A DNA stretch of 32,000 nt from Ignicoccus pacificus DSM 13166. GTDB lineage: Archaea; Thermoproteota; Thermoprotei_A; Sulfolobales; Ignicoccaceae. Positions 1 through 32,000 of this stretch are shown here, piece after piece. Both the position numbers and the translations under genes were made by a program. The notes under the pieces were generated by a model. The model was not told the DNA's origin. It was given only the letters and a program-made list of their open reading frames with translations, and searched no databases. The stretch is from contig CP006868.1 in NCBI GenBank assembly GCA_025340205.1, forward strand, positions 1,020,001 through 1,052,000, in the 5' to 3' direction. Within the stretch, counting starts at the first letter, position 1. Each line of letters opens with the position of its first letter.

Positions 1-618
1 CCTTTGGCTATTTACGTATCAGGCGGAAGCACGATGATCTCTGCGCCAGCGATAAAGAGGTACAGAGTGTACGGGGAGACCCTTGACATAGGTTTGGGTA
101 ACTTGCTTGATACGTTTGCTAGAGAGGTGGGAATAGGTCCCCCCTTCGTTAAGAAAGGGGTTCACGTAGTTGAACTGTGTTCTGAGGGCGCTAAGGAGCC
201 TCTACTCTTACCTTATACCGTGCAAGGAGTGGACCTCTCCTTTTCAGGGTTGTTAACAGCTGCCTTGAAGGAGTGGAAGAAGGGCAAGAAGAAGGAGGTC
301 TGTTACGGCCTATGGGAGATCGCTTATGATATGGTAGTTGAGGTAGGAGAAAGGGCGCTTGCTCATTCTAAATTAAAAGAAATAGTATTAGTAGGGGGCG
401 TGGCGGGATCCAAGAAGCTCCAAGAGAAGGTGCATTTAATGGCTCAAGAACATGGAGCTAGGTACAAGCCAATACCTTATGAATATGCTAGAGATAATGG
501 AGCTATGATAGCTTGGACTGGATTGAAATTATTTAAGTATGGAATAAGCATCACACCTCTTCAAGCTAGAGTTTACCAGAGATGGAGGCTTGATGAAGTA
601 ACTGTGCCATGGCTCTGA
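1..618 (+). CDS. kae1: tRNA N6-adenosine threonylcarbamoyltransferase Kae1 (Kae1/TsaD/OSGEP family), C-terminal ~200 aa; N-terminus lies outside the window
   Basis: The ORF is open to the window edge. Family-typical segments are IYVSGGST, GETLDIGLGNLLDTFAREVG, VLVGGVAGSKKL and RDNGAMIAWTG. There is no Bud32 fusion. Confidence 0.88.
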   Translation, partial: PLAIYVSGGSTMISAPAIKRYRVYGETLDIGLGNLLDTFAREVGIGPPFVKKGVHVVELCSEGAKEPLLLPYTVQGVDLSFSGLLTAALKEWKKGKKKEVCYGLWEIAYDMVVEVGERALAHSKLKEIVLVGGVAGSKKLQEKVHLMAQEHGARYKPIPYEYARDNGAMIAWTGLKLFKYGISITPLQARVYQRWRLDEVTVPWL

Positions 619-686
619 GGGAATTAAAAAGATGATTGAGTGAATATAATAACTTTAGGAAACCACCTCCGCATCGGAGAAGTACA

Positions 687-1127
687 ATGAGGGACTTAAC
701 GAGGAAACTACAAGTGTTGACGTTACGAAAGAAAGGCTACAGTTACTCTGAAATTGGAAAGATCTTAGGGGTAACTAAGCAAAACGTACACTCCATAGAA
801 AAGAGGGCCAGAAAGCAGTTCGACGAATGTAAGTTTGCATATGAATTGCTTCACTGGGCGTTCGCAAAGGATTGTCTAATAGTAAAGAAGGGAGAGGACC
901 TACGTGAGGCGATAAAGAAGGTCCTAGAACTCGGAGATAAGTTAAACGTAAAGATAGTAGGTACTCTCGATGAAATATTAGGCTTCATAAAGGTTAGATT
1001 GGGAGACATAAAGGATAATGAGTTTGCTATTTGCATTATGGAAGATGGGAAGATAGAAGTAATAGGACCCCAAACCCTCGAGCACTTGCGTCAACTAAAT
1101 TTGATTGACTCTATTGGTAAAGCTTAA
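687..1127 (+). CDS. tfx: Tfx-family DNA-binding protein (N-terminal sigma-70 region-4-like HTH plus Tfx C-terminal domain)
   Basis: LTRKLQVLTLRKKGYSYSEIGKILGVTKQNVHSIEKRARKQ matches the Tfx HTH pattern, and the C-terminal V.KGEDL... segment also fits. ATG 687 is preferred over the upstream TTG at 636. Confidence 0.72.
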   Translation: MRDLTRKLQVLTLRKKGYSYSEIGKILGVTKQNVHSIEKRARKQFDECKFAYELLHWAFAKDCLIVKKGEDLREAIKKVLELGDKLNVKIVGTLDEILGFIKVRLGDIKDNEFAICIMEDGKIEVIGPQTLEHLRQLNLIDSIGKA

Positions 1128-1162
1128 GTATAGTCAATGGTATATGTCAAACCGGTGGGTTG

Positions 1163-1942
1163 ATGAGGCAGCAGAGGACCTTGATCATCCTTACGGGAGT
1201 GACCGTAGTCTTGGTTCTGGCTTTAGGAGCCCTCAGCTTGAGTTCATCCGACGAACCCACGTTCTACCTCGGAGCTGCCATGAAGAAGGCGTGGCAGCCG
1301 ATAGTTCAGCAATTCGAGAAGGAATACCACGTGAAGGTAAGGGCCATCTACGGTAGCTCTGGAGGACTCCTAAGCCAAATGGTCATGGCGAAGAGAGGCG
1401 ACATATACTCGCCGGCCACTCCTCCGTACATGGAAAAAGCTATCAAGGAAGGGGTCGTAGATCCAAGCACTGTAAGGGTAGTTGCTTGCTTGGCACCGGC
1501 GATACTCTATCCTAAGGGCAAGCACTACACCCTTCAAGATCTGCTGACCAAGAACGTGAAGATAGCTATGTGTAACACCGAGAACTGTGCCGTAGGGAAG
1601 TTCATAAAGCAAATGCTAGAGAAGGAGGGACTTTGGGACAAGATAAAGAAGAAGGTGGTAGTTTACACCGAGAACTTCGCCAAGTTAGTGAGCTTATTGT
1701 ACATGGGAGAGGTAGACGCAGCGCTAGGATGGAACATAGCTAAGTACTGGTATCCGAACAAGATAGATGCTACTATACTGAAGGGACCTATGCCCTACAA
1801 GCCTTGTATGACCATAGCTATATCAAAGTTCTCAAAGCACAGGGACATAGCGCAGAAGTTCATTGAATTCTTGAACAGCACCTATGCCAAGTACATCATA
1901 TTCCAGAAGTACCACTACCTGAGGCCGGGTGCTCTAGGTTGA
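1163..1942 (+). CDS. ABC transporter substrate-binding protein, molybdate/tungstate (ModA-like) family, with N-terminal membrane anchor or signal
   Basis: An N-terminal hydrophobic segment (TLIILTGVTVVLVLALGAL) is followed by the ModA-like YGSSGGLLSQM...GDIYSPA motif and CAVGKF. It lies 35 nt after tfx, and its stop overlaps the permease start (TGATG). Confidence 0.72.
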   Translation: MRQQRTLIILTGVTVVLVLALGALSLSSSDEPTFYLGAAMKKAWQPIVQQFEKEYHVKVRAIYGSSGGLLSQMVMAKRGDIYSPATPPYMEKAIKEGVVDPSTVRVVACLAPAILYPKGKHYTLQDLLTKNVKIAMCNTENCAVGKFIKQMLEKEGLWDKIKKKVVVYTENFAKLVSLLYMGEVDAALGWNIAKYWYPNKIDATILKGPMPYKPCMTIAISKFSKHRDIAQKFIEFLNSTYAKYIIFQKYHYLRPGALG

Positions 1943-2694
1943 TGAAGTCAGTTCCTATAATTCTCTCAATATTTGTTTTGCTAATACTCTCATCGCTTTT
2001 CATGATAACCAACCCTGTCTTAGTAATAGAGTCATTCTTCTCTAAGGAGGTATTATTCGCTCTCTACTTGAGCGTTGTTACTGCGACCTTAGCAACCATA
2101 TTGGCCTCACTGATAGCCATTCCTACAGCTTATTCCTTAGCTAAGAACGAGGACTTGGGAAAGTGGGTTGAGCCTCTGTTGACCCTCCCAGCCTCGATTC
2201 CTCCGGTGGCAGTAGGCGCCACGCTGTTGCTCTTCTTTACGAACAATCCTATTGGGGGGATGCTTAATCAATTATTCAACATAGTGTTCAACGTACCCGG
2301 CTTAGTGGTGGCCCAAGCCTCCGTAGCCTTCCCCTTCGTTCTAAGAACATTGAAGTCATCGTTCAAGATGTTGGACGAGGATTTGGAAATAATATCAAGG
2401 GTCTACGGATGCACTGGAGTGTGCATGTTCAAGGAGGTCCTCTTACCGGCGGCAAAGCCAGGGCTAAAGGAGGGTTCCATATTGGCCTTTGCAAGAGCCT
2501 TGGGAGAGTTCGGTGCCTCCGTGACCCTCGCTGGGGCAATAAGATTTAAGACAGAGACGTTACCCATAGCAATTTACCTTAACTTGAGTTCAGGTGATAT
2601 ACCAAAGCTCATATCATTGATCGTGATCTCGATAATAGTTTCAATAACAGTCTTGAGAATAGGAGGTGAGCTCGGTGCTGCTGAAAGTGAGTGA
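1942..2694 (+). CDS. ABC transporter permease (ModB/CysTW-like)
   Basis: Multi-TM protein with an EAA-like loop (FARALGEFGASVTLAG). It overlaps the stop of the upstream gene by 1 nt and overlaps the ATPase start. Confidence 0.8.
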   Translation: MKSVPIILSIFVLLILSSLFMITNPVLVIESFFSKEVLFALYLSVVTATLATILASLIAIPTAYSLAKNEDLGKWVEPLLTLPASIPPVAVGATLLLFFTNNPIGGMLNQLFNIVFNVPGLVVAQASVAFPFVLRTLKSSFKMLDEDLEIISRVYGCTGVCMFKEVLLPAAKPGLKEGSILAFARALGEFGASVTLAGAIRFKTETLPIAIYLNLSSGDIPKLISLIVISIIVSITVLRIGGELGAAESE

Positions 2695-3313
2695 CTTAAG
2701 ATATAGCTATAAGAACAAGGAGGTATTAAAGGGAATTAGTTTCAAGCTGGCTAAAGGAGAGAGATTGGTGATAGTGGGTCCTAATGGAGCGGGGAAGAGC
2801 ACCTTACTCAAGGTCCTAATAGGAGCCAGGAAGGGAGAGGGGAGGATAGTGATGTGTGACTTAGTGGTGCAAGACGAGAAGATCTTCATACCTATAGAGA
2901 AGAGATGCGCTGCTTACGTCCCTCAGGGAAGCGGGGTCTTCCCCCATAAGACCGTACTCGAGAACCTGAGGATTGCTGGAAAGGAGAGGGACGAGAGCGA
3001 GTTAGTAGAAATGGCGAGAGTGCTGGGATTAAGGGAACTAGACGTTAAGGCCGGAAAGCTCTCCGGTGGACAGAAGAGAAGGCTAGCCATAGCTATGGCC
3101 TTAGTTAGCAACAAGAAGATAATTCTGCTCGACGAGCCTCTGGGAGCTGTAGATCCAGCGTCTAGAGGTGAGATAGTCGACGTTATCAAGGAACACACAA
3201 GAGACAGGGGTGTAGTATGGGTCACCCACTTGAAGGACGTAGTGGAAAGGGTTGGGGGCAGGGTTTGTAAGATGGAGGGAGGAAAGCTCTTGGACTGTGA
3301 GGAAGAGCTTTAG
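2666..3313 (+). CDS. ABC transporter ATP-binding protein (short form, no C-terminal TOBE/regulatory domain)
   Basis: Walker A GPNGAGKST, signature LSGGQKRRLAIAMAL, Walker B ILLDEP. An alternative GTG start at 2675 lies behind the SD GGAGGTGA (2662-2669). Confidence 0.88.
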   Translation: MSSVLLKVSDLRYSYKNKEVLKGISFKLAKGERLVIVGPNGAGKSTLLKVLIGARKGEGRIVMCDLVVQDEKIFIPIEKRCAAYVPQGSGVFPHKTVLENLRIAGKERDESELVEMARVLGLRELDVKAGKLSGGQKRRLAIAMALVSNKKIILLDEPLGAVDPASRGEIVDVIKEHTRDRGVVWVTHLKDVVERVGGRVCKMEGGKLLDCEEEL

Positions 3314-3349
3314 GACTGAACCGTGATGACGGATCAACCGTCCGAGTCC
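3292..3349 (+). ncRNA. Candidate C/D-box sRNA (2'-O-methylation guide)
   Basis: Layout: GGAC-t-GTGAGGA (3297-3303), 12 nt, CTGA (3316-3319), acc, GTGATGA (3323-3329), 12 nt, CCGA (3342-3345), GTCC. The box order is canonical, both spacers are 12 nt, and a 4-bp terminal stem is present. The D guide CGGAUCAACCGU pairs with CGGUUGAUCC, the 16S 5' end. Confidence 0.5.
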
Positions 3350-3804
3350 GTTATCTTGATCAAGCAGTCGTTTCCATACCTTCCGCAACTTTCTACCTTC
3401 ATAGTGAGGGTGGCGCCAAGGACGCCGTACCTTCCAGAGGGAGCTATTACCTTAACCTTCTTTCCGCTGAGACCCTCTACCAACCCTGCGCATAGCGCTA
3501 TCGGAAGGACGCACTTGTTTGGAGTTAGAGATTTAATGTTTGCTAATGGACAAGATTTCAGCTTTATCTTAATTTCCTTGTAGTCCTTCTCACAACTCAC
3601 AAGATGATCTCCATAGAGTTTCTTGGCGATATCGCAGAAGTCCCCCTCCTCCATCTCTTTTGCGTAATCCCTACCGACCTCTTTGAATGTCTTGAACAGT
3701 AGTTGCTTTGCCGAAACGTCGCCGATGATCATCGAGAGCTTGTCTAAGAGGGCCTCTAAGACCCCTCTCTCGATCATTCCGAAGAGATGAGCTTCGCTGG
3801 ACAT
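3334..3804 (-). CDS. V4R-like (4-vinyl reductase domain) small-molecule-binding protein, hypothetical
   Basis: The C-terminal pattern C...G.VEG...ESCGRYGNDCLIKI resembles the V4R C-terminus. It is similar in layout to the ORF at 18525-19046. Confidence 0.45.
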   Translation of the reverse strand: MSSEAHLFGMIERGVLEALLDKLSMIIGDVSAKQLLFKTFKEVGRDYAKEMEEGDFCDIAKKLYGDHLVSCEKDYKEIKIKLKSCPLANIKSLTPNKCVLPIALCAGLVEGLSGKKVKVIAPSGRYGVLGATLTMKVESCGRYGNDCLIKITDSDG

Positions 3805-3926
3805 GCTCCATCCTCTCTTCTAACTTGTCTCCAATTTAAGAATGCACAAGTATCTGTCAACACTCTTGTAAACTCAGCAAAAACTAATTTGGAAGTTCTT
3901 GACCTAGAGGGGGAGAGGGCAAAGAG

Positions 3927-5066
3927 TTGCAGTTCCTCCATCTAGCTGACGTGCATCTAGGGAAGAGGCAGTACGGCTCCTATGAAAGGGAGAAGGACTT
4001 CTATAATGCCTTCAACGAAAGCGTGGAAATAGCTTTAAGAGAAAAGGTTGACGCCTTCGTCGTTTCAGGGGATCTCTTTGACACTCCAGTTCCTTATCAC
4101 GGAATGGAACCCATAGAGGTAGCGCTGAGAGGCTTTCGGAAACTCAAGGAAGCGGGAATAGAGGTAATAGTGATACCGGGCGACCACGATGCTCCGAAGA
4201 AGGTTGGAAAGCCCTCCATACTTTTCGTAAGGGAGTTCGGTGGAGCGAAGGTTTTGGTTGGAGAAGACGCGATAAGGGGAATAGAAGTAAAGGGGGTCAA
4301 GTTCTACGGAATCCCGGCCTTCAATCCGTACAGGAGCAGCGAAAGGGAACAAGTTAAGAAGCTAATGAAGATATTGGCAAAGAAAGCGGACAAGAAATCG
4401 GTATTGGTGATGCATGTAGGGATTTGTGATATTCTGCCCTTCTCATGTATAGAAATGGAGGAATTACCTAAGGGCTTTGGGTATTACGCAATGGGACACG
4501 TTCACAAGAGCTATCACAAGTACTATTCCGGTTCTCCTCTGGTTTATCCAGGATCCTTGGAGGTAGTCTCAAAAGACGAGATAGTTGATATAAATAACAA
4601 AGGACCAGTTCTTGTAGACGCTAGCGACGACTTCAGCTTCCAGAAGATAAGGATCAAGGTGAGGCCACAGTTCATAGTTTTCGTGAGGGGTAGCGGGTTA
4701 AAGGCCTTAAGCGAGGTTGACAAGCAGATAGCTCAGATACCCCCTCGTTCGGTCATCCACTTGGAAGTAAGTGAGGAAGCCAAGCCATTCCTCGAGGCTA
4801 TTGTTAGGAAAGTCAAGGAGAAGAGAGATCCATTAATATTGAGAATAAATGTAATAACGAAGAAAAAGAAAGTAGATGAGCCGAAGAAGAGCGTTCCGAA
4901 GGGCGTCGGAATCTTGGAGGCCCTCAAGGAGATATATGGAGAGAAGCTGGGCGAGAGAATATACAAGCTAGTGGAAGCCGGCATGGTTTCCAAGGATGAG
5001 GCCTACAAGGAACTCATTGAGCTATTTGAGAGCGGACTTTGGAGTAGAGCTCGACGTGCTTCTTAG
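3927..5066 (+). CDS. mre11: Mre11/SbcD-family metallophosphoesterase (DNA repair nuclease-like)
   Basis: Ordered phosphoesterase motifs LADVHLG, SGDLFD, PGDHD, LVMHVG and MGHVH. TTG start. No rad50, herA or nurA gene is adjacent. Confidence 0.72.
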   Translation: MQFLHLADVHLGKRQYGSYEREKDFYNAFNESVEIALREKVDAFVVSGDLFDTPVPYHGMEPIEVALRGFRKLKEAGIEVIVIPGDHDAPKKVGKPSILFVREFGGAKVLVGEDAIRGIEVKGVKFYGIPAFNPYRSSEREQVKKLMKILAKKADKKSVLVMHVGICDILPFSCIEMEELPKGFGYYAMGHVHKSYHKYYSGSPLVYPGSLEVVSKDEIVDINNKGPVLVDASDDFSFQKIRIKVRPQFIVFVRGSGLKALSEVDKQIAQIPPRSVIHLEVSEEAKPFLEAIVRKVKEKRDPLILRINVITKKKKVDEPKKSVPKGVGILEALKEIYGEKLGERIYKLVEAGMVSKDEAYKELIELFESGLWSRARRAS

Positions 5067-6183
5067 CCACCTTGTCCGCCGAGGTGTAGTAGGCGTAAGC
5101 TAGCGCCCAAGGGTTACATCTGTTCCCTTTCAGCAGCTCTTCGAAAGCCCTTCTCAACGCTTCCTTCATCGTTTCTAGGGGATTCTCGAATTTGAACGGA
5201 TAGAACGCCTTCGGGAAGTTCTTCACGTCTCCTATCTCGGGAACCACGATGTGTTTTCCGCAGACCAAGGAGTCGTGAAGTATCCCGGAAGCCTCTTGAG
5301 TTGGATCGGAATAAGGTAAGAGGACCACGTCGGAGGAGCAAGCTCTCTCTATGAGTTCCCTCTTATCCATGAATTGTTCAATTACGTTGATCCTTAGTCC
5401 TAACTTTTCTGTGTATTCGTTTACTTGCTCCGCAAACTCTTTGATGTACTCGAACCATATCTTTCCATCCTCGTTTTGATAAGTGCCTATTATGGTGTAC
5501 TCCACCGGATGCTCAAAGCCCTCCTTTTTTAACATAACCAAGGCATGAATGGCCCAATCATACCTTTTGGTAGGTCTCAAGAAGCCCGGCGTTATCACCC
5601 TAATGGTCTTAGGAACTTCCCTCTTCTTCCCGCACTGTCTCGCCTTCTCCAGGACGGCCTCACTTGGGGTTGGAGATAAGTGGGGTATGAACTCTGTCTT
5701 CGCCTTAGCCCAGTCCGGCAACAGCTCGTATCCTCTGACGGTATGCACTATCAGCTTGTCCGAGAATAAGACTGGCATGAAAGGTGAGAGAGCACTTATG
5801 ATGAGACCTCTTATGGCTTCCCAAGGTTTCTCCTTGCTATAGGGAAGGCCGAATTGGATATAGTTCGTAAGAGCTTGGGAGGGCGTGAGCACGGTGTGTA
5901 AGGTAGTTATGTGGAACTTCCTTAGGGTCTTGAGGATGGTATAATAGAGCAGCTGCGTCCATCCGAAGTGACCCTTGAAGAGGCCGAACTCGTGTTGGGT
6001 GTGGACTATATCCCCCCTTCTAGCGCATAAGGCGGCCTCTACCGAGTCCTCGTACCTCTGGTTCTTTAAATCACAGATGCTTACATTGACTCCGAACTTC
6101 CTCAGCCAGCCCACTAAGACGTCTCCGTACATCTTTATACCGCATTTCTTCCTGCTGTAGTCATATACCATCGCTACCTTCAA
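5014..6183 (-). CDS. Glycosyltransferase, GT4/GT1 (GT-B fold) family
   Basis: 389 aa. The C-terminal half carries the typical VVLLPY...E.SG....S...G..VV motif (EX7E-like region). Its 3' end overlaps the Mre11-like ORF by 53 nt, convergently. Confidence 0.78.
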   Translation of the reverse strand: MKVAMVYDYSRKKCGIKMYGDVLVGWLRKFGVNVSICDLKNQRYEDSVEAALCARRGDIVHTQHEFGLFKGHFGWTQLLYYTILKTLRKFHITTLHTVLTPSQALTNYIQFGLPYSKEKPWEAIRGLIISALSPFMPVLFSDKLIVHTVRGYELLPDWAKAKTEFIPHLSPTPSEAVLEKARQCGKKREVPKTIRVITPGFLRPTKRYDWAIHALVMLKKEGFEHPVEYTIIGTYQNEDGKIWFEYIKEFAEQVNEYTEKLGLRINVIEQFMDKRELIERACSSDVVLLPYSDPTQEASGILHDSLVCGKHIVVPEIGDVKNFPKAFYPFKFENPLETMKEALRRAFEELLKGNRCNPWALAYAYYTSADKVAKKHVELYSKVRSQIAQ

Positions 6184-6224
6184 TGCGCATACCTAAGGAT
6201 AACGACGTAAGGGAGTAAGAAAAG

Positions 6225-6707
6225 TCATAGCTCCTCTTCCCACCACTCCTCGGAACCCTTCAACAGCTCGTTGTAGACTGAGTCCGGAGGGGCATAGGTG
6301 GGAACTATTCCCAACTTCTGCATTACGGTATCTATGAAGTCCTTCTCGGCTACTCCAAGCAATGGAGCGTAGGGTAAGTATTCCACATATCTCGAGAGGA
6401 AAGCCCTAGCTCCATCTATGTTCCCCTTATCAACCATACCCTTTACGGTGTTTACGACGTCCCTCAGCACTCTGGCCACATCTCTTAGCGCCTTCTTTCC
6501 TTGAGGGGTTAGCTCCAAGTACAAATCGCTTCCGAAGAGCTTCCACCTCCTCTTAACGTTAACGTACCCTTTATCGACTAAGTCCTCCACTATGTCGTTC
6601 ATCATGTCTACGTCTACGTCTAGCAACTTAGCTATTTCCTTTACCGTATATCCGCTGTCGCTCAATATTAGGACCAGCAGCTCTAGCGGGGTTACGCCGA
6701 AGACCAC
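6225..6707 (-). CDS. Winged-helix (MarR/TrmB-like) DNA-binding protein
   Basis: N-terminal LELLVLILSDSGYTVKEIAKLLDVDVDMMNDIVEDLVDKGYV fits an HTH plus wing. GTG start. Confidence 0.55.
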   Translation of the reverse strand: MVFGVTPLELLVLILSDSGYTVKEIAKLLDVDVDMMNDIVEDLVDKGYVNVKRRWKLFGSDLYLELTPQGKKALRDVARVLRDVVNTVKGMVDKGNIDGARAFLSRYVEYLPYAPLLGVAEKDFIDTVMQKLGIVPTYAPPDSVYNELLKGSEEWWEEEL

Positions 6708-6718
6708 AGCGTTACACC

Positions 6719-7294
6719 TCAGAGAACTCTAATCTCATCCCTCTTCATGAATACATACACAGCTGTTACTGACACAGTTATCATTACAGCAGTCAGGAAG
6801 GCCCTGACGGCCGGAGGGGCGGGATCCACTATGAATGGTACTAACTGAAGTGCTTGAGGAGTTGGCTTGAGCGATACTTGCTCAGCTACATCCTTGAAAT
6901 ACTCCTCATAGACTATCACGTTCTTGTAAGCACAGACGGTATATTCTATTCCGTCTTGCTGAACCAAATACTTGTCACAAGGTATGATCCCATTGGGGAA
7001 CCCTAGGGCACCGGGACCTACGTACTTCCCCGTGGGAGTAAATGCTAGGAACTTCGCTGGAGGGTTGAGGAGCGCTTGAAGTGCTGCGCAAGCTTGAGGA
7101 GAGCAGTAGTAAGTGGGGTTCTGTATCCAGTTAAAGGATGACATGAAGTCTATGCCGTTGAAGCGGACGGTGTAAATGCCATATCCTAAAGCGGTTCCAC
7201 TAGGATCCAAGACTAGTACGTAATACTCTAAGGAAACTGGTGGAAGCGCCAACGCTAAGGAAGCTAGCGCTAGCAGAACCGCCAGTCTTCTCAT
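6719..7294 (-). CDS. Secreted or membrane-anchored hypothetical protein (signal peptide plus C-terminal TM)
   Basis: From ATG 7294 the N-terminus MRRLAVLLALASLALA looks like a signal peptide. The C-terminal segment AFLTAVMITVSVTAVYVF is followed by KRDE. The maximal ORF starts at TTG 7330. Confidence 0.5.
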   Translation of the reverse strand: MRRLAVLLALASLALALPPVSLEYYVLVLDPSGTALGYGIYTVRFNGIDFMSSFNWIQNPTYYCSPQACAALQALLNPPAKFLAFTPTGKYVGPGALGFPNGIIPCDKYLVQQDGIEYTVCAYKNVIVYEEYFKDVAEQVSLKPTPQALQLVPFIVDPAPPAVRAFLTAVMITVSVTAVYVFMKRDEIRVL

Positions 7295-7326
7295 AATTAC
7301 TACCGGGAGGATAGGAAAAAGAGGAC

Positions 7327-7872
7327 TCAAGAACTCTTCTGTTGATACCTCTCGATAGCGGCCCTTATCCTCTTGTAGGCTTCCTCCTTAGGGAGCCACT
7401 CCCTTATCTTAACCCACTTGCCGGGCTCGAGCTCCTTGTAGTGCTCGAAGAAGTGCTTTATCTTGTCCTTGATTATGTCAGGTATGTCGTCAACATCCTT
7501 GTAATCCTTAAATCTGGGATCCACCTTCTCGACGGGTACAGCTATTATCTTGCTGTCGGGTCCCTCCTCGTCCTCCATAACCAGAACTCCGATGGGTCTA
7601 GCCTTGAGGTAAGTGCCGGGGAAGAACGGCTCGTGGCTTAGCACAAGGACGTCGACGGGATCTCCGTCCTCCTCCAGGGTAGCGGGTATGAATCCGTAGT
7701 TGAAGGGATAATACATGGCAGTGTAGAGCACTCTGTCAACCTTAATCAGACCAGTGTCCTTGTCCATCTCATACTTAACGTAACCACCCATGGGTATCTC
7801 GATAACTACGTTAACTACCTCCGGGGCGTCCTTGCCCGGACCAAGCTTCTCTACGCTCATGGCTCTTCCCAT
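7327..7872 (-). CDS. ppa: Inorganic pyrophosphatase, family I
   Basis: [46 protein letters not shown] and DSKIIAV are classic family I PPase motifs. Confidence 0.95.
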
Positions 7873-7945
7873 CTAATCGCTTAGGGTTAGAGCAATATGA
7901 GCTGATATGAGCGGTTTAGAGAATATATGAACGTGGTCAAGAAAC

Positions 7946-9016
7946 ATGAAGGAATGTATCGATCTCGAAAGCGCGCTAGACGATGAGGAAGGGCTTAGAT
8001 CACTTTTCCAAAGATTAGGGGAGCTCTATGAGACCTCTTATGAGATAGCTCTAACTAAAATTGTCGAACGATGTTTAGAGGAGAACCCAAAGCTTGTGGA
8101 GAAGATAGATAGCATTCTTGAGGACGTAAAAGATAAGAAGGCATACCTTTCGTTGCTTTATATGATATTTACTTATCATAGAAGAATGCTAAACATCACT
8201 AAGATGAAGGAAGTCCTAGAGAAACACAAGAGGTTTGATGGAGACCCCATCTATATACACATGAAGGTAATGTGGTTAAAATTTACTAGGAAGAAAGATA
8301 ATATAATAAAAGCTATTAAGATGAGCAAGATGTTAATGGAGAAACTTCCCGAACATGCCGGAATAGCTCACAACTTCGCCTCGACAATAGCGGATGCAGT
8401 AGAGTTGGGACTGTTGGAGAGGAATGATGAACTGGTAAGGAATGCCCTTAAGGTGGCTGAGAGGTTAATAGTTTATGATTATCCTACATATCATGCAACA
8501 TATGGAAGGCTTCTAGGATTTCTAGGTCACTATGAAGACGGAATAGAAGAAATTACAATGGCTATAGATCTAGAGAATCCCGATAAGAAGGATTATAGTA
8601 TTAGGATGATGTTATACCAGAAGTTCTTAATAGAGCTTGAGCTTTATAGATCCATGGATATAACACTAGAAAGGTTCAATCGGCAGTTACGAAAGATGGC
8701 CGATAACATTAGTGTCGAGCTAAAGGAAATGATGCAACAAGAAAGACAAAGAAACATTGAGTTGCTAGCACTCTTCACCGCCCTCATAGCTATAATAATC
8801 ACGACCTTAACTTCAATTGCGGAAAATCCTAACGTAAACGTCCTCTTGCAGTCGTCCTTAACTATAGTTGCATCCTCTTTAGTAGTGCTGGGAGCGTTCC
8901 ACTATATGACGACAAGAGAGAAGTTATGGCAACAGAGAGCTCTCTTAGTTATTGGGGTTGGTATATTCTTGATGATCTTAATTTTGCTACTAACAGCACT
9001 TTGGAAGGGTGGATGA
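7946..9016 (+). CDS. Hypothetical membrane protein: ~270-aa alpha-helical (TPR-like) N-domain, coiled-coil linker, three C-terminal TM helices
   Basis: Long ORF with an ATG start and C-terminal hydrophobic helices (LLALFTALIAIIITTL, SSLTIVASSLVVLGAF, LLVIGVGIFLMILILLLTAL). Its DNA is markedly AT-rich compared with the flanks. Confidence 0.6.
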   Translation: MKECIDLESALDDEEGLRSLFQRLGELYETSYEIALTKIVERCLEENPKLVEKIDSILEDVKDKKAYLSLLYMIFTYHRRMLNITKMKEVLEKHKRFDGDPIYIHMKVMWLKFTRKKDNIIKAIKMSKMLMEKLPEHAGIAHNFASTIADAVELGLLERNDELVRNALKVAERLIVYDYPTYHATYGRLLGFLGHYEDGIEEITMAIDLENPDKKDYSIRMMLYQKFLIELELYRSMDITLERFNRQLRKMADNISVELKEMMQQERQRNIELLALFTALIAIIITTLTSIAENPNVNVLLQSSLTIVASSLVVLGAFHYMTTREKLWQQRALLVIGVGIFLMILILLLTALWKGG

Positions 9017-9104
9017 ACTATAGTGATTTCCCAAAGAAGCTGTGTTGTGTTACCACGAGAACTTCTTAAAACTCCTCCGTAGCGACGGTCGGGGGTAAGA
9101 GGCC

Positions 9105-9461
9105 TTGTCGGCTAGCTACAGACACGTGGGAGTGAGGGGGGTCGAGCCCCCTAAGATAGCTTGCGATGACCCCGAGTGCCCCTGGCACGGTCACTTGAAG
9201 GTGAGGGGCACTATCCTCGAGGGGGTCGTCGTAAGGAAGAGGATGCAGAAGGCAGTGGTAGTGAGGCACGAGTACTTGTACTACAACCGTAAGTATCAGA
9301 GGTACGAGAAGAGGAAGAAGAACATCCACGCGAGGCTCCCTCCTTGTCTAGCTAATGAGATCAAGGAGGGCGACATGGTGGTGATCGGAGAGACCAGACC
9401 TTTAGCTAAGAGCATAAGCTTTGTTGTCCTAGGTAAGAAGGTAACCGGAGGTGAGAAGTAA
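9105..9461 (+). CDS. rps17: 30S ribosomal protein uS17 (S17P)
   Basis: [22 protein letters not shown] and MQKAVVV....Y..KY.RYEKR are typical of archaeal S17. TTG start, and the stop overlaps the L14 ATG (TAATG). Confidence 0.9.
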
Positions 9462-9874
9462 TGGTCAAAGCGACGGCGACCAAATCTAGGAGAAAGATAG
9501 TAACCGGACTTCAAGTGGGAAGCTACGTTAAGGTAACCGACAACAGCGGAGCCAAGCTTGCGATGATCATAGGCGTTCCCGGCTACCACGGAAGGCTGAG
9601 GAGGATACCTCCAGCCGGAGTGGGCGACATGGTGGTCGTCACCGTCAAGAAGGGAACCCCCGAGATGAGGCACCAAGTGGTAAGAGCGATAGTGGTGAGG
9701 CAGAGGAAGCCCTTCAAGAGGCCCGACGGAACTTGGGTCGCCTTCGAGGATAACGCTGTAATCATCGTCAACGAGGATGGATCCCCAAAGGCCTCGGAGA
9801 TCAGAGGTCCCGTGGCCAGAGAAGTCGTGGAGAGGTGGCCCAGAGTAAGCAACGTGGCCAGCATAGTGGTGTGA
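9461..9874 (+). CDS. rpl14: 50S ribosomal protein uL14
   Basis: [17 protein letters not shown]...[16 protein letters not shown]...AIVVRQRK is typical of uL14, and the gene sits at the conserved operon position. Confidence 0.95.
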
Positions 9875-9884
9875 GGTGATAGGA

Positions 9885-10265
9885 ATGCCCATGGTTAGGT
9901 CTAAGAAGCCTTCCAAGCAGAGGAAGTTCTACTTCAACGCCCCTCTGCACCTAAGGCACAAGTTCATGAACGCGCCGCTGAGCGAGGACCTCCAGAAGAA
10001 GTACGGCGTGAAGAGGCTCCCAGTGAGGAAGGGAGACACTGTGAGGATACTCAGGGGAAGGTTCAGGGGACACGAGGGAACCGTTGCTAAGGTAGATCTG
10101 AAGAAGGCCAGGATATACGTGGACGGAGCCACCATCGAGAACAGCAGAGGCGAGCCCGTTTTCTACCCCATTCATCCATCCAAGGTTGTTATTGTGAAGC
10201 TTGGTAACGTGGATAAGATCAGGGAGAAGATAATTAACAGGAGGAAGAAGGAGGTGAGTGAGTAA
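9885..10265 (+). CDS. rpl24: 50S ribosomal protein uL24
   Basis: [17 protein letters not shown], a KOW motif ([21 protein letters not shown]) and the conserved position. ATG 9885 is preferred to GTG 9876. Confidence 0.9.
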
Positions 10266-11032
10266 TGGCAAGAGTAGGAGGAGGAAAGAGGCACCTGAAG
10301 AGGCTAGCTGCCCCGTTCTTCTGGCCCATTCACAAGAAGGAGGCAGTATGGGCGGTAAAGCCTAGGGCTGGCCCCCACCCACAAGAGGAGAGCCTACCCC
10401 TCCTAGTGGTAGTGAGGGACGTCCTCAAGTACGCCGAGACCTCCAGGGAGGCGAGGAAGCTAATCGCTGAGGGAAGGATCAAGGTAGACGGAAGAGTTAG
10501 GAAGGACTATAAGTTCCCCGTGGGCTTAATGGACGTCATCGAGATAGTGGGAGCGGACGAGTACTACAGAATGGTACCCTATCCTACCAAGTACCTAATA
10601 CCCTTGAGGATAGACGCCGAGGAGGCCAAGTACAAGCCGGTTAGGATAGAGAACAAGACCACCGTAAAGGGAGGTCATATACAGCTGAACTTGCACGACG
10701 GTAGGAACATACTAATCAAGGTGAGCGATCCCAGGAGCCCCGTGGAGGCCGAGCAGTACAAGACCCTAGGAACCTTGCTCATAACCGTTCCAGAGCAAGA
10801 GATCAAGGAGTACGTGCCCTTCGAGCCCGGAGTAATCGCCATAGTGAGCTCCGGTAGGAACGTGGGTAGGATTGGAAGGATAGAGGAGATATCCGAGAGG
10901 CTCGGAAGGAAGAAGACCTTAGTGAAGATGAGAGATGTAAACGGAGAAGTTTTCTACACCGTGGCTAGCTATGTGTTCCCCATAGGTAAGGAGGAACCCA
11001 TAATTAAGTTGCCCGAGGGTGGTTGGAAGTGA
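10265..11032 (+). CDS. rps4e: 30S ribosomal protein eS4 (S4e)
   Basis: [27 protein letters not shown], an S4 RNA-binding segment and a KOW segment. Its ATG overlaps the L24 stop (TAATG). Confidence 0.95.
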
Positions 11033-11616
11033 GCGCGGAGGTAGAGGTCAAGTCCCTAGAGGTACCCATACCCCAAGAGAAGGTGAAGGAGATACTGGAG
11101 AGGTGGGAGAAGCAGCCGATGCTCAAGCCGAGGCTAGCCAAGGTAACCGTCAACATAGCCCTAGGAGAGAGCGGAGAGAGGCTGGAGAAGGCCTACAACT
11201 TGCTCCAAGAGCTGACCGGTCAGAAGCCCGTGAAGAGGGCTGCTAAGAAAACCATAAGGCAGTTCGGAATCAGAAGAGGAGAGAACATAGCGGTCATGGT
11301 GACCCTCAGGGGAGAGAGGGCTAAGGAGTTCCTGAAGAAGGCTCTAGAGGCGGTCAACTGGAAGATTAAGGCTTCCAGCTTCGACGAGTTCGGGAACGTG
11401 GGATTCGGAATAAAGGAGCACATCCAGATACCCGGAACTAGGTATGATCCTAGAGTAGGAATATTCGGAATGGACGTCATACTAACTATCGAGAGGCCCG
11501 GCTACAGGGTCGCCAGAAGGAGGAGGGCTAAGGCTAAGATACCGAGGAGGCACAGAGTGACCAAGGAGGAGGGAATGGTATTCCTAGCCAAGGAGTTCGG
11601 AGCTAAGATCATATGA
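11023..11616 (+). CDS. rpl5: 50S ribosomal protein uL5
   Basis: [36 protein letters not shown] and FGIKEHI.IPG..YDP..GI.GMDV are uL5 motifs. TTG 11023 or GTG 11029 could be the start; the GTG overlaps the S4e stop as GTGA. Confidence 0.92.
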
Positions 11617-11656
11617 TTATATGCTCCCGTGAAAGCGGAAGTGGGGGTGTGAAGTC

Positions 11657-11821
11657 ATGGCGAAGTTCAGGCCACCAAAGTATAGGAAGTTCGGCAGGGG
11701 AGCCAGGAGGTGTCAAAGGTGCGGAAGCCAAGACGCCATCATAACCAAGTACGGGCTCTACCTCTGTAGGCAGTGCTTCAGAGAGGTAGCTCCCAGCATG
11801 GGCTTCAAGAAGTACAGGTAA
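11657..11821 (+). CDS. rps14: 30S ribosomal protein uS14, zinc-binding (type Z), 54 aa; below the ORF-track length cutoff
   Basis: My own translation is [54 protein letters not shown]. It has CxxC...CxxC, the SD GGGGGTG upstream, and the canonical position between L5 and S8. Confidence 0.9.
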
Positions 11822-11833
11822 GGGGTGAGAGCA

Positions 11834-12235
11834 ATGGTAATGTTGGATCCCTTGGCCAACGCTTTGAACACCATTTATGCCAATGAGGTTAGAGGCAACA
11901 AGGAAGCCATAATAATGCCCGCCTCAAAGCTGATAGCTAACGTGCTAAGGGTGATGCAGAGAGAGGGCTACATCGGAGAGTTCGAGTACATCGACGACGG
12001 AAGGTGGGGCAAGATAAGGGTTCAGTTGCTGGGAAGGATAAACAAGTGTGGAGCGATTAAGCCTAGGCAATCCCTAAGCTACAGAGAGCTCCTAAGGCTC
12101 CCCGAGTGGGTGAGGAGGTTCCTACCCTCCAAGGACGTGGGAGTGCTCATACTGAGCACCCCTCAAGGCCTCATGACCCACAAGGAGGCCATAGAGAAGA
12201 GGGTAGGAGGAATAGTGTTGGCTTACGTGTACTGA
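11834..12235 (+). CDS. rps8: 30S ribosomal protein uS8
   Basis: [16 protein letters not shown], the [15 protein letters not shown] motif and [14 protein letters not shown] 11834 or 11840 is preferred to GTG 11825. Confidence 0.93.
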
Positions 12236-12240
12236 TTTTT
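12236..12240 (+). terminator. Oligo-T tract (T5) directly after the S8 stop codon; likely end of the ribosomal-protein transcript
   Basis: TGA at 12233-12235 is followed by TTTTT. The same stop-plus-T5 layout occurs after the surface protein gene and after EF-2. Confidence 0.4.
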
Positions 12241-12290
12241 CCCCTATACCTATACGTGATCCTTTCCCTAGTCCTTATGGGTATCCGGAC

Positions 12291-12674
12291 TTGAGGGCGG
12301 CAGATTTAATAAAGAGGCCCCCTATCTCTTGCTTCCCCTCTACTTCGCTGAAAGAAGTAATCAAGATAATGAGGAACAATAACGTAGGCAGCGTAATGAT
12401 AGTGGACGGAGGAAAGCTCCTGGGCATATTTACGGAAAGGGACCTGGTGAAGGCGTTAGATGAGGGTGCCAAGCTCGAAGAACCCATATCCAAGTACATG
12501 AACCCTTCTCCCATAACGGCGAAGGCTGACGAAAGCTTGGAGTCTGTAGTCAGAAAGATGCTAAACAACGGACTTAGGCACATACCAGTCGTTGATTCGG
12601 AAGGGAACGTATTAGGTGTAATAAGCATTAAGGATATAGTCGAGACCCTCTATGAGGGTTGTAACCCTCCGTAA
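12291..12674 (+). CDS. CBS-pair domain protein
   Basis: Two CBS repeats: VGSVMIVDGGKLLGIFTERDLVKAL and LRHIPVVDSEGNVLGVISIKDIV. TTG start. Confidence 0.8.
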   Translation: MRAADLIKRPPISCFPSTSLKEVIKIMRNNNVGSVMIVDGGKLLGIFTERDLVKALDEGAKLEEPISKYMNPSPITAKADESLESVVRKMLNNGLRHIPVVDSEGNVLGVISIKDIVETLYEGCNPP

Positions 12675-12681
12675 GGATTTT

Positions 12682-13374
12682 TCATTCCTTCAAAAACAAA
12701 TGCTTGACGCTTCTCCGAGCGAGCTTTCTTCCTACGTACTTAGCATAGCTCTTAGGAGAGATATGACCCCTAACCATCTTTACCCTCCCCTTCACTATAG
12801 CGTCCAGTATCTCCTCTGGGATGGGCTCGGCTTCTATGATGCTGTGCGCAGAGGCAACCATTTCTGCATCGTGGGCGTCGCTGTTAGCAAGCATAGGTTT
12901 CCTCAATATCTTGGCGACCTCCACTGCCCTTTCGTTAATCTTCTTGGGAGCCCTAGCGTTCCACGCCTCTATGGCGTGCATCTCTAAGTCATAGATACTC
13001 TCTCCGCATCCGTATCTCCTTTCGTCGTAGGGATGGGCTGGTATGTAGAGGCATCCCCACTTCTCCGCCCAATCGTAAAGCCTCAAGGCGTCCTTTGGGG
13101 GAGGGGAGGGAGGTAGGGAAGGACATAGGATGAGGATATCCATGTACTTCCCATAGTACCTAGCCCTCACCTCGTTACCGTAGATGAGTATTATGTCAAG
13201 ACCCTTGTTCTTTATGAACTCCGCTGCGGCCTTGGAACCCTCGAAGGTGTCGTGATCAGTAATAGAGATGGCTTGAAGGCCTTTGTCTATAGCGCTCATA
13301 ATCATTTTTTCCACAGGATCTAAACCATCGCTATGTGTTGAGTGCATGTGAAGGTCTGCCCGGAGCGCAGGCAC
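12682..13374 (-). CDS. PHP-domain metal-dependent phosphoesterase
   Basis: ADLHMHSTHSDG, AISITDHDT, IPAHP and NSDAH are the PHP His/Asp motifs. GTG start. Confidence 0.85.
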   Translation of the reverse strand: MPALRADLHMHSTHSDGLDPVEKMIMSAIDKGLQAISITDHDTFEGSKAAAEFIKNKGLDIILIYGNEVRARYYGKYMDILILCPSLPPSPPPKDALRLYDWAEKWGCLYIPAHPYDERRYGCGESIYDLEMHAIEAWNARAPKKINERAVEVAKILRKPMLANSDAHDAEMVASAHSIIEAEPIPEEILDAIVKGRVKMVRGHISPKSYAKYVGRKLARRSVKHLFLKE

Positions 13375-13482
13375 ACTTCAAACCCGTAAACCTAGTCACC
13401 TAGGGGAATTTATATGAAGGCATAGGGGTATATGCATCCCCTTTAGACTCTAAGTGCGAGAACAGAAGGTTCTACTAAAAAG

Positions 13483-13860
13483 TTATTCTACCTTTATCTC
13501 CTTTCTAGACTCCCAGAGACCGTGGAGGTTGCAGTATGCTAGAGCGTAGAGCACTCCGGGCTTCTGAACCTTCATGGTAAAGGTTACCTCAGGCTCCATG
13601 TAGCCAGGGGCAAAGAAGGCCCTTCCTACGAAGACGGGGTTGAAGGCCCTTCCCTCCTCGTAATAGTATAGCTCCACCCACCTTATGGAGTGCTCAGGAG
13701 TGCTCGGATGAGGCCCTACCTTTACGGTTACCTTGAAGGCCTCTCCAGCCTTCACCTTCTCGGGGGCCTCTATCTTAGGAGCATGGGTCTCAGCCTTGCC
13801 CTTTACCTCCTCTGGGGCGTTCTCTGGGGAGTAAACTAGCTCTCCGAAGGGCTTTACCAT
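13483..13860 (-). CDS. sor: Superoxide reductase (1Fe-SOR / neelaredoxin type)
   Basis: ETHAPKIE, GPHPSTPEHSIRW and CNLHGLW supply the His/Cys iron ligands typical of SOR, in a 125-aa protein. Confidence 0.9.
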   Translation of the reverse strand: MVKPFGELVYSPENAPEEVKGKAETHAPKIEAPEKVKAGEAFKVTVKVGPHPSTPEHSIRWVELYYYEEGRAFNPVFVGRAFFAPGYMEPEVTFTMKVQKPGVLYALAYCNLHGLWESRKEIKVE

Positions 13861-13871
13861 AACCTACACCC

Positions 13872-13886
13872 GTTAACAGTGTTAAC
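13872..13886. promoter_or_regulatory. Perfect 15-nt palindrome GTTAACAGTGTTAAC, 12-26 nt upstream of the sor start codon (candidate operator)
   Basis: Read directly: 7-nt arms GTTAACA/TGTTAAC around a central G. It lies between an A/T-rich TATA-like stretch and the ATG at 13860. Confidence 0.35.
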
Positions 13887-13949
13887 ATCATTCCTTTTAG
13901 GTTAGGGTATTCGGGATTGAAAACTTGACTTAAAAAAGATTGGATGCGT

Positions 13950-14189
13950 TCACTTCACCAAGTTAGCTATGAAGGAAGCTAGGAAGTAAGTAACGACTCC
14001 GGAGATGAGGGCGCCGACCACGGCGGCCACTATGTTCAGGCTGAGTAAACCGCTCAGGAAAGCTTGAAGCGCAGCCGTGACGGCTAGGAACTTAACAAGA
14101 CCTCCCCAAGTGACGTAGTCTTGGGCCGCGAAGGTCAAGGCGGGAAGCAAGAGTATCGCGAGAGCTAACAGTTTCCTCAACTTCGACAC
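13950..14189 (-). CDS. Small hydrophobic membrane protein (79 aa), hypothetical
   Basis: GTG start, a signal-like N-terminus (LLALAILLLPALTFAA) and two further TM stretches. Confidence 0.4.
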   Translation of the reverse strand: MSKLRKLLALAILLLPALTFAAQDYVTWGGLVKFLAVTAALQAFLSGLLSLNIVAAVVGALISGVVTYFLASFIANLVK

Positions 14190-14228
14190 CGCGCAGTAAG
14201 GACAAGCGCATCCGTCCCTTATTAGCGA

Positions 14229-14735
14229 TCACCAAGGGACGTCTTTGAGCTTTAGCATGTAAGCTATCCTGTTCGCGGTTACGTGAAGCCCCACTATGAT
14301 CACTCCGGCTATAATCCAGTATTCCATCTTAGGTCTCCACCCTAGAGCCATCATCAACGCCGTGGCTCCTAGGAAGAAGTCGAGCTGATCCGCTAACGGA
14401 AGAGGTGCCCCCCTCTCGAGACCCAACCTTCTCTTAATAAATGAGAAGAGCATGTCGCCCAGAAGAGCTCCCAAGGAGCCCACCAAGCCGTAAACGAAGT
14501 AGTCGAGATCTGAGGTCAGGAGCCAGAGGCTGAGAGCTACTGTGCCTCCAAACCATAAGCCTAGGAGCAAGCCCTCCCAAGTCTTTCCATCTCCTAGGAT
14601 CCTTCTGCCATCTATGAAGAGCTTCCCGAAATCCACGGGTGTTCCCTTTTTCAAGAACACGGGTGAAGCGTTGGCGACCATAGCTGGTAAGTATATCATT
14701 AAGAGCTTAATGAGCTCGCTCAACAGCTCACCCAA
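14229..14735 (-). CDS. carS: CDP-archaeol synthase (CarS, DUF46 family)
   Basis: YLPAMVANASPV and GDGKTWEGLLLG match the G..KT..G motif, with GDMLFSFIKRRLG and DQLDF, in a multi-TM protein of 168 aa. Confidence 0.85.
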   Translation of the reverse strand: MGELLSELIKLLMIYLPAMVANASPVFLKKGTPVDFGKLFIDGRRILGDGKTWEGLLLGLWFGGTVALSLWLLTSDLDYFVYGLVGSLGALLGDMLFSFIKRRLGLERGAPLPLADQLDFFLGATALMMALGWRPKMEYWIIAGVIIVGLHVTANRIAYMLKLKDVPW

Positions 14736-15280
14736 CTGATCTCACCTCTTCCTATCGTGAAGCACCTAATCTCCTCTCGGGGACATTCCATAATCGCCAT
14801 CCTCTTGCCTTCTCTCAGTCTTTTCACTCGTACCACGTAGTCCGCCCAAGGCTCTATAAACTCGTGATAAGGGGTCCTACCGCTCTTGGCACTAACTTGG
14901 GCCACGGTAACGCTTAGCTTCCCTTTCTCGCCCCTTCTGTGCATGAGCCAAGAGACGAGGGCTGAGACCTTGCTTCCTATCTCCGGAGGCAAGTACCTGG
15001 TTATGGAGGAAAGGCTATCTATTACCAGGACGTCGACGTCTAAGTTTTCCAAAAGAACCAAGAGTAAAGTGCGGTAATCCATGATTACCGAGGTCTTGGT
15101 CTTAGGACAAGATATGTGGAAGAAGGAGAGCTCATCCTCCGTTGAGATGTAGAGGGAACTTTCAGTACATCGAGAGCTGGCAAGCCAAGAGGCTAGGGCG
15201 CTCTTCCCTACCCCCGCTTCCCCGTAGATCAAGTAATGACCTTCAAGCGGCCAATCCCTTGAGCTCCCTTTGCCACTCAC
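14720..15280 (-). CDS. Minimal RecA-superfamily (KaiC/RadB-like) P-loop ATPase
   Basis: Walker A YGEAGVGKS and Walker B-like DVLVIDS in 186 aa. The GTG start lies 38 nt inside the FAU-1 3' end, and the 3' end overlaps the carS start by 16 nt. Confidence 0.62.
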   Translation of the reverse strand: MSGKGSSRDWPLEGHYLIYGEAGVGKSALASWLASSRCTESSLYISTEDELSFFHISCPKTKTSVIMDYRTLLLVLLENLDVDVLVIDSLSSITRYLPPEIGSKVSALVSWLMHRRGEKGKLSVTVAQVSAKSGRTPYHEFIEPWADYVVRVKRLREGKRMAIMECPREEIRCFTIGRGEISWVSC

Positions 15281-16646
15281 CGCTCTCTAGCCTCTCTTTA
15301 GCTATCTTTACCGCTTTCTCGACCTTCCTTAGTGCTTCCGGGGACAGGTGTCCCGAGTACTTCTCTAATTCCTCCTTGTCTATTACCCTAACCATTCCGT
15401 CGTAGACCACGTCCACCTCCATGTCTACATAGCGAGCAAAGCACTCTCCTATTTCGACGTCGCTGTTTATATTTACGTAGACTCCCTTCAAATCCCCCAT
15501 TTCAGAGAAGTAGCCGTGGATTACAAAGGGTGAGAACGGCTCTATCAAGGTTATTATGAAGTCTCCAGGCTCCTTTTTGACATTTATGCCATCGTAGATG
15601 CCGTATTCTCGCACAATCCTTTTCATTACCAAGTATTTTTCCGTAGTCCCGATGACCCTTCCCGGTCCCAGAGTAATGCAACTCCCGTCCAACTTCTCAT
15701 GCCTTATCTCGAAGTTCTTACAATCGGAACACTTTTCTAGCAAGAACTCCTTCACCTTTCCTTCAAGGTTCCAATCGAAGGGAACGACCTTGTCCCCTAG
15801 CTCGGCAGCTGTAGAGAACTTGTCCCCGCCCGCCTTAAGGGTATGGTGGAAGGGCATGGTACTTAGAACCTTCCTCCTCTGCTCGTCCGCTCTCTTTTTA
15901 TCCTCTAAGGTGGTCTTGAAGATGCCAAGAAACTCGCCCTCATAGACCTTGGTGCCAGGAGGAAGGTCTCTGGCCCTTACCCATATCTTCTGGGCCTCCT
16001 GAACGAGTCTTTCCAGTTCTTCCCTTAATGCCTCAAGCTCCGCACTCCTAGCTGAGGACCTCCAGTGAACCTTTATTCCCATCGATACTATGTCGCTAGC
16101 TAAGTTGATGAGTAACGCCTTCCTTTCCAAGTTAGTTATGTGTTTGGAGAAGCTAACCCCTTGTCCCCTCCCCAATATCACTTCTACGTAGAAGCCTTCT
16201 AGCCTAAGCCCTTCCTCCAGCACTACCTTGTCCTTAGGGTAAACCTTGCTTCTGATAACCTCAGCTATCATCTCCTTTCCTGGATAGCATTCTCTACTCC
16301 TAACCTCTGCCTCTATTCCCTCAATCGTCGTTTTGCAGTTCTCGTCCACGACAATCTTGTAGGCCGAGTGTAGGTTAGGCTTCGCCACATAACGGGGAGC
16401 GAGGGGGAACAGTTCCTTTAGAGTCTCGTAAACTTGTGTTCCCTCTTTGTAGAAGCCGTTGACTAGGACCTCGTGCACGTTCCTGTCAGAGTGCTTGACC
16501 GTTACGTGTGGAGGGAGGGGGGAGCCTTCCACTCCCCCGAGCCTCTCGCTGAGCTTCTTGCTTACATCAGAGAGTTCGAAGCCCTTTTCGAGTAAAAGGC
16601 TGGCTATGGCAGTTGCGTATATCCCCCTTACCCTCACCCTTACCAT
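15243..16646 (-). CDS. fau-1: Probable ribonuclease FAU-1 (RNase E/G-like N-terminus plus DUF402 C-terminal domain)
   Basis: The N-terminus MVRVRVRGIYATAIASLLLEKGFE is the family hallmark. The ~467 aa length also matches the FAU-1 family. Confidence 0.82.
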   Translation of the reverse strand: MVRVRVRGIYATAIASLLLEKGFELSDVSKKLSERLGGVEGSPLPPHVTVKHSDRNVHEVLVNGFYKEGTQVYETLKELFPLAPRYVAKPNLHSAYKIVVDENCKTTIEGIEAEVRSRECYPGKEMIAEVIRSKVYPKDKVVLEEGLRLEGFYVEVILGRGQGVSFSKHITNLERKALLINLASDIVSMGIKVHWRSSARSAELEALREELERLVQEAQKIWVRARDLPPGTKVYEGEFLGIFKTTLEDKKRADEQRRKVLSTMPFHHTLKAGGDKFSTAAELGDKVVPFDWNLEGKVKEFLLEKCSDCKNFEIRHEKLDGSCITLGPGRVIGTTEKYLVMKRIVREYGIYDGINVKKEPGDFIITLIEPFSPFVIHGYFSEMGDLKGVYVNINSDVEIGECFARYVDMEVDVVYDGMVRVIDKEELEKYSGHLSPEALRKVEKAVKIAKERLESGEWQRELKGLAA

Positions 16647-16656
16647 AGCTTACTCC

Positions 16657-16926
16657 TCAGTCCTTGACGGTCTCCAACAAGGTCACGACGTTCCAAATAG
16701 TGATCCTTGTGTGAATGGGCATGTTGGGGTCTTGGGCTATCTCGTCTAGAGCACTTATTGCGTTGGCGGCCCTAACTCCGGGGCTCAGCTTCTCGTCCTC
16801 CAAGTGCCTCACGGCCTCTATGCATACCCTTCTGATGTTTCTGGGGACGGAGGGGTCGTTGATGATCTTCATCAGCATGGTTAGTGCTTGCCTGAGCTTA
16901 GCCTCGTTGTCGTAACGGCTGGCCAA
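16657..16926 (-). CDS. UPF0147-family protein
   Basis: [22 protein letters not shown] and [15 protein letters not shown] follow the characteristic repeated motif, in 89 aa. Confidence 0.75.
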
Positions 16927-16978
16927 CTTCTTTTCACCCCGTGTTGAGGATAGTCGGTAGCTTTAAAATAAAGTTCCG

Positions 16979-17368
16979 TTAGGTGGAGGAACCGTCTCCC
17001 TCACTGGCCACGCTCTCGATTAGCTTCTCTATCAACCTAACGTTCTCTTTCAGTATTTCAAGCTCCTCCTTGCTCTCAATTATCTTATTGAGGAGCTTCC
17101 TGCCCTCCTCGGTTATCGTATATAAGCCGTGCTCATCTACATTGAGGAGACCTTGCTGAACCATTTTCTTCAAGGTTGGGTAGATGGTGCTCTTTGGCGG
17201 CACCCACCTTCCGTCAGTCAGCTTCCTTATCTCCTTCAAGATATCATAACCGTTCTTGGGTTTCTCAGCCAGAGACTTGAGTATGTACAGGCTGAGGGGG
17301 TTTAGCTTGTACTCGTTTGCTCCTAGCTTGACCTTGACCTCAAGAAGCTTTCGCATAAGTTCCACCAA
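16979..17368 (-). CDS. PadR-family transcriptional regulator
   Basis: KNGYDILKEIRKLTDGRWVPPKSTIYPTLKKMVQQGLL is a PadR wHTH. The likely true start is ATG 17356, behind a TTTTAATTA TATA-like element. Confidence 0.8.
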   Translation of the reverse strand: MVELMRKLLEVKVKLGANEYKLNPLSLYILKSLAEKPKNGYDILKEIRKLTDGRWVPPKSTIYPTLKKMVQQGLLNVDEHGLYTITEEGRKLLNKIIESKEELEILKENVRLIEKLIESVASEGDGSST

Positions 17369-17616
17369 TACGTGACTGAAAATGAGTAATTAAAACGAAG
17401 ACCGTTAACGTAGGCTACCTATGCGATATGTTCACTGTTGGAATTTACCCTTTGTGCTTACTTCACGCCGTGTAAGGTCAGGTCTCTCCCTCTGTCTCCC
17501 CGTGTGGGGTTAGGAAAGGCTACTTTTTAGGAAGGGCTATGTTCTGCAGTGTAAAGGAGTATAATAGGATATATACCCACCTATGCTTTTAGGTAAGCTT
17601 AACTGTGGTGGTCCAG

Positions 17617-17796
17617 ATGTGTCCGCACGCGATACCCTCAAGCGTCGGTAAGGTTCATTGTACTCTAGCGCAGATGGCGGTGAATCCCAAGCTCTATCCG
17701 TGCTTCGGAGATTATGAAAAGTGTCCGATATACCAAGCTGAGATGGAAGGAGATTGTTCAAGCTGCCCCTTAGCTGACGTCTGCGGAAAGAGGTGA
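17617..17796 (+). CDS. Small cysteine-rich protein (59 aa, 7 Cys, 2 His), hypothetical
   Basis: ATG 17617, with the maximal ORF starting at GTG 17605. The TATA-like ATATATACCC lies ~45 nt upstream. The stop TGA overlaps the GTG of the next gene (GTGA). Confidence 0.45.
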   Translation: MCPHAIPSSVGKVHCTLAQMAVNPKLYPCFGDYEKCPIYQAEMEGDCSSCPLADVCGKR

Positions 17797-18548
17797 AGAA
17801 AATGAAGGTAGCCCTCTTACAAGTTTCCGTAAAGGAGGGTGATATTGAGAGGAACCTCGAGATGATAAGGCTAGTCATGAACAGCGTTGTGGCGGATGCC
17901 TACTTCACTCCGGAGATGGCGCTATCAGGGTTTCAAGTAGATGATCTGGAAACGTTCAAGATCGATGGAATATGGGGAATAATTAAGGAGATAAGTGAGG
18001 GAACAGTACTCGGGATGGGTGGACCCCTTTACGAGGGAGGCAAGCTCTACAACTCCTACCTAATCTTCGAAGACGGCAAACTAATTCACGCCAGAAGGAA
18101 GAAGTTGTTGTTCGACTTGATGAACGAAAGAGAACTATTTTCAGAGGGCGAGTTCCCCGAACCCTTCCAGCTACATGGAATGAAATTCGCCGTGGTCATC
18201 TGTTACGAGCTCCGTTTCCCCGAGCTCTTCTGGAAGCTGGCAAGACAAGGAGTTCATGCCTTCTTGGTACCAGCAGCTTGGCCTGCCTCCAGAGTAGAGG
18301 CGTGGAGGGCCCTGATTAGGGCCAGGGCTATAGAGAACTTGGCCTATGTGCTTGCCGTAAACAGGTGGGGGAAGGGGAAGTACGGCCCCTTTGGGGGCTA
18401 TTCGGCATTGATTGATCCCTCAGGGGAGGGATATGAGCTAGGAGAAGGAGTAGGTGCGCTGGTGGGGGAGTTGGATCCGGAGGTGGTATTGAAGGCTAGG
18501 GAATTTCCGTCTTGGAAGGACAGGCTAAGGTACTTCGACCTCGATTGA
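17793..18548 (+). CDS. Carbon-nitrogen hydrolase (nitrilase superfamily)
   Basis: An E-K-C triad context is present: FTPEMALSGF, ARRKKLLF and VVICYELRFPELF. 251 aa. Confidence 0.85.
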   Translation: MKKMKVALLQVSVKEGDIERNLEMIRLVMNSVVADAYFTPEMALSGFQVDDLETFKIDGIWGIIKEISEGTVLGMGGPLYEGGKLYNSYLIFEDGKLIHARRKKLLFDLMNERELFSEGEFPEPFQLHGMKFAVVICYELRFPELFWKLARQGVHAFLVPAAWPASRVEAWRALIRARAIENLAYVLAVNRWGKGKYGPFGGYSALIDPSGEGYELGEGVGALVGELDPEVVLKAREFPSWKDRLRYFDLD

Positions 18549-19046
18549 GCACTTGTTTACTCCCTTCGAGCTCTTCCCCCTGACCTTGCACTTCAGTATG
18601 GTCTCAAGAAGACCCTTTATCACTCCCTCCTCAAAGATGCATTCCACCTCGGAGCCCATTGAAGGAGCTTCCTCTATGTCAACCTTTATCTTCTTTCCAT
18701 TTACATTAAAACTCACTTTACCGAATCCTATGGTGTTCAAAGTTGCTGAGATTGTGTTAACTAAGTCTTCAAGACTCATTTCTTTTGTGTTCCATCTCTC
18801 AAGTATTATCTCTGCGGTCGCTGCTCCCAGACTCTTGCCCACATTACGTACTATTATCTTAGAGGCGTTCCCAACTATCTTAAAAAATTCATCGTTTAAC
18901 TTGGTGACTAGGGATGCAGGAACTATCATAAAGTCCGAGCTCAGGAGCTCGGACGTTAATTCTGTTCTCTCCTCCGAGTTAAACTCGGCTTGTTGCAACA
19001 AGCACACCGAGCTTTGTTCGCTGAAAAATATTCTATAAGTCACCAT
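18525..19046 (-). CDS. V4R-domain protein
   Basis: GKSLGAATAE...LNTIGFGKV...VECIFEEGVIKGLLETIL...KCSIEVEV follows the V4R pattern. It overlaps the hydrolase 3' end convergently by 24 nt. Confidence 0.58.
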   Translation of the reverse strand: MVTYRIFFSEQSSVCLLQQAEFNSEERTELTSELLSSDFMIVPASLVTKLNDEFFKIVGNASKIIVRNVGKSLGAATAEIILERWNTKEMSLEDLVNTISATLNTIGFGKVSFNVNGKKIKVDIEEAPSMGSEVECIFEEGVIKGLLETILKCKVRGKSSKGVNKCSIEVEVP

Positions 19047-19152
19047 TAAGTGATTGTCAGTGTTTAAGGTCTACAGGGTATATGCCTTACATGTAAGTTA
19101 ATATATACCCGTAACTCGGATTAGTACCGTCTCCTATTCAAGCGTCGAGAGC

Positions 19153-19602
19153 ATGAGGTTGGGAGAGATATCTTCCATTCCATACTCGGTTTTCTCGCCT
19201 TCCCCGCCATCAGAGGTACCTTCGGAGCTAGCTCTGTTCCACGGATGCGGAAACGCTGGGGTAACTCTCTCGTTGCTGAACGAGTATCTAATGGAGTACC
19301 ACAGATATTGGTTTGATGCCCTAGTTCAAGACGCTAGGGAGATAATAGATGATGTCCCCTTGAGCGGTAAAGCGCATGAGATCTTCCTTGAGTCAATTGA
19401 AAATGCTTTGATGAACGCTAAAGCGAGCCTCGAGGGAGCGATGGAGGTTCTCGCTCTTACCTCAACGGCTCTCTATCCTCAGAAGGTTAATGATAATGAG
19501 AAGGACTTGACCATGATAAGCTATGATATTCACATAAGGAGGAAATACAAGAAAGTAATAAAAAACAAGGTCTTACCTTGTCTAAGAGTTGCGACCATAT
19601 AA
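19153..19602 (+). CDS. Hypothetical protein (149 aa)
   Basis: ATG start ~50 nt downstream of a TATA-like element (TTAATATATACCC). No recognisable motifs. Confidence 0.4.
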   Translation: MRLGEISSIPYSVFSPSPPSEVPSELALFHGCGNAGVTLSLLNEYLMEYHRYWFDALVQDAREIIDDVPLSGKAHEIFLESIENALMNAKASLEGAMEVLALTSTALYPQKVNDNEKDLTMISYDIHIRRKYKKVIKNKVLPCLRVATI

Positions 19603-19809
19603 GTACCATAGCGCTAAGACAGTGGCCAGAAGGGTTAGCACAGCTATTGGTAGGAGCAAGGTAGGTACTACGAAGTAAGCCGTCACGATGATTATTGACG
19701 CCAGCGCTATGGTTCCGGCGCCCCATCCCCATCTCCACTCGTGCCTGAACCTCATGGGTGCACCGAAGGCAATTAACGCAATTAGCAAGAGGGCTAAGGC
19801 AGTCCTCAC
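19582..19809 (-). CDS. Small membrane protein (75 aa, ~3 TM), hypothetical
   Basis: Strongly hydrophobic helices separated by RFRHEWRWGWG. ATG start. Confidence 0.4.
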   Translation of the reverse strand: MRTALALLLIALIAFGAPMRFRHEWRWGWGAGTIALASIIIVTAYFVVPTLLLPIAVLTLLATVLALWYLYGRNS

Positions 19810-19912
19810 GTCCCCTTACCAGGGGCTCAAATCTTCACGAGGCATATAGATACTTTCGTCGCGCTCTCTCCATTGAAATTTCTTGGATCTCTCTTCTCCA
19901 TGGGGGTGTTCC

Positions 19913-20269
19913 ATGTTTGAAAAGCTTCCGGGGGCTAGCGAGGCTGAAGGGTACTGGTTGGGGCTGCCGAAGCTCACTCCTAGAGACGTCGTGTTGATAG
20001 CGATAGTAAGGGGAGCTAAGGAGGTAAACGATATACTCAAGCTACATGATGAACTCGCATCGAGGGGCATGGTAACGATACCTTCCGAGGAAGAGATCAT
20101 TAGGACGCTGAGGGAGCTTGACGCCTTTGGGATAATAAGGCTCAAAGGAGGCAAAATAGAGCTAGTGGACTCTGAATTCTCGGAGGAGTTCAAAGAATCA
20201 TTGAACTTTAAGGTTAGATTAGTAAATGTGGTTGGAAAAGAGGAAATTCAGATATCCACGACGAACTGA
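19913..20269 (+). CDS. Hypothetical protein with possible winged-helix fold
   Basis: TPRDVVLIAIVRGAKEVNDILKLHDELASRG....EEEIIRTLRELDAFGIIRLKGGKIELV resembles a wHTH. ATG 19913 is preferred to TTG 19883. Confidence 0.42.
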   Translation: MFEKLPGASEAEGYWLGLPKLTPRDVVLIAIVRGAKEVNDILKLHDELASRGMVTIPSEEEIIRTLRELDAFGIIRLKGGKIELVDSEFSEEFKESLNFKVRLVNVVGKEEIQISTTN

Positions 20270-20706
20270 ACCCTCCAGCAATCCCCAACCTTTTCTATCT
20301 TCATCTCGGCGTAAGTCATCGCCTTTACGATGGTACCATATTCGTGTTTCTCGGGATCGAAGAGCTCTCCGCAAGCTCTTCCCTTTATCAAGTACTTGCC
20401 CTCTTTCTTCTCCAACTTAACTTCAAACTTGGAGAAGACCAATCCTTCGGAGTCGAAGTATAGGAGCAAATCATCAATCCATTTATAGAGGGCTTGTTCC
20501 AAATCATCAGCTTCGTCCTCTACCTCTCTACACTCCTTCGGTTCGACCTTCTTTACGTCGGTTATTACAGCAAACACTCCCTTGGCGGCGTTCGCAAACG
20601 CTTCCTCTAGGGTCTCCCCATATCCTACCACGATGACGTCGGCGGTATGAGGCAAGTGTTCGAACTCCTTAGGACAAGGCATGTTCAGTCCCAAGGGGAT
20701 GGTCAT
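20248..20706 (-). CDS. Archease (RtcB tRNA-ligase cofactor family)
   Basis: FEHLPHTADVIVVGYGETLEEAFANAA and VKAMTYAEMKIEK....W.VQFVVDI are archease signatures. An alternative start is at 20682. Confidence 0.85.
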   Translation of the reverse strand: MTIPLGLNMPCPKEFEHLPHTADVIVVGYGETLEEAFANAAKGVFAVITDVKKVEPKECREVEDEADDLEQALYKWIDDLLLYFDSEGLVFSKFEVKLEKKEGKYLIKGRACGELFDPEKHEYGTIVKAMTYAEMKIEKVGDCWRVQFVVDI

Positions 20707-20777
20707 GAGTTGGTATAATAGATCGAGAGCCCAGCTCGTTAATAGCCAAAGGAAAGGTCAGTGAGAGGGAGAAAGGT

Positions 20778-21242
20778 ATGAACTGTCTTTACTCCGCCTT
20801 GATCTCGGCGTTGCCAGTCGTGGAAATAAGGGGAGCTATACCGTACCTAATAGCTAACGGCTGTCCGCTGTACTTCATTGTAATATGCTACGTCGTGGGC
20901 ACCCTTACGGGCTTCTTGGTCTACCTCTTCTTAGAGGAGATACTGAGGATCGCAAGGAACATCCTTCATAAATACTGGAAGGGAGGCCTCAAGATATTGG
21001 ATAAGATTGTGGAAAGGGCGGAGAAGGGTGCCGGCCCCAAGGTGGAAAAGTATGGAACCCTAGGACTGGCCTTGTTCGTCGCTATACCAGCCCCTGGAAC
21101 CGGCGTCTGGACGGGGGCCATGGCCGGATATTTACTGGGACTCAAGAAAAGGGATGTGCTGCTGGCATTGGCGCTGGGCAACTTGGGTGCTACGATAATA
21201 GTTACGTTGCTCAGCTTGGGGGCGGCTAAGGCGGTAGCTTAA
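20778..21242 (+). CDS. Small multidrug-export-like membrane protein (COG2426 / Sm_multidrug_ex-like)
   Basis: LPVVEIRGAIPY is the family's N-terminal motif, and the protein has 4 TM segments. Confidence 0.62.
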   Translation: MNCLYSALISALPVVEIRGAIPYLIANGCPLYFIVICYVVGTLTGFLVYLFLEEILRIARNILHKYWKGGLKILDKIVERAEKGAGPKVEKYGTLGLALFVAIPAPGTGVWTGAMAGYLLGLKKRDVLLALALGNLGATIIVTLLSLGAAKAVA

Positions 21243-21243
21243 G

Positions 21244-21300
21244 GGCTCGGAGCACGGCTTGTGCTTTCATCGCTCAACTGAAACACGGTTCCTCATCGCC
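21244..21300 (-). ncRNA. Weaker candidate C/D-box-like sRNA
   Basis: The minus strand reads GGC-g-AUGAGGA, 12 nt, UUGA, gcg, AUGAAAG, 13 nt, CCGA, GCC. It has the same UGAGGA/CCGA variant as the 3292-3349 candidate. The internal boxes are degenerate and the region can also fold as a hairpin. Confidence 0.28.
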
Positions 21301-21308
21301 AAAGATCC

Positions 21309-21464
21309 TTAGACGAGCAGGGTGTACACCACGTAGGTAGCTAGGGCTGCTGTAATCACCGAGGCTAAGTCAGCTACGCTGTGGTAAACTACCTTTGAAA
21401 TCTCAAAGGCCACAAAGAACGTAACTATCAATATAATTCCTAAGGTTATCAAGTCTAGAGCCAT
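21309..21464 (-). CDS. Possible small membrane protein (51 aa), not in ORF track
   Basis: My own translation is MALDLITLGIILIVTFFVAFEISKVVYHSVADLASVITAALATYVVYTLLV. It has two hydrophobic helices and no other support. Confidence 0.25.
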   Translation of the reverse strand: MALDLITLGIILIVTFFVAFEISKVVYHSVADLASVITAALATYVVYTLLV

Positions 21465-21558
21465 AGTTCTTCCCCTTTAGGCTAATCTAGGAAGGGGTCT
21501 TCAATGTTGGACGTCCTCGGCCTCATCTGAGCTCCGCTTCAGACGTCCTTCCAAAAAC

Positions 21559-22911
21559 TCACTTCCTCCTCCTCAGTAAGGCTAGGAGGGGTATGGCTAG
21601 CGCTAGCAGGGCGGGAGAGGGAATTCCGCTGGAAGATATGGAATTGTACGCGCTGGTGTACATACTCGTCATTGAGGTTAGATAAGGTAAGACCTTGGGA
21701 GCTATGCCGAAGCTCATGTAGTAAATGTCTAGGTAATAGTAGCCAGTACTGTTTGTAAACGAGAACGCTAAGTAGGAAGAGTCGGCTTTACCCCTAATTG
21801 CAAGGGCCTCAATGGGGCCGTTGGCGTGTAGATCTGCTACTTCCTTGCCAGTAGGCGTGTAGAAGCCTATTATGTCATCCATTGCGTTATTCACAATCGC
21901 TATTATGTTACAATCGTCTGTAACTCCCATTAGCTTGACGTTAGAATAGCTAAAGGTGCTGTTCAGGATAGGGTTGGTTAGGTTAGAGAAGCTCCATGAT
22001 TCTATATCGTTTGGAGTGACCACTATCAAATAGTTTGTTCCGTTCTGGTTGCATGCCTTCATTATGGATATTTGTGCTGGGAACTTCTCGCTCATTATAA
22101 CGGCTCCCGTTGACTCGTTGAGGAGCGTTAGGTTCCCGCTAACGGAGTCGTATATGCCGATGACCCTTCCTTGGGTCGTGTTGAAGTAGAACGGTCGCAC
22201 CGTTACGTTCTGGAAGGTGACGTTCCAAAGCCTAGCTCCGCTGGTGTCGTTCACTAAGGTACAGATGCTACCACACATCACGACCTTGCCGTCTGGCAGC
22301 GCTAAGAGAGTTTGGTTTATCGGAGTACCGTAGGGTGCGACGTAGACCCAGTAGTTGTAATAGTTGATGCTAGTAGCGCTGAGGACAGAGGAGGTAGGGA
22401 CGTATACCTTCTTGTTTATGTATATTCCAGGAGGGTACTGAGTATTGGCGGTGTAACTGTAGGACATAATGGCATAGAGCTTGTTTGAGAACACATTCAA
22501 GGATTTGTAGAGGATGTAGGTGGAATTGCTGGTCGGGTTATAAAAGACTGGAACGACGGTTCCGGTAACGAAGAACTCACCGTAATCCTTAGAGGTGTTA
22601 GGTATGGTCTTATCGAATGCTATACCCATGCCGACCAGTTGGACATTGGTTAAGTTATATTGGGTGTAATTGAAGCTAGAGATGGCAACTTCGGGTAGCG
22701 GATAGATGTAAAGCTTCTCAAATACCTTTATAAAGAATTTACTGGTCATCGACATAACAGTGCTGTAAGCGGTGCTTGTCAAGGTATTGGTATAGGTAGT
22801 ATATATTGTGTACGCGTGAGTTATGCCTATACCACCAAATACTAGCACTAGCAAGCTAATCCCTATGGTTTTTCTACTCACCAGATCCACTCTCAAGTTA
22901 TATCTCTGCAA
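21559..22911 (-). CDS. Predicted extracellular, heavily N-glycosylated surface protein with N-terminal signal/anchor and C-terminal TM plus basic tail
   Basis: There are 15 N-x-S/T sequons (x not P) in 450 aa by my count, in a Tyr/Thr/Ser/Asn-rich sequence. The C-terminus is SSGIPSPALLALAIPLLALLRRRK. The start is TTG 22911 or GTG 22890, and T5 follows 2 nt after the stop. Confidence 0.65.
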   Translation of the reverse strand: MQRYNLRVDLVSRKTIGISLLVLVFGGIGITHAYTIYTTYTNTLTSTAYSTVMSMTSKFFIKVFEKLYIYPLPEVAISSFNYTQYNLTNVQLVGMGIAFDKTIPNTSKDYGEFFVTGTVVPVFYNPTSNSTYILYKSLNVFSNKLYAIMSYSYTANTQYPPGIYINKKVYVPTSSVLSATSINYYNYWVYVAPYGTPINQTLLALPDGKVVMCGSICTLVNDTSGARLWNVTFQNVTVRPFYFNTTQGRVIGIYDSVSGNLTLLNESTGAVIMSEKFPAQISIMKACNQNGTNYLIVVTPNDIESWSFSNLTNPILNSTFSYSNVKLMGVTDDCNIIAIVNNAMDDIIGFYTPTGKEVADLHANGPIEALAIRGKADSSYLAFSFTNSTGYYYLDIYYMSFGIAPKVLPYLTSMTSMYTSAYNSISSSGIPSPALLALAIPLLALLRRRK

Positions 22912-23101
22912 AAGTATGCTATAAGTTCTTATTTATTCAATTATGATAAAAATAACATATTTAAGATACGCCGCAACCTCCTTTATCTAGTTTAGGTATT
23001 GGGAACATTTAATTGTAGATTTGAAGATAGTTGAAAAAGTTTCACCTCGTGAAAACCCTTGAACTTAAACCTCCTTTCGTGATATCAGCCGGGGACCGAT
23101 C

Positions 23102-24136
23102 GTGCTCCTCTCGAATAGGGACAAACTCGTGGAAGTTGGATTTGACGCAATAGCAACCTTCTTCTACAAGCTAGCCGAGATAAGTGACAAGCTTAAGGAA
23201 GAGGGACTCTGGACTTATCTCCCAGACCCCTCTGAGCTTAGGGAAAAGGTTGCTACTGGAACAGTTAGGGTGAAGCTAGGCTTTCCTGTCTATCAGAAAG
23301 GCGGAGTAATCATGGACGTGACCAACGTGGAACAAGCCCAAACGGCCGAGGACGCCGGAGCGGTAGCGGTCATGGTGCTCGACAAGCTACCTTATGACAT
23401 AAGGAAGGCCGGCGGAGTGGCCAGGATGGCGGACGTGAACGTAATAAAGGAGGTAATGGACTCCATCTCCCTTCCAGTTATGGCGAAGGTGAGGATAGGT
23501 CACTTCATGGAGGCTAGGGTGCTAGAGGCCCTAGGAGTCGACATGATAGACGAGAGCGAGGTGCTAACCCCAGCCGATGAGAAGCATCACATAAACAAGT
23601 GGCAGTTCAAGGTGCCCTTCGTGAACGGAGCCAGGAACCTAGGAGAGGCCTTGAGGAGGATAAGCGAGGGAGCCTCCATGATAAGGACCAAGGGAGAGGC
23701 GGGAACTGGAAACGTAGCTGAAGCTGTTAGGCACATGAAGACGGTAATGGGTGAGCTAAGGCAACTAATAACGATGCCCGAGGAGGACAGGGTACTAAAG
23801 GCTAGGGAGATGGGAGTGAGCTACGAGTTGGTCGAATTAACGGTGAGACTTCAGAGGCTCCCGGTGGTGAACTTCGCCGCTGGAGGAATAGCTACCCCAG
23901 CGGACGCGGCCCTGATGATGTGGCTTGGAGCGGACGGAGTGTTCGTAGGATCCGGAATATTCAAGAGTCAAGATCCGAGGCAGAGGGCCGAGGCGATAGT
24001 TCTAGCGACGTCCCTCTGGATGGATCCCGAGGCGGTTCTAGAGGCACAGAAGATGATAAGCGAGAGGAAGAGCATGATGGGAATTGATATAAGGCAGCTG
24101 AAGCCAGAAGAGCTACTACAAGTTAGAGGAGAGTAA
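23102..24136 (+). CDS. pdxS: Pyridoxal 5'-phosphate synthase subunit PdxS
   Basis: [48 protein letters not shown] and [15 protein letters not shown] are PdxS motifs. The long archaeal N-terminal extension (FFYKLAE) is present. Confidence 0.95.
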
Positions 24137-24266
24137 GTATAAAATCTTCTCTTTAATTATTTCGAAAACGAATATGGGAGTTAGAACACCCTTCAAGATC
24201 TCAATATCCTGTCATGAGTTAAGAGACATGAGGGAGGAGCTGAGGATCTAGTCATGTAAACTAAAT

Positions 24267-24638
24267 CTAGAATAACGGTAAGTACTTCCCGAAGTTTATC
24301 CTGACGTGAGCCCTACACCCTTCCTTACCACAGTTCAGACCTTCAACATCTACCTCCACCCACGTGGCCCCTTCTATCTCAGAGCTAACCAAATTAGCGA
24401 GTAAGGGCCCCAATTCCCCTAAGGGGGAGCCGAAGAACTTCAAGGATTTCAGCTCCTTCACGACGTTCTTACCCCTCCCTTCGCTTAACCAGTATATATC
24501 TAAGGTAATCTCGTTATCTTTTGCTTGATATGTAATCATGTCGGCATCGAGCATATCCTTTGCTCTCGTCAGTACGTTTCTAACCTCTTCTATCACGTCT
24601 CCCACCGCTCGAGAGCGGTCACCTATTTCGATAGCCAC
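24267..24638 (-). CDS. Hypothetical protein (up to 123 aa)
   Basis: The ORF is divergent from the TetR gene. The start is ambiguous: GTG 24638 lies only ~4-12 nt from a TATA-like ATTTATAC, so an internal GTG near 24605 is possible. Confidence 0.45.
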   Translation of the reverse strand: MAIEIGDRSRAVGDVIEEVRNVLTRAKDMLDADMITYQAKDNEITLDIYWLSEGRGKNVVKELKSLKFFGSPLGELGPLLANLVSSEIEGATWVEVDVEGLNCGKEGCRAHVRINFGKYLPLF

Positions 24639-24694
24639 AAAGGTATAAATGTATTACATGCACTGCCCTTTCGAGGGTTTACTGTCCGAGAGCT

Positions 24695-24706
24695 TTGACC
24701 GGTCAA
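24695..24706. promoter_or_regulatory. Perfect 12-nt palindrome TTGACCGGTCAA upstream of the TetR gene (candidate operator)
   Basis: Read directly. It sits 35-46 nt upstream of the TTG start at 24741, just upstream of A/T-rich TATA-like sequences. Confidence 0.4.
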
Positions 24707-24740
24707 GGGTGCTTTTAACACTAAGTATATACCTACTCCT

Positions 24741-25301
24741 TTGGGTTCAGGCTTGCCAGAGGGGAAGGCCACTAGGGAGAACATCTTGAACGCTGCTAAG
24801 AAGGTCTTCGCAGACATGGGGTTTAGTAAGGCCTCCGTTGAAATAATAGCTAGAGAGGCAAACGTATCCAAGAGCCTAGTCTTCTGGTACTTCAAGAACA
24901 AGAGGGAACTCATCCAAGAGGTGGTTAAGGAGATACTTCCTAAGAGGATAATCATGGAGTGTTTGGATAAGGATCTGAAGGGAGAGGAACTCTTGAGGTG
25001 CGTAATTAGGAACTACATAAACTTGCTCTCCGATGAGGTTAACAAGAAGCTCGCCCTTCATTTAATAGACATGTCCATCACTGATGAAGAATACAAGAAG
25101 CTCTACGACGAGTTCTGTGAGGAGGGTCTAGCCAAGCTCGCGGAGAAGCTCTTCTGTAAAGAGCCCGGAGAGTTGGAGATGGCAGCTATGAGAGGTCTCC
25201 ACGGTATGCTCATATGCAACATAATTAGAGGTCAGACCTCTGAGGACATATTGACGACCTTGGCCCTGAACTTACTCAAGCCACTAGGTCTCTGTTCTTG
25301 A
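24741..25301 (+). CDS. TetR/AcrR-family transcriptional regulator
   Basis: TRENILNAAKKVFADMGFSKASVEIIAREANVSKSLVFWYFKNKRELI is a canonical TetR HTH. TTG start. Confidence 0.85.
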   Translation: MGSGLPEGKATRENILNAAKKVFADMGFSKASVEIIAREANVSKSLVFWYFKNKRELIQEVVKEILPKRIIMECLDKDLKGEELLRCVIRNYINLLSDEVNKKLALHLIDMSITDEEYKKLYDEFCEEGLAKLAEKLFCKEPGELEMAAMRGLHGMLICNIIRGQTSEDILTTLALNLLKPLGLCS

Positions 25302-25360
25302 AATGACCATCCTCACTAACTTATAAATCTTTTCATTGTGCTTGAACCCGGTAGAGTGCT

Positions 25361-25894
25361 ATGTTCTGGAGAAGGAGATCCCCCTTCGACTTGTTCGATT
25401 ATTTGCTCAGAGACATAGAGAGGGAGCTACAGCTCTTCGAGGAGGAGTTCGAGAGGATAATGGAGGAAGCTGCCAAGAGCGGAGAGGTGAGGGTCGAGCG
25501 CTATGGTCCTTACGTTTACGGCTTCTCCATAACCATAGGTCCCGACGGAAGACCCGTAATCAGGGAGTTCGGTAATATAAAGAGGGGACTAACCGGGACC
25601 AAGGTTGAGGAAGAGTTCGAGCCGTTGGTCGACGTCATGGAGGATGACGACACCGTAACCGTGGTAGCAGAACTACCCGGCGTCAAGAAGGAAAAGGTCA
25701 AGGTTAAGGTGGGAGAAGACTACGTCGAGATAAGGGCCAGCAACGGAAAGAAGTACTACAAGAGGGTCAAGCTGCCAGCTAAGGTGAAGCCGGAGACCGC
25801 TAAGGCCAACTTCAACAACGGCGTGCTCGAGGTTGTTGTTGAGAAGAAGGAGAAAAAGAAAAAGGAAGGAGAAGTAGAGATAACCCCCGAGTAA
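25361..25894 (+). CDS. hsp20: Small heat-shock protein, Hsp20/alpha-crystallin family
   Basis: The alpha-crystallin domain runs VDVMEDDDTVTVVAELPGVKKEKVKVKV....VEIRA....Y.R.V.LPAKV....AKANFNNGVLEV. The TATA-like TTATAAAT lies ~35 nt upstream. Confidence 0.9.
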   Translation: MFWRRRSPFDLFDYLLRDIERELQLFEEEFERIMEEAAKSGEVRVERYGPYVYGFSITIGPDGRPVIREFGNIKRGLTGTKVEEEFEPLVDVMEDDDTVTVVAELPGVKKEKVKVKVGEDYVEIRASNGKKYYKRVKLPAKVKPETAKANFNNGVLEVVVEKKEKKKKEGEVEITPE

Positions 25895-25896
25895 CC

Positions 25897-26217
25897 TCAT
25901 TTCTTTATCTTTCTCCTTATTCTCTTACTCTGTATATACCTATCCAGCTCGGCCAAAGCTTCCTTGAGCACCGCTTCCAACCTTTTGTCATACCTTCCGG
26001 TGCCTATCTTCTTTCTCACGTCCTTTACCGGGGCTATCCTTATCTTGGTCTTCATAGGATCCAACACGAGCTCAGCTCCACAGTAAGGACATCTGTAGCC
26101 GTGCTTGCTGACTACCTCTTGAAAGGAGGGTGGACCTCTAGATCCGTTTCCTACGAATATTTCCAAAGGTCTTCCGCATGATGAGCATACGTAGACCAAG
26201 GGCACTATTAATCCCAT
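25897..26217 (-). CDS. Zinc-ribbon protein with basic C-terminal tail, hypothetical
   Basis: CSSCG...(31 aa)...CPYCG forms a 4-Cys ribbon. The C-terminus is K/R-rich. Confidence 0.5.
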   Translation of the reverse strand: MGLIVPLVYVCSSCGRPLEIFVGNGSRGPPSFQEVVSKHGYRCPYCGAELVLDPMKTKIRIAPVKDVRKKIGTGRYDKRLEAVLKEALAELDRYIQSKRIRRKIKK

Positions 26218-26253
26218 AGCTTAGTAATACCGAGAAAGGTAATGAAGGAGGAA

Positions 26254-27141
26254 TCACTTCCAGTCAACTAGGTACTTGAGCTTCCTGAACCAGTTGGGGG
26301 GCTTATCTTCAGCCAGGAAGGCAGCCCCATAAAGGGGAGCCAAGTCGTTGTACTTGGCCTCCTCTACCCTAGGGGCCTCCACCACGAGGCCTTTCCACTC
26401 TGGGAGCTTCTCGAGTATTTCATCGAACAATTCCTTGTTCTTGTAGTAAACTCCTCCACTCAGCGCTATTACCTCGGGATCGTAGGCGTTAGAAACAGAG
26501 GAGATGAAGGAGAGTAATGCTCTTTCGAAGGCATCTCTCAAAGCTTTCTCTTTCTTCATGAGCTCGAAGAACTCCTTGGCAGAAGAGACCTCATACCCTA
26601 ACGCCTTGGCGAACTTAGGTAAATTGCTCCCTCCCAAGAAGCTTTCTACGTGGCCCCCTCCTCCGCATCCGCAAGGGATTTCCATGTTCCAAGATAAGGT
26701 TACGTGGCCGAACTCATGGGCGTTTCCTTCCTTACCCATTAAGAGTACCCCATCCACCACGGCGCCTATTCCTATCCCCGTCCCAAAGCCTATGTAGACT
26801 AAGTTCTCGCTCTTCCTAGCTTTCGCCTCGGCCCAAGCTCCGGCCACACAGTCGTTGACCATGTAAACGGGAACTCCTAGCTCCATCATCAAGGGCCTAG
26901 CTAGCTCGAAGTTCTTCTCATTCAAGTGAGGATTGTTAACTATCATGCCTTCAGAGATCTTGAGAGGACCCATGGTAGCTATGGAGATCTCATTCGCGTT
27001 CATCTTTTTCAGTTCTTTTATTAACACGGAAATTAGATCCTTCGGATCCTTAGGCGTTGGAATTACTTTCAAGAGCTCGAGCTCTCCATGATAGATCCCT
27101 ATAGCGGTCTTGGTACCTCCGATGTCTAGCACAGCCCTCAA
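26254..27141 (-). CDS. ROK-family sugar kinase (glucokinase/hexokinase-like)
   Basis: The N-terminus LDIGGTKTAIG, VNDCVAGAWAE, GTGIGIG and the ROK zinc motif region HVTLSWNMEIPCGCGGGGHVE. TTG start. Confidence 0.83.
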   Translation of the reverse strand: MRAVLDIGGTKTAIGIYHGELELLKVIPTPKDPKDLISVLIKELKKMNANEISIATMGPLKISEGMIVNNPHLNEKNFELARPLMMELGVPVYMVNDCVAGAWAEAKARKSENLVYIGFGTGIGIGAVVDGVLLMGKEGNAHEFGHVTLSWNMEIPCGCGGGGHVESFLGGSNLPKFAKALGYEVSSAKEFFELMKKEKALRDAFERALLSFISSVSNAYDPEVIALSGGVYYKNKELFDEILEKLPEWKGLVVEAPRVEEAKYNDLAPLYGAAFLAEDKPPNWFRKLKYLVDWK

Positions 27142-27222
27142 GCATCAGAGCCCGAGGAGGCTGAGCGGGACGGAGTATAACCTCTAACACTCATAGGGGA
27201 CGGACGCGCTTGTCTACGCGCT

Positions 27223-27372
27223 GTGAGACCCTTGAAGAAGGGCCAGTTAGAGATAATTGGTATAGTTATAGCCCTCATCATTTTAGGCTTCATCCTAGAG
27301 GCCATTTACCTCTACTTATTCGAACCCAAGGCGTTCGAGCAGATATTCGGAGGGATACTCTCGAAGATTTGA
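27223..27372 (+). CDS. Possible small membrane protein (49 aa), not in ORF track
   Basis: A GTG-start ORF reading VRPLKKGQLEIIGIVIALIILGFILEAIYLYLFEPKAFEQIFGGILSKI, with one TM. No other support. Confidence 0.2.
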   Translation: MRPLKKGQLEIIGIVIALIILGFILEAIYLYLFEPKAFEQIFGGILSKI

Positions 27373-27383
27373 TTTTTGAAAAA
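27373..27383. terminator. T5-G-A5 element giving an oligo-T tract on both strands (bidirectional terminator candidate) just after the EF-2 stop
   Basis: TTTTTGAAAAA read directly. On the minus strand T5 begins 2 nt after the EF-2 TAA at 27386-27388. Confidence 0.4.
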
Positions 27384-27385
27384 CG

Positions 27386-29605
27386 TTAGAGGCTGAGGAA
27401 GTCCTCAGCCTTAGGCGGGTTCGGAGGTAGACCCTTCCTCTGCCTTATCTTGGCTATCAACTCTGGTAGTAGCTGGTCCGGAACCGGAGCCCATCCGTAG
27501 AACTCAGTACCCCAGAAGGCCCTTCCAGCGGTGACGCTCCTCAGCTCCATTGGTAGGTCGAAGCTCTCCGCTACCGGGATGACGGCTATGATTCTGGCTT
27601 GTCCTCCCATGTCGTTGACCTCCAGGATCTTTCCTCTGTGCTTATTGATCACACCCATTACTGCTCCGATGTACTCGCTGGGCACCCTAATGTCGAGCTT
27701 CTGCAGAGGCTCTAGCAAGGTGGGTCTGTCGGTGAGCATGCTGGCGTAGACGGCGTTCCTCACCGCAGGATAGATCTGAGCGGGTCCTCTGTGGGCGGGG
27801 TCCTCGTGTATCACCGCATCCCACAGGATGACCTTTACGCCCCTTACCGGCTCCTTTGCCAACGGTCCCTCCTTCATGGCGATTCTCCATCCTCCGAGGA
27901 TGGTGTCCTTGACCTCCCTCAGGTGCTGTACACCCACGGTCTTGTCGATGAATATGTTGTAGTTTTCGTCGATAGCCCATATCCTCCTGGCAGTCTCCGC
28001 GTCCCAGCCGGCCTTCTCTCTGAGTATCTTGGCCCTCTGCTTGGGGTCTTGGTCCTCGCTGATCTCTCCCTTCTGGATGAGCTCTATGACCTCCTTCTCT
28101 AGAGGCTCTACGGTTATGTACAGCTTGTTGTGCTTGTTGGGGCTCTTGCCCTCCACCTTCTCTCCGGGGCTCCTCACGGTCTCTCTGTAGGTGATTACCG
28201 GTGGGCTGACCTTGACCTCTAGGCCGTATACCTCCTTTAGCTGGGTTAGGGCGATCTCGATGTGCAACATTCCCATGCCGCTCAGCAAGTACTCACCGGT
28301 CTCTTGGTTGATGGTCACCTTCAAGTTGGGGTCCTCGATACTCAAGGTCCTTAGGGCCTCAATCAGCTTGGGCAAGTCTCTGGGGTTCTTGGGCTCGATT
28401 GCTACGGTCACTACGGGCTCGCTCACGTAGTGGAGCTGCTCGAAGGGAGCGGCCTGGTCCTTGTACTTTATGTCTACGACGGTCTCTCCGGCTCTGGCGT
28501 CGTCCAGACCTAGCATGGCCACTATGTTACCGGCGGTCACGTAGTCAACTATCTCTCTGTCGGGTCCCATGTAGATGGAGACTTGTAGTATCTTGTTGGG
28601 CTTCTGAGCGTTAACTAGCCATACCTCCTTTCCGGCGGTAGCGGTTCCGGCCCAGACCCTTCCAGTAGCTACCAACCTCTTGGTGTGAGGGTCCAACCTC
28701 ATGTCGTTGATGAAGACCACGAGGGGACCATCTGGATCGGCGTTTACCATAGCCTTACCCAGCTCGCTGTTTATGTCACCCTTCCATAGCCTGGGAACCC
28801 TGTACTTCTGAGCCTCTCTGGGGTTGGGGACCCATCTAACCACCATGTCCAGCAAGGTCTCGTGGAGAGGAGCCTTCTTGAAGAGCTCCTCTATGGCAGC
28901 CTTGTCTCCCTTAGCGTAAGCCTCCACGAAGTAGCTGAACTTTATTCCTTTCTCCTCAGCCATGGGTATGGTTATACCCCACTTGTCCTTGGCGCTTCCT
29001 AGGGCAACGTGACCCTTGGCGGGGTCTAGAAGCCACTTCTTGGCGAACTCCTTGTCAGGGGCAAAGGTCAAGATCCTCTCGTTTACCTCCTTGATTATCT
29101 GGACTATCCTCTGCTGTACCTCTTGAGGGCTGAGCTTCAGCTCCTTAATCAACCTGTCTACCTTGTTTATGAAGAGTAGGGGCCTCACGTACTCCTCTAG
29201 GGCTTGCCTTAGCACCGTCTCGGTCTGGGTCATTACGCCTTCTACTGCGTCTACTACTAGGATTGCTCCATCAAGCACTCTCAGGCTTCTAGTCACCTTA
29301 CCGCTGAAGTCCACGTGACCGGGGGTGTCGATGAGGTTGATCACGTAAGGTTTGCCCTTGTACTCGTGGTACAGGCTTACGTTGGCGGCCTTAACGGTAA
29401 TTCCTCTCTGCTGCTCCACATCCAAGTAGTCCAGAGCCCTGGCCTCACCGGCCAACTTAGGGCTCAATATTCCAGCGTGCGCCAGCAGCGCGTCGCTGGT
29501 GGTGGTCTTACCGTGGTCCACGTGGGCGATGATTCCGATGTTCCTCACTTGCTCTATGTTCCTCATTATTCGTAAGATGTCCTCTACGTGCTTATACTTT
29601 GGCAT
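27386..29605 (-). CDS. fusA: Translation elongation factor 2 (aEF-2)
   Basis: GTPase motifs [14 protein letters not shown] and NKVDR. The diphthamide-loop context is [11 protein letters not shown]. 739 aa. Confidence 0.97.
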
Positions 29606-29638
29606 ACTGCATCTACCGCAAAGCCATAAGGAAAGGGC

Positions 29639-29663
29639 TTAAAAAACGGAAACCCGCGTTCCG
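29639..29663 (-). promoter_or_regulatory. Hairpin plus T6 (terminator candidate for the coiled-coil gene) whose TTTTTTAA also sits at TATA-box distance from the EF-2 ATG
   Basis: The minus strand reads CGGAAcgcgggtTTCCG followed by TTTTTTAAG. The T-tract at 29639-29646 lies ~35-40 nt upstream of the ATG at 29605. Confidence 0.35.
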
Positions 29664-29746
29664 AAATCTTGCATTTTAAAAGGTATTGTTTTATCAAAAG
29701 GTCCAGATTGCGTTATGATTGCTAAGACAAGAAGTAATGAGGAGAG

Positions 29747-30325
29747 TTACTTCTCCTTCTCCACCTTTATTCCCGCTAAATGCATTAACAATAAGTTCAT
29801 CATGCTCTTTATCTCCTTTACGTCCTCCTTTACCTCTTGCACGTCTCTATCCAATCTGGCAACCGCTACCTTAAGCTCTTCAACATCTTTTTCGAGCTCA
29901 TATACCCTGTGCTCCAAGCTCTCGAACCTCTTATTGAAGTCCTCTCTTAGATCGTCTATCCTTTTATTCAGCTCGTCCCTAACTAGCTCTATCTTCTTGT
30001 CCAGCCTTTCCTCAGTTGCTTTGATATCATCCCTAAGCCTCTTCTCACAATTATCTATCTTCTTGTCGAGTCTTTCCTCTGTTGCCTTGATTTCAATTCT
30101 AAGCTTCTGTTCAGTCTCCTTTATCATTTCTCTGTTCAATTGAATCTGCCTTGAAAGCTCATCGTACCTAAGCCTCACTTCATTTAGAACCATGAAGAGC
30201 AATAGGAAGTTCGCTTCTTCGCTAGTCAAAGGCTTTCCGCTTTGGATCTTGTTTATCAACTCTCCGAACTTCTCTCTTGCAAAATCATAGGCAATCTCTA
30301 AAGTCTTATCGACCAGGAAGGCCAA
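29747..30325 (-). CDS. Coiled-coil protein with 11-residue (hendecad) repeats
   Basis: A 192-aa E/K/R/L/D-rich ORF with six consecutive 11-aa units carrying hydrophobic residues at positions 7 and 11 (for example KATEERLDKKI, twice). TTG start. Confidence 0.62.
   Translation of the reverse strand: MAFLVDKTLEIAYDFAREKFGELINKIQSGKPLTSEEANFLLLFMVLNEVRLRYDELSRQIQLNREMIKETEQKLRIEIKATEERLDKKIDNCEKRLRDDIKATEERLDKKIELVRDELNKRIDDLREDFNKRFESLEHRVYELEKDVEELKVAVARLDRDVQEVKEDVKEIKSMMNLLLMHLAGIKVEKEK
29989..30091. repeat. Direct repeat of 37 nt (33/37 identical) with 66-nt period inside the coiled-coil gene
   Basis: 29989-30025 versus 30055-30091, aligned by hand with 4 mismatches. It encodes the duplicated IKATEERLDKKI segment, 22 aa apart. 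Confidence 0.85.
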
Positions 30326-30514
30326 AGTTGAGCCCCGTCCTTAATGCTTTGAGGTAGTATTTGTGTGAAGAGAGTTAGGTGAAAGTACTGTGCTTCGAAT
30401 ATCAATACTCAAGAGCAGTACTTAAACGAAGAACTAATCGAAAAGGAGGAAAGGCCATCTCTTTAGAGCTAGCGAACTCAAACACCTCTTGTTGCTTAGT
30501 ACAGCGGTAAGACG

Positions 30515-31348
30515 TTGCTGCTCGTGTTAACTCCTTGTAGAGGAATGGGGGCTCGATTCCTCTCGTTCGAATTCGCTTCGATGTTAAAGACCTCCTCCTT
30601 GCTTCGCAAGGTTTACTTACTTGATCTCAGCTCCGAACAGCTCTCTTCCTTCAATATATCGAGGAACTGCTTCTACGACTACTTGGTAGGGGACAGAGGA
30701 ATCTCAAACGTCTTCGCCAGAATGCCCCATCCAGATCTCGACGGAGTTCTGGTATCTCGCTTGCTGGGAACTTGCTACGTCGAACCGGAGGAACTCTTTA
30801 AGACCTTGAACGATGCGGAGGTGGTTCAGAACTTCATCAACTTCGTTAGAGTTGCCGAAGGTGAAGAAGGGGTAGGCTTGGTAATCTTCATGCCACTGGA
30901 TCCAATAGGGATTCATTTTCTAAGGATTCTCGATTCGACTGACGTGAACTACACTTCAATATACGTCATAGGTGAGATGAACTACTGTACCTCAACTCCA
31001 ATACCGAAATTTATAAGAAACATCCACGGCATTGTAGTTAACAAAGTACCGAAGGCTATGTTCTTGAGGTTATTCGACGAAATAGATGAAACGGAAGCGG
31101 TTAGGAGCTCTCTCCCGCTAGGCTTAGTCTCAGCGCTGATTCTCGGCCTTACAAGGCATCTCTACGCACATTCGATAAGGGATTACCTTCCAGTGGCCTT
31201 GCGCATGGTACCAGACCAGTCACTGATATCGCTGAGGAACGTGCTGGACTACTTCTTGTTTACGCTGTTTAATAAGGGTGAGAGGAAGGTTTACGGTTAC
31301 ATGGGAGGCGCAGCTTATGAGCGCCCTTTAAGGGCTACTAGCAAGTGA
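30515..31348 (+). CDS. Hypothetical protein; motif order resembles a MinD/ParA/Mrp (SIMIBI) NTPase with a degenerate Walker A
   Basis: VLTPCRGMGARF sits where xSGKGGVGKTT is expected. It is followed by KVYLLDLS, VIFMPLDPIG, IYVIGEMNY and IHGIVVNKV, in the order seen in MinD-like proteins. TTG start. No search was done. Confidence 0.4.
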   Translation: MLLVLTPCRGMGARFLSFEFASMLKTSSLLRKVYLLDLSSEQLSSFNISRNCFYDYLVGDRGISNVFARMPHPDLDGVLVSRLLGTCYVEPEELFKTLNDAEVVQNFINFVRVAEGEEGVGLVIFMPLDPIGIHFLRILDSTDVNYTSIYVIGEMNYCTSTPIPKFIRNIHGIVVNKVPKAMFLRLFDEIDETEAVRSSLPLGLVSALILGLTRHLYAHSIRDYLPVALRMVPDQSLISLRNVLDYFLFTLFNKGERKVYGYMGGAAYERPLRATSK

Positions 31349-31712
31349 TGTGGATTATTCCCAAGACCTTCTTACCCTCCTCTACCAACTCGTTGAACCT
31401 CTCTATCGCTTTGGGTGAAGGTAGGGTGACGTAGCTTATTCCCTTCTCTTCTAGAAGCTTTTTAGCACCTTCCATTATCGGAAGGGCGCCGTAAATTCCG
31501 GTCCCTATTACTACCACTTCGACTCCCTCCTTCAAGTACTTCTCAATCTCTTCCCTTGATAGAGGAGTGTGGCCGTAAAGGCTCTTGTACTTCTTCGAGG
31601 GTTCCTTATCCCTCTTTCTCGTCGTTCCATCCCAGTAGATCACAACGTCATGATGATAAGACTTACCCTTAACTATCACTTCTCCAAAAGAAACTGAGTC
31701 GATGATTCTCAA
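31338..31712 (-). CDS. Mth938-domain (DUF498-like) protein
   Basis: FGEVIVKGKSYHHDVVIY....H.L..EEI........VVVIGTGIYGALP........GI.YVTLPSPKAIERFN......KVLGIIHITC matches the Mth938 family. TTG 31712 with GGAG upstream is preferred. The track ORF to 31967 overlaps the next gene in another frame. Confidence 0.68.
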   Translation of the reverse strand: MRIIDSVSFGEVIVKGKSYHHDVVIYWDGTTRKRDKEPSKKYKSLYGHTPLSREEIEKYLKEGVEVVVIGTGIYGALPIMEGAKKLLEEKGISYVTLPSPKAIERFNELVEEGKKVLGIIHITC

Positions 31713-31729
31713 TTTCTCTCCTAATAGGA

Positions 31730-32000
31730 CTAAGAAAACAGCTCCTTTAAAACTTCCTCGACAGGAGTTCCCGGTTCCTTCTCTATATACCTCATCCCTA
31801 GCTCGGTGACCCAGTCCCTTCCCCCGTGTCCTTGCAGGGGAGGTCCGACTACCACTTCCACCCCCTTGCTCGCCAAGAACTCGGCTAAGGTTCTGCCTCT
31901 CCTTCTCTCCATCTTTATCGCCGGATTCAACGTCCTCTCCGCTTCCTTCCCGTCCTCGAATATGCACACTAAGGGAGCTAGGCCGAAGTGATGGGCCACC
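31730..32000 (-). CDS. Dinitrogenase Fe-Mo cofactor biosynthesis-like (NifB/NifX/NifY-domain) protein, N-terminus probably outside the window
   Basis: HFGLAP, TLAEFLASKGVEVVVGPPLQGHGG and the GMRYIE pattern fit the NifX/NifB-C domain. The ORF is open to the window edge. Confidence 0.6.
   Translation of the reverse strand, partial: VAHHFGLAPLVCIFEDGKEAERTLNPAIKMERRRGRTLAEFLASKGVEVVVGPPLQGHGGRDWVTELGMRYIEKEPGTPVEEVLKELFS

Follow-up and report, generated by a model that had tools for sequence, protein, structure and literature searches.

Just about 20% of archaeal box C/D sRNA genes have a promoter of their own, and 25% of them overlap the 3′ end of an open reading frame with its stop codon inside the sRNA, to go by the figures of Tripp et al. 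(2017) as given in the review by Breuer et al. (2021; PMC7994747). The guides that such RNAs carry are rarely conserved beyond the genus or the order, according to Lui (2018) and Dennis (2015). Two guides predicted in Dennis et al. (2015), that of M. kandleri sR23 (16S U12) and that of an sR19 entry (16S U15; apparently from P. calidifontis), have their targets within the first 15 nt of 16S rRNA, like the one that we describe here, although in another register and with another target nucleotide (U12 and U15 as against U8). Other RNAs—sR17 and sR15 of N. equitans and sR2, sR53, and sR56 of Pyrobaculum—carry two guides each, directed at rRNA strands that are distant in sequence and close in structure, and a role as folding chaperones has been proposed for them. 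In the literature on double-guide sRNAs, we found none that pairs with the 16S 5′ terminus together with h27, or with the 5′ terminus together with the 570 region.

U3 is the other obvious comparison. Its box A/A′ pairs with the 5′-terminal segment of small-subunit rRNA that forms the central pseudoknot. U3 avoids premature folding of that pseudoknot, and no U3-like factor is known in archaea (PMC8339473). With the RNA described here, it shares the box C/D class and the pairing with the 5′ segment of the small-subunit rRNA; its own features are boxes A/A′, B, C, and C′/D, a hinge pairing with the 5′ ETS, a length of ~200–300 nt, an essential part in cleavage, and the absence of a methylation guide. 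What we have in hand is a minimal 58-nt dual-guide sRNA with a conserved N+5 register and no Rfam U3 match, which places it outside the U3 family, and the likeness would be an analogy only and not membership. The preliminary description of this DNA had called a chaperone-like role conceivable, by analogy with U3; that analogy is speculative, and we handle it as such, although the strands that partner guides choose in metagenomic relatives (see below) lend it some support of an indirect kind.

Our concern, then, is a single small locus: positions 3292–3349 on the + strand of a stretch of 32,000 nucleotides (the window) from Ignicoccus pacificus DSM 13166. Judged by its letters and by its relatives, the locus is very probably the gene of a box C/D sRNA, ~58 nt long and of the ordinary C/D type, and an RNA gene that was unannotated before in the window is now annotated. 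On direct reading of the sequence, every box, spacer, and stem half lies where the preliminary description had put it. Along the + strand, the 5′ half of the terminal stem, GGAC (3292–3295), is followed by a U (3296) between stem and C box, the C box GUGAGGA (3297–3303), a 12-nt D′ guide AGAGCUUUAGGA (3304–3315), a canonical D′ box CUGA (3316–3319), the D′/C′ linker ACC, or k-loop (3320–3322), a canonical C′ box GUGAUGA (3323–3329), a 12-nt D guide CGGAUCAACCGU (3330–3341), the D box CCGA (3342–3345), and the 3′ half of the stem, GUCC (3346–3349), which pairs with 3292–3295; an extra fifth stem pair, U-G between 3291 and 3350, is possible. Two spacers of 12 nt each and a length of 58 nt from stem to stem agree with the ~12-nt spacers and ~50–70 nt expected of a C/D sRNA, and the canonical internal boxes lie 3 nt apart. 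The C and D boxes each depart once from consensus (nt 5 of RUGAUGA is G, and nt 2 of CUGA is C), and the two deviant positions face each other as G-C. The k-turn core is kept, with the G3-A4/G3-A4 positions and the G6-C1 pair intact, and the tandem sheared G-A pairs of a k-turn can form between the two boxes. Such spellings have company, since AUGARGA C boxes occur in many expressed sRNAs of I. hospitalis and CCGA D boxes in other expressed sRNAs of that species.

Could the letters have fallen into this order by accident? We scanned both strands of the 32-kb window for the layout RTGATGA-N10-13-CTGA-N3-8-RTGATGA-N10-13-CTGA, and 3292–3349(+) is the sole site with three mismatches or fewer, its own score being 2 mismatches in 22 box positions. 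Dinucleotide shuffles (n = 300) gave no match at two mismatches or fewer and 0.017 per window at three or fewer, and a relaxed Ignicoccus-style consensus returned the same single site and nothing in 100 shuffles. Chance is excluded as the source of the C/D layout, which lies far beyond it. On the minus strand of the window, neither the consensus scan nor the relaxed one found a C/D layout. Two other ways of dividing up the letters were tried and rejected: GUGAUGA at 3323 as a C box with a D box downstream, and CUGA at 3316 as a D box with a C box upstream, both lack an acceptable partner box, and the scans gave the 3292–3349 layout only.

Model searches see the same outline. The Rfam archaeal C/D models sR9 (RF01312) and sR14 (RF01145) align end to end with 3293–3347(+) at E ~3e-4, with scores under gathering (29.6 bits versus 36 for sR9 and 22.9 bits versus 38 for sR14) and therefore short of family membership; the guides differ, and the likeness is essentially one of boxes and spacing. 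At the gathering threshold, Rfam found nothing in the window and, at 20 metagenome loci with related sRNAs, tRNAs alone. MFE folding of 3285–3356 is uninformative (z = −0.96), as expected, because a k-turn RNA is scaffolded by protein.

Two relatives (L001 and L002) carry orthologous elements at the syntenic spot, where the same ABC-ATPase gene has its 3′ end, and together with I. hospitalis sR155 and the I. pacificus element, these make up the set of four that we compared. Expression is on record for one of them: I. hospitalis sR155 (IHOsR155) was detected by RNA-seq with a coverage of 1200 (Dennis et al. 2015, BMC Genomics 16:632, Additional file 1). In sR155, the box order and the guide cores (GCUUUAGG and GGAUCAACCG) are those of the I. 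pacificus element; like that element, it has a terminal stem, and it too lies across the 3′ end of a gene (...GDEDVL-TAG, to be set beside ...DEDEL-TAG at L001), whereas its D′ spacer has 14 nt (versus 12), its D box is the canonical CUGA, and its D′/C′ linker has 7 nt. With the same guide pair, the same genomic position, and the C-terminal peptide and stop codon in common, the I. pacificus element is, by these marks in the sequence, the ortholog of sR155.

The preliminary description had proposed an alignment of relatives, and the alignment speaks in its favor. Identity between loci is 71–76% in the element against 45–60% (about 50%) in the flanks, neither guide core varies among the four orthologs (the D′ core GCUUUAGG is the same in 4/4), and the D guide GGAUCAACCG is kept in all of them, L002 included, where the convergent ORF found in I. 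pacificus is missing and the guide lies in non-coding DNA. Its invariance there, and its return in at least 64 complete C/D sRNAs whose genomic surroundings are unrelated (see below), show the D guide to be independent of coding frames. The terminal boxes and the linker vary: C boxes of the orthologs read AUGAAGA or AUGAGGA, their D boxes CGGA, CUGA, and CUGA (the one at L002 being canonical), and their D′/C′ linkers range from 3 to 7 nt. The four terminal stems are GGAC/GUCC, GGGC/GCUC, GGGC/GCCC, and CGGC/GCCG, with 94.7% of cells paired and two pairs changed on both sides; for stem and k-turn together, 92.6% of cells are paired as against 19–48% with the partners slid, and three of the seven pairs are compensatory. 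Syntenic orthologs, homology to sR155, invariant guides, and a covarying stem thus bear out the C/D box sRNA reading with which the preliminary description began. Its further claim, that the G-C between the deviant box positions is compensatory, stands in part. The C5/D2 pair of the k-turn does covary across the four orthologs (G-C, A-G, G-U, and A-U), but the purine always found at C5 is explained by the coding frame, because in each of them nt 5 of the C box occupies the third place of a Glu codon (GAR). C3343 in the D box is likewise a third position, that of a minus-strand Ser codon, and a change from C to U would be synonymous.

The gene that houses the element is IPA_05955 (2666..3313, + strand), an ABC-transporter ATPase gene and the last gene of an SBP-permease-ATPase operon, whose stop codon TAG (3311–3313; UAG in the RNA) falls inside the D′ guide. 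From the other side comes a convergent ORF of 156 aa (3334..3804, − strand), the stop codon of which (3334–3336) falls inside the D guide. The two gene ends had been described as overlapping; the ORFs are in fact separate, and the 20-nt intergenic gap between them carries the D′ box, the linker, and the C′ box. The sRNA covers 22 nt of the ABC-ATPase ORF (19 nt and the stop codon) rather than 17 nt plus the stop, and its overlap with the convergent ORF is 16 nt with the stop counted in, as had been said. Of the convergent ORF, a non-conserved tail of five codons (TDSDG*) alone overlaps the D guide, the D box, and the 3′ stem, and homology to the L001 protein stops at CLIKI/CIISI. The label “V4R-like” for this ORF finds no support in Pfam, where there is no V4R match; its L001 homolog has a Pfam match to MetOD1, sub-threshold only.

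The same overlap of gene and sRNA is found in L001, L002, and I. hospitalis. Compared with the ORF-3′-overlapping C/D sRNA genes cited above, the locus has its stop codon in the D′ guide, whereas in the commonest published case it falls in the C box; with its 3′ part, the I. pacificus sRNA overlaps the tail of a convergent ORF as well. Direct reading finds no A/T-rich promoter-like element upstream of 3292, and the ABC-ATPase mRNA is the probable host transcript, from the 3′ end of which the sRNA would be released. The C-terminal codons and stop of the ABC-ATPase double as C box and D′ guide, and this is why the ends of two protein genes are so oddly conserved.

To what, then, do the guides pair? 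We took as references the 16S rRNA of I. hospitalis (from the supplement of Dennis et al.) and, for 16S and 23S, the rRNA operon of Desulfurococcus (L020). On the 16S rRNA of both, the I. pacificus D guide makes 10 contiguous Watson–Crick pairs with CGGUUGAUCC (positions 5–14), just as the earlier arithmetic had it, and the N+5 site is U8 (about E. coli U13), the nucleotide that had been given as the first U of GGUUGAUCC. The match thus has, on both references, the nine or more Watson–Crick pairs and the paired N+5 nucleotide that we ask of a guide to rRNA. The four ortholog D guides make 10, 10 plus a G-U, 11, and 11 plus a G-U pairs with 16S positions 4/5–15, and all of them select U8. Shuffled D guides reach the same 16S match in 11 of 5000 cases; in ITS and 23S, the best match of the D guide is 7 Watson–Crick pairs, and no rival site was found in 16S or in ITS and 23S. 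I. hospitalis has the 5′ target motif, and so do all of the Desulfurococcales 16S genes examined (16 of 16). The predicted target of the D guide is therefore, by its own pairing, the U8 region of 16S rRNA, which is a new assignment for the orphan sR155: the curated pipeline of Dennis et al. (2015) has it as NP/NP, with no predicted rRNA target for either guide. Among the catalogued sRNA sequences of seven species, the string GGATCAACC occurs once only, in sR155; our literature search for the guide string returned unrelated primers alone, and we found in the literature no experimental 2′-O-methyl at the 16S U8 position in any archaeon. We take the target segment, from the E. coli 16S structure, to be the 5′ strand of helix 1 together with the 5′ strand of the central pseudoknot.

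The D′ guide of I. pacificus is weak, with 8–9 bp at any tested rRNA site: its best match is 9 Watson–Crick pairs at I. hospitalis 16S A565, and it makes 8 with the universal GGGCCUAAAGCG. If, however, the variable-region site in the 16S rRNA of I. pacificus itself reads UCCUAAAGCUCU, the D′ guide would gain a 12-bp target. The anticodon arm of tRNA-Arg(CCU) might be another target. A 23S target was tried and rejected, CCUAAAGC being missing from a seven-species 23S alignment and the best match in the L020 ITS and 23S being 6 Watson–Crick pairs. The D′ core recurs in intergenic homologs of the Thermosphaera type.

The D guide has traveled much farther. On scanning, metagenomes yielded at least 64 more complete C/D sRNAs with the same D guide, in Thermosphaera, D. 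mucosus, Methanomethylicia-like archaea, and other lineages, and the N+5 register is strictly kept: every ortholog has it, as do nearly all of the metagenomic members, in which xGGAUCAACCGx is followed directly by the D box. Since guides are rarely conserved beyond genus or order, to find one and the same guide in Desulfurococcales and in Methanomethylicia-like archaea is an unusual case of retention across distant lineages. (In the SerRS neighborhood of D. amylolyticus, no sRNA lies at the spot where D. mucosus carries one.) The partner guides return to strands of the 16S central core: they fall on the 3′ strand of h27, just upstream of the 3′ strand of the pseudoknot, at 16 loci; on the GGGCCUAAAGCG segment, just 3′ of helix 3, at about 10; on the 5′ strand of h27 at 3; and on the 5′ strand of h3 at 3, the strand and helix labels being what we take them to be from the E. 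coli 16S secondary structure. Relatives of the Thermosphaera and Methanomethylicia types fit the long-range double-guide pattern, whereas the second guide of I. pacificus is weak.

One may be tempted to build a good deal on this. The I. pacificus sRNA would then be a member of a widespread unnamed archaeal group, in which the near-invariant guide GGAUCAACCGG clamps the 16S 5′ terminus, a second guide takes hold of a core strand, and the RNP sets the timing of the central pseudoknot and helix 3 or provides the template for them—a functional analogue of U3, in a domain with no RNP of that kind on record, and conceivably its evolutionary forerunner. We regard so large a proposal as unlikely. The second-guide strands that come into it are the h27 3′ strand, the GGGCCUAAAGCG segment beside helix 3, and the h27 and h3 5′ strands. 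Helix 1 and the central pseudoknot are built from the segment that the guide binds, which makes the group a concrete, testable candidate for an RNA-guided step in the folding of the archaeal small-subunit core.

How might the I. pacificus RNA itself be made and used? Most likely, the mRNA of the ABC-transporter operon would carry it at its 3′ end, and trimming of that transcript would leave the stretch shielded by L7Ae, Nop5, and fibrillarin, which should bind the C/D k-turn and the C′/D′ k-loop. The D guide would pair with nt 5–14 of nascent pre-16S rRNA, N+5 would put fibrillarin on U8 for a predicted 2′-O-methylation, and the bound guide would necessarily hold the 16S 5′ segment single-stranded. 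The D′ guide may be an eroded Desulfurococcales guide against the universal GGGCCUAAAGCG, serving in I. pacificus as a weak second anchor at best.

That last consequence of binding invites a different emphasis, in which a real C/D sRNP works mainly by base-pairing, holding open the strand that gives the 5′ side of helix 1 and of the pseudoknot, or linking it by the other guide to a further core strand, until assembly goes ahead, in the manner of U3, with methylation incidental or absent. The D guide covers exactly the helix 1 and pseudoknot 5′-strand nucleotides, the metagenomic partner guides recur on strands adjacent in secondary structure, and a chaperone function for double guides with long-range targets is put forward by both Dennis (2015) and Lui (2018). 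A strict N+5 register, however, is what selection on the methylated nucleotide predicts, the 8–9 bp of the second guide in I. pacificus are too weak for a convincing tether, and archaea are not known to have any snoRNP that acts independently of modification (PMC8339473); we consider it distinctly unlikely that pairing is the main role. The two roles are not mutually exclusive. It is also conceivable that the element serves the ABC mRNA only, as an L7Ae-binding k-turn/k-loop module of its 3′ end (for stabilization, 3′-end definition, or translational control), its guides being passengers. It does sit in the 3′ end of an mRNA and has no visible promoter of its own, Dennis (2015) gave sR155 no targets, and L7Ae is reported to bind k-turns in mRNAs (PMC5539422). 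Passengers, though, would not keep 10 invariant nucleotides where the flanks are ~50% identical, nor would they give 10–11 Watson–Crick pairs to 16S rRNA in the correct N+5 register, and one would not meet the same guide again in dozens of unrelated C/D sRNAs with different genomic surroundings, all of which makes the mRNA module very improbable.

There remains the bleakest account, that coding constraint or chance has made two gene ends spell motifs that happen to look like boxes. The C box, the D′ guide, and the D box do overlap codons, and nt 5 of the C box does track a Glu codon, but none of the 300 shuffles was as good, non-coding DNA holds the canonical D′ and C′ boxes, the proteins are not conserved in the tails that the element overlaps, L002 keeps the D guide and a canonical D box without the convergent ORF, the stem covaries, and the I. 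hospitalis ortholog is expressed. The comparative data effectively refute this account, to which we would give next to no credence. For the box C/D sRNA that we prefer, with its D guide predicted to direct methylation of U8, the surroundings may be recorded as well: the gene order SBP-permease-ATPase-(sRNA)-Mre11-like is common to the window, L001, and L002. The window has no fibrillarin gene, and at L001 and L002, one lies ~8 kb downstream of the sRNA.

We consider it very likely that the element at window positions 3292-3349 (+) is a box C/D sRNA, as it had been read from the start, and the case is built on a unique layout, orthologs, covariation and an expressed counterpart in I. hospitalis. 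The layout set out in the preliminary description, GGAC-u-GUGAGGA-(12 nt)-CUGA-acc-GUGAUGA-(12 nt)-CCGA-GUCC, proved correct to the letter. When each position on both strands of the window was scored against RTGATGA-N10-13-CTGA-N3-8-RTGATGA-N10-13-CTGA, the element, with 2 mismatches in 22 box positions, was the sole site with three or fewer; 300 dinucleotide-preserving shuffles gave no site at two or fewer and 0.017 per window at three or fewer. A relaxed consensus patterned on the Ignicoccus boxes also picked out the element alone, with no site in 100 shuffles. The Rfam check gave a divided answer: no model matched the element at gathering thresholds, and in E-value mode sR9 (29.6 bits, gathering 36) and sR14 (22.9 bits, gathering 38) aligned end to end to 3293-3347 (+) with E of about 3e-4. 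Minimum-free-energy folding was uninformative, as expected of a k-turn RNA.

Contrary to what had been supposed, the two neighboring genes do not overlap each other; in the ORF map a 20-nt gap separates the ABC-ATPase ORF (2666-3313, +, stop TAG at 3311-3313) from a convergent 156-aa Cys-rich ORF (3334-3804, -, stop at 3334-3336). That gap contains the canonical D' CUGA, the C' GUGAUGA and the 3-nt linker, and both deviant terminal boxes, together with the outer portions of the guides, fall in the final codons of the ORFs on either side; the ATPase ORF shares 22 nt with the element and the convergent ORF 16 nt. The ATPase (IPA_05955 of Ignicoccus pacificus DSM 13166, 100% identity) closes an operon of solute-binding protein, permease and ATPase. 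The label “V4R-like” for the convergent ORF lacks support: the ORF has no Pfam match, and its homolog (47% identity) in the related locus L001 has as its sole match a sub-threshold MetOD1 (methanogen output domain 1). Homology to that counterpart stops five codons short of the convergent ORF's stop, which leaves a non-conserved tail as its sole overlap with the sRNA; the gene is missing from L002, a second related locus. An sRNA that overlaps a gene end, as here with the ATPase gene, is typical for archaea: one-quarter of archaeal C/D sRNA genes overlap the 3' end of an ORF and include its stop codon, and only ~20% have their own promoter (PMC7994747). Farther downstream, synteny in the window departs from that of L001 and L002. 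Both of those loci have a fibrillarin gene at a distance of ~8 kb from the sRNA; no such gene occurs in the window, which carries a ribosomal-protein cluster (L14, L24, S4e, L5, S8) at 9461-12235 (+).

L001 (NCBI MAG GCA_054016855.1) and L002 (a contig from a hydrothermal-vent metagenome) are syntenic and hold the two closest homologs of the ATPase (~50% identity), and both have the element at the ATPase gene end, as uGGGC-g-AUGAAGA-cgaGCUUUAGGg-CUGA-agag-AUGAUGU-gGGAUCAACCGu-CGGA-GCUCa and GGGGC-c-AUGAGGA-aauGCUUUAGGu-CCGA-cgagucu-AUGAGGA-aGGAUCAACCGc-CUGA-GCCCC, respectively. The element is also the ortholog of the published I. hospitalis sR155 (IHOsR155; CGGC-G-ATGAAGA-CGTGCTTTAGGTCG-CCGA-AAAACTA-ATGACGA-GGGATCAACCGG-CTGA-GCCG), which is tabulated with RNA-seq coverage of 1200 (Dennis et al. 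2015, PMC4644070, Additional file 1) and encodes ...GDEDVL-TAG, where the L001 counterpart encodes ...GDEDEL-TAG. Identity among the three loci is 71-76% within the element, against 45-60% for neighboring 60-nt blocks, about the level of globally aligned unrelated DNA, and in all four orthologs GCUUUAGG and GGAUCAACCG are unchanged. In L002, both the D guide and the D box fall outside coding sequence; there, the guide core is identical and the D box canonical.

Across the four orthologs, 92.6% of cells in the 5-bp terminal stem and two k-turn pairs hold standard pairs, a figure that falls to 19-48% once the 3' partners are shifted 1-3 columns out of register; both-sided changes occur in 3 of 7 pairs, among only four sequences. 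The pair between C-box nucleotide 5 and D-box nucleotide 2, thought to be compensatory, stands as G-C in the window and reads A-G, G-U and A-U in the other orthologs, and the compensatory reading is partly supported; that nucleotide 5 is never U is explained by its place at the end of a GAR (Glu) codon in each of the four. At D-box nucleotide 2 (C3343), the third base of a minus-strand Ser codon, C to U would be silent, so coding does not force CCGA. Expressed I. hospitalis sRNAs commonly have a C box of the form AUGARGA, and CCGA is likewise common among their D boxes.

What, then, does the D guide (3330-3341, +) recognize? We scanned the assembled I. hospitalis 16S row of the Dennis et al. 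alignment, which starts ACUCCGGUUGAUCCUGCCGG, under the N+5 rule, and on it the proposed pairing with the 16S 5' terminus was recovered in full: 10 Watson-Crick (WC) pairs for the window, 10 plus a G-U for L001, 11 for L002, and 11 plus a G-U (positions 4-15) for sR155, with U8 (E. coli U13, alignment offset +5) selected by every one. Shuffled guides reached 10 WC pairs in 11 of 5000 cases, and runner-up sites offered 5-6 in 16S and 7 in Desulfurococcus ITS+23S. All 16 fetched Desulfurococcales 16S genes contain CCGGTTGATCCTGCCGG, and to our knowledge the target motif is essentially universal in archaea. A same-organism search with the 26-mer GATAACACCGGGAAACTGGTGCTAAT from published I. hospitalis 16S matched Desulfurococcaceae, Thermogladius and assorted bacterial 16S genes on genome contigs (L003-L085), with no Ignicoccus record among the matches. 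We think it likely that the 16S 5' terminus is the D guide's site of action and, with less assurance, that this action includes methylation of U8. Dennis et al. (PMC4644070), who required at least 9 consecutive WC pairs spanning N+5, listed sR155 as NP/NP, neither guide having a predicted target; on that paper's own I. hospitalis row (Additional file 4), its D guide does form such a pairing. Their table also assigns U12 to M. kandleri sR23 and U15 to an “sR19” entry that is apparently from P. calidifontis, so guides to this terminal region are not unprecedented.

The same guide is widespread. A JGI metagenome scan with TGANGNNGGATCAACCGNCNGA, a query matched by all four orthologs, gave (L086-L205, counts being lower bounds) at least 47 complete C/D sRNAs with the guide in the D position (allowing up to two mismatches across the additional C and D' boxes) and, among the matches listed, about 17 more with it in the D' position, for at least 64 in all with the guide xGGAUCAACCGx; we estimate the chance expectation for such sRNAs at ~1.5. 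Examples lie at L119 1712-1760 (+), L138 730-778 (+) and L177 (-), at 2330-2380 along its reverse complement. Contig GC among the matches listed spans 0.33-0.63, and no Rfam family matches these sRNAs at gathering thresholds. A member with the same D guide is also present in the cultured Desulfurococcus mucosus DSM 2162 (L209, CP002363.1, ~9200-9260, minus strand); its C-to-D' interval is 21 nt (GTGATGA-21 nt-CTGA-gcg-GTGAAGA-gggatcaaccgg-CTGA), which points to a degenerate D' half or to a D' box located elsewhere. D. amylolyticus has no sRNA at the syntenic place.

Among the matches listed, the partner guides recur on strands of the 16S central core. In class 1 (at least 16 loci, 9-11 WC pairs), GUUCAGCCUUGG and variants address GCAAGGCUGAA on the h27 3' strand, with N+5 at about E. 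coli G902; in class 2 (at least about 10 loci, up to 10 WC pairs), (A)GCUUUAGGCC(U), ACUUUAGGCCG or GGUUUUAGGUCG address universal GGGCCUAAAGCG; in class 3 (at least 3 loci), GUACUUUCCAGG forms 12 pairs, two of them G-U, with CCUGGGGAGUAC on the h27 5' strand; and in class 4 (at least 3 loci), about 8 WC pairs form with GCUAUCGGGG on the h3 5' strand. Class-1 contig L138 is closest to Candidatus Methanomethylicia (83%), and class-2 contig L178 is Thermosphaera (SerRS 98% identical). The Ignicoccus D' guide (3304-3315, +, in the window) is weaker than the D guide and evidently represents a class-2 guide that has been shortened. In the window it makes 9 WC pairs to I. hospitalis A565, a site in a variable region, and 8 to universal GGGCCUAAAGCG (A530, ~E. 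coli A572), which the D' guides of sR155 and L002 suit better, with 8 WC and flanking G-U pairs. CCUAAAGC is absent from the 23S alignment. At the Thermosphaera-type locus the sRNA is intergenic, so the GCUUUAGG core belongs to the RNA itself and does not follow from the C-terminus of the ABC protein.

In E. coli 16S, h1 comprises 9-13/21-25, h2 17-19/916-918, h3 27-37/547-556 and h27 885-912, and we take the class-1 and class-2 partner targets to adjoin the 3' strands of h2 and h3. It is therefore plausible that members of the wider group act as tethers or chaperones, as has been proposed in the literature for other long-range double guides. For I. pacificus, a chaperone role cannot be argued strongly, because the second guide is too weak. 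There, the sRNA is probably co-transcribed with the ABC operon and freed as an RNP-protected fragment; its D guide would pair with nascent 16S nucleotides 5-14, fibrillarin would methylate U8, and the bound guide would hold the 5' strand of helix 1 and the pseudoknot unpaired. Comparison with U3 is analogy only, as archaea have no known RNP resembling U3 (PMC8339473). The sRNA type and sR155 itself were already known; what is new is 16S U8 as the assigned target and the wide range of lineages retaining the guide.

The rRNA loci of relatives have peculiarities of their own. In L016 (~6216) and L026 (~2395), both Desulfurococcaceae/Thermosphaera loci, a second 16S-5'-end-like motif, GGGTTGATCCCGCGG, precedes the true 5' end of 16S by ~475 nt on the plus strand, and their 16S genes align in several separated pieces. 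A Desulfurococcus sp. 16S (L020 1543-3220) is 1678 nt long, with a ~180-nt insertion near I. hospitalis position 505; this insertion and the split alignments are probably rRNA introns.
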